Below are positions 1 to 64,000 of a stretch of 64,000 nucleotides of DNA, piece by piece. Each line of letters begins with the position of its first letter. Within the stretch, counting starts at the first letter, position 1. Under the pieces are notes generated by a model, which had not been told where the DNA came from, did no database searches, and saw only the letters and a program-made list of their open reading frames with translations. The DNA is from Lama glama. Lineage: Eukaryota. The position numbers and the translations under genes are program-made. The stretch spans positions 29,080,001 to 29,144,000 of the forward strand of contig CM052816.1 of assembly GCA_028534125.1 (NCBI GenBank), read 5' to 3'.

Positions 1-39
1 CTTAAACTGTTATATATCTTATGATTTTGTAGGAAAGCA

Positions 40-750
40 AAGATGAGAGCAGAGAAATTCATTAAAAGGGTATTTAAATATTAAAACTGAGAAATGATAG
101 AGGCTTGCAATGTGAGTATTTTTTATGGAGGTAACAATGAGTATTCAGATTCAAGATATACTTAAATTAGATAGGTTCATCTAATTATCTAATTAAATTA
201 AAATCAATAAGACTTACTTACACACTGTGTTTAGGATTTGAGGAAAGAAGACACATCAAGTACAATGCCTTGAATTGACAACTGAGAGAACAATGGTGTT
301 ATTCTGAGGTTGGGAAAACTTGGAGGGAAGCAGCTGGGGTGGGAGGCAGAACAACAGTTCTAGGTTGAACATGTTGGATTTGAGCTGACTATAAAGAAAT
401 CAAATGAGACAGCCAGATATAAAAGTGTAGAGTTCAGCGGAGAAGTAAGGATTGGTGATGTCAATATGATGGACTTAAACCTATAGATAACATTTAGAGC
501 AATAAACATGGAAATGATCATTTAAGGAGACTATCAGATTATGAAAAAAGAAAGGCAAAGACACTTTCAAGGGGTGCTTTAATATTCACTGGTCTGGTAG
601 ACAGGAATAAATTAGAGAAGAAGACTAAAGAAGTGACCACTGAAATAGGAAGAAAACTAAGTGAGTGTGATATTAGCCTAGAAAAGCAAGTATTTTCATA
701 AGGACGGAGGGATTACTTCTGCCAAATGATGCTGAGAAGTCAAGTAAGGT
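40..750 (-). mobile_element. L2 LINE fragment
   Basis: Degenerate antisense L2 motifs: 'gttctaggttgaacatgttggatttgag', 'gagttcagcggagaag', 'ccaaatgatgctgagaagtcaagtaag'. Confidence 0.75.
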
Positions 751-1499
751 CTGTTCCATTAAGAGGGCCTTCAAGCAAATACTATGCAGGGAAACTTGCT
801 TTCCTTGGTCAGCAGATTATCTACTAATGCAGTTAAAGCTTGTAGATGTTGGATGATAAAGCTGGTAGATAAAAATCCGTAACACTAAAGTTGTTTGAAG
901 TTAGGAGCCACTGCTACATTTGAACTGTAAGTATTTGATAGGCTTTTAGCTCTATGTTTTAAAAGGTTCGGTGGGTTAAATTTGCTTACACCAAAGCAAC
1001 TGGTGTAGTGCCTGCTTTGGTGTAGACACTAAGGACAGTCGACAACCCCTACCTGTCTGGACTTACTGAATAAGAGTCAGCAATCAGCTGGCTCCATGAA
1101 ACGGAAGTCTATATGAACGATCCTCCTAGATTTAGGCTAGAAAGTATACACTAGGTCCATGTTGCTATTATTGTGTCTGCTGCCTACAAATGTTTAGAAT
1201 AACCACTTATCATCTCTCTGGTAAGCAAGGCCCAAATCCTCCCTGGAGATGTAGTGAACTGTAATCTTCAGCTTCTTCACTCATCTTAAAAGCATTTCCT
1301 TTCATTCCTACTATAACTCAAAAAGATGAATAGCAATCATAAAGCTTATTCAAAACTTACAATCTGTGAATCTGAGATGCTAGGTAAAGACACATTCATC
1401 TAGAGAAATAAATTAGATACTGTATTCAAGTAAGGAGCTAGAAAATTATCTTTGAACTGACTAATTCAGTGAGGAAAAAAGAAACTTAAGAAATTAAGA

Positions 1500-2095
1500 C
1501 TAGTGAAAAAGAGATAAGGTCAATATACTGAAGGCCTCATGAAGGTTGGGGAACTGTTTCAAATGGAAATACTGGAACAAGGAAGCTGAAAGGCTAGGAA
1601 GTAATAATACAGTAAAATGTTTGAAAGCACGATTATGGAGGCAGGAGAGTTATTGGTGATGACTATGGGAGTAGACTGCAGAAAAAGCTGGAAGTAAAAA
1701 TTAGAGGTGAGGAGGTTATGGAAATGAGGGGCCTGGTGCTGACTAGATCATCAAGGTCGATGTTCAAGTTATCAAGTGATAAATGGAGAAGTCACAGGGT
1801 CAATGCGGATGCAGATAAGACAGGTGACAAGGCAGCGTGTGAAGGAGAATGGAGAAAATGGGCCTGTGCCTTCTGGAGTCACATGATTGTCCAGGTTAGG
1901 TGAGCCTAAACTAAGGGAGTGGGGTAGCAGTGGAGTAAAAGGCAGAGGTCAATCTTGGAGCTATTCTGGGGTGGAATCAGTAGGAGTTTGGGACTAAATG
2001 AGTGCAAGGAATAAGAAATGGGAAAAATCCTGGATGACATAAGAACTTCTATTTTGGGAAATTAGGCTGAAAGCGATGCCATCAGATCACTTAGA
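1500..2095 (-). mobile_element. L2 LINE fragments
   Basis: Purine-rich antisense L2-like text, e.g. 'gggtggaatcagtaggagtttgggactaaatg', 'aatcctggatgac...ttttgggaaattagg'. Confidence 0.55.
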
Positions 2096-2809
2096 ACACA
2101 AACCAGAGATGTTCAGGTTTCTGCCTTTCTACCCCTCCCCATCACACCCTCACCCTGTCCCCAACTTCTTACCCATGTCAGCAAGCATATACATGTGTGT
2201 ATGCACACATATGTACTTCACAAAATGAATCCTGAACACAATCAGATAGCCTGGACTTTAAATAGGTTTTTGCAAGCATTTCCTATGAAAAATACATATG
2301 ATCACTTGGTCTAAGACACTTAGCTCTAGTCCAAGAGAATGAGCATCTCAAGAAAGGAAGGAGGGAGAGATGGAGAGAGGGAGGGAAGAAGGAAAGAGAA
2401 AAAGGGTTTCTGACAACGTAATCACAAAGGATGCAGGGGAGAAAAGAAACAGATTAATTTTAAAAGCACAGAAAATGAGGGTTAGATCAGTATTTGAAGC
2501 AGATGGTATAACGTTAACAGATGGCAGAGAGAACACAGAACTTCTCAAGAATAATTTTTCTTTTGTCCTCTCTATCAAAGAATCCTTAAAACTGTAAATG
2601 GAATAACAAACAAGACAATAAAATTATTGAAGCCCAAAGACAGGGATGTGTGATTCAGTGAAATAATGTATGGGAAATGTTGGGTATGAGTTATTAGTGG
2701 TCAAAAAGGAAATCTATTGTCATGTAGTAGAGGAGGTTATTAAGCCAAGTCACAACTATGTATCATGTATTGGAAAAGAGAGTTTGAATGCATGTCTGGA
2801 AATATTTGG

Positions 2810-3010
2810 TGTTTTATATATACAAAATAGATAAATAATAAGTTCATATTGTATAGCATAGGGAACTATATTCAATATCTCGTAGTAACTTATGGTGAAA
2901 AGTATATGAAATTGAATATATGTGTGTTCATGTATGACTGAAGCATTACGCTGTATACCAGAAATTGACACATTATAAACTAACTTTACTTCAATAAAAA
3001 TATATATTTA
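2810..3010 (+). mobile_element. Young 5'-truncated L1 3' end (camelid-type 3' UTR)
   Basis: 'gtatagcatagggaactatattcaatatctcgtagtaac...catgtatgactgaagcattacgctgtataccagaaattgacac...acttcaataaaaa' matches my recollection of camelid/cetartiodactyl L1 3' UTR; ends in AATAAA and an A/TA tail. Confidence 0.85.
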
Positions 3011-3599
3011 AAAACACTAAGAATAGCAGGAATTAATCAACAAAATGACTCAATCATAACTGAAGACTGAGTCCTGATAACGAGGACATTACATAATGTT
3101 GACATTCTTACCACAAGAAAGGATGATAAACAGGTAGTATGCAGAGGGATGACTGAGATCAGGTAAGTGAAGGTGTGAGCTGTTGATAAAAAGAATTTGC
3201 TTTGAGCTTAATAACTTCTGGGCATGCTACCAGCCTATAGTCTCTGTGCAGGTGACCTAGACTCAAAACTAATAGAAATAAACTTTGGGTTTTTCAATCC
3301 ACGATGCTATGCTCTTCTAGTGCTTGCTTTTCTGGAATTTATAAGAGATTTGCATTGCTACCATGGTAGGAAACTCGTCTTGTTAAACCCATCCAGGAGG
3401 GCAGCATAAATCTTCCAGGGACTCAATGCTATGAAATCTGAAACTCTGTACAAACGTGAGCTCCTCTTGTCTTCATTAAAATAGCACATAGTTTAAGTCT
3501 CTAAGCCAAATCAGTTACATCCCCAAGACATTACAAGAACTTAGAGACAATGGCATAGAATTTAGATAATATTTGAATAATCAAGTACACAATCAATAT

Positions 3600-4460
3600 T
3601 AGAGATGGAACACTGGCAAAACCCATTCTGAAATTACAGTTTCCAAAGCCACTACTGATCTAAGTGCCAAGTCAAAATGCTTACTTTTAGTCCTCCTCCA
3701 AGTAACTTCCCTTTCTCTAAATTCTTTCCTCCCTTGGCTTACTACATGACTCATGCTCCTCATTCTCCTACCTTTCCACTTCCCCAGCCTAAGTCTTCTT
3801 TGCAAGTGTTTTGTCCTCTGTCCACCCTATTAAATGTTGGGCTCTCTTGAGTTTACATATCTGGTTCTCTTTTTATTCATCATACTCGGCCAGTCCTAAC
3901 TCAACCTCTGGGTAGCTCTGCCTTCTATCTAGTGAGCCTCAAATCTTTTTCTTCTCTTTGGGTGGCTTCCTCCTCTGCTAGAGATCTCTGTTTCTTTCCA
4001 AGTATACCTTACTACCTTTGAGCATCTCAAATGTGATACGTCCTCTAATATCTTCTCAGAAATTGTCTCTCTCCCTCTGTAAATGGCATCTATTTTTCCC
4101 CCAGAAATTTGAGTTGGTCTTAACTTCTCTTATTCCTCACCAAATTGTTACACTTACACCACACAAATGTCTCTTAAATCTCATCTTTGCTCTCCATCTC
4201 TACTTTTATTGCCTCACTTCAAGACTTCAGCACCTCCCATTTACAAATGTGTATCAGCCCTCATGCCTGGTCCCCCTAACACCAGTCTTTCCCTGCTCTT
4301 GTCCGTATTCCTCAACACTGCCAACATTCTCCTCCTCAAGGAATTTTAAAAAATTACTTCCTAAATTAAACTACTTGAATTCAGGACTGTGACATTTAAG
4401 GATTGTTTTCCCAGCACCTAGAACAACACACACACCAGGTTGCCAATATTGGAAAAACGA
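3600..4460 (+). mobile_element. L2 LINE fragment
   Basis: Pyrimidine-rich sense L2 text ('catctcaaatgtgatacgtcc', 'tctttgctctccatctctact') ending in an L2-like 3' end 'cccagcacctagaac...gaatgataa'. Confidence 0.65.
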
Positions 4461-4769
4461 ATGATAAGATGGAGTCTCCACTGCCTGCAACACTCTGGAT
4501 TGTGAAGCTGGAAAAAGAATCCATAGCAGAGCACAGGAAGTTTATGGCTTTGAGGAGACAAAGATCAGAGGTTGGAGAGAACAAAGTGGCTGGAAGTTGT
4601 GAAGCACAGAAGGGAGCTGTGAGGAAGAAGGAGGGGAGGAGGAAGAGGAGTATAAAGGGAGAGATGGTAGGAAAGTCAGGGGAGGAGGGAGAAGAAGAAA
4701 GACAAAGAAGAAGATGAAGGAGAAGATGTCCCCAAATTTGCATAAATTCCTTTGACTATGAGCTCAGTA

Positions 4770-4970
4770 CTAGTTTGTGCATGTTTACATGTGTAGTAAT
4801 TGCCCAGGAAGGGGACAAGGGATTTGGGGGTGATAGAATTGTTCTACACCTCAATTGTGGGGATGGCTACATGAATGTATACATTTATCAAAACTGATCA
4901 AACTGTTCAATTAAAATGCATGTTTTTTATTCATGTAAATTATACTGCAAGAAAGTTGATTTTAAAAAGA
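4770..4970 (+). mobile_element. L1MB/ME-type 3' end
   Basis: 'ggggtgatagaattgttctacacctcaattgtggggatggctacatgaatgtatacatttatcaaaactgatcaaactg...gtaaattatactgcaagaaag'. Confidence 0.8.
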
Positions 4971-5129
4971 AAGAGACCATTCAACTGTGTTGAAAATGAG
5001 AGAATGGCCCTGTCAAGACAATCAGGATCGTACTAAAAGCTTCATGCATCCCCTCTGTCAAGAACAGAAGCTATATCTAAGGTGTTCAAGATATTTAAAA
5101 AGGTGGGGAACGGGGCAGGGGAATAATGG

Positions 5130-5580
5130 TAGAGACAAGCAGACATCATGTGCCTGCTGATGAAAGGACACAATGTCACCCACAAAGTGTTTTTGCCAAT
5201 AAATAAATAAACACATTCAATCTGGCCAAGTATTAGATCTAATTAGCCATCGACAGAAAATGCAACAGAGAAGTCCGTTGAACAGACACCATGAGGGCAC
5301 ACAGCAACATTCATACTGTGGGAAACTCAGCAGGACAAACGACACAGTTTTTTGAATGAGAGGGGGGCAATATTTAGATTGATTTCTAGATTAACAGAGA
5401 ATTCAAAGGTGCATCAGGCAATCACAATTATAATCTTTGTCTGGATCCGACTTTGAACAAGTAAATTGTTTAAAAAATTCCCCTCTAAGACAAGTGGTGA
5501 AATGCAAAACCTATTTAATGATTTTAGGGAACTGTTAACTATTGAGCTGTCAAAACCGTCTTTTAGTTAAGTTTAAAATA
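5130..5580 (+). mobile_element. L1MC-type 3' UTR fragment
   Basis: 'agacatcatgtgcctgctgatgaaaggacacaatgtcacc', 'ctgtgggaaactcagcaggacaaac' resemble L1MC4/5 3' UTR. Confidence 0.65.
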
Positions 5581-5585
5581 TTTAT

Positions 5586-5640
5586 CTATACTTCAATAAA
5601 AAGTATATATATATATATATATACATGTCTTATACATATA
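5586..5640 (+). repeat. (TA)n microsatellite on a short L1 3'-end stub
   Basis: 'ctatacttcaataaaaag' followed by a (TA)n tract. Confidence 0.7.
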
Positions 5641-6584
5641 TGAGTCATACACTAAACTTGATGGAACAGAACAATTGGCTCCCTGATGACTTCTTGATAG
5701 CCAAAATATCCCTGAATCTTCAGACTACATTTTTTTTGCTATAGAAAGATAGACAGATAAATAGATAAATAATATAGATAGATATATTGTTTGATTGACA
5801 GATGATAGATACAGAGATAGATACAGTCTTTATTAAGCCATTATACCCAGGCTGTTTTGAGTTTTGATCAAATTCAATCTTGAATAATACAAGAAGATTT
5901 GTCTAGATTCAAGAGAGGAGATAAGAGAACAAACAATCCTCACTGATTTCCCTTTTAATTAAATACTTTAGAGACCCTAGTGGAAAAAAGGGGTAATCAC
6001 AATTTAACCAAAAAATTGATAATACAAATATATGGGAAAAGTTAAGGATATGGTCATCTGGAGGCAAGGTCTCCAGCAGCTGATGAAGGGAGGCAGGAGG
6101 CAGAGGATGCACAGAGCATTCTTCTTCCGAGGGAATGGCAGGACAACGCAAGCAGGCAGGTCATGGAAGTGTCACAAAGATATTGCTTACACAAGGTTAC
6201 AGTAACATTTCACTAACCACTGAAAGGTAGCAGGTTTTCATCACATTTTAGGCTGATGAATGATGGCCTTGCATATAGGTTCTCAGGGTTCAAAGCCTAT
6301 TGACTAATGGGTATCCTGTTCAATAGCCTCTCTGGTTTATCACCCTGATCAAAGCTGGGAGATGCTTATCTAAATAAATAGATTGACTGCTGACCCTCCT
6401 AATATGACTGCAATTTTCATACATAATGTTCTGAACACAGGTAACTCAGATTCTCATCAATATTCAGTGATCTTGGGAAAATAATAGCCCTTGCAAGGCA
6501 ATTTAATGGAGAGAGTGAGCCCAGAACACAAGCTCAGGCTTTTCCCTTCATCTTCCCTAGACAACAAAAGACAGCCAGGAACAC

Positions 6585-8060
6585 ACAAATTAATTTCAGA
6601 ATAAGACCAAGCTATATTTCTACATACTAGCAACAAGAGGAAACTAAAATCAAGAAAATAATTCACTTTATAATAGCATCAAAAACAGTAAAATATGGAG
6701 TGATACATCTAATAATGGAAATGTAAGACCTGAACACTGAAATGACATCTTTAACTGCAAGAAGTTAAAGATGATCTAAATAAACAGAGAGACATTTTAT
6801 GTCTATAGGCTGGAGATTTACTACTGCTAATATGTCAACTCTCCTCTAATTGACCAGTAGATTCAGTGTTATCCCTATCAAGTTTTCAGCAGGATTCTTT
6901 GTAGATATTTCCAAGCAGACCCTAAAATTTATATAAAAATGCAAAGACTTAGAACAGCCAAATTTTTTTTAAAGAGCAAAATAAAGTTGGAAGATTTACA
7001 CTATCCAATTTCAAACCTTACTATTCAGTCATTAATAAATTAAATTCATCAAAATTAAAAACATTCTTTGACTAGGAAATTGAAATAACAAACCACAGAC
7101 TAGAAGAAAATATTTGTGCAACATGTATCTAAAAAAGAATTTGTATCTAGAATACATAAAGAATTTTTAACAACTTATATAAAATAGAATTATATGTTAC
7201 AAACAATATAATTTTAAAATGGTCAATACATTTCACCAAAGAAGATATATAAATGACTAGACATTTAACCAAAGAAAATATATAAATGACAAATAAATAC
7301 ATGAAAAGATATTCAACACTATTAGTTGCTAGAGAAATGAAAACTAAAACCACTATAAGAAGGCTACAGTCAAAAAAGGATTGACAATTCTGTGTGGCAA
7401 AGATACTGGAGAAATTGTAACCCTTATAACATTTTGCTTGGATGTAAAATGGAACAATGAAAAATGGTAACATTTGTCAAATTCTTGAAAAATGAATCAC
7501 ATACCTATCATAAAATGTCGTAATTCTACTCCTAGATATATACCCAAAAGACATGAAAATACATGTCCACACAATACTTGTACATGAATATTTATGGAAG
7601 TATTATTCAAAATAACCAAAAACTGGAAACAATCCAAATGTCCATCAATAAGTAAATAGCTAAGAAGAATGTCAAGCACCCATGCAAAGGAATACTAGTA
7701 GGCATTAAAGAGGAACAAACTGTGAAAACGTTCATACTACAACACGAATGTCTCAAAAATATTATGCTAACTGGAAGAAGCCAGACACAAAAGACTTCAT
7801 GTGGCATGGCACCATTTAAATGAAATTTCTCGAAAGGCAAAGCTACATAAGAGAAAGCATATCAGTGATTGCCCAGGGCTAGCAACTGACTACTAACAAG
7901 CACAAGGAACTTTTTGTAGTGATGGTAATATTCTAAAACTGGATTGTGATGATGATTATACATCTCTTATGAATATACCAAAACTTATCGTATTGCACAC
8001 TTAGGGTGGATGAATTTTATGGTATGTAAACTATATCCCAATAAGGCCATTTTAAAGGAA
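6585..8060 (+). mobile_element. L1MB-type element, decayed ORF2 3' part plus 3' UTR, with internal deletions
   Basis: ORF2 remnants ('ctaaaatttatataaaaatgcaaagacttagaacagccaaa', 'aaaaactggaaacaatccaaatgtccatcaa') and L1MB 3' end ('gtgatggtaatattctaaaactggattgtgatgatg...aaactatatcccaataagg'). Confidence 0.9.
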
Positions 8061-8310
8061 GAAAAGGGAAGAGGAGAAGGAGAAGGAAACACCAAGGGAA
8101 GACATACTGAAAGTTTGTGTGAAAGAAAAATTAACTTTATATTGTGTTGTCCCAAAGGGAAGAACTAGAACTAATGAACGAAACTGAAAAAAGGCAGATT
8201 TTATTTGATATAAGGAAAAATTTGTTTACCACCCGCTTCAAAAGATTGTTTTAAAAGATTGCATTTTAAGATTGTTCTTCATCCCTGGAAGGTTAATACT
8301 CTCTGTAAAG

Positions 8311-8555
8311 AAATTAGGAGTTTGGGATTAACAGTTACACACTACTAATATATAAAACAGATAAATAACAAGGCCCTACTGTACAGCACAGGGAACTATA
8401 TTTAATTACCTGTAATAAGCTATAATGGAAAAGAATCTAAAATATATGTGTGTGTGTGTGTGTGTGTGTATACACAAAACCAAATTGCTTTGCTATACAC
8501 CTAAAACTAACACTGTAAATCAACTATACTTCAATAAAAAATAAAATTAAAAAAA
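8311..8555 (+). mobile_element. Cetartiodactyl-type L1 3' end containing (TG)n
   Basis: 'aaattaggagtttgggattaacag...ctactgtacagcacagggaactata...gtaaatcaactatacttcaataaaaaa'; (TG)n at about 8447-8469. Confidence 0.88.
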
Positions 8556-10182
8556 TCATAAAATCAAGTTAGGAAGAAAATTGAAGTCAACTATCACTAT
8601 GACACCTCTCAAAGTTATAATTTTATGCATCTAAACTTTAACAAGTTATGTACACATAACTCTTGATTTTGGTATCCCAAAATTGCTATATATTAAAACG
8701 AAAACTGGTATTAAAGAAAACTTCCTATGCTTCAAGGGACTGTGTCATAAATCTGGCTATTTCCCTTCCTTAATCCAACATGGCTCCATGATAAACTGAT
8801 CCCTGTTTAGAACAAGCTTGGCAGCTTGGGTTTTATAGGTAAGGGAAGAGACTCCTCCATTATTAAGTCATGGATGATGGTGATAGCCCACGGATCTTAA
8901 GAAGGGAAATGAGTTAGATTATTGATCTATAGATATCCTTTCCCTGAATTTCCAAGGAGAGTGAATTAATACTCATGAAATAAATTTCTTGACCATCTAA
9001 TATAAGAAAGTTCTGTTTTAAGTGTTGCAAGAGCCTCTCAAGTATCTCACAACCTAGTGAAAACCAGAATATATGGCTACAACACAGAACAAATGTGATT
9101 TTTAAAGTGAGAATAAAAGTTACACTTAGAGTTCTAGAAGTTGAGCAGAAGAATCCTATCGATGAAAAAAGAAAGAAAGAAAGAAAGATTCAAGCAGCTC
9201 CAAACTGAAGGAAATATTTTCAAATATTTGTTCAATGAATGTGGATAAAATTCAGGCTTACCCAGATAAAAATAAAAGTCCTCTAAACTCACAGAACATT
9301 TATAATTAGAAGTTGTACCATGAAATATTTAGTTGCTTCAAGTTCAAGTTAGAAGAAATGTTTTTCAATTGAGTTTCTGGAACATAAACCACTCTGCTTT
9401 CTGGTGGGAAACATAAATGACTATATATGTTGAATATAAAATGCATGAACATCTGGAAGCTTACTAATTGCAGACAGAATGTCACATAAAACAAGAAATC
9501 AAAGAACTTCTCTCTGGCTCAAATGTCTTTAGGAGGGAGAAATCACTTTCCCTGGCACAAGTACACTGGCATAATTGACAAAATGTTGAGATGGCACATT
9601 TCACCATATGCGCTTCTTTGGATCTAATCAAGCCCCATGAACACTGGAGTCATAAACGCTACATTTGGTCTAGGGCAGTATATGATAGACTCTTAAATCA
9701 GGGGTAATAAAAGAGGTAGTGCAGAAGTTTAAATACAGCAAACAGAAAGGAAACAGAATTGCCTTTCCCAACTGGGATCAAGCAAATTCACGATAAAGAA
9801 ACTCAAACCTAAGCACATTGAGGTGCAGGTCCGCAATATAGTAAGAGAACTATCAGCTCCATTACAACAGTGCCCAAATCACCTCCAATCTACAGATCTG
9901 TTTTAGTTGTCCAAGAGTTTTCTTCCCTAAATTTAAGCCAACATTTAAATATTGGGAAATTTTCTAGGGAAATATTTATGCTTTCCCTTAGAAAAAGGAA
10001 GATCCAGTAACTCCTCCTCAGTCACAGCTTCCTGGTACGCAAAACACCTTCCACTTTGGGCGTGGCGAGGGAGCGGGGAGGCCCGTGCTCTCCAGGTCAC
10101 ACATTCCCCCACCCCCACATCACCACCACTCACACAAGGAGCACATGCATCCAGCACTTTGTTACTCTTTGTTTTCACCTAC

Positions 10183-10433
10183 CTGTCCTTGGAGGCATTT
10201 GAAATCATATTCCCTGAATCCAAAAAGAGAGTTCATATTCAGAAGTCAACCATTTTTATTCTGCTTTTGATGATCCAAATCTTTCTTGTCACTGAATGCC
10301 TGAGGCTCAGTGAAAAGCTCTCCCGGCTCATTGCACAGCTCTTGCATTTACTACTCCTCCTACATTGGTTGGTATTTCTCTCTGTCTGCTGGAGTTTGAG
10401 AATGAGAATCACACCCATGTGTCTGCAGCCTCC
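10183..10433 (-). other. Candidate spliced exon (251 nt), probably non-coding
   Basis: Minus strand: 'cctaacttcctagtctatgttttaactcag|GGAGG' acceptor with branch-like CTAAC, and donor 'GACAG|gtaggt'. Non-repetitive sequence; all three frames contain stops. Confidence 0.4.
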
Positions 10434-13400
10434 CTGAGTTAAAACATAGACTAGGAAGTTAGGGAAATGAATATAAAAATTCAGCTTTATTGTTGACAAC
10501 ACTGACCTGGAGAAGGTGGTTTGGATTAGGGTCCAAATGGTCCTCCTAATACATTCACCTTCACCTTAGAACCTAATCCCGTCCAAAACTGCAGACCTCT
10601 CCGCTGCAGAGACAGAACCTGCCCTGACAAACTCCAGAAAAGGGAAAACCCAGAACGAGCAAAACTGACCCTGTTCTGTGTCTTTTCCCAATTTTATCAG
10701 TTACACAGGTCACCACTTCAACCCTGGTTAGGAGTAAAGGCATGGTGAAAGAAATTATCTCATATTTTCCCTTCTGGGGATCAGAATACATACTATTTCC
10801 CCTTCATGGAAATATAAGGGGTAGGGAATAAGTATCCCACACACGTATGCACATCCCTCTGTTTTCTGTTCTTTTCATCTACTTAGTTTAACACTCAAGG
10901 AAATGACAGTTGAGGGGATTCCTGCTTCCCTCAGGCAAGGAGAAGAGCTTTAGGACAGTCCTCCCCCTTGTCTGTGAGGCTCTTCTCCAAATGCCAACCG
11001 CTGCTCCACTGCGGCCAGTTTGGCTTTTTCCCATGAAAGACATGAATTGGGTAGGAATATTACATTCAGTAAACACTGCAAAGTCCTATTGTACCTTAGG
11101 CTAAAAATGTACTCCCTGTTTTGTTTCCCATTCTAATTTGGGTCCAGTTCCACTGTCCATCAGAGCACACTAGAGGTTACATAATGACATCAAATAGAAG
11201 AATTACTATTCTCCAGTTATACAATGTCAATAACATAAAAAGGACCAAAATTTGAATGTAAATACTCTCCCAGTATTAGGTTCTCAAGAAGAAATCAAGG
11301 CCCCAATGGTAAGTCATCTCACTTTTAAAGTAAAATCAGTCAATAAATATTAGAATGTATTTTCCTCAAGAGCTTTCCATATGCTCGAGTAAAGGCCTGA
11401 CCAGCTGGGTTGTAGTACTAGTTATGTAGGAATGAATATGGTTCCTTTAAAGCATCACAAGTTAAATTATTTTGCCTAGGAGCCCCACTACTAAGAAAGT
11501 ACAAAGAATTAATAGAACATATAAAATTATTAGCGTCCCAGTTAAAAAAACCACCTCATTCTAGCTCCAAAGTAATTATCCCAGAAAAAAAATTCAGAAA
11601 GCATATTCCCAGATGCTCAGCGTTATCTGAGGAAAGGGGAGTAAGTGCAGAAAAACTTAGTTTCTGCTCCACTAGACTCCCAATTCATCTGTCACCTGTC
11701 TGTGGTCCAAAACCTGTGTAACTTGTGAAGTTTGCCATATGGAGATCAGTTAGTTTTAACAGGTATGGAGGGTGAGGGTGTCCACTTTCGCATTCTCTAT
11801 CCTTGCTCAGAGAGCGCAAGAAACTTCTGGCAAAGTTTTAAACTTTGCAGTGGTCACAGACTCAGTCTCCAGGTCTTACTGAAGTTCTTTGAATCCCATT
11901 CATTATATTAAAAACTTTTAAATTTCATTTGCCTTTGAGTCTCAATTTTCTGCCCCCAGGCCCACTCCTAGTGCTACACATAAGGATGAGATGTGTCCAA
12001 GGGGCAGGCCTATTTATTCCACAGGGACTACTGCCACTTGCTCTGGAATATCCTAGGCCTATGAGGGAACCTTTCCATATTGCACCGAGTTCAGTCTCTG
12101 CTGGAGAATCACCATCAATAGGCCCTGTCGTTCCTCACCTTTCAAATGTTCTATACTTCAGGCAACACCTCTTTCTGTTACATATTTTTTTGCAATAGAG
12201 AAGAAGGCTCTAATGTTTTATTTCTATCTGCTCTTCTCCTATTCCTAGAGGCTCAAACCAGTTCAATCTGCTTCTTAAACTGATTCTTTTCCTTTTCTAC
12301 CACATGTCTGGCTAATCACAAGATCTGAGTAATCTGCTTTGCTTTTCATTTGTCTCTGTTTTGAAGCCAAATTATCTGCTCTTCTGACATAATTTTCCTC
12401 AGGTTTTGTCTTGTAAGGTGTCTTAGTATGATAGGAATATAGTCAGTGAGTTCTGGTGCTGCCAGAAACACCCACTGTTCAAAAAAACTTGTTCACCCTC
12501 ACCTCCTCAGTTAAATCATTCAAATCACTGTCTCATCATACAAGTGTCCAACCTCAGCTGGATTCAATCTATTATTGTCTCATCTTTTTATGTATATTAT
12601 CTCTCAGGTACTTTCCCTTCAAGCCCTTATTTAGTAAGTTTTTCCCCTTGGGAGAGAGGCAATGTCTTCATCTCTCTGTATAATAACAGCATCATCTTGA
12701 GAATCAGTTCTTTTTTTTTAGACCGGTTTTTCAGTCATTCCCTTTCAAATCTGTCCAAGTGTTCTTCCCCCATATGGTGAGCTCTCATTAAAGACTCCTT
12801 TTTTACAACTTTAAGAGGACATCTTTCAAGAGATTTTGATCTGGGATCCCTTAGTATAATAATTTCAATACACTCTCAGGGATCCTGCTACTGTGCTATA
12901 ATTCTATTTCTTTAGGCCCCAATCACCCTCTGTAATCCTAAAATAGCTTAAAAAAATCTCTCTTTGATAGTTCCACTTACAAGAACCATTAAGTTTATGT
13001 TTTTAAAATTTGTCATATCTAACTAATCAGACCTCTAAGATTTCAGTCAGGCTCCTTTCTCCCTTCAATTTAATTTGCCTGTTCTACTTTATGTTTCTTT
13101 TTTTTTTATTCTTCCCCAAATCTCTGTTCTAATAATAAAATCAAACCATATTTTTAAACCAGTATATACTTCTTGAATTCCAAGCAAAGACATTCCAGAA
13201 AGAGAGTGTATAAGGTACACTCTATTTTAATTTCCTCTTTAGGCTTCGAATTCACGATAATTTTTTTTACTTTTTTGTACTACTCCCTATATATGAAGAT
13301 TATCCATTCTTTTTGTTCTTTAGTAAATTTCTCCAACCTTCTAAGGGTAAAAACAGAATCTAGGCCTCTGAAATCAAAAACCATTGTCAGAGTTGTTATA

Positions 13401-14039
13401 ATTAGCACTTCGAGAGCCCTTATGAGTCCATGAAATGGGATGGGAGTAGAAAACTCGCAGTGCACAATCCACGTGATCCTAAGCACTTAGCTCCTCCACT
13501 GTTCGTTCCCTTGGTGCTGAATGCAGTTCACATAAATAGGAATGGAATTTAGGGCAGCTTATACAGCACTACATTTGTATTCCAGGCATAAGATTCATAC
13601 TAGTTATTTGTAGCCCACATAGACTTAGCTGCCTTTGCAAACCATCTACAGACCTGATTGAGAAATACAATAAAAGCAGAATTCTTCCACCCATAAATGC
13701 CTATTAAGCATGTATGCTGAGGTTCTGCCTGTTTTGATGCAAGCCTTAACAAAGAGTTCTCCTTTCCTTGGATAGGAAGGAGTAAGCAATGGGCCTGAGA
13801 TGCCTGGCATGTTAGCCTTCTATTCAAACAGCTTAGCAATAAATACTTGAGAAAATTTATGGGTTCATTTATAGGCATTTTTGAAGTCATCACAATGAGG
13901 ATGAATGTTGTTAAAGAGAAAGATACACTGGTCTTTCATAACCTTCTAATGCCCAAGTGATAAATGATTTTCACCCACTGAGTCAGATAAATGATCTCTC
14001 CATAAAAATAAATTCCATACCTTATAAGGATCACCTTAA

Positions 14040-15450
14040 AATAAGAATTTTTTTTATCAAATGACATCTTAAGAAGGTAAAAATATTAGCAAGACTTTGG
14101 GGAAAAAACATGTTCAAACATAAAACTCAAATATTAGTGTCAAAGGATAAATATTAAAACTCCAACCAAACAAGAAGAAAAGTGAAAATATCCCAATGGG
14201 AAAAGCAGGCAAAGGACATGAACACAGATTCCACAGAAGAAGAGACACATATGGTCAATGAATTGAAGAGTTGCCCAATCTCATTAATAATCACAGATTG
14301 CAAATCTAAGCCATAGTAAGGTATCATTTTATATATACTCAATAAACAAAAGTCAAGAACTCTAACAAAACGATTATTAGAGAGTGTGGGAATCAACACA
14401 GTTTCTTGCAGAGTAATGTCAACAACATGGCAGAATAGGAGATCCCAGCACACATCCTGCCATACAAACAAATATTTGGCAGGGATCCCACAGACACAAG
14501 TGCTTTTATGGGGACTTTGGGATCCAGGTAAGAGGTTGTGAAACCCTCATGGAGCCCAAAACCTAAGAGGGTCACCTGAAGAAGGCAGCCTCACACACAG
14601 GTGGCAGACCAGGGACTCTGGCCCTACCTGCAGACCAGAAACATCCCCAGCCTCCTGCAGTCTTGCTGCTAGCCCCTCTTGTCCACAGTCTTGCTACCAG
14701 TTCCTTCTGTCAAGGGCCCTAGGAGGAACCACACTCATCTGTACCACCAGCAATAGGCCTGCTGGCCTTGGACCCAACTGCAGTCCCTGAAGCACCTCTG
14801 TGACCTGGCTCCAGACCTGCTGTCCTGTGGTCTGGAGGCAGTCCTGCCCAGCCAGAGTCCAGCCCAGTGACCCAACAAGATTACACTTAGGAACCCAGTA
14901 GAAGCTACACCCATCTGGCCTGCCAAAAACAGTCATATTTTAAAAATATGAACATTTACATACTATAAATCCAGAAATTTTACTTCTATGAATAGAACCA
15001 ACGAAGATTTTGTAAATATACAGATGGCAAGATACCAAAAATTTTCATAGGAAAAATTTTAATTATATTAAAAACATAAAACATGTTAAATGCTCACAAC
15101 AGGCAAACATATAAATTGTGGTAAATTCACAGTGAAATATTATGTAGTGGTAAAACAGGTGAACTCCAACTCATGTAAAAATGAGACTATTTGTAGAATA
15201 ATATTGAGTAAAATGAGTCCCAGAGGACCATGGACAGTATGCTTCCAAGAGGTCTGGGCTCTAGAAAAAAATTTAATATGACTAAAATTAAGCAAGGTAT
15301 TATTTGGGCATAAAGGTAAACACAAGTCTGGGAAAGTGGTTACATCAAGAGGAAAAAAGGCAGGATGGGAGAGTAATAAACAGATATATAGGAGTTATGG
15401 TTAATGTTCTAATTTTCAGGTAAGATGGTGGTTTCGTGGATGTTAATTTG
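14040..15450 (+). mobile_element. Old L1ME-type fragment interrupted by a younger L1 5' UTR
   Basis: 'gcaaaggacatgaacacagattccacagaagaagagacacatatggtcaat' (ORF2 3') and decayed 3' UTR to about 15450. Confidence 0.7.
14409..14928 (+). mobile_element. L1M3/L1MA-type 5' UTR fragment
   Basis: Starts 'gagtaatgtcaacaacatggcagaataggagatcccagc', typical of an L1 5' end, then GC-rich 5' UTR text. Confidence 0.7.
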
Positions 15451-16129
15451 TTATAAGTAACTGACTTAATTATAAAGCAAATAAAGTGGACCATGATAAA
15501 TCAATAATAAAATTATGCCATGGATCAAGAATTCTGAGTAACTGAATTTTGTGTATCTGGTATATAGTAAAGGTAATACATACCTAGATGTGCATATGTA
15601 ATATACATATTCAATAATAAATTACCTACAATCGCAAGTAACTTTTGCTTTCATTTGAAATTTTCTGAAAACTGGAAATGAGATGTCCACATTATGTAAA
15701 ATTGGATTCTTAAAAGGCTTTTAGTTAGCATTGTCCAATACTCCACATATGTTAGCAACAGAGAAACTCTACAATTGCCAATCATGTGCTACAATGTAAG
15801 TATTTAATCAGGAAATAAGAATATCACTTCAACTTCAAGAAGAAGCACATGGTATTAGCTGAAACAATCGAGGTATTAAATGAATCACTGAAAAGATATA
15901 GCATACTATATTTCACCCACTACCAAGAAATTCTGCTGAACTTCTACCTGCAAGCCTTGAAAGGAACATATTTAAAATACAGTTAATTTTCTTTTTCTTC
16001 TTCTCCTTTTTTTTTTTTTTTTGCTATGCTGTAGCTCTGTGTCACTGGTTTTAAAAAGAGGGTGGGGGGAACATACACAGAATAAGTCCATTCTCCCAAA
16101 CTCTTGATGCTGTAAAAATTAAAACTTAA

Positions 16130-17880
16130 CAAGTACATAAAAATAGGACAACTTTCAAAGACAAATTCATGGGTTTCACTACCAGTAATGAAGACCAGAT
16201 AATCTGGACCAGTTTTCTTGCTGAAAGAAAATAGAAACTTTGAACAAAACAAAACAAAATGTATGTAATGACGTCAAAGAACTCATAAGACAGTGAAGAC
16301 TTAAGGGGATATGATCTAGGAAAAGAAGGAAACTCTGATTGGGTTTTTTGATTATGAGGGCTCCTTGTGTCCTAAGGATGTTTGTCCATTTAATAGAAAA
16401 GTTTGAGATGCTGAGCAGAACTTTTATTACAGTCACAAAGCTAAGACAAAAATTGAAAATCAACAATCAACCAAGGGCAAAAAAAACAAAAAAAACAAGG
16501 AAATGCTATCATTACTGATGGTAGAGGAAAGATTTTTGATGTTTTATCAAGTATGATATTGACTCTAGATATTTCATGGATATCCTTTGTCAGATTAAGG
16601 AAGCTCTCTTATATTCTCAGTTTATTAAGAGTTTTCTTTTTTTTTTTGAACAGATATTCAATTTTAATTAATGCTTTTTCTGAATTTACAGGGATGATCA
16701 TATAATTTTTCTGTTATTCAGTCCATGCCTTGATATTAAGTATGGATTTTATACTGATAAATCAACCTTAAATTTGTGAAAATATTATGAAATATTCTCA
16801 TTCTTACATATCTGTGGATTTATTTTCTGAAATTTTGATTAGAAATGTTTTATCTGTGTTCATGAAAGAGATTGGATTATACTTTTCCTGTCTTATAAAT
16901 TCTTGCCTGGTTTTAAGAATTAGTGTTATACTAACTTTAACAAATGAATTGTGAAATATTAAAAAAAAAATCAACCAAGGGCAGAGGGGTGGAAGGTGAT
17001 ATGGTACACCATCCTGACTTTGGGCTGGGACTGAAAAGTTTGACATTCTAGGAGGAGTTAGGAATTGTTGAAATAAAACAATTTCACACAGACTGAAGCC
17101 CCAGTTTTAAATTATTTCAACTCTTGATTGTATTAAAATTACCTGGAATGACTAGTGTCCCTAATTACTTGCCAAAAACAAGTATAAATTCTCTCTGGTA
17201 AAAGATAATATTGTCATAATCCTCAAATCCTATCCATAATTTTTTATATGTAATATCCAGCACATGATGAAAATAAACAGGCAAAGTGGGAGATACTGTG
17301 TGTCTAAATAACTTTAGAGAACATCGTGTTTCTAAAATCCAAGAGGAACAGCCTATCATAGAAATAGTCACAAAGGGGATCCTGAGACAAGAGCACTAAG
17401 ATAAATGTATCTATATAATTAAGTTAATAGAATAGAGCAAATAACTAAAGCCATAACAAAAATCAACCACATGGAAATCCTAGAATCAGTACTGGTCTCA
17501 ATAATACTAAATATGGCTATAGAGATAATTAGTGACCTAGAAAAAAGGTCAGGACAAAATATCCAAGCCACAATCTGCGAAAAAAAAGATGGAAGATAGA
17601 GAAACTATTGTGTAAATAACAAAAGGTATTACGTACATGTATTTAGGGGCCCAGAAGGAGAAAGAGAAAACAAAATAGAAATAATATTTGAAGATGTGAA
17701 GAGATATTGACTGAGATGTGTTCAAAACTGATAAAAAAATATTATCACAGGTTCAAAAAGCACTATGAACACTAAGCAGGATAATTAAAAGGAAAATCAC
17801 ATGTAGGCACATACTAGTAAATCTACTGAAAACTAACAGCAGTGAAAAAAATCTTAAAAACAGTCAGAGGAAAGAAGAAT
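16130..17880 (+). mobile_element. Old L1 (L1MC/MD-type) 5' UTR and ORF1 remnant
   Basis: ORF1-like remnants 'gagataattagtgacctagaaaaaaggtcagg', 'tttaggggcccagaaggagaaagagaaaac', 'aaaatcttaaaaacagtcagagg'. Confidence 0.7.
16480..16968 (+). mobile_element. TSD-flanked, poly(A)-tailed insertion carrying antisense old-L1 ORF2 sequence
   Basis: Perfect 15-bp direct repeats 'aatcaaccaagggca' at 16465-16479 and 16969-16983; A-run before the 3' repeat; body reads as antisense L1 ORF2 ('gatatcctttgtcagattaaggaag', 'tctgtgttcatgaaagagattgg'). Confidence 0.8.
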
Positions 17881-18479
17881 ATATAGTCTTTTCAAGTGTG
17901 TAAGATTATTAACCAAAATTGGCCAGTGAGAAGTAGCACTTCATCAATTTTTGCTGCCCTGAAAAAGGTCAGAATGTACACCCCCCTCTATCAGTTGCAG
18001 GTATTCACTCTGGGAGTCACTTGACAATGCCAACCTAGAAGCTGATGTTCCCACAGACACGCCAGGGAGGAAGACCATCTTAATTAGGGTTGGTCTGGGC
18101 AACATGGTATAACATGAATGCACAAGAGTAGTCTTTGGCTCCCTCCTTATATCTTATTTTCCTTTTTTCTCCAGCCAAAGCTTATCCATTTTCATAATTG
18201 TGACTATCAAAATCTATTTGTATTATTATATTTCCTTTATACTTGACAGCCTTTTATTCCTTAGGGCATCATCAGGGCCTACTGAGAATCCCTATATATT
18301 TCTCAAAAAAAATCTTTTTTTTACTTTTACCTTCTTTTCTTCCTTCCCACAAGGAGTGACTTAAATAACATCCCAAATGCTATGTGGAGTTGACACTTCA
18401 GTTGAAGATCAGTGGTGCTAATTGTTGGGAAAGAATCACAGGAAAGGAGCGGTAACTCAAGTTCTTCAGGCCAACAGTA

Positions 18480-18625
18480 TCACAGAAACAGCACTGAATT
18501 AGGAATCAAGAAAACAGGTTCTGTTTCTGGCTTTGACTCTACGTAACTTCAGGCCAGTTTCTTAGCATTTCCTGGCACATTTCCTTACCCATTAAAAGAT
18601 TTCTTTGGTCCCCACAAATCCATTC
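18480..18625 (+). mobile_element. MIR SINE
   Basis: 'acagcactgaattaggaatcaagaaaacaggttctgtttctggctttgactct...gtaacttcaggccag'. Confidence 0.65.
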
Positions 18626-21600
18626 TATGATATAATGCATATCAAGACACTTTTAGCAAAAACATGTGATATATATTCCAAGATATCTGACTTTAAACTT
18701 TTCACTCAAGGTTATATCCTTCAATGCTAAAAGATAAATGTAAAATAGATAGCAATCAAGTGCTAAAGACAGGAGTCTGTGACCAACCTAGTCTCCAACT
18801 AGTATTTTCTAACATGGTTGCCTGAACACATAAATAATATACACTTGCTGTTTAATGGTACTTCTATTAAGTTTCTAAAGTCTTTGAAATTTATATCTTT
18901 GCCTTTTTTTCCCTCTCCCTCAACTACTCTGTCAACCTGGAAATAAAGGAAATCCCCATCTATTAATTCTTCTAAGAACCTATGTCATTTGCATCTTAAA
19001 GATTTCATCAAAATTTAATGTGTTTAACATGACAATCAGACATCGTGTTATTTTTAAATCTCCTCCTGATTAGGCCTTTGTACTGCATTAGTGACATCTA
19101 ATTATTTAAACTTAACATTCAAAAATGTCTGTATTTGTCAAGTATTTCCAGAACTACACCATTACGTACACTGCTTATAAATTATTTGCTTAAACTCAAT
19201 TGCTTGTAAATTATAATTTCACACAATCTGGGAAAAAATAGGAATATCATTTTGAAAGATTTTTGTCAAAGAGACAATCTTTTATGTAACAGTTTCAGTG
19301 TGTTTCCTTGACAACACTGTTGCTAAGAATGTCTCTTTGAGGCCATAAAGAATTTGTGGTAAATAATTGACGTTTATTTTAAAAATGGAAAATGTGAATA
19401 CACCATATGTAGTTAAACATGTCACTATATAATCATACAACCAAGTATAGGTTGCCAACATACTAGTTAAAACAATTAAACTTTATTTTAAAAAAGTAAG
19501 TTCAACAATTGTAAAACTTTGAAAATTAGATTAAATGATAGAGAAAATTCCAGAACGTCACAAGTGCTTTCAGTATAATTGATGTAAATCCCAACCTTTT
19601 CCAAATGGCAACAAAATTGTCTGAACCTGAACTTAACCATTCACTGAGGCATTCATTCATTACTGAGCTGTGAACTCTCCTAAGCAGTGAACTTTAAGTA
19701 GTAAAGGCCTCCTTGGAAAGTAATAACTGAATCGAGAAAGCAGCATCTACTCTGGGTGGTAAGTAGAGAGAATCAATATCTGCCCCATCTCACATTCAAC
19801 ATGTTAAGACAGAGACAGTTCAAAAGATTACTTAGTTCCTTCTGCCACCGAGTGGGCTGACAATCATGTGTTTTCTAGATAATTTCCCAAGAAGAGTTGT
19901 TCTAATTTTATAATCTAATATTTAATCTAATATATGTGCCTGATGTTCCATTCTACAGTCATGAAAAATAAAACACAGCTGAACTTTCCAATGGTGGCAG
20001 GAAATGTAGTAGTAATACATTTTTTAATTTTAAGCACATGCATGCTTAATCCACTACAGCTGGATGTGAACATCAAAGTGACTATGCTTCAGCACACTTT
20101 CCTCCCACTAGGAGTGATCAGCTGATCCAGCAATTACAATGTGCAATGACCATCACCCCAGACTAGGAAGTGGAACTGCTGACGTCCATCTGGATAATTG
20201 GGATAATGGGATAAGAGAAGACGACTCTGGCTCAAAATCACAGCTCTAAAATCACCTCCAAGTGTAAACTGGTCAAGACAATGCAGGGACCTCACACTTC
20301 CTTAACCTTTTCTTCTGCAAAGAGATAGATAACGGGTAAAACACAAAAATAGCAAGGACATAGATTTAAACATATTATAGACATCTCTATCAATTTAAAA
20401 TGAAACAAAATTCAAGTTGATGAACAGGAGTCAAAGCAGATTTTCTGTGCCCTAAATCTTGAACAAAACAGTAGATGCTGGGAATAAGAGGAATTTTTTA
20501 AAAATCTTCACACAAAAATGAAATGCTGAATCTCTAGCCCTAACTTTCACCCAGTTATCAGATAAAAATTTTAAAAAAAATTGCTACCAAACGTTGCTAG
20601 GAGCTACAGCTCATGCTGTGTTCCAGGCTTGGTGCAGCTGAACCAAATCTTCCTATGACTTTTCGATCGGCAACTGTAGTGAACTTGGTTTGGAATGGAG
20701 TCAGCAGAACTGCTGGAGGAAACTGCAAGTCCTCTAAACAGGAGGACTGAGTCCAGAAGGCCATGCATCAGCACCCATGGAACTGTGGCTAACTTGTCAG
20801 CTTGAAGGTGGGGTAAGATCCCAGCCTCTCCCCAGTTCTAAACAGTCACCTCTTCATTTAGCTTATGTTCTACAGTCTTGATTTGTACTTAGTCATAAGT
20901 TGCTGCCTAATGCCCTTTAACTAAAACATGCATGAATTTTTCTACCTGCCCCCAAACCCTATTTATGATATCATGAGGACCCCTTTCTGAAATAAGTAAT
21001 GCTGTTATTTATTATTTTATTCAATATCACTTATAAAATGTTTACCAATGTACCAAGTACTCCTTCAACAACTATATAAAGTCACTTATTTAAGTAATAA
21101 AGTCCCTAAAGCAAGACGTCAGCACCACAGGGCACACCCTGGGGAAGCCAGAGAAGGCTACGCAGAAGAACCCAGGGATCTGGGATGTGGGTGACTGATG
21201 GTTTCTGTAAGTGATTATTGAGCATCTGCTACTTGCCAAGCAACCGATCAGCAAGTGGCCAAAACTATTTCCTTATGCGCAAGGATAAAAGTTACCACCA
21301 GAACCAGAGAGAGAAGGAACTCCAACTTGACACTAGAATGATTTATATATTTTTATACTTTCATCTGTAAGGAACTGAGCACAGTTCTCATTATTGGCTC
21401 ATTTGTTTTCAAAAAATCTTATGAAAGTTCAAAGTCCAAGAATCTCTCTAGGGATTTTTATACATAGATGTAGATGGGTAGGAAGAACTATACAGACAGA
21501 GCTATAGATGTGGGTATACAGATGTAGAGATGAGATAGATAGCTTGATAGATATGATGTATAGATACATAAAATAAAGATTTTATATAGAGAAATTTTTA

Positions 21601-22339
21601 TACACAAATGGGTAGATTCAATCTGACTTTGCATGGAGATGCTCATGGGAAAAAAAAAAACAAAGCAAGAAACCACCTTACAGAATACTGATGACATTAA
21701 GCTTATTTTTGTCTGTTTTGCCTCATGTTATAAAATATGCATTCCCTTGTAAAGCAAGATGTGATTCTGATAGCTGTCTCTCAGAATTCCATGGTAGAAA
21801 GCACTGCATAGCAACATGAAAAGAATGTTTTGTTTTATCCTAAGTAACACTGTGTGTATCTTTTGTACTGCTATTCTACATTTTATGCTTTCCTGAAGGA
21901 TGAAATCTCAAGTTACATAAAGAATAAATCATTGTCATCACTTTTACAAGTTAATCCTCAATAGGAGTTGTTTTACATAGTAATTTCCCCTTGATCATCA
22001 AAATATATTATCAACTACACAACTCTTCATAAATACATCTGTTTCACAAAGCAAAGTACTTGTACACTAACCACCCCAACAATCTTCTCATCAATCTGTA
22101 CTTACTTGACACAAATAGGAATAAATATTTCTTCAGTGGAATCACTGTGGATGTTATATTCTATTGCTGTGCCTTGTTTTTCTCCTCCTCTGCCTATTAT
22201 GGTTGGCTGGACCCTATATTTTATGTCTGCATGGTATATTACATGATGCACTGAGTACTTAGCCAGTAAAATTCAATAATTGTCTTCATTAGATATAACA
22301 TCTACTAAATAACACTAGTCAGCAGTCTGTTATTATTTC

Positions 22340-22460
22340 TTATTCATTCATCAATCAGACAACAATTATTTACTGAGCACACAGAAAGTCCCAGGTTATA
22401 GACAGTCACAGATGAACAAAACAGTCATGGTCTCTGCCCACAATGAGTTTGCAGACTAGT
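22340..22460 (-). mobile_element. L2 3' end
   Basis: 'attcattcatcaatc...tatttactgagcac...gatgaacaaaacagtcatggtctctgcccacaatgagtttgcagactag'. Confidence 0.75.
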
Positions 22461-24764
22461 TTTTAGGAAGAAATGTAACCCAGGATTAATTTGTGATTGA
22501 CTTCCTTAAATTAGCCCATTCCATCTAACAGCTAAAATTCCAAATTGTTTTCGCATAATACTTATACTGTTTTCAAAAACACAACTGCACAATCATTAAG
22601 ACCAATTGCTTTCACAGTTTAGGAGAAAAGGCGAGTAAAAATCAATTATAAAGCTGCCATTTCATTGCAAAAATAAACCCCCTAAGTATATACATAGACT
22701 CTGTTGACTTCTTCTAGAGCCCAATAAAGGTTTTGAAATTTTATGATTACATTATACCTCCAGTGGCATTAAAATTGAGAAAAAATCTCCAGAGAGTTCA
22801 GACGAGTTATCATGACAACTTAATAAAACATGCTGTCATTTGACGAGTTTTAAAATAATCCCAAGACTCTGCCATGGTTCTGTCTTTCACCTGAAAATAA
22901 AGCTCTCTCCCTTGACAGAAAAGATTCTTTTGCTTGAAGATACTAGCAGGAACTGAGGAAAAGATGATGTTGCATTAGTTCTGTGATATGGCTCTCAGAA
23001 TACAGCAGAAAGATATGATCAAAAATTGTACTTTAATTTATGGCTTTATTCCTGTTAAGCCAATGACCTCTGTCAGCTCCGTGTTAGTGGACAGGCTGAG
23101 GGTACAAAGCTCCCTAGAAGCACTTGGACCTTCACAGTAGTTATAACCACACACATTCTAATTCAGAAGTCATGGTCAAAAAATACATTGACATTGCTAA
23201 AATCATTACTCTCAGTTGTGGAAGAGGACAAAAAGAAAGGAAGACAGAGATGTTTAAAATCCTACAGATTGCTCTTGCCTAAAAAATACAAATTGGTCTT
23301 GAGAAATAAATTCATTTTTGAATACCTGATGTGTGCATTCTCCTTCAGACTTTCAACTGAGTGTTCTTCCTAATCATATGTTCACGAACAGCATCAAATT
23401 CCTCCAAAGTCTTTTTTTGTTGTTGTTGCTGCTAAGAACCTATGCTGTATATTCCCTTAATTACTGTTCATGCATCCCTCAATGTGAGTCATGCCAAAGG
23501 CAGATGGTGTCTCCTCCTATAAAGCAAGCATTTGGCCAAGCAGCATGAAAGTGCCAATTTCTTAAGTGGGACAGGTACCCTTTAGTCTGGTTGTATCTCT
23601 GTATCATAATTTGTTAAGCACATGATATCTTTTAGACCATTTTGTCAGATTTCAGTTTGTCCCTCACCTGCAACCAGCACCGTCTCATAAATACAGAAAC
23701 ATACTTCAAGAATTAAGAAATTTCAGCACTTATAGTTACCAAGAAATCATATTTATACAATGTTTTATCACATAAGTTTAATATCAAACTTAGTAAAAAT
23801 CCAATATAAACCAAAGAAACCACTTCTAAGGTTCAAATACAAAGAAATGTCATTTAAAGTTCACCCTGTTTTCTACCTTGCAAGGCTTTAACCTTGGAGA
23901 GTATATTGTCAAATCATTTCCCACTATTATTCTTTTCTGTATTGCCATGAACTGTTTTCTCTTGGGTCATTGCAAAGTATCACTGTTCCTAGTGATTATC
24001 TTTTGAGGTGATCATCAGTAGTACTAGTCACAGTCACCAGGGCAAACTATAGTAAAAAGTTTAAAACTATTTGATGTCCTTTGTCATTTTCTAATGTAAC
24101 AAGTGGAGCAATTGAATGTAATCATGTTATAACCTGGTCTGTATAGTAGACAATACAACATTCTAATGGAATTAAATTCCCATTTTGTAAAGGCAATATA
24201 TGAGCCGAGTTGGGAGAGATGAATGTTTAGAAACCATAAATAATCCTTTCAAACCATGACAGGCAATTTTACTTGCACATAAATGGATGATTTTTAAATC
24301 TCAAAAGAGATTCACTTTTTAGCAACTTCTTTACAAAAGATTTAGTTTATACCATCAAAAACTATTCACCTGAATATAGAAATGGCCCTTAAGCTTTCTC
24401 CATCCTAGGAAAATCTTCCCAACCAATGAGAATACTTTTTTATCAAGTGAAGCTTCTATATTTCAGTTCTCACAATTAACCATTTCTTATACATATATTT
24501 TCACATCAAAAAGCCCATGAAGAAAATGCAAAATAGCAAACAGAAATGTCCTAAGAAGCAACATTACCAAGTACTCTTAATCTCTCTAACATCTCCAGTT
24601 CCAACTTGGTAGACAGAAAAGGCACTCATCCTCACCAGGAAGAACCACAGCTAAATGACAAAGAAGACAAAGATCATTTTCCCTTTACCTGTTCACATCT
24701 CACCACCCTCCCGCTGTCCCAACATCCAACTTCATTGCCTTTTTTTGTTCTTCCTTTATTCCAG

Positions 24765-25420
24765 ACCTATTTATTATGTACGTAGTATGTGTCAAAAAGT
24801 TTCCTAAGAAGTGAGGACTCAAGTGAACAAAAACAAATATGGTCTGGGCACTCCTCACAGAATGTGCGGTCTAGCAGAGAAGACAGAACTAAACTAATAA
24901 ATAGCACAAATAGAGGTATTATTACCATGACTGAGTGCCCTGAAGGGAAGGTAGATGGGGTCATATTAGCTCATCACAGGAGGGCTCGCTGTTGTCAGGC
25001 AGGGTGTAAGTTTTCTCCGAGGCATCAGTCCCCGAGTAGACATTTGAACTTGTTGGGGATAGGCAAGTGTGGAAGGAGGGGAGGGAGGACAGATGAAGCA
25101 CCTCAAGCGGAAGGAACAAAATGAACTGAGGGACAGCAATCAAGGCATAGCTTAGTCAACAAGCAAGCAGAGCTGGGGAGCGGGATGAGGCCTTATTGGG
25201 AAGAGGTGGGTCCAATCATGTTGGGTCTTAAAGTTCATGTTAATGGTTTGGATCTCATTCTAAGAGCAATGAGAAGTCACCAAAAGATTTTCAAGCCAGG
25301 AGTTGGGGTGATAATATTTGAAATGAACACTCTCACTACAGTGTGAAAAACAGAAAGGGGGAAGGAGAGTAGAGAGAGAAGCAGGGAGTGGGTCAATGTT
25401 ATTCACAAATTCAGAGACAT
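24765..25420 (-). mobile_element. L2 LINE fragment
   Basis: 'gtttggatctcattctaagagcaatgagaagtcaccaaaagattttcaagccagg...cactctcactacagtgtg'. Confidence 0.75.
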
Positions 25421-25599
25421 CAAAAAAAAAAAGTGACCTTTCCCAGCTTGATTTAAACTGTCCTGTCTCATAATCATCATGACAACTACTCAGCATCTCC
25501 TCCCAGTGAGGTTATTCATAGAATTAATATTTGTCACAGCCTGCAGTTAGTTATCCTTGGGGTCAAATCTGAAGAACTTAACATCTTAATAGAAAGTGT

Positions 25600-25850
25600 C
25601 AATTCACTCAAGAAACATTTAGTAAGCTATGTACTGCCCTGGGTGCTGGGATTCAGCATGAATAAGACAAAGTCCCTATAACCCAAGAGTTTAATACCAA
25701 GAGACAAGATGCACATGTAAACAAATCATAATGTAGAAGCAACAGCACAGCAGTAAAGTTTAGGAAAGGAAGTGGTTAACTATTTAATTCTCTGGGCTGG
25801 CGTGGGAGGAGAGAGATGGACAGGTTGTCAAGAATGTCTACCTAGAAGAG
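25600..25850 (-). mobile_element. L2 3' end
   Basis: 'attcactcaagaaacatttagtaagctatgt...gggtgctgggattcagcatgaataagacaaagtccct'. Confidence 0.7.
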
Positions 25851-26074
25851 ATTTACACACACACTCCAGACTATCTTTGCTTATTATGTGCTGAAAATTT
25901 TTAACTATGCCTGTGCCTAGAGCTACTGGATATATCCCTCCTAAATGTCTTACTTATTACTTATATGAGGTCTACTTTATTCAAGTTTAAAGGATATTTC
26001 ACATCAATTAGTAGTTTAATTTTTTTCCTGGGGAAGGGGGGGGGGGTTTAATCATCAAGGAACCATGATCAGGC

Positions 26075-26205
26075 TAACAGAGCACCACATCACAAGTCAG
26101 GAAACCCATGAGCTCTGCTCAGCCTTCTTGCTATCCCTGTGACCTTGGAAAATCACAGTATTTCTGAGCTTCAGCTTCTTATTTTATGAAATAAGAATAA
26201 TAAAA
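26075..26205 (+). mobile_element. MIR SINE
   Basis: 'gtcaggaaacccatgag...ctgtgaccttggaaaatcac...tctgagcttcagcttcttattttatgaaataagaataataa'. Confidence 0.7.
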
Positions 26206-26896
26206 GCTGAAATACTTTGATTTAAAGCATCCCAGAATTTCTATTTTTTGTACAAATCATTATGCAAGATAAAAATACTTTAGAGGGATAATTTAAAGTA
26301 CATAAAGCCCAAATTATGAAATAATATCAAATAATTATGAAATGATATCAAACATGTGACATTCAATATAGTTAACTTGAGGAAAAGAATTTAACCCAAA
26401 TTTATTCCAGCTAATTCTGGGGGAGAAATTAATTATGACAAGCAATTAAAAACATATTATTTAATAATCTTTCCAAAAAGCACACTACATAAATAATACC
26501 TGGAGTATGGTTCCACTTATTATAAAATGAAACAGACCTTTATGACTACATTTGATTCAAATTGCAATGAAAAAAAAGTCCACTAAACTATATGCCAAAC
26601 TATTGACAGTGGTTATATATAAGGATATCAGTGGGCAGGAAAGGGGGGTTACATATGCCAAAAGTCAGCTGATCATGGGGAAGTGAAGGGTAAGTGGGTA
26701 AGCGATAAAGGCAATACTAGCTTTTTGTTCTATACAATTCTGTATTGCCTGAATTTTTATAGTAAGAATTATTCATGCCTCATTTATTTAAATAAGACAC
26801 ACTTTAAATAAAAAGGATTCTAGGTTCACATCCCAGAATCCACATTCCATCAAAGATTCTGCTTAAATAACATCATAAACATACTAAATGGGCTGG

Positions 26897-29800
26897 AGTG
26901 GTCAAGATAGCTTAATAGGAGGACCCTGAGCTCATCTTGTCCCATGTGCACACCAAAATTACAGCTATTTACAGAGTAACTGTTGATGAAAAAGGCTGGA
27001 CAACTAGAAGAAAAGCTTTTCTACTACAGAAGATATAAAGAAGGAACCACAACAAGGCAGGTAGGAGGGGAAGAGTTGTGGCATAGCCCATACCTGTACC
27101 CCCAGGTGGATGACCCACAAATGGGAGGATAATTATAATTGCAGAGGTTCTCTCTGAGGAGTGAGGGGTCCAAGCCCCAAGCTGGCCCCCCCAACCCAGG
27201 GGTCCTGCACCAGGAAGACAAGACCCCAGAACATTTGTCTTTGAAGGCCAGTGAGGCTCACTTTCAGGAGAGCCAGAGGGCTATGGGAAATAGAGATTTC
27301 ACTCTTAAAGGGCGCACACAAAATCTCACACACTGTGGAACCCAGAGCAGAAACAATAATATGAAAGTAACCTGAGAGAGACCTACCTGCTCACCTTGGA
27401 GAGCCTCCCAGAGAGGCAGGAGGCCACCAGTGTTCACACTGGGGAAAGAGAAATTGTTTTTGGAAGCTTGTTCTATCACGAGGACATTGGTGCTGGCAAG
27501 TGACATTTGGGAATCCTCCTTCTAGCTTCTTAGGGCAGATACCCAGCTCTGCCCAGCAGCCTGTGGACACCACAGTACCGGCATGCCACAGGCCAAGCAG
27601 CTAGCTGGAAGGGACACAGTCTCACTCGCCAGCAAGCCAACTTCCTTAAGACCCCCTGAGCTCACAGCCAATCCAAGACCTGGTTGTGCCCATCGGAGGG
27701 CCCAGAACCTGGTCCCATGCACCAGTGTGCCAGCACTCAGCCCAGGACCTCCTGGAACCCCAAAACCAGGTGTTGGGATCTGGCTCCTTCAACCAGCAGG
27801 CTGAAACCAACTCCAAGACCCCTGGAAACCTGCAGCCAAAGACTCCAGGACCCAGTTCAGCCCCTCAGTGGGCCAGCACTAGCCCCAGGACCAGCCTTAC
27901 CCATCAGTGGGAAGGCACCAGACCAAGGACAACCTAGGACCCAGCCCCACCCACCAGGAAGCTGACACCAGCTGCAGGATCCCTAAGTGTTGCAGCCAGA
28001 GACACCAGGACATGATTCCACTCACCAGGAGGCAGGCACCAGCACCAGAACCACCTCAGCCCTACAGCCTGAGCTGCAGGACCAAGCCAACCCACCAGAA
28101 GGTTGGCACCACCCAGGACCCCTTACGCACTGGTGCTGCCCACCAGCAGGCCAACACCAGCTCTAGAATATTTTGAGTCCCACTAGAATATTTTGAGTCC
28201 CACAGCCAGCTGCCCTGGGATCCAGGCCTAGTCACCAGCAGGTCAACACCAGATTTGAGACACTCCAAACTGCATACCATAGTCAGCCATGTCATAAACC
28301 ATCCCCACCCACCAGCAGGGCAAAACTAGATCCAGGACCCCCAAACCTACGACTACCCACCCCAAACCTAGCTCCAGCCACCATTGGCCAAAACTAGCTC
28401 CAGAACCCCCCAGGAATCTGCAGTCAGCTACTCATACTTTTCCCTATCCAAAAGCAAACAGCAGCCTCTAAACAAGGCAGGTTCTGGCAACCAACCAAAC
28501 AAGGGACCAGCCACGCCTACTGGACCACCCTCTGCATGAGCCCATCACAAAGGAAGGACTCATGCAGCCCACACTGGGGGCACCCCTAGCACAGCTATAG
28601 CTCTGGTGATGAAAGGGGAGTGTACTGCTGGGGTGCACAGGACATCTCCTACAAAAGGCTACTTCTCCAAAGTAAGGAAATACAAACAGCCTATCAAATA
28701 CATAGAAAGAAAAACAGCACGTTAGGCAAAATGAAGCAACAGAGGAATATGTTCCAAAGAAACAAGATAAAAGCCCAGAAGAATATCTAAGTTAAGTGGA
28801 GATAAACAACCTACCTGATAAAGAGTTCAAGGTATTAATGGGAGAGATGATCAAAGAACTCGAGAATAGATTAGATGAACAGAGTGAGAAGTTAGAAGCT
28901 TTAACAAAGAGTAAGAAAATATTAAGAACAACCACAGATGAAGCCTACAATAACTGAAATAAAAAATACACTAGAAGGAATTAACAGACTAGCTGACACA
29001 GAGGAATGGATCAGGGAGCTGGAAGACAGAAGAGTAGAAATTACTGAAGCTGAACAGAAAAAATAATAAAGAATAAAAAGAAATGAAGACAGTTTAAGAG
29101 ACATCCAGGACAATGCCCAGCCCAACAACATTTACACTATAGGGGTCCCAGAGGGAGAAGAAAGAGTGAAAGGGGCAGAGAACATATTTGAAGACATAAT
29201 GGCTGAAAACTTCCATTGCTTCCATTTGGGAAAGGAAATGGACATCCAGGTCTAAGAAGCACAGAGAGTCCCAAACAGGATCTACCCAAAGAGGACACCA
29301 AGACATGTTGTAATTAAAATGGCAAAAATTAGACATAAAAAAGAATACTTAAAAAGGGGGGGGGTGAACAAATTACACAGAAGGGAATTCACATAAGGCT
29401 GTCAGCTGACTTTTCAGGAGAAACTCTACAGGCCAGAAGAGAGTGGCATGATATATCTGAAGTGGAGAAAGGAAAAACCTACAACCAAGCATACTCTAGC
29501 AGGCTTTTATTCAGATATGGAGAGACCAAAATACAGATAGGCAAAATACAGATAGGCAAAGCTAAAAAGAGTTCAGGACCACCAAACCAGCTTTACAAGA
29601 AATGTTAAAGCGACTTCTCTGAGTGGAAAAGAAAAGAGCACAACTAGAAATACGAAAATTACAAAAGGAAAAGTCTCATTGGTACAGGCAAATATATAGT
29701 GAAGGTAGTAGATCAAACATAAATAAAGGTAGTAGGAAGGTTAAAAGACAGAAGTAGTAAAATCAGCTTTATCCATAATAAGTAGTAAAGGGATAAAGAA

Positions 29801-30883
29801 AAGAAAAAGATGTAAAATGATGTCAAATAGTAAACATGGCACGGGACTACAAATGCAGGATTGTGAAAATGGTTTGAACTTAAGAGATCAGAAACTTAAA
29901 ACAGTCATAGATAAACAGACAGACAGACTGATTTCCGTATTTAAACCTCATGGTAACAACAAATAAAAAATCTATAGTAGAGGCACATACAAAAAAGGGA
30001 AAGGACACTGAACATAATACTGAAAAACAGTCATCAAAACACAAGGGAAGAAAGCAAAAGAAGAAGGAAGGAACAAAAAAGAACTATAAAAATAAACCCC
30101 CCAAAATTTATGAAATGGCAATAAATACATACTTACCAGTAACTAATGTAAATGAACTAAAAGCTCCAATCAAAAGACAGAGAGTGGTTAAATAGATAAA
30201 CAAGACTCATAGATATGCTACCAAAAAGAAATTCACTTCAGATCTAAAGACACACAAAACTGAAAGTAAGAAGATGGTAGAAGGTATTTCATGCAAATGG
30301 AAATCAAAAGAGAGCTGGGGTAGCAATACTCATATCAGATAAAATAGACTTTAAAACTAAGACTGTCACAAGAGACAAAGAACAACATTACTAAACAATC
30401 AAGGGATCAATTCAAGAAGATAAAACAATTGTAAATATTCTTGCACAAACATAGGAGCACCTAAAAACATTAAGCAAATATTAAGAAATATAAAGGGAGA
30501 AATTAACAGTAACACAATTATAGTAGGGGATGTTAACACCCCACTTACATCGATGGACATATCATCTAGACAGAAAATCAATGAGGAAACACTACCCTTG
30601 AATAACACATTAGACCAGTTGGACTATACATATATATAATATATTATATATATATGTAAAATATTCCATCCCAAAGCAGCAAATCTCAGTAAATTTAAGA
30701 AAATGGAAATAATATCAAGCATTCAACCATAATGCTATAAGACTAGAAATCGACTATAAGAAAAAGAAACTGCAAAAAAAACACAAACACATGGAGGCTA
30801 AACAATACACTGCTGAACAGCCAATGGATCACTGAAGAAATCAAAGAAGAAATTTAAAAAATACCTAGAGACAAATGAAAATG
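26897..30883 (+). mobile_element. L1 (L1MA/L1M3-type) with 5' UTR, decayed ORF1 and ORF2 endonuclease region; 3'-truncated
   Basis: 5' start 'gtcaagatagcttaataggaggaccctgagctc'; GC-rich repeated 5' UTR units about 27660-28450; ORF1 from about 28730 ('aaaatgaagcaacagaggaatatgttcc'); ORF2 start at about 30115 ('atggcaataaatacatac', then ...NVNELKAPIKRQRV); ends at 'gagacaaatgaaaatg'. Many stops and frameshifts. Confidence 0.92.
27660..28450 (+). repeat. Degenerate GC-rich tandem units in the L1 5' UTR
   Basis: Recurrent 'ctgcagccagagac(a/t)ccaggac...cccaccagcaggccaacaccagct' units; perfect 20-bp tandem duplication 'ctagaatattttgagtccca' at 28163-28202. Confidence 0.8.
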
Positions 30884-30889
30884 GACTGG

Positions 30890-31560
30890 TTTTCAGATTG
30901 AAGAATTAACCTATAGAAATGAACAAGATTAATTATGGTTATAGAATAAACTGTAAATGTTTCCAATATGAGAAATGTAAAGGTAGAGGTATAGTTGTCA
31001 GAAATTGAGCTATGGAAAGAGCAACATGTTTAAAAAAAAGTGAGCAGCTCAAAAACATCTGTCTTACAGAGCAGGGATTCAAAGGAGGCTACTAAAAGTG
31101 GATGCAAAAAATACACAGATGTATAAAAAACAGATAGATGGATATGATTGGAAGCTAGAAGATGAAACAAAAGAATGTTTCTATATATGATTACTTAGAA
31201 GAAATGGGAAGAAGAAAAAAAAGGAACAAAGAGGTAGGAGTTGAGCAAGAGAGATAAATTCTCACCCTTAGGAACGTAGGTGATGTCAGTAGCTATTCTC
31301 TAAAGATCACAAATGAAAAAAATTAAGGAAGAAGCATATTATTTAGAATTATGGAAGTAATGACCAGAAGAACAAAAAACAAACAAAATAAAGTGGTTGT
31401 ATTTAGTAAGTAAGACTGGGGTGGGGATAGGATGGAGTAAGGGCTAAAATCTTGTTCATTATAAACTATTCTGTCTTCTTTATTTTTTAACGTAGAAATA
31501 TTTCTCTGATAAAAATAAAACTTTAATGACTTTAAAGAGAACGTTTTAAAATAAATTTTA
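30890..31560 (+). mobile_element. Old L1 (L1MC/ME-type) remnant
   Basis: A-rich decayed L1-like text, 'atttagaattatggaagtaatgaccagaagaac'. Confidence 0.5.
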
Positions 31561-32119
31561 AATCTTTAACAGTATAAGAACCATTTCATGAGAAACCCAG
31601 TAAAAGTGCTTTTAAATGGACCTCATTCATCTGAGAGAGCAGCACAGAACCCTACCAGAGAGGGTGATGCCTCTAGGTAGTTGGTCTTTCTACTGGAACT
31701 TCAAATACCCAAAGAAGATAAAATAAACTTGACATATCCTTTAGCACAGTGTGTTCACTACTGAGAGAGAAAAAATAAAAAACTGCCTGTAGAGTAGTGA
31801 GAGATGATGTCCCACAGTGAAAATACTTCTCAACAAAGGACACTAAGAGAGAAAGATTAACACAGGATTTTGCCAATCGAGATGGATGAAAACTTAAGGA
31901 CGAAAAAAGAAACCTAGAAAAGCAGTCTAAGACTATACTCTAGATTGTGCTACAACTGAAGCAGATATTTGGGCATCAAGAATGAGGACACAGTCTTCAT
32001 GCTTTAACTTCTTAAAACCTGAAGATATTTACAAATTTATAATTATGGAGACAGATTCTAATGCCAAGCCTTGAGTGGTTATTCAGGTTTGCCAAAAGAA
32101 AAGGAAAAAAAAAAAAAGG

Positions 32120-32230
32120 GATTTAGAGTTCAAGGATCCAGATTCAACTCTAGGCTTTGCAACTTGCTAAGTATGGGACATTGTTCTAAATCATGTAACT
32201 TTCCAGCAACTTAGTTTCCTTTTCTGTCTG
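32120..32230 (+). mobile_element. MIR SINE fragment
   Basis: 'ccagattcaactctaggctttgcaacttgctaagtatgggacattg...cttagtttcct'. Confidence 0.6.
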
Positions 32231-32349
32231 TATCTCTACTTCCATCTCTATTAGAGATAATTAATGATAACAAGAATAAGAGCAGCAGAAACAACAAAAA
32301 GAACAACCATCCCAACATATCTGCTAGGTACATTCTCAAAATAATAGGG

Positions 32350-32830
32350 TGTGATGGTTAATTTTTTATGTCAACTTGATTGGCCAAAGCACATCCATAT
32401 TAAATATTATTTGTGGGTGTCTGTAGGAGTGTTTTCAGATGAGCTTGGCATCTGATGGACTCCAGAAGTCCAATGCGCTATCCACTGCACCACGGAGCCA
32501 CCTGGCATTTGATGGACTCAATGAAGTAGGCTGTCCACCCCTGTGTGGGTGGGCATTATCCAATCATTTCAGGGCCTAAATAGAACAAAAGGCAGAGGAA
32601 GAACAAATTTGCTCCATTTTCCCCACCTCGTTGATTAAGCTGGGTTATCTCATCTTTTTTTGGCCTTTGGATTGGGATTTATACCACTGACTACCCTAGT
32701 TCTAAGGGCTTTGGACTGAAATCTACCACAAGCTTTTCTAGAGACCCAGGAGATGAGAATTTGTTGGATCTTGGGACTCAGCCTCCATCATCACGTAAAC
32801 AATTCCTTATAATAAATCTCCTTTTCTTCC
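32350..32830 (+). mobile_element. MLT2-type (ERVL) LTR
   Basis: Start 'tgtgatggttaattttttatgtcaacttgattggcc'; 'gtgggtgggcattatccaatc...gggcctaaatagaacaaaaggcagagg'; 'ctcagcctccatcatcacgtaaacaattccttataataaatct'. Confidence 0.9.
32463..32499 (-). pseudogene. tRNA-Arg(TCT) 5'-half retropseudogene (nt 1-37)
   Basis: Reverse complement GGCTCCGTGGTGCAGTGGATAGCGCATTGGACTTCTG versus recalled mammalian tRNA-Arg-TCT GGCTCCGTGGCGCAATGGATAGCGCATTGGACTTCTA (34/37), anticodon TCT at 34-36. Flanked by 17-bp direct repeats at 32446-32462 and 32503-32519. Confidence 0.9.
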
Positions 32831-33124
32831 TATTGCACAGGAGGAAGAAATAAATAAAATTGTGAAATTAGTTTTTAATATGTTAGTTGGTAACAGGTTT
32901 TGCAAGAAAAAAAGTTATAATTGCAAGTTTTTGTTTTATGTTTATCTGGCAGAAATAAAATGTGTTGTACATTAATTCTAGGAAACGTGTCATCCAGCAG
33001 GGCAATGAGAACACAAACAAGATACAGAAACAAGCTCTACACAGAGGATTTATATTCCTGTGACCTTAAGCATTAGGTGAGTCAAAAACACAGTTGCAAG
33101 TTTAACTAATTATGGCAGAAATTT

Positions 33125-33510
33125 CAGTGTAATGGTTAAGGATAGGCAAAGTTATGCTGCAGGAATGAGCAAGTTTCACAGTCTCTGTGATATAATGTAA
33201 TAAAGGCTTATTTCTTACATAAAGTCTGCTATGGTACCAGGTAAATTTCCAAGGCTCTGTTTTCCCTATGGAGGCTCAACAATCAGACTACTCTCACCTT
33301 GTGTCTCCATGATCAACATGGCAGAGGAAAAAATGAGTTGAAGACTCTTGCTTGACAATCTAATGCTTTGGCCGAAAGCAACTCAAATCACCTCCAATCA
33401 ACTCATTTGCCATAATTATTCATATGGCCCTGACCAACCTAAGGGAAGCCGAGAAGGGCACTTCCCAAGGTGTCTTAGAAGGACAAGAGAACAGATATTC
33501 TTGACCACTA
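33125..33510. mobile_element. MLT1J/K-type MaLR LTR
   Basis: 'ggataggcaaagttatgctgcaggaa...aataaaggcttatttcttac', 'catatggccctgaccaacctaagggaagc'. Confidence 0.7.
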
Positions 33511-35869
33511 GTAAAGCTTAAATGAATAGGCACCATACCTTATTATTCTGCTTAGAGACTACTCTCTCCCATTAATGATATTATTATGCAAATAAAGTCA
33601 ATAGAAGTAAGTGGCAAAACATAAGATCTAACTAGATCAATCTGGGGGGAAGGTCTGGAGAACAGTCTAGATTAGAGAAACCAATGGATTAAGGGAATTT
33701 CAAATAATGAGGATATATTGCTCTTTCACTGATATACCTGTGATCAGTGTAGATAAACCAAATGTTCTGCATCTCCTCGTCATCACTACCTTGAAGAAAC
33801 TCATTCATGAGCTGCTGACAATCAAGGAAACTTGGGCTTGGAGCATTCACTCAGTATCTTGCTTCTACCAAGGACCATCTAGCCCACCCAGAGGGAATGA
33901 GAGGCCATCATTTAAGAGTCGTAAAAAGAAAAAGTAAACAAGGACAAAAATGGGAATTTGAAATGGAGGATGATGTTACTTTGTACAAGCAAAGTTTGAG
34001 GGCAAAAGAATTAAACTGTATCCCAAGAAGGAAAAAAACAAGAGCTTATGGAATTTTGTGAACTGCAGTACTGGCTGTCTATTATCAGTTGCCTCTAGGA
34101 TCCAGCATTAATCTCCCTGAATCATACTTAAGGAAAGAAATTCAAATAATTTAGGTTACTGGACTTGGTTTGTATTTGTTTTTGGAGTTTGTGCTTCTGA
34201 TAACAAAAATTGGGGGTTTGTGGTGGCATTTTCTGTGCTATGTTTATAAATGTGACATTTATGTGCTGGTAGCCTCTATGGTAGCTTTTGATTCAAGGTC
34301 ACTTATTTATACAGACATCAGTAACATTTTGAGCTATGGGGATACACAGAAAAGGTTACAGATTATGCCACTAAATTCCCTTCTAACTCCTAAAACATAG
34401 TGTGTCCCTTTTAGGTTTGGTTTTTAACATCTTTTGCAAAGCAGAAATTCCTATTTTAAAAGCCCTTTCTAAAAAAAAAATACAAAAAACAAAAAACTAG
34501 CAACTTTCATAGAAGTGGGCTTTTTAAGCAACAGAGGGCTATTTCCCTCATGATCAGAAAGCCACTCCTTGGCCCCTAGGGACAGTTCTGATATGGAAGA
34601 ACTGACAAAAGTTGACATGAAGGACAGTAACCTAGTAAAACATGAAAAATTCCCAAAGTCACAATCCCACTGAGCCAGCCCCTTCTTTCTTTAATAGGGA
34701 AGTAGAAGCTCTTTCAAAATGAGACCCTTAGATTCCTGGCATGATAGTGAGATCTTTATGGGACCTGGGGAGGCATGATGCCCTTGATAAACCTAGTGTC
34801 TTTCATGAGTTTAGTAAACAACACCTAGGTTTGCCCAGGAAGAAGTACAAAGAGAGTCTTGGGAAGGCTAGGTGTCTATGGGCACCCAGACCAAAGAAAG
34901 TTCAAGGCCACTGAACTTTAGAACATGTGGTACTTCCAGGTACCCCTAATCCTCTCCATCCTTCTGAAGGCAACACTCAGACCAGAACTAACCTCAGACA
35001 GAGGCAACAATTGAGGCTCTTATCACATCCACTGTGCTTAGTGTTTATTTCCTCATTCTACTTTTTTCCTTCTGTTTACTAGCACCAAACCTGATTTTCC
35101 AAAGGCTTCCCTACCCATGTATTCCCCCAAACTAGATCATCTGTGGAAATATCTACAGGTCCTGCTGTGCATGGATTCAAAAAATTATAAAGCACATTCT
35201 AGTTCTATCAAGTCATCTCTGTTTCTCCTTAAACCTATTCTAGAACTTCAAGAAGGTTATGACTTTCAATTTAAAAACTGCTGGGACTAACAAACTCCAA
35301 ATCTCTTAGTATATTCAGCAAGAGTTCATTAACAACTAAACTCAAGGTTTGACAGGTTATTGCCTTTATACAAATGACCTTATTAACCAGCACAGTTAAC
35401 GATATATTTGGTAGGCACTGAGCATTTCCTTAAGGAAGCTCCTATCTCACCTTATGATCTCAATTAATAGATTTCTGCTGAACTGTTTGCATGCTATTAC
35501 TGGTAAATCTCATTAGCCAGCCAACGAACATGTTAAATTATAAAAACAAATAACCTGAACTAAACATAATAATTATATGTTGCATAGATGCTCTCTTCAT
35601 TATAACTGGGTGCTTTCAGTTAATAGAAATATTCTTGATCTTATGTCTTGCTAATCTGTAACAAATTGCTGCTTTATCTTCTATATTGCATTTGCTCATC
35701 AAGTATTCACAAAATGCCCTCCAGATACCCTTGTTTTTGCTTTACTATTGCCTAAAAGACACATCAGTATTAACTTTGGCATGTAGTTACTTCGTTCCCC
35801 CAGCCAACATTTATCAAACACTTCTCTGGGCTGAGCACTGGGTAGCTCTTCCCTGAACAACTGGAGTCA

Positions 35870-36470
35870 TCTCCTTACTTGTTCACCCACAGTCACCTCG
35901 AATTTTCTGAACTATTTTCCACACTGAAGCCTAAGGCAGAAGATTTCCAAGGCTCTTAGGACAAAGACCAAAATGCTTATCTTGGCCACAAGGCTCTTCA
36001 TGGTCTGGCTTCTGCCTGTCTTTCCAGCATCATTTAGAACCACATTTTTCCTGACTCTCACAATCACAACCATGTTCTTTCAAATCGTCATCCTTTGCCA
36101 GGTATCCTCATGCCTCCTGGCCTTTGAAAATGTCATCTGCTCTGCCTGAAACACCCTTCCATCACCTTTCCTAAATCAACTCCTAATCATCTCTCAAAAC
36201 TCAGATCAAGTACCACTTCAATAGCAAACTCTCAGCTGACCTTTCTGAGTGGGTCAATTATCCCTAGTGCATGCTCTTAACACACCCTTTGCCTAAATGA
36301 TCACATTGTTATGCTAACTTTATTTCTGTGATAATTTAATGTCTGTTTTCCTTATTAGACTCAAAACTCCAGAAGTCAGGATCACCATTTTGTCTCCACT
36401 TAAAAGCATAAAGATTGGCACACAATCAGCTCTCAATAAATATGTACTAAATGAATGAATAAGCAATAAA
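35870..36470 (+). mobile_element. L2a-type 3' fragment
   Basis: 'ggccacaaggctcttcatggtctggcttctgcctgtctttccagc' through terminal 'ctcaataaatatgtactaaatgaatgaat'. Confidence 0.85.
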
Positions 36471-36549
36471 TATCAGAGTACTTGAAATGTTTGAATGTAT
36501 GTGTGATTAAAGAAAACAAAAACAACCCTCTAAACCAAATGGCAGACTA

Positions 36550-37080
36550 GGTGTGGTGAAAATCTGCCCTTTGTCTGCCCGAAGACCTTCAGACACCCCT
36601 CATTTTTATAGTGCTCCACGTTGTTGATCCTCACCTTTCCCAAGTTGAATCCAAAATTTATATTTCCCAGAATCCCTTTCTTTTAGCATGTAGACTTATA
36701 ACTAGTTTCCATTAAACAGAGGCACCAACAGGAGACTTAGAAGGCAGACTGGAAGATCACGAAGCACTGCACTCTTCTGACAAAAACAATTCTGCAGGCA
36801 TTGGATATTCTACAGCATCTATAATGGGTGTTCTGATACTGGGTCCTGACCTTGTGGGCATCAAGGGACAGGGAAAGACAGCAGTGAGATTTCTACAAGA
36901 CTGAGCTCACAGGGTTTTTGGGTACTTCTCTTAGCCGTATCACTTCCAGCTGGATGTCCTTCACTAAAGATGGTTTACTAACACTTTTCTAGAAACAATA
37001 GAAGCTAATTAATTTCCTTTCAGCTTCAGCTAACAGGAATAGACTCTTTTCTCTGCCCAGAAACCTTAGAATGATACCCT
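36550..37080. mobile_element. Old ERVL-type LTR (LTR16/LTR50-like)
   Basis: 'tgtggtgaaaatctgccc', 'tatttcccagaatccctttc', end 'ttctctgcccagaaaccttagaatgatac'. Confidence 0.45.
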
Positions 37081-38077
37081 TGAAGAAAATATTTGCAATG
37101 TGTGCACAGCAAACAAAAGATTTCCATATAAAGAGCTCACACAAATCTTATTTATAAACATAAACAATGCAAAAGAATATGAATAGGCAATTCACAGAAG
37201 CACATAGGCCAATAAACATATGAAAATATGTTCAGTCTTCAGTATAACTGGGGAAATACAAATTAAAACAATGGAATATTGTTTTTATCTATGAGACTGA
37301 CAAATACAAATAAAGATTGAAATACCCATCATAAAAAGGGATACAGAGAAATGAGTACTTTCATTAACTATTCAGAAAGAAAGAGGGTCTATAGTCATAT
37401 ATTTAGGCATTCTCATTAAGGTACAAACAAGACAAAGATACACACTATCATCAATACTATTCAAAATTGTTCTGGAAGTCCTAAACAATGTAATAAGACT
37501 AGAAAAAAGACCAAGTGTCAATATTGGACACATAATTTCTATATGTTTCACTTGCATATGATACCATTTTCCACCTAGAAAAGTCAGGATGATCAAGTAT
37601 TCTAATTAGTAAGAGCTTAGTGAGGTAGCCATATATAAGGTAAATATGCAAAAAAATTCAGCCTTTCTTGTATTTCAGAAATAATTAGAAATTATAATGA
37701 GAAAAACTCCATCGCCAAAAGCAACGGAAGTCACTATAACACACAGAAAAAATTATAAGAAAAAATATGCAAAGCCTCATGAAAAACAAACTATAAAAAT
37801 GTACTTATAGACATTAAGAAGAAAATCTAGATAAATAACACAAAGGCAAAAACATGTTTACAGATGTTTACAAAAGATTTCCACATAAAGAGCTCACACA
37901 AATCTCATTTATCACTGTTTGGGTAGCAAAAAACAAAACTGGAAATGATGTCTATCTATAGGAAATACAGTTTGCATTGTGATATATCAACACAATGAAT
38001 CCTCTTTAAAAAAACAAATAAAACAAACAAACAAAAAACCCCAAACAAACAAAAACTATGTAAAAAGAATGAGATAG

Positions 38078-38418
38078 AAACTCATTGAAACAGAGAAGAG
38101 AGTGGTGGTTACCAAGGGCCAGGGACTGGGGAAGTGATTAAAAGAAGAGATATGGGTCAAAAGGTACAAACTGCCAGCTTTAAGAGGAATAAATTCTATG
38201 GATTGTAGCTCATAGTACTGTATTGTAAACTTGAAAGTTGCTAAGTGAGTAAATCTAAATGTTCTCACCACAAAAAAGAAATGGCAATTATGTGACATGA
38301 TGGAGGTGTTAGCTAATACTATAGGGGCAATCATTTTGTGGTATATAAGTCTACTGAAGCAATTCTATGTACACCTTAAACGTCCACAATATTCTATGTC
38401 AATTATATCTGAATGGGA
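38078..38418 (+). mobile_element. L1MA9/10-type 3' end with TSD
   Basis: 'agagtggtggttaccaagggc...gaaagttgctaagtgagtaaatctaaatgttctcaccac...gtcaattatatct'; 16-bp TSD 'aaaaagaatgag(a/g)tag' at 38062-38077 and 38419-38434. Confidence 0.9.
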
Positions 38419-38579
38419 AAAAAGAATGAGGTAGTTCTGTAACTACGGACATGAAAAGTCACCAGTCAATTCTTTGTTATTTTTTTTTAAGATGTAGAAA
38501 AACATGTGATCCAGTTGTTTGTTTAAAAGAAATGCTTGACTCTATAAGTACAGAATACAGACATAATTCATAAAGATAT

Positions 38580-38770
38580 TGTATCAGACACCTCTTCTGC
38601 ACATTTCCACTCACCCCAGCACCTACAGCCATTGCTGCTTCCACGCAGGCTTTGACCAGCCTTGCACAGGTACGAGGTGGCCAGACCTCATTTCAGTCCA
38701 CACCAGGAACACCTAAGCTTCCTGCCCTGGGATGAAGTTCTGCAGAGCATTTCCTGTTGCTCCTTAGAAT
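38580..38770. mobile_element. LTR16-like fragment
   Basis: 'tgtatcagacacctcttctgc...caggctttgaccagccttgcacagg'. Confidence 0.45.
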
Positions 38771-41700
38771 CTTAGCAAGCAAAGGGATAAGCCAGAAACT
38801 TTCACTTTTTGCTTTACACACTGTGTATAGTTTAAATGTATTATCTTTTTAAAAAGAACTCACTTTTGTAATTAATAAAAATGTAAAGCATAGAGAATCA
38901 ATAGGAAAACTACAAATTCAACAAAAAGGTGTGAAAAAGGAGAGTCTAGCTAGATGGATGATCAGGATGAATAAAAAGCTTTTGGAGCTATTGATAAAGA
39001 CTGAAAACACAAGAGTAGCAGGATTGGCAGGGATGAAGAAGCACAATTTTAAACACAGTGAGTTTGAGGCAACAATATCCAGGTAACAATGAAGCAGAAT
39101 GGAGATTATTTTTCTGACTAGCCATATAGAAGAAGGACTTGGGGTATTTAATCACCCATAAGGAGTCTAGGTGTTAATTCTGATAACTTGTTTAAACAAG
39201 ATTTAGTCAAAAGATAAATTTTTAAGCAATAAGCAAAATTAACTGTATTGTGAGATTCTGAAGATAAAATTTATAAAGTGAAAAAATACAAATTGTTCTG
39301 GTTTTACAATTCTAATCTATGGAAGGAGATCATTTAATTCTTAAGCATGATTATCACTTGGTATAGTATCTGAAACCATTGTCCGATATTGTATGGTTTA
39401 AATACAGCAATGTTATTCTACTCAGCTGAAGCAGGGCTTTCAAAACTGGACTTCAGGGGTTTTAAAAGCTGAGTATTTATCCACTTAGTTTGACCCCAAA
39501 CACCTAGTCCCATTACTCCAATTACCCGGATGTTATCATTTTCTATGTGTGCCATGAAATGAAAAGTTTGAACTTGCTGGATTAAAATACTTGAAACAAA
39601 CAAACAAACAAACAAATAAATAACTGTATTGTTTTATGAACCCACTCACAATATTCTTCCACTAATTTGTTTGAATAGCCTGTCAAAAATGCTACTTAGG
39701 TACCAAATAAAATATGAGGTATATATCCCACTCCATACTTACTACTTTTTTATCTATTATTTTGTAGAAGAAAATATAAACAAGTGTTTTTTCCAACACA
39801 ATATCCCATAGGATCATGGGACAGGGATGACGGTTTGCAAAAGTATCCCCCTCCTGGTCTTCTCTTTGTCACCCTTTATTGCAGGCTAAACTAAAAATAA
39901 CTTTCCCTTTCTCATGTATATAGCATTACCACCTTGCTTTGGTGTGTCGAATAAACACTAATCAGCATTAAAACTCACATTGACATGATTAAATGCTTGA
40001 CATGCTTTAAAGTCATGGGGGCAAAAACAGGTTTTTGTAAATGGTAAAAAAAAAAAAAAAGGTCGAGCATACTTTTAGTTCTTTTGTCCTATAAACTAAG
40101 TCATCACCACCACCTGTTTTCTAGGTACCTAGTGACCCCAAATACTTTCCTCTCCATCCCATCAAAATAAATTCTAAGGGCATTACCTAATAAACTCATT
40201 TAAAACAAGATATAAATTTGTGATAATCCCAATAAATTATCTCCCCAAATTAGGTTTATATTTTTATAGGAAAAAAATCATAGGAAAAAAATTTCAGATA
40301 TTAGCCACAAGTTAATTAAGTATTCTAAGCAGGAGAAATATTTCCAGATCCTTGAGTGTGCACTAGTTAGGTAGCTAGCTGACCCATCCATTAATCCTAC
40401 AACTATCTACGTGTAGCTTCAGACTTGGAGAGTGAAACTACAACTAGATGGAAGAATGAACTATTATTTTCTTCAAAGAGAAAATGAATTTGTGCATAAC
40501 TAGCTATTCACCTTGAATTAGCTTGCCTCCTATCCTTCCTGGACTGACTACTTTTCCCCATGTCCCAAAGCCCCAATCCTGAAGTTTCCTCAGCATCACC
40601 CAGAATGGGGCGTTGGGTGCTTTTTAAATATAGGAATAAAACAGTAACCAGGACCACTAGTCACCATGTCTTCAAGAGAACTGAAAAACTAACATACCTT
40701 TCCTTGCTTCACAGTTGACCACTACTGCTTCCCAAACAAAAAATTATAAATATTCTATTTTTCACATTAGATAACCATGAAAATCAATATGCATATTTAG
40801 TGCCATTTCTCTCTGAAACATACCACTCTTCACATAGATTCTGTACATAAAGGAGGGAGACATAAAATTTCTGTCCCTGGTACAGAGGTCAGCAAGAAAC
40901 AGAGATGTGGTATTGGCTCATGGCCATTGAAGGGCAATTCTTAGAGGTGACTGAGAAATAAGAAAAGACAGGGAAACAGCTAAACTTATTAACTCAAATC
41001 CTAACCCAATTCTTACCCAACATAAATTTGACTGAATATTTTTCAAGAAAAAAAGTAATCTATCATAGAAACTGCAAATACCAAGTTTTGGATTTTAAGT
41101 TCTGTTTTCCCTATAAATGGTCTGCCTTTAGCCGTCTTTACGTTGAGGGAGACACTTGACATCCCACGACTTGGGCTTCTATTGGGTGGTGGAGTCTTCC
41201 ACTCTACCTTCCCCACTCAGAAGAAACAGTCAGAGTAAACAATATTTACCCCAGCCCCTCACTGACTCCTCCATGTGGAAGATACTCAGCTTTCTACACA
41301 ATCAGAAGCCATGAGATCTAGACTTGGAAGCAAGGGGAGACGCGGCAGTAGTCACGTTCTGTCCTTGGATCCAAGCTGCAGGTTCCACTCCACTTGGCGC
41401 ACTGATAAAGCTGCCTCTGTTGTTCTTTCACTCTCACTTGGACAAGAGATGAATAATTATGTCCTCCAACACACTTCTAAACTGGAGTAAATAAGAGATA
41501 ATTCAAGCTTTCAGTTTTACACTTAAGCTCCACTAATCATTAATTACAATTAAAGAAAAACACTCTTCTAAAGGTCATCAAATGTTTTAAGTTCTAAGAA
41601 ATAAGTCCAGAGTTCCCAATTCTCTGACCAAACTTATTCAAGATGCAGGAAAATCTGCTTAGCTGGGAGGTTGCCATGCTCTAAGCTCAGTGACGATGCA

Positions 41701-42774
41701 AAACCTGTATGTGGTCACTAAAACCACTTTCAAACTGAACTGCCTGATGTCTGTAAAGAATAACGTCTTTCAAATGTCATAAAAGCTATTAAAAACTGGA
41801 GAAAACTGTTTATTCCAAGTAAATCTTTTCACTTTGTCCACAACAAAGGTTTCTGTGAGATAAGACCCTGAATTGAAACAGCACACAGGCCAAGGTTACT
41901 TCCCCCGCAATAAAATGTCAGACTGAACAAAGAGAGTAATCAGGGAGCTTCATGTGAACTTTGATTCCATAAATCAGTCACTGAACTCAACAACCTCATT
42001 GCACTTTAGTGGAAACTAAAAGTAGATAATCTCCTAAAACCAAAAATAAGAAATAAGGGTAAAAAAAATGTCGTCTCAAGGCCGCCAACATCTTCCCCAT
42101 CACCCCTAAACCTCCCCACCAGCCTCCTACCACCACCTCTTCCCACCGCCACCATCACCATCACACTGAGACCCTCTCTTCCTCACCGTTAGCCTCAGGC
42201 TCCAATCAAACACACAAAGGGAATTCTCCCTAGGATTTACTCCCTCTGCTTTCTCTTTCCTTTAGATCCTTTAGTTATCTGAAACTCACAATTGATGAAA
42301 ACATTTGTGAAAACTCCTAATAGGGTAAAATACTACCAACCTGATGTTGGTTAACAATGACACATTTTTAATATCAGGCTGATTTAACACAGTAAATGGT
42401 CTGCATATTGAAATAATTAATGAAAAATTAATGAGCAATTCTCTTCGATTTAAAATAGGCGAGGGCTTCTCCCCAAGGTTCTGGTAAGAAAAGCAGAGTG
42501 ATAACTAATGTGAAAGGTTATCTGGAGTTTTATCATTTCTTTTCCAAGACAGACCATTAAAGAAGTACCATATTTTAACAATACAAGAAGGAAAAAATTA
42601 CATCAGATCTGTCCTACCACTGCCAATTTTAAAAATACATAAAAATCTTAGTTTTAACCATCAACTGTTGATTAGGTAATTAACTTCTCTGTTTCTCAGC
42701 AACTGATCTGTAAAATGGGGACTGGTCTCGTCCAGGTGCTGCATGGCAGGTGCATGAAGAAGGACAAATATAAA

Positions 42775-43438
42775 AACAAGAGGCTTAATTATTCCTACTG
42801 CAAATAATATTCCTACTTGCCTCCCCCTTCTCTAAGTGTTTAATTTGGAAAATTTGTTATTGTAAGTCCTCTCTTCTCTCTTTGAAACATCTACAAATCC
42901 TTTTGAAAACTAGATAGGCTTTTCATCAGCCTTCTGACCTAGGAACATCTTTCTTTAGGACCTGGGAGCCATCTCTTTGAAATGCAAATGTCAAGAGAGA
43001 TAGCACCCCTGTATCCCAGTTTCCCTGAGAGGATAGCAGTCTAATTTTGGTGGATGTTTTCCTCCACTTGCAAAACTACATCCTGTAATAAAGATAGGAG
43101 AAGTTCTATTTTCCTCAGGAGAAAGCCAATTAGCTAACACAGATGGTCACCTCAATTACCACGTGAAATAAGGAAGAACTGTGTGGCAAATGGCGCTGTC
43201 CAGTCCTCTTACTTGACGTGAACTAGTTATTGTTTACCTTCAAAACATGCGTATAATGGGTTGTCTCTGCTTGGCTACAAAAAAGTTGAGATTTCTTTCT
43301 GTCTTCTGTGATCTGTTAGTAGATTACCTGTGGTATGTTTCACATTCTGGTTTAATAAAAGTGTTCTTCCTCCACAACCTTTGTGGAAAGGATTCCTAGG
43401 TTGGGAGAAGATTTTAGTTTGAATTATATTTCCCCAAC
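42775..43438 (+). mobile_element. ERV1-type solo LTR (MER34/MER39-like)
   Basis: 'aggacctgggagccatctctttgaaatgcaaatgtcaagagagatagcacccct', 'gccaattagctaacacagatgg', AATAAA near 43354, end 'ttatatttccccaac'. Confidence 0.75.
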
Positions 43439-43914
43439 GTGTGGAAAGAGCCATGAACCTACCCTCCAAATGGCGTGTGGTTATGACTCATGTGGGACTC
43501 CAAAAAGAGTAAGATAACTCACCTGAGCAACTGAAGTGACCATTTTGGCTTCATGGACTCATTTGATCAATTAACCCAACTAAAAATTAGGTGCATATTC
43601 AATACACAGTAAATACCTATTGATTGATGAGAGAAGCTGTTTTAAGGGTGCCACTGTTCCTAAATTTACTGGCTTTGTTTTATTTGGCTTTAATTGATTG
43701 ATCATCTTCTATAATGGCTCTCCATTAATTTTGCACGTCCATCCTTAATGGAGGGCATAAACTAGTTAGGGCATAAACATTGACGAATACAAGCTCACAG
43801 AAGTCTTTAGTTTACCTCCATTATATTTTAAAAGCATTTGAACTTGAATGCCCTTAGGATTCTGACACCTGCTTTAGAACATCCTCCTTCTCCTTAATGT
43901 CATCAAGGCATTGG

Positions 43915-44150
43915 CTAATACTGCACATGCCTGCTTTGTACCAGGCATTCTTAGTACTTCTCCTACATTCATTTCCTTAATTCTCACAACTACCCTTGGA
44001 TGGGTCTTATTATAATTCCCATTTTACAGATGAGTTGCTGAGGCAAAGAGACATTAATTACCCAAGGTCACAAAATTTGTAAAATATGGAACCAAAATTC
44101 AAACCCAGTCTTCTAGCTCTGAGCCAGTGACTTCAACAATGCCATAATAT
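43915..44150 (-). mobile_element. MIR SINE
   Basis: Core 'cccattttacagatgagttgctgaggc...cccaaggtcaca...aattcaaacccagtctt'. Confidence 0.9.
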
Positions 44151-47100
44151 TATCCATAAACGAACAAACAAAAAAACTAAGTTTGTCTTACTGCCTAAGG
44201 GATGCACACTTTTCCTAACTGTTTCTGGTTTATCTAAGTCTAATTCTGTTCCTACAAGGTAAACCAGCACAGGTTTCTGTTTTGGTATATTTCTGGCTTC
44301 TAACTACTAAAGACTAACATAGGCATATATTTTGAACTCTTAGAATATTAACTGCAGTCCTGGAAGGGAGAATAGAAGTACAAAGTCAGAGAAACCTGTG
44401 AATAACTGTCCTGTGCTTTAACATCTTTTGCCCAGATACAAAATTTTATGCGTCCACTAAGATCTCACACTGATTTAGAACAATAGAATGATCACCTGTC
44501 CAGTGTGGTTAAAAAGATCAGGTATTTTATTCATAATGTTTCAAAAGGTAAAATAATCAATCTCCATTGCATGGTAGCACTTCTTTCTGACAATCCCTTT
44601 ACCAAACTACTCAGGAAGATCCTCCACTCCTAGGGTGAGAGACAGAGATTAAACAGTGGTCACCAGGGACTGAGTGTTAAAATCCAGGAAGGCCACAACG
44701 AAGAGATGAAGGGACGCAGAGAAGTGTCACAATTGATACCACAGCTGTAAACAAGGACTCACTGAGAACTATCAGCACCCTGAAAGAGAGGACTAGAAAA
44801 ACTCCAACAAAGAAGACTATGGAAATAGCTTTTTTTCTGGGAAAGAAAAAGCAAGACCCTGGTGGGAAATTGAGAGCCTGAGCCTGTGCCTCACATGGGT
44901 TTAGAACCAAAACGCAAAGTTTCTTCAAGGTGCAGAAAACTCTAGAGCTGCAAATTTAATGTAAACCTGGCATTATCCCTGAGGTGTTCATCAGAAGCAA
45001 ATGTAGAGCCATTCAGGAGTGAAGCTTCCAAAATCCAGGCCACAAACAATTTCCACAGCGAAAAACAAGCCACACTAAAAATAATCTCACATTTTAAAAT
45101 TATAAAGCTCATAAGGAAATCATTCCCTGAGATACATGAATCCCGAAACTAAGTGTTAAAAATCTTCAGAGACAATTATCACTATAGAAAAAAAATTATC
45201 TGGAAATCTGATTTCTTTGATGAAAGTTTTATAAAATGCCTTATGAAGAAAACTGGAGTACCCCTCCTAGTGTTACCCTTACCCATCCCTGGAACCAATT
45301 TAAGTTGAACTTGAAGCTTACTCACTATTACTTAGAAATGTCTGACTCTAATCAAAGGAGAATGTTCCATTTCAGTTGGCACTTAGGTCAACAGAATATG
45401 AAATGGAAAGTCATAAATATTAGGACAAAGAAAATCTCCTTTGTCTTTTTCTCTGAGAAAGTTGGCAGAGAGTTATTTTATTTAGAATACTATTCTTTTG
45501 TTAAAGCTGTCTCAGTTTAGGCACTTAAAATTGCCATTCTTACAAATATTTATATAAAAGTTCATGCTGGGCATACCTTGATGTCCACTCAGTACATATT
45601 CAGTGAATGTTTACTGTGTGTTTATTGGTGCCAGATGCTGTCGACCAGCTGCTCAGGTGAGAGGGTAGGACTGAAGACAGTTATCATGAATTAAACTCAC
45701 AATAGAAGTAACATCCAAAGTCAAGCCTCTCACCAAATTCTCCAAGGGGTGAATAAGTACAGAGAAAAGCAGAGTCCTGAGGCATAAAAGAGTTCATGAA
45801 AAATCTAAGCTGAAGGGAAGGAGCCCTATTTCAAAGAGGAAAATGAACACACATGAGGGAGAGTTTCAAAAAAGTGCAAAATTCAAAGTCACAACAGTGG
45901 GAGACCAGGGCTGCCAAACTTGGTGACTGGAAAATCACTTGAGACATTCATTAAATAGCAAAAATTAAGATATTTACAAACAAGGAAAACATGAGTGGTA
46001 ACAAAATGGTGGCAATTAGTGGAAAGCATTCATCCCAGAAATTTAGCAGTGAATACAGATGATGGCAGCTGTGGGGAGAGCAGCAGGGTGTAAGAAGACG
46101 CCTTAGAAAGAAGACAACAGTAATTTGAAAGAATGGAGTGACATGAAGTCAGTAGAAACTGATGACACTAATTCAGGAGAGGGTATCTGAGGTAATGTCC
46201 TTCCGGCATTAGAATCATAATGGGAGCAGAGGGTTAACACCAAGAAGAGACAGCTCTTCCCTGGGGAAGTTCTCACAGATGTTAAGACGTCATAAGAGGC
46301 AACACAAACTCCTGTGCGAGGGGCTTGGGCAGCACTGCAGTTCATGCCCCCTGAGGGGGAGGAGGACGGTGCGGGGGGAGGGGGGGAGTGCTGTGGGGAG
46401 GCCACGAGGCCATATGGAGGAGGGACAATGGTCTGTGTGGTGGACCACAGCCGTTTAACCCTGGTGGCCCCCGGCCATCCTCTGGGTAATTATCAATCAA
46501 TCAATCAATCAGTCAATTGACAATAAAGAACAAAGCACCATCGAGAGGGAGTGATTTAGGTCCATTAAATTGGCTAGCAGGGTGCTCTCCTAAAACTGAC
46601 TTTGGCAGCTGAAAAGGAGGCCTCTCAATATGGACAAAGCGAGAAAGGCTAAGACAGAGCCAAGTTAGCTGCAGCTACTCCTACCCAAGCAAACCAACAA
46701 TCACACACACAAACAAAAAAAAAAAAAAAGAAAGAAAAAATTTCTAATAAGTCATTCTATAACACCTCAGTAAACAGAGTATTTCTTTTTGTATATTCTG
46801 AAGAAAGTGTTATCATAAGCAGCTTTACCTTTCCTTTTACTCAGAAGAAAGACCGTCAGCTAAAAATACTTACAGAATTCAGATGTAAATGGAAAGGTAA
46901 GGAAGAGGAAGCCCCAGACTGTGTACTTGTGTCGGAAAAGTAAACCTGCAAGAGTGAGGAGCAACAGGAGGCACTTCAAACATGGTCCTCAACGAGGGCA
47001 AAATGTGAGTCTTTTAGCACCAACGATGCACTTGCAAGACTAGACTACGCAAAAGGATGCCAATGATCAAAATGATGATTTTGGTAGGACAATTACGATG

Positions 47101-48250
47101 AGGCTCATTGTTTTTAACTATAACTACAATGCAGATTTAAAAAACTAAAGTATATTGAAACTTTATCCCTTCTTAATTTTAAATTTTTAACTCAGGCTAA
47201 TTCTTCCTGCACGCTGAGTCATTTTTGAGCCATTGGCTGTGAATGTCAAGTCTTTTACCATAGACAGAAGAACTCTATGACTGTTGTCCAGACAACATTA
47301 TTTTGGGCCAAGGCATGTATGTTTATTTATTTGATTTGTTTTGTTTTGCAGTGGTTGTTTTGAAATACAAAAACAGCTTTCTCAAGGAAAAGTCACCTCA
47401 GAACAAACTATTGCTTCCTAAAAATGACAAAACAAACAAACAAACACACCTGGGTTGTTCTCTACAGGCAGTGACTTATTTATTTTGCCCACCTTTTGCC
47501 AGCTTGAAGCTAAATATTTTATATCCCCACGCACATGTGGAAAATCAAAATGCAGCAATATGTCTTCCGTTCAGACTAAGAGATAAAGGCATTTGGATAA
47601 GTTTCCCACATACTTAATCACCTGCTTGCAGCTCTGTTGGTATTATTTTTGAGAAGTCTGACATGCTTGTTAGAAAAGCACAACGTAGATTCAACAATGT
47701 CCCAAACTGTCTTTACAACTTCTTGTTCTCCATTTATTTATTTAATGGATTTTTAAAACTGTGCCCATTCTTGAAGTTTTGAGGTGCACACACACATACA
47801 CGCACACACATAAGTTTTCAGCAAATAACTGCAATAATATCAAAAAGAAAAATTACCAGAATTATTAAAAGCATGCCTGCATTAGCTTTCCATCTAGATA
47901 GGCTCTATAGAAAAAGTAGGATTTCAGGTTCAATTGGAATCCCACAGACACAGCCTTGTGGGTACTATTGTTACACAGAGAGGGCAGTTCTAAAAAGATA
48001 CAAACATGGACTCAAGGATCCCTTCTTCTGCAAAATCGTCCCTAACCACATTGCAACAACTAACCATGAGAACCTGCAGAATTATCAAGGGTCATTTCAC
48101 ATGGGGAGACTTGTTTCAGTTTAATGATACTTGGCATTTCACTTAAATTTCTACAGGTCATTGAGATATGAATTTTTGTCTTTGTTTTACTGTTATTACT
48201 GGTATAAAAATTCCAGGAAACAGTCAAAGGTAATTTTTCCTATTTTTCCC

Positions 48251-48813
48251 TGTGTAGGGGGTCCCTGAGACCACACCTAGATTCAATGATTCACTAGAAG
48301 GTTTCATAGGACTCAGTACATAGTTTAATAAAGGATCTCATATTTTATTTAATATACTATCTGATATAAGTATACAAAATAAAATCAGCAAAGGGGAAAA
48401 GCACATGAGATAAAGACCAAAGGAAACCAGGTGCAAGCTTCCAAGAGTTCTCTCCCAGTGGGGTCACACAGGACTTAATTCCTCTAGCATCGAATTATGA
48501 CAAGTGCAGTGTTGTCCACCAGAGACACTCATGAGAGAGTCCATTCCTAAGGTTTTTACTGGAGACTGGTCACATAGACACACTCTACCTCTGCCAAAAT
48601 TCCAGGCTCCCAGAAGTAAAGCAGGTGTCCACATAAACCATATATTGTTTGCACACACAGATTGGGCACAGAGAGCTACTCTTCCATAAGGTAGGGAATG
48701 GTGGGAACACTCCCAAAATCCAAGTTCCAAACATCAGCCAAGAGCCAACCTTGCAAACAGTCCTTTCTAAAGATTGCACTCTCAGGCCTGCTACGTTAAC
48801 TATTTTCTGCACA
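48251..48813 (-). mobile_element. MER21-type solo LTR
   Basis: TG...CA termini; reverse complement starts 'tgtgcagaaaatagttaacgtagcaggcctgag', like the MER21 5' end; 'aatgattcactagaagg...aggactcag' at the other end. Confidence 0.85.
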
Positions 48814-49494
48814 AACCCCTAGAGCTGGGATGGCCAAACTTTTGTGTCTAAACCTGAAACCCTAAATAAAACCTCAAGCTTTGGGGGTTTATAGATTCAT
48901 GGAAGAATATTAAGCTAGATTTTCTTTGAAGAGGAAGGGATGGATGGTGTTGAACTGAAGAGAAAAAGGCTCATCCCAGTGTGCCTTCTCTGAGATGGAA
49001 AAAAAAAGATGAGCGTGTCCTTTAGCAAGTGACCAGGTTCAATGTTCATCTCCAGCACAGCAAGTTTGGGTATGGTAGTATTTCTGCTGGGGACAGGGGA
49101 TATACATGGATACCTTGCAAACTAAACATTAAGGTTCCTAACTTTGGAAACCAAACCAAAAGAAATGTGAGCATATTCTTGGCAAGATAAAGAGCAAAAA
49201 TACCTTATGCCCTTGTGGACTTGAAAGTCAAAGACCCCAAGTAACAGTCTTGATACAGTGAAGACCCATGTCCAGGTTTTCTGAACTGCATTATTTTTAT
49301 GAGATTCTTATATAACCCCTAGGAAAAAAGGCTTCTCCTCATCATGTCATCAATCCCATAAGAATATCTTTAAACGAAAAAGGAACTGATATTGGGCATC
49401 TAGCCAGATTTAACTTTTTAAATATATTTAAGAAATACAATGATGTGATTCCCTTGGCACCTCCATTGGTAGAACAAACTCATTCCAGTCAGAC

Positions 49495-49650
49495 ATTCAA
49501 TTTAATAGAAACCTCATGAGTGGATACTACCAACTTACTTACTGATGAAGAAACTGAGGCTTAGAAAGATTAAGCAACTTGCTTGAAGTCATAGAACTGT
49601 TAGAAGATCCAGAGCTCAACCCTATTTTTTTATGCCTTCAGAAGCTACTC
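49495..49650 (-). mobile_element. MIR SINE
   Basis: 'ttactgatgaagaaactgaggcttagaaagattaagcaacttgcttgaagtcatag'. Confidence 0.85.
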
Positions 49651-50589
49651 ATGTAACAACTGTACTATATACTACAGTATACTTTTTTTAACATACACCA
49701 GAAGAGAATTTAGAAAGCTATGCATTCCCTTACACATTTCTAAGATAACATCTATTTTTCATCACAAATTAAGTAGTTATAAAGGATGAAATAATCTGTA
49801 TATTATAAATACTGACACCACATATACAACTGTATTATTCTTCAAAATATACCCAATGGAATCTAAATACCATTGCAGTTTGACAATCATCATCCATTCA
49901 AAGAATAAACTTTTTTTTTTACTAGTCAGAAGTTTTAAATCATTCCTTTTTATCTTTTACTAGTACTACCTTCAACATCACGAACAGAATTTTATCCTAA
50001 CATAATTATTTGTATTCTTAAACAACTTTCATGGACCCCTCTATCCTACTCCACAACAAAAGTATAAGGTTCTAGTAATGAAAAGTTGTTACCTCTGTGG
50101 AATGCTAGGAGATTAAAAATCCATTCCTGAATGGCCAGTTTGTTGTTTAGAATAACTTTTCTCAGATAAAACTGTTGCTGTTTTAAGGAAACATTACCAT
50201 TACTCTCTTTCTCAACACCAATGCCAAGATTACAGACTGTCCTTTTGCGTAGAAGCCTAGAGATTTTTGCAACCAGAACAAAGCAACGCTGTTAAGGCTG
50301 CAGTGCAAGAGATGTTTACCTTTCTCTACGGTGGAAGAAAGGCCTACTGAAAAAGAGACAGGAGATCAGAGACCACAGCCCCACCCACACACCTTGACCA
50401 CACTGTTACCACTTCAGGGCACACCAAGTGAAGAATAAAGTACAAATGAGAGCTGAGAAGTTGGAAGTGAATTGTCTTACAATAATCTCAGTGCCCAAGT
50501 GTCCCTGGAAAAATCTTCACAACCCTCTGCGAGTAACATACCCTCATTTGAAGAAACATCCTACCTGTATTCTGCCTCTATTCTAGCTC

Positions 50590-50765
50590 TTAATATATTA
50601 CGTTGCCTTATTGGGTTAATTATATTTCCTCCAACTTCAGTGTAAAATGGTTCGGGCAGGAGCTATGTCTTCTTTATCTTCTTTAGCGATGTCTTCTAGT
50701 ACCTAGCATGGTATTTGCTACAGAGTACATGCTAATTAAATATTTCTTTGATCAATATGAATGTT
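50590..50765 (+). mobile_element. L2 3' end
   Basis: 'gggcaggagctatgtcttctttatcttc...ctagtacctagcatggtatttgctacagagtacatgctaattaaatatttc'. Confidence 0.75.
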
Positions 50766-51280
50766 GTTACGAAGAAAACAAAACATAATTGAATGTCATA
50801 TGTTAATGAGTTAAAGCAGATCACAAACAGTATTTTTAGTATTGATCTCACTTTGGTCAAAAGGTATATGTAGAAATATGTGTACTTCTGTATTGGTTGG
50901 TATTTCTAGGTGGATGAATTTTGGGCCACTTTCTTTTTGCTAATTTCTATTTTCTGGTTTATCTACAACCTACTTGTGTAAGTTTTATAACATTTCATAA
51001 AATATACAAACAAACAAAGCAGTAAGTAGAAGGGACAGAACATCCGTTTAAGGAACGATGTCCTGGAAACAAATGGAAGCTGTCCTCAGCCTCAACAAAG
51101 GGAAGCTGCTGATTAACAAAGAATATTATGTCCTCTTCTCTCTGATTTTCAGGCAAACCACCATGGTCACGACAGGGGTCTGGGCAATTCAATGACAATC
51201 CACACAAAGACACCCAGAAACTCTGGTAGACACTTCACCAATGCTGAAGAAGTAGCTTGTTTAAAGAATGGCTGCCTTAC

Positions 51281-51362
51281 TAGTTTAAAACACTGAGGAC
51301 CTTTATATTTCTCAGATAACATATTGAGGATCCCCATCTGTAAACTTTCCACAACCACTTGG
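51281..51362 (-). other. Candidate spliced exon (82 nt) of an unidentified minus-strand transcript
   Basis: Minus strand: branch-like CTGAC then 'ttaaagtgttttccttgttacag|CCAAG' acceptor; donor 'AAACTA|gtaagg'. Non-repetitive. Product not recognised. Confidence 0.45.
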
Positions 51363-51781
51363 CTGTAACAAGGAAAACACTTTAAGTCAGAAATGTTCAC
51401 ATCATATAGATCAGAAAGAAAAATAGATTTATCCTTAGATGCACAATGACCCAACATTCTCAATTTCACAGTATCATACTCTTTTCAATAAAGTTAATTT
51501 GTTAAACATATAACTGAGTATTATTTAATGTTGATGACTTTGAAGAACTTTTCATAGAAGTAAATTCACAAATCAAAAAAATTAATTGAATCAGTAATAG
51601 TTGCATGTTACGGTAAATATGAGTTACTAATATTCATCTCATTTCAAACTACTTCTCAATTTACATTATTTGAGATGTTTAGGGAATTAACAGCTAAAAA
51701 TATTCTGATATAGCTCAAAAATTGCTTGTGTTTTTGTTGCTGCATTGTTCCAGATTTTCTGGCATAAACAGACGGATTCTT

Positions 51782-51850
51782 CAATGGACTGAATGTTTAT
51801 GACCCCCCAAAAGTTATATGTTGAAACTTAATTCCCAGTGTTATTATAAC
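51782..51850 (+). mobile_element. MLT1A-type LTR 5' fragment
   Basis: 'tggactgaatgtttatgaccccccaaaagttatatgttgaaacttaattcccagtgt'. Confidence 0.75.
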
Positions 51851-52974
51851 AGAGAATATGACATCTCCTAACACCCTCAATCCACAAAGTAAGAAAGACA
51901 ACATAAATAGGAAAACAAAACATAAGGAATGGAAACTATAGGAAGATGTCATCACATGTCAAATTTTTAAAAACCTTCAATTAGAACTTCTACCAGATTC
52001 ATCATGAGTAGGACTACAGGAGAAGGTCTGATAAGTCATGTCCTGTCTCCCGTCCTGGTGAAAGAAGACTAACAAGCCTAGGGAGTGAGTGAGCAAGACC
52101 CCAGAAGGACCACACAACTGCTCCTGCAACAAGAGATGAAGCAGTTCAAATGAAAACACGCACACACGTACACACGAATTTATCAGAAGCTGTGGAAGAA
52201 CTTCTTGGCCTTAGGGCTAAGTTGGCAGAGGCATCTGAACCACAGTTTCCTGGAACATACTTGATGACATGTTCCTAACCACTGGTAGCCAAATAAAAAA
52301 AGGAGGGAAACTCCTCTAGACAAAGAAAGGTTCTCTAGAGCAACTCGGCCTGAATGCTTTGACCAGTGCCTTCTCTCCCTGCTTTCTACCACCACACACA
52401 AACATCGGCTTCTGGAATTCTTATCTAGAAAATTAATTGACAATGTAAAATTTCATCTTCATTTTTACCTAGGCATGTAGTACACAGCAATGGACATGGA
52501 TTTCTTACCAAACTCACTTCATCTCCCAGTATGGACACATGAGGACTTCCTTCTGTAAAGATAAAGAAATAAAAACTCATAAGTATGTGGTGTAGTTCAA
52601 ATGAGAAATCACTCTGCAGAATCAGAATTAATTATGTCCTGGTAAATAAATTCCAGGAACTAGTAACTTAGAATAGATAATATATTTTTTAAATATTTTG
52701 AGTTTTGAACAAGTTTCAAGAGAACGTTTTTTCCATGACACTAGATCAGATAGTCACTACAAAAAACAAACATGTATCTAAAATCATGTAAAACTATACA
52801 TAAATGGAAACATTTGGTGGAAAATTTAAAACTATGTGAAAGCAAAAAACATAAAATTAGCTACCATAAAAACAGCAAATCAGTGAAGTAGGAAAAAAGT
52901 TCAAAATTTTCTTAAAAGTTATAAAGGATGAGATAAAATGATGAAAGGAAAAATAAGAGTTACAGAGAATAAAT

Positions 52975-53165
52975 TTGCTAAGACAAAATCTTAACAATTC
53001 TCATTACACACAGAAAAAGTTTTATCTAGGTGAGGGAGTGGATGCATTAACTAACTTGTGGTAATCATTTCACAATTTATGTGTATTTCAAACCATCACG
53101 TTTACAGACTAAACTCACACAATGTTATATGTCAACTTTATTTCAATAAACCTGGAAAAAATAAC
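52975..53165 (+). mobile_element. L1MA-type 3' end
   Basis: 'ggtaatcatttcacaatttatgtgtatttcaaaccatcacg...tgttatatgtcaactttatttcaataaacctggaaaaa'. Confidence 0.85.
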
Positions 53166-53417
53166 AACAAATGACTACCTACTAATCCATCATTTAACTA
53201 TATTGTAGTTTATTTTACCTTACTTCTCTTTTCAGGAGATTTTATATTTTTTAGATGCTTACTATTGCTAATAACTCTAATAAATAATCCTACATTTATA
53301 TCTCTGTATCTCTGACTATTTCATCAAGGTAAATTCCTGACTGAGCTAGAAAAAAATTAATTTAAAATTTAAATATTAATTAATTACAATTGTTTTGTAG
53401 AAAAACTAACATCTTTA

Positions 53418-54132
53418 TTGAAGTATAGTTGATTTAAAATGTGTTAGTTTCTGGTGTACAACAAAGATACTCAGTTTTACATATATGTATGTGTATATAT
53501 ATATGTATATATATATATATATATATGTTATATTTCATATTCTTTTCCATTATGGTTTATTATAGGATATTGAATATAGTCCCCTGTGCTACACAATAGG
53601 ACCTTCTTGTTTATCTATTTTATAAATAGTAGTTGGTATCTGCTAATCTCAAACTCCTAATTTATCCCTCCCCAACCCTTCCCTCTTTAGTAACCGTAAG
53701 TTTGTTTTCTGTGTCTGTGAGTCTGTTTCTGTTTTGTAAATAAGTTCATTTGTATCATATTTTAGATTCTACATATAAGTGATATCATATGACATTTTTC
53801 TTTCTCTTTCTGGCTTACTTCACTTAGTATGATAATCTCTAGGTCCAACCGTGCTGCTGCAAATGGCATTATTTCATTCTTTTTTATGGCTGAGTAGTGT
53901 TCCATTGTATGTATATATACCACATCTTCTTTATCCAATCATTTGTCAATGGACATTTAGGTTGCTTCTCTGTCTTGGCTATTGTTTATAGTACTGCTCA
54001 GAATATTGGGATATATGTATCTTTTCAAATTAGAGTTTTTTCCAGATACATGCCCAGGAGTGGGATTGCTAGATCATATGGTAAGTCAATTTTTAGCTTT
54101 TTAAGGAACTTCCATACTGTCCTCCTATAGAG
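53418..54132 (-). mobile_element. Cetartiodactyl-type L1 3' end with (TA)n
   Basis: 'ttgaagtatagttgattta...ttgaatatagtcccctgtgctaca...gcccaggagtgggattgctagatcatatgg'; candidate 8-bp TSD 'catcttta' at 53410-53417 and 54133-54140. Confidence 0.9.
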
Positions 54133-55394
54133 CATCTTTAAAATAATATTAAATGCTTCTTTTCCCTATACCTATAGGTATACTATTTGTAAATATTTTA
54201 TACTCATTTTACATATAATCTGTAAGCTCTAAGAATAAAAGTGTTTGAGTTGCATGATTCATCTTATGGGACAAAGAAGATCTTGCAAGTTTAGCTACAC
54301 AGAATGGTATGTAACAAACAAGGATTACATCATACTATGAATCTAACGAGTTGAGTTTGGGATAAATTACAGAATTTTCTTTCTGCACCAAGCAATCTTC
54401 CCCAAACCTAGCTGTTATTTATGTTCATTCTGTCCTTATTTTCTATTCATTTAATGGTAAGTTACCAGGTTATCTGAAAGTAATAATAAACTAACTTCTC
54501 TTTTGATTCTTCTTAAGGCAATTAAAAAAATTAGTTTGGTAAATATACGTAAAAGAGTGCCCCTCTGCCACTCTGAAGTAATTTTTATATTATTACTTCC
54601 CCTCTTCTCATTCCCCCAATCAAAACAGTATCCTCATCTTTCCATAAACCACGACCACTTTAACAGCATCTCCTTTATTTTCCATGAATGTCATGAGCAT
54701 CAACTATAGTGATATGTCAGTGAACAACAGAAACATTAGGCCCTTAACCCACTATGGCAGAAAAGGCACTTACTGTCAAAAATATGATACATTTCAAATT
54801 GGAAGGTAGCCCTCTCCACCCCTCCAATCCATACTTGCTCTGAATCCTGCTTGAATTTAAAATCTGCATCACCCCTGGGATGTACCGGATTCTGATATAT
54901 AACAAGTCAAACTCTCTAAAAGGGATTAAAGACATAAGAAGGCATGTGTACACCACAATTAAACAACTATTTCACAAAGCTATGGAGCATAGAGAACTGG
55001 TTATTTTAAGAAAAGGATGGATACTGCAGGATCAGGATGAAAGGTCAATGAAAGTGATTTTCCCCAAGGAGGATCCATTGATGCTAAGCAGTATATTAAG
55101 CAGAATATCTGTTTGTCAGTCTGTAGCTAGAAACCAGCCAGCCTAGTACATGTCTACTGATCAGCTCCCCTCTCCAACAAGAGTATTCTCGGTGAACACA
55201 CAGTTGGTGCAAAAGGAACTACGTAGATTGGATGATTACAGGGACACAAGAATCACCAGTCTGTGTTTCCACCTCCACTGCAAGAAATACCCACAGAGTC
55301 AACTATTAAATGATCTCTTTTCTGTGGGATCTCAGCTAAAGGAAAATTTGAGTACTTCTTATCCAGTGAACACATCTACCCAAAGTGTACAGTT

Positions 55395-56185
55395 TTGAGA
55401 CCATAAAAAATCAAGTTACAATTAACAATGAATTGTATTTTAAGTATACAGCTTGATGTGTCTGATAATTTTATTAGCCCATATAATCTCCACTTCAATC
55501 AAGAGAAGGATTTCATCATTGGTAAAAGTTTTCTCATGCCCTTTCCGGTTTATTGCCCTTCCCACACAGACGCAATCATTATTCTGTTTTCTATCACCTT
55601 GAACCTCATGTATATAGAACGATACTTATGTCCTCTTTGTGTCTGATTGCTTTTTCTCACCTTAACATTTTTGAGATACATCTAGTTTGTTGCTTTTATC
55701 AGTAGTTTATTTCCTTTTATTGCTAAATAATATTCTACTTTATGGGTATACATCATAATTTCTTCACCCATTTTTCTGTTGATGAACACTGGCTTTGCTG
55801 CCAATTTTTGGTTATTATGAATAAAGCTTTTAAGAATATTCTTGTACAAGTCTTTTGTAGATAAATGATTTTGTTTCTATCGAGTAATTCTTAGAAATGG
55901 AATTGCTGGACCATAAAGGAGGTGTATATTTAACTTTATAAGCAACTGTCAAACAGTTTTCCAGAAGAGTTGTGCAAATTTGCACTCCTACCAGCAGTGT
56001 ATGAGATTTCCAGCGGTCCCATATCTTTACCAATATTTGGCATTATCAGTCATTTTAATTTTAGCCATTCCAGTGAGTATATTGTGATAACTTAGTGTGG
56101 TTCATCATTTGCATTTCCCTGATCACTACTGATGTAGAGCCCCTTTCCAGGTGAGTATTGGCCATTCTTATATCTTCTTTTAAGA
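55395..56185 (-). mobile_element. L1MB/ME-type 3' fragment
   Basis: 'agaaatggaattgctggaccataa...tttgcactcctaccagcagtgtatgag...tttgcatttccctgatcactactgatg'. Confidence 0.85.
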
Positions 56186-56859
56186 TTAGTTTTCAATATA
56201 AATCATTAAAAGTTTTTCATAGATGATCTACAATCTTTCTTTAGAATATATGGTCCTGAACACTTTGTCCTCAGTGTCAGAATCCAAATTACAATGAAAG
56301 CCATGAAAAAATAGTACTCAGCATTCTGCTACACCTCAGTTAGCTTCTTTGACTAATCAAAATTCATCCCTAGTGCTGCGAAGAGCCAGCCTTTCCAGAG
56401 CCCGTGGCCACCAAGACTGGAACAAAATGAGAGTCTGGTAGCAAAGAAGAAGGATGAAAGGGAGGGTTGGGTAGGCAGCCGGGAGTGTCTACCACAGGGA
56501 AGGGTTTACTGGTGGCTTTGAAAGAAAACTCTCCTCTAGACAAACTGAACTAGAACACAGAACTCTCCAAGCCAATTCCTAATCATATTTAGTAGCCAAA
56601 TTATAAATAGCCTTAGTCATGTGTAAAATCAACATTTAGTGCACAGACATAGAAAGAAGTCTGTTACTCTACGCATCTCTTCCTGACTTTTTGGCCTTCT
56701 TCTGCTTTTTCCCCCTTTAAATTCTTTTAACTTTCCACAGTTTAAGATGGAAGAGGAAAAGGAAAAAGAAAAAGGAGAAGCTTCTGACAAGTCTGTGTTA
56801 TCTGTGAAACATCAGTTCTTATCTATCAGAGATCATAAAAAGCAAGAAGCCACTGTAAG

Positions 56860-57425
56860 TAAAACAAGCAAGGGAAAAGTAACATGTTCCAATCCAAAGT
56901 CAGCAGCAGAAAAGAGAACCAGAAGCCAGGAAGTCAACCATGGGGGGGTATCCCCTTCTCCCCTTCCAGACACACTCTTCACTCTTCTCTCCTACTTTTT
57001 CTCCCCAGCAAGCTGATCTCTACTGACAATAACACCTGGGCCCCTTGCTCTCTGGCTTCCACATTGGTTTGCTGATGGTTGGCACTGGCAGGAGATGGAG
57101 GGTGGGAGAAGGATGAGGTCAGGGAACTGACTCCCCTGCACCCTCCCTGGTGTTGCTTGTCTGTGGCTATGTTCTCATCCCCAGGGTGGTGACTCATCAC
57201 ATGGACCCCCTCTCATAACTCCAACTTTCCCCACCATCTCATAACTACCATCTCCCTTTGTCCCGACAGGTCCTGGTGTAGCATGCTTCACCAAAGAACA
57301 CTTCACCAGTCTTTGTCAGTTCCCTTAAGCCTACTGACACCATTGAGAATTTCCCCTTTACCAAACTTCTTTTTTACTTACTTCTATAAATTCGCCACCT
57401 GTTTGCAGCATGGACTCTAAGTGGT
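56860..57425. mobile_element. Old ERVL-type LTR (LTR33-like)
   Basis: 'ttgtcagttcccttaagcctactgacaccattg...gccacctgtttgcagcatggactctaagtggtac'. Confidence 0.5.
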
Positions 57426-57863
57426 ACCTCAAGTCACAAGTTAAGAAGAAGCACATATCTGAATCAGGATGGATAAAAATACTGAATGCAAGGCAAAAAA
57501 ATAGTCAAGTTACCAGAAATCTGAGTGCCAAGCTAAAACCTGATTCTGATACAAGATGTAATTAAATAAGAAACCTCTTCTACACTTTTCTAAGACAAAC
57601 TGATGCCATCAAAGTAATGGGAGAGAAAGGCAGTGAACTGTGACAAAAAAAAAGAAAAAACAAAACACATGTACAAGGGATTGGTCACAGGTCAGAAACA
57701 AAGTAAAGGAAAACTTAATTCTACTGATCTTCCTTCCACTCACTCTTCTTTCTTCCAAGTCTTCCAGTCTCTATCCTCTGACTTTCCCCCATTGTACAAT
57801 TTTATCCACTCTTCTTAAGCCTTCAACTATCACATCCAGGCAGAATAATGCAAAAGTCTTTTT

Positions 57864-58002
57864 GAAGTTTACAATGGTGGGTCAATTTTTGGTATACAGC
57901 ATAATGCTTCAGTCATACATGAACATACATATATTTGTTGTCATTTTCTTTTTCACTATAAGTTACTATAAGATATTGTGCTATGTAGTATAAACTTGTT
58001 GC
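57864..58002 (-). mobile_element. Short young camelid-type L1 3' end with TSD
   Basis: 'ggtatacagcataatgcttcagtcatacatgaacatac' is the reverse complement of the family at 2810-3010; perfect 13-bp TSD 'caaaagtcttttt' at 57851-57863 and 58003-58015. Confidence 0.88.
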
Positions 58003-58029
58003 CAAAAGTCTTTTTCTAACCTAAACTTT

Positions 58030-58780
58030 ATTCTTCAGTTACAGCCCCAACTGCTTGAATATTCCCCAGAAACTCAGAAATAATTCATCCCAGACTTACC
58101 ATATCTTCATCCTACCACAGTAACTGGAAACTCCCCCTGACTTGCTTATTCATACTAGGGGCATCAGCTGTCTCCTATTCCACCATGCTAACTACTCCAG
58201 GCATCTTTTTAGTAGCTTCTCCCACAACCCCCGTATCTAAGCCTGTTGCCAGAGAATCCAGATTGTGAGTCATTTTGTAAATTCTCATGTGGGCTTCCAT
58301 CCTCCTTGCCAGCCTTGTCTCCCACCTTCTCTTCATGATTATCATCCTATTCTTGGAACTTAATGCATGCCTTGCCTCTACATTATTTACTCTAATAGAA
58401 ATACCTTTTACCAAATAATCCTGTCTGTTAAAAAGGAAAAGTTTTTAGCATATGTGTCAAGTGCCACTTCCTTCAAAAACTTTCCACTTTTCTTTTCCCC
58501 AGTTAAATACCTTCTTCTTAATAATTGACTTACACACTACTCTAATAAACGTGTACTCTAGTATGTATTAAAATCATGTATTGTACACTATAATCATGTC
58601 CTATTATGTATTATCCTGTTTGTATAACTATTTTATATTGTAATAATGTATTATGCATTATACTCATCCTTATAAAGTATAGAAATATCTCTGATACTAA
58701 ATTTCAATTGTTTGAAAGCAGGACAGGTCCTATTTGTTTTATGCTCTGCAGTGTATGTCTTCAGTAAATAATTTCTGAAT
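58030..58780 (+). mobile_element. Decayed L2 fragments
   Basis: 'gtcaagtgccacttccttcaaaaactttcc', 'gaaagcaggacaggtcctatttg...cagtaaataatttctgaat'. Confidence 0.5.
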
Positions 58781-59559
58781 TGTCTTGAGTTGTGCTGGAT
58801 TTTCTGGTATGCATATCAAATTTTCAGGCAAAATTATTTCTAAAACTAAACAAAGACTATCAAAAATCCAAAAGCTGTGCATTATATATCCTTCTACATC
58901 CGAGCACAGAGGCACATTTCTCACCACTTAGAAAATAACTAAAGAAAACTAGAATAATTTCACAAAAAATATTTAACTTTGAAATATCAACCAAGTCAAT
59001 CCCTGTAAAAGTGACAAGTTTGTGTCTATAGTTCAAGTTAAAAGGATCTGGTAACACTCCACTTTTCTCTCCCAGACAAATTAAATCATTCTGAATAAGC
59101 ATGCAGTACTTTCTTAGCTAAATGAAACCACTTGTGCCTGCATTGCAATTTTACTGATTGGCACACATATGAAACAGAGACTGAAAAACAAATGTTTTGC
59201 AAGGATGTTTACTGTTTGCACAAAAACACCCACTCTTACTAAGAATGCATAATTTGGACCTAAAAGTTTCCCCTAGAAAACTTTGAAAAATGCTTTCATT
59301 TAATCAATCTTCCTACATATTTTTCTAATTACTTGGGACAGCTGCATGAAAATATGTTCTCTAATTTAGCTATTCATCTCCTTAATAACCATAACTGAGT
59401 ATTAGCATTATAATTTCCTGAATAATGTTCATTAGATTCTCCGCTAATGACGTCAACGCCTGTTTTATATTTTTCCTGAAGCCCTCACTCCCTTAAGGAC
59501 CATCCTCCATCTTGCTATTGTTTGTAACCATATGCAGTGGAACTCTTGTTTGTTTCCTT

Positions 59560-60108
59560 TTCAGTTTTGCTTTGTTTGCCTATCCTATTCATAGCTCATT
59601 CTTCTGTTATCAAGTCCCAGTTTTCTTTTGGGCAAACTCCCTTCCCCACACCCTCAGTCCTTGTGGTCTGGGTTAGTGAAAAAGACTCCACCCTAAGCTC
59701 TAAAAACCTGCTAAGTTAGATCACTGTATCACCTGACTGTAGTGTTCAATTCACAAAGGAATAACGAACCAAGGAATAATTCACAAGAATCAGGCTGGAG
59801 TCCGGTGGAAACCCTTAGAAAAGGTGCTCTCTTTCTACTAGGGTTGGTAAACAGACAGAATATAACTTAGATGCTTCTGGAGGGGAGCCTACCTGTAGAG
59901 GAAACAAAAAAGCAGAACAAGAGGTGGAGAAACAAGAGATTTCTGGCACAACTCCTTGTTTACCTGCATTCAGAGATAACTTCTCTGGATTTTTAATTAT
60001 GTAGGCCAGTACTTTTCTAATTCAGCAAATTTGTAAGTTAATAAATACTCTCCTTTTTGTGATTAAATTAGTTTGAATTGCTTTTCTGTCCCTTGCCAGT
60101 GAAAAGAT
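59560..60108 (+). mobile_element. Old MLT1-type MaLR LTR
   Basis: End 'aataaatactctcctttttg...tagtttgaattgcttttctgtcccttgccagtgaaaaga'. Confidence 0.6.
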
Positions 60109-60924
60109 TTGTACCTGGTATGCCATGGAGCACTGCATGCTCTTCAACTGCCTTCCTTTCTGCCCAAAGACCCGTGTTGCCCTGGCCTCCTCTCTGCTCT
60201 GCAGCTGTCACAAGGAAGTCTCTTTCAGGGGCCAATACACAACCTTAATTTACAAAGTCAAGAAACACTTTTGGGCTTTATTCTAATTTCCCTCTACATT
60301 TCTCTACCTACCAGTGCGCTGTGCAGTGTCATTTTTAAAATGTTCATTTACTGCTCCATCCCTGAATGCAATTCAATTCCTTCTGCTTCTTTCATATTTC
60401 CCAAAACAGGCTTTAAAGTTTTAAATTATTTCAAATAGTCAGAAACACAGTAAAACATAGAAATAATTCACAACAGACATTTAAATGAATAAGGTCACTA
60501 ATGAGGGCTTTGAGATACATATTCCATAAACTGGTGATCCTGAAATAGACAAAGTGGCCAGTATATATTGAGGAGCATTTAGAAGGCCCCCACTGCACCA
60601 CCTCATTGCTTATCCTACTTCCTGTGAAATCATCATTAATAATTTCACCATTTGAGTTTTTTTAAAAAGTGAGCTGGGCAATGGTGACATTGCCCATGTT
60701 TTGCACACTAAAAATCTATATTTATGGCATGCTATCCATGATTCTATCCATGGGAAAAAACAGAAAAGAAAATATGAAAGTGTAAGTATCCTAGAAAATC
60801 CACTCCTGTTGGACTTCAAAAGATACCACCATTCAGTTCCATGTTGCACATGAATAAAACTTTCATTTTGCATGACTAACATACCTTTAGAAGACCTCAA
60901 TTTTTCTACTAGAAGTTATAAAAA

Positions 60925-62131
60925 ACTGGAATAGGACTTGAAATAAATTGCTCTGCCTTGCTCAAAAAAACCCAGAACTGATGTGTGTAAATTTTCCAAG
61001 CTTCATTTTCTTCATCAAGTTTGTTGACAAGGGACATTATATTATTTCTGATTTTTATCTCACTATTCAGAAAGGATGATCGAAGTGGCCTTAATAATAG
61101 ATCAGTCTCATTAATAAAACTTCTGCTCTACTCCAATTTACATGAACTTCATTATGAAAAGTAATTGGCCACACTTCTGCTCTACTCCAATTTACATGAA
61201 CTTCATTATGAAAAGTAATTGGTTCACTGATTGTGGGAGTCAGTGAACACTGAATACAAAAGCTCAGGGAGATTTAAGAGGAAGGCCCGATTCAAGGTTA
61301 TGTATGTTGTAAAAAAAATAAATAAAAAAGCTGAGTGGTCCTCAGAGTGGGGGAAAATAAAGTTGGGTCTATTTAAAAATCACTCAACCTGAAATTAAGC
61401 TTTAAATTTCGAATAAATAAATGTCTTGCTGGACAGAAAAATCTAGGGCCCCAAACCCAATGGACACAAGAAAATAATTTTGTGACCATGTTACTGTCAG
61501 ACATCAATGTCATAGTAATTGAAACCTGGTTACTGGCTGATTTGACTCTCCCTCCTCTTGTATCACCTTGTTCCAATCATGCATCTAAGGTGACTGTCAG
61601 AGCTGGGGAGTGATGACAAGGGCCCCCATCGCATCTGTGATACACAGTTAAAGATTTTCATTTCATGTGCAATATTGAACAGATCTTTTAAGTGAATGAA
61701 ATCACTGGAGATCTCAGCTTCCATACAACATTCCTGAAGGCCAGTTGGGAGGGGGCTGGGCTACAAATTTTGAAGGAGCAAAGGATAAGATTATAAGATA
61801 ATACTAGTACTTCATCGTCCCCAATTGTATTACTGAAAAGAGATGGCGAACAACCTTCAGAATTCCCTCTAGTTGAGAGCGTACAAATCAGAAAGCTGTA
61901 TGCACTCTTTTGCTTATGTAAATTGGAGTAGAGCAGACGTTTTATTAATGAGACTGATCTATTATTAAGGCTGCTTCGATCATCCTTTCTGAATAGTAAG
62001 ATAAAAGTCAGAAATAATATAATGTCCCTTGTCAACAGGTTTGATGAAGAAAATGAAGCTTGGAAAATTTACACACATCATTTTTTTTTTTTGAGCAAGG
62101 CAGAGCAATTTATTTCAGGTCATATTCCAGT
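60925..62131. repeat. Long inverted repeat: arms 60925-61143 and 61916-62131, 772-bp spacer
   Basis: Manual alignment of the left arm to the reverse complement of the right arm gives 10 substitutions plus one altered A-tract over ~217 bp. Confidence 0.95.
61119..61222 (+). repeat. Perfect 50-bp tandem duplication with 4-bp spacer
   Basis: 'acttctgctctactccaatttacatgaacttcattatgaaaagtaattgg' at 61119-61168 and 61173-61222, separated by 'ccac'. Confidence 0.95.
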
Positions 62132-63733
62132 AGTAAGGCTCAGTGATGTACGTTTTGCCCTCATATTCTGAGACTGGAAATTGAGAAATTTGCATATATC
62201 AGGTATTATAATCAGGACAGATTCTGAAGCTATTAAGAAGGTCTAGGAACTCAGGGTTCCACATTTACATATGTGTGTATAACTATTTTTATATATGCAT
62301 GCAGATTATTCAAATCTGACCAAAAATAACACTTTGTAGAAGGCTCTCTCTTCCAACAATCCAAATTCTATCCAATCCTAAATCCCTGTTCAAGGTCTAC
62401 CTTCTCTGTGGTCTTCCCTAATAAATCCAGCCCACACTCTTCCTCCTCTCTCAAATCTAACTTCTACCACCATCACACATTCACTGAGTACTTACTGAAG
62501 TGCAGGACCTTATTCCTGAAGTCATCAGGCTGTTTCTTAGCTTGAAATAGTTTAAAGCTAGCTGTGAAGACAAGATGCAGACACGACAAAGTGTAAACAA
62601 CAGCCCACAGTTACTGTGGCTCACGGGGCAAGTGAACACAGAATGTGGAGGAGGATGGGCTCCCAATAGCTGGGTCAGGCAGAGGCAGGAAGAGTTTATG
62701 AAGGAGGCAAGTTCAAGTTTGTTCTTGAAGAAAGGTCCCTCTCATAAGGCCAGAGTGAAAGAGGAAGTCCTGGCAGCATGAACAAGATGTGGAGGCAGAG
62801 ATGGACCAACCTAGGACAGACGGGAAGCCTTAAGGGAAGCTCACATGTTCTCTTCATCTGTGGGTTTATCCATCACTAAAGGTGCAGCACCTGTGCTCCA
62901 GGTCAATCTCACTAACCAAAGAGAGAAAGAAATGCTATAGTGTATACTAAAATAATTTTATTTAGGTAGCATTATGTCAGCTGAGGGGGGCTTAAGAGGG
63001 ATTCGAGGAGGTGAGCTGCCCAACCGGAAAAATGTGCGAGGGGCCTCCAAGCCACAAAACAGACCACACGTGGAGGAGCCCACATGGAGCAAAACAGCAT
63101 TTTATTCTAGTTCAACAAGATGGCATGCGCCCACGTGGCACACTTGTCCTGTTTTTATCTTTTCTGTCCACACATGCATATTGTTCATTTCTTTGTTCAT
63201 AACGCTTACAAAACGCTACTAGTGCATGTGTACATTTACTTCTTTGTTCATAATGCTTACATAACTGGCGCGTGCGTACATCTACTTCTTACCTCATACA
63301 CAGGCGAGTTGTTGTGACCTTTGACCTGGGTCCCACAGCCTACTCACTTAAGGCTGTCGACACATTAGCAAGACAGAAAAAGATGCCAGACTAGTATCCA
63401 CACTGACTGGGGTCCAGTTTTGCTGGCTGTCTAAATTTGGGCCACAAGCTCAATAACAATAAGTCGTTAACTCTCAAATTTGAGGAAGGAGACTTTCATT
63501 TATGAACCATAACACAAACAGTAAAAAAGGGAATAAATTTTCCTTTAAAGTCACAATTGAATTTGAAATCCCCAGCGGGGATGAACTAAAGCAACATAAA
63601 AACATAAATGAGACCTACTCACAAGCGCTAGTTACTTCCTCTTAACCATTAAGGAAAACACGCGTAGATTCACAAAGTTTTATGCTTTGCTAAGAGATAC
63701 TCCGCAGAAACCTGGTTTCCCTTCTAACAGCCC

Positions 63734-63880
63734 AGTGAGTTTCAATCTTGGTTGCATATTAAAAGCACCTGGCAAGTTTTTACCATCCACTGAAAACAGG
63801 GCCCCACCTGATCCACTAACTCAGACTCTTCAGGGGTGGAGCCCAGGCAGATGGATTTCCACAATTAAAAGCCACTGACA
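63734..63880. mobile_element. MER5-type hAT DNA transposon remnant
   Basis: 'cagtgagtttcaatcttggttgcatattaaaagcacctgg...tcagactcttcaggggtggagcccaggc'. Confidence 0.75.
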
Positions 63881-64000
63881 TCTCCCTTCTTCCAACCGCC
63901 AATGGCGTTCCCAGTTTTTCATTCTTAATGGAGGCCACTCAGAGTACCAAGAGCTTTATATATCAAACTCAATCTTACAAAAGTTTTATGACAGAGAATA

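Follow-up and report, generated by a model that had tools for sequence, protein, structure and literature searches.

The window analyzed here, namely the whole stretch of 64,000 nucleotides of Lama glama DNA, contains a pair of inverted arms separated by a unique, non-coding spacer (Table 1). In global alignment, the left arm pairs with the right arm's reverse complement over 219 columns, of which 204 are identical, 12 are mismatched and 3 are gapped. In the self-BLAST of the 64 kb, this inverted pair (93.15% identity, E 3e-89) stood far ahead of every other non-self match. The altered A-tract accounts for two of the mismatches and the gap, and the remaining arm differences are ten substitutions. 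Eight of these are transitions, and the other two would appear as A-G and C-U mismatches in plus-strand RNA. Both analyses bore out the inverted repeat that the original prediction had placed here, with its coordinates, ten substitutions and one altered A-tract, and the predicted 772-bp spacer measured 772 nt. The suspicion of a decayed CpG was also correct, as the pair at 61086-87/61972-73 is one CpG that has decayed in both arms. The description of the arms as "near-perfect" was too strong, since their identity is about 95% once the A-tract is excluded, and no stretch of identity is longer than 40 nt.

Table 1. Positions of the inverted arms and of the features in and around them within the 64-kb window
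Feature	Position	Strand	Description
Left arm	60925..61143	+	219 nt
Right arm	61916..62131	-	216 nt; reverse complement of left arm, 93% identity
Spacer	61144..61915	.	772 nt; unique, non-coding
Interrupted A-tract, left arm	60972..60978	+	Right-arm counterpart is an uninterrupted 12-nt T-tract
Three adjacent transitions between arms	61019..61021	+	Partners at 62038-62040
Perfect 50-nt tandem duplication	61119..61222	+	Copies 61119-61168 and 61173-61222; period 54; 4-nt joint
Perfect 9-bp hairpin, 9-nt loop	61222..61248	.	Begins where the tandem duplication ends
10/13 near-match to sequence across the outer end of the right arm	60903..60915	+	10 nt outside left arm

The arms have sharp boundaries. 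Their outer flanks (600 nt) share no inverted homology with each other (22 of 200 shuffles reach the observed score), and the bases immediately outside the two arms differ when flanks of 2, 3, 4, 8 and 9 nt are compared at the defined ends. No flanking direct repeat of 5-15 nt was found at the outer ends at the offsets tested, in agreement with the original prediction that no TSD lies outside the arms. A run of five A stands just outside the left arm with no accompanying TSD, and the altered A-tract sits inside the arm. The two halves of the spacer have no inverted homology to each other (135 of 200 shuffles reach the observed score). A sensitive nhmmer search with the arm, the spacer and both flanks against the 64 kb gave no older copies of any of them in the window; the only other matches to the arm were its partial tandem copy (E 0.31) and one at chance level (E 0.4). 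A 30-nt pattern common to both arms had 0 matches in metagenome contigs. Moreover, we found no publication on this locus in a limited literature search, which is not proof of absence.

The window looks non-coding. Rfam gave 0 matches at the gathering threshold and ARAGORN gave 0 tRNA genes in the 64 kb, and none of 117 candidate exons had a Pfam match at the cut-off, with one weak match at E 0.013. These exons, picked with splice scores from approximate frequencies, lay outside 60850-62200. The longest stop-free frame overlapping the element has 126 codons, and stop-free frames overlap the right arm at 61688-62068 (minus) and 61932-62171 (plus). A candidate exon at 56741-56854 (+) holds an open frame of 38 codons, with GTAAGT as its donor and a pyrimidine tract at its acceptor; it had no Pfam match and is possibly a chance or non-coding feature. 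Relics resembling L1, L2 and LTR elements were picked out by eye in the window, including a decayed L1-like element at 26880-31300 (+) with a long 5' region, relics of ORF1 and ORF2 and a truncated 3' side.

The strand on which a host transcript would run was judged from base composition. The G+T content of the plus strand is 0.473 over 47,977 nt (repeats masked by eye) and lies below 0.5 in 21 of 23 blocks. In mammals, G+T excess is reported to mark the coding or the leading strand (PMC2839347), so the deficit on the plus strand suggests that a host transcript, if any, is more likely on the minus strand, and replication could explain the skew as well. Most of the L1-like relics lie on the plus strand, which is consistent with a minus-strand host transcript. 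Going by the gene order of human 5q, the window may correspond roughly to the 5q23 region, in the opposite orientation. Its minus strand would in that case presumably carry large introns of, for example, SNCAIP or SNX24, and this setting agrees with the base skew.

The tandem duplication and the hairpin listed in Table 1 are absent from the original prediction and were found here. The duplication straddles the junction of the left arm and the spacer, and the inner 25 nt of the arm thereby gain a second copy (61173-61197). The hairpin that begins at its end is one of the five with at least three G/C in the stem among the 15 hairpins listed for the window, and the chance that such a hairpin starts within 5 nt of a given point is about 0.001 (post hoc). 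It is a possible polymerase pause site. Another of those five lies 230 nt upstream of the left arm, at 60675-60696; its GC-rich stem of 9 bp is perfect and its loop has 4 nt. For the near-match, the chance is 0.0075 in 25 offsets, likewise post hoc, and this match may be a scar of microhomology or slippage. Tandem duplication, hairpin and near-match are read jointly as slippage scars, with the post hoc nature of these probabilities in mind. An attempt to obtain the polarity of the duplication from junction microhomology failed, as the near-match fits either arm as the copy.

The two arms have diverged by about 5%, i.e. 4.9% over 204 sites or 4.7% over the 212 columns outside the A-tract. For dating, we assumed that each site changes at a rate of either 2.2e-9 or 1.5e-9 per year. 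Under these rates the ten substitutions would correspond to 11 (5-21) Myr or 16 (8-30) Myr, respectively, and to 8 (3-16) or 11 (5-24) Myr with clusters counted as single events, which suggests that the duplication dates to very roughly 3-30 Myr. The split between Old World and New World camels is placed at about 16.3 Ma (PMC12337305); the age range straddles it and thus cannot tell whether one or both tribes carry the duplication. The transition share of eight in ten does not depart from a two-thirds expectation (p = 0.51). The substitutions exceed random clustering, with P = 0.017 (post hoc) for a run of three among the ten and 0.006 for at least three adjacencies, and the differences, taken as events, are spread evenly across the arms. 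A microinversion as the source of the three adjacent transitions does not fit on a by-eye check, and no local template for them was seen by eye. The eight transitions, the CpG decayed in both arms and the changed homopolymer together make a pattern like that of germline mutation.

From the structure, its sharp ends, the scars and the divergence pattern, all of which are observed directly, we infer that the pair probably arose by a neutral template switch, and we hold this reading of mechanism, age and neutrality with good confidence. The clustering of the substitutions counts against it. A single local replication or repair error would have copied about 217 nt, in reverse, to a place about 770 nt away: the polymerase would quit its template, copy the opposite strand for a stretch and then return, as in a FoSTeS/MMBIR-like switch. 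By one route, a short inverted copy would be pasted in and the spacer would keep its orientation, as in an "Inverted Dup". By the other, one 3-1-2-4 event or a staggered-break inversion would duplicate the arm and flip the spacer. Slippage, in this event or in one that followed, would account for the 50-nt tandem duplication and for the near-match beside the left arm, and the arms would since have diverged neutrally by about 5%. The two routes yield the same product; without an outgroup they are inseparable, and neither arm can be called the copy. As to the orientation of the spacer, its GC skew is +0.08 against -0.15 to -0.17 in the left flank, but its G+T content of 0.488 lies inside the spread of the window (0.467, sd 0.037).

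This origin has close parallels in published data. In the 1000 Genomes SV map (PMC4617611), 54% of 229 validated human inversion sites are reported to be inverted duplications, nearly all shorter than 1 kb and no more than 5 kb from the other copy, and the cause given for this "Inverted Dup" type is replication errors, typically not retrotransposition. The present pair falls into the same size class (216-219 nt) and the same spacing class (772 nt) with the copies in opposite orientation, and it shares with that type the absence of retrotransposition hallmarks and the extra complexity at the junction. However, the human cases are polymorphisms defined against a copy-free allele, whereas the arms described here are non-human, about 5% diverged and known as a structure from one sequence. 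Loytynoja and Goldman (PMC5453318) describe single template-switch events that create inverted repeats with or without an inverted spacer, and their 3-2-1-4 and 3-1-2-4 types likewise lead in one event to an inverted repeat whose spacer is unchanged or inverted. The events illustrated there span tens of bases, whereas the copied fragment here would be about 217 nt or about 990 nt, and switch points of these types are not assignable at this locus without the ancestral sequence. The fragment of about 1 kb that the spacer-flipping route needs is far longer than those illustrated events, which argues against this route. The microinversions dealt with in PMC8755829 (17-33 nt) are of a different scale from the present locus. 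The sharp ends, the local junction scars and the "Inverted Dup" geometry therefore favor the template-switch half of the original prediction, which had proposed either a lineage-specific fold-back or template-switch duplication or an older pair homogenised by gene conversion.

The second half of that proposal found no support. An older, pre-camelid inverted pair might have been kept alike by gene conversion or because its spacer inverted repeatedly, and conversion would bias the age estimate toward too young a value. In humans, inverted repeats more than 90% identical that flank a unique spacer, as the arms do here, mediate recurrent NAHR inversions (PMC6748972); however, the mediating repeats reported there measure from 654 bp to 24.2 kb, which is at least three times the length of the present arms. 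Moreover, the longest identical run of 40 nt compares with 64 nt expected, and only 3.7% of simulations had one that short, so there is no sign of recent conversion, nor does homology extend in decayed form past the arms. We therefore regard an older pair as unlikely. The arms might instead be the long TIRs of a non-autonomous DNA transposon of the MITE-like, Mutator/foldback or IR/DR Tc1 type. Long-TIR elements share an overall shape like that of this 1.2-kb element with its inverted ends of about 215 nt. DNA transposon and MITE families do exist in camelid genomes, yet the last activity of mammalian DNA transposons has long been held to lie at least 40 Myr ago, and a divergence of 5% would be young for them (PMC8605555). 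Together with the differing 2-9 nt just outside the arms, the absence of a TSD of 5-15 nt at the tested offsets, the absence of a second copy from the 64 kb and the lack of any reading frame longer than 126 codons, this makes a transposon a very remote explanation. An assembly artefact, be it a chimera made by fold-back or an inverted joining of two alleles, is more remote still. Fifteen of the 24 listed sequencing runs, all DNA-type and drawn from three organisms (A, B and C) and six studies, hold 0.91-0.95 of the words of 59500-63000, which indicates that the locus is common to three close taxa; the small shares of rows X18-X20 and the lack of any in rows X21-X24 were counted as no evidence. 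Loss of the second arm would remove just 6.6% of the 31-mers, so these word shares are blind to that arm and leave room for an artefact. However, the arms of a chimera are identical or carry errors of the indel type, and divergence between alleles is far below 5%. The arms are about 5% apart with a transition bias and CpG decay, and these differences, being of the germline mutation pattern, themselves make an artefact unlikely.

The two arms could pair as RNA, and a capacity for duplex formation is automatic for any inverted copy. The predicted energy of the arm duplex is -334.8 kcal/mol on the plus strand and -321.2 kcal/mol on the minus strand, with uninterrupted helices of 82 and 59 bp on the former and of at most 40 bp on the latter. 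Folding is predicted on either strand, and the duplex of more than 200 bp foreseen in the original prediction for a transcribed locus would be an imperfect one of roughly 200 bp. A host pre-mRNA or lncRNA, if one crosses the locus, would fold into this duplex, and light editing might follow as a side effect, as in a great many inverted pairs within introns. At an intronic locus, incidental editing at a low level would be plausible and would not imply function. Inverted matches are abundant in pre-mRNAs: across 49 species, 57.5 million of them are reported, a number near that of the direct controls, 61.3 million (PMC7006430). Barak et al. (PMC7006430) treat inverted duplicated sequences (IDS) in pre-mRNA as putative dsRNA, and the present pair resembles them in that its arms, an intramolecular inverted match of well over 40 bp, are pairable if transcribed; however, the rare and most strongly depleted class of IDS is defined there by more than 300 bp and more than 96% identity, and 219 bp with 93.15% misses both thresholds.

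A further alternative is that the duplex has been selected as RNA, serving as an ADAR substrate, a splicing modulator or a source of small RNAs, with G-U changes tolerated on the plus strand. We confirmed the count behind this idea: seven of the eight transitions would pair as G-U and one as A-C in plus-strand RNA, and the reverse (seven A-C and one G-U) holds in minus-strand RNA. The more stable plus-strand duplex with its longer helices points the same way, as do the shares of the words of 59500-63000 in two RNA runs of one study, 0.27 and 0.21, which are blind to strand, origin, expression level and DNA carry-over. However, the G-U excess is not significant, with a two-sided p of 0.07 (0.035 one-sided with all eight sites taken as independent) and, with clustered or adjacent changes counted as single events, four of five and p = 0.375, so the G-U argument is weak. 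In addition, A>G and C>T are reported to be neutrally elevated on coding strands (PMC2839347); a G-U pair on the plus strand always arises by one of these two on that strand, and the bias is therefore expected neutrally if the plus strand is coding. If the minus strand is transcribed, as the base skew favors, the seven G-U pairs become A-C mismatches and the argument vanishes. Moreover, among 197 human pairs that are longer and nearly perfect (more than 300 bp, more than 96%), only 20 are reported with both arms above FPKM 0.01 (PMC7006430), and in the oocytes of 12 vertebrate species endo-siRNAs were reported as mouse-specific (PMC10964541). Selection of the duplex as RNA is accordingly quite improbable in our judgement. 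The fuller version of this idea, a camelid-specific and repeat-independent RNA stem of 200 bp that was born by template switching and kept pairable on a plus-strand transcript, with the clustered and G-U-biased changes as the mark that selection, or mutation under pairing, left on a duplex that is edited or regulates splicing, has a slighter chance again. If a plus-strand transcript with editing and conserved pairing were true, the locus would be a clean functional long dsRNA with a one-step origin from unique sequence, and it is our impression that the camelid lineage is little studied for dsRNA biology. As the neutral scar of a template switch, which we prefer, the pair would be one further fixed case of the commonest small inversion-type variant and would matter little; at most it could serve to mark and date a lineage, and as a place at which the arms are collapsed by variant callers and by assemblers of short reads.

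Other features were noticed in the window. Within an LTR-like relic, a minus-strand insert of roughly 40 nt lies inside 32446-32519, between the two copies of a 17-nt direct repeat (32446-32462 and 32503-32519) that differ at one position. It resembles what we take to be a tRNA 5' half, tRNA-Arg-like, and looks like a tailless retrocopy made by L1. Neither ARAGORN nor Rfam detected it, and when 32300-32700 was scanned against Rfam by E-value, the sole match was at chance level. In an old L1-like relic, a direct duplication of 43 nt (37113-37155 and 37870-37912; 95% identity, 757 nt apart) is another short local duplication of a scale similar to that of the inverted pair. The stretch at 62940-63370 is the CpG-richest of the window, is LTR-like by eye and has an internal 31-nt direct repeat at 63184/63235; it is probably a young solo LTR.
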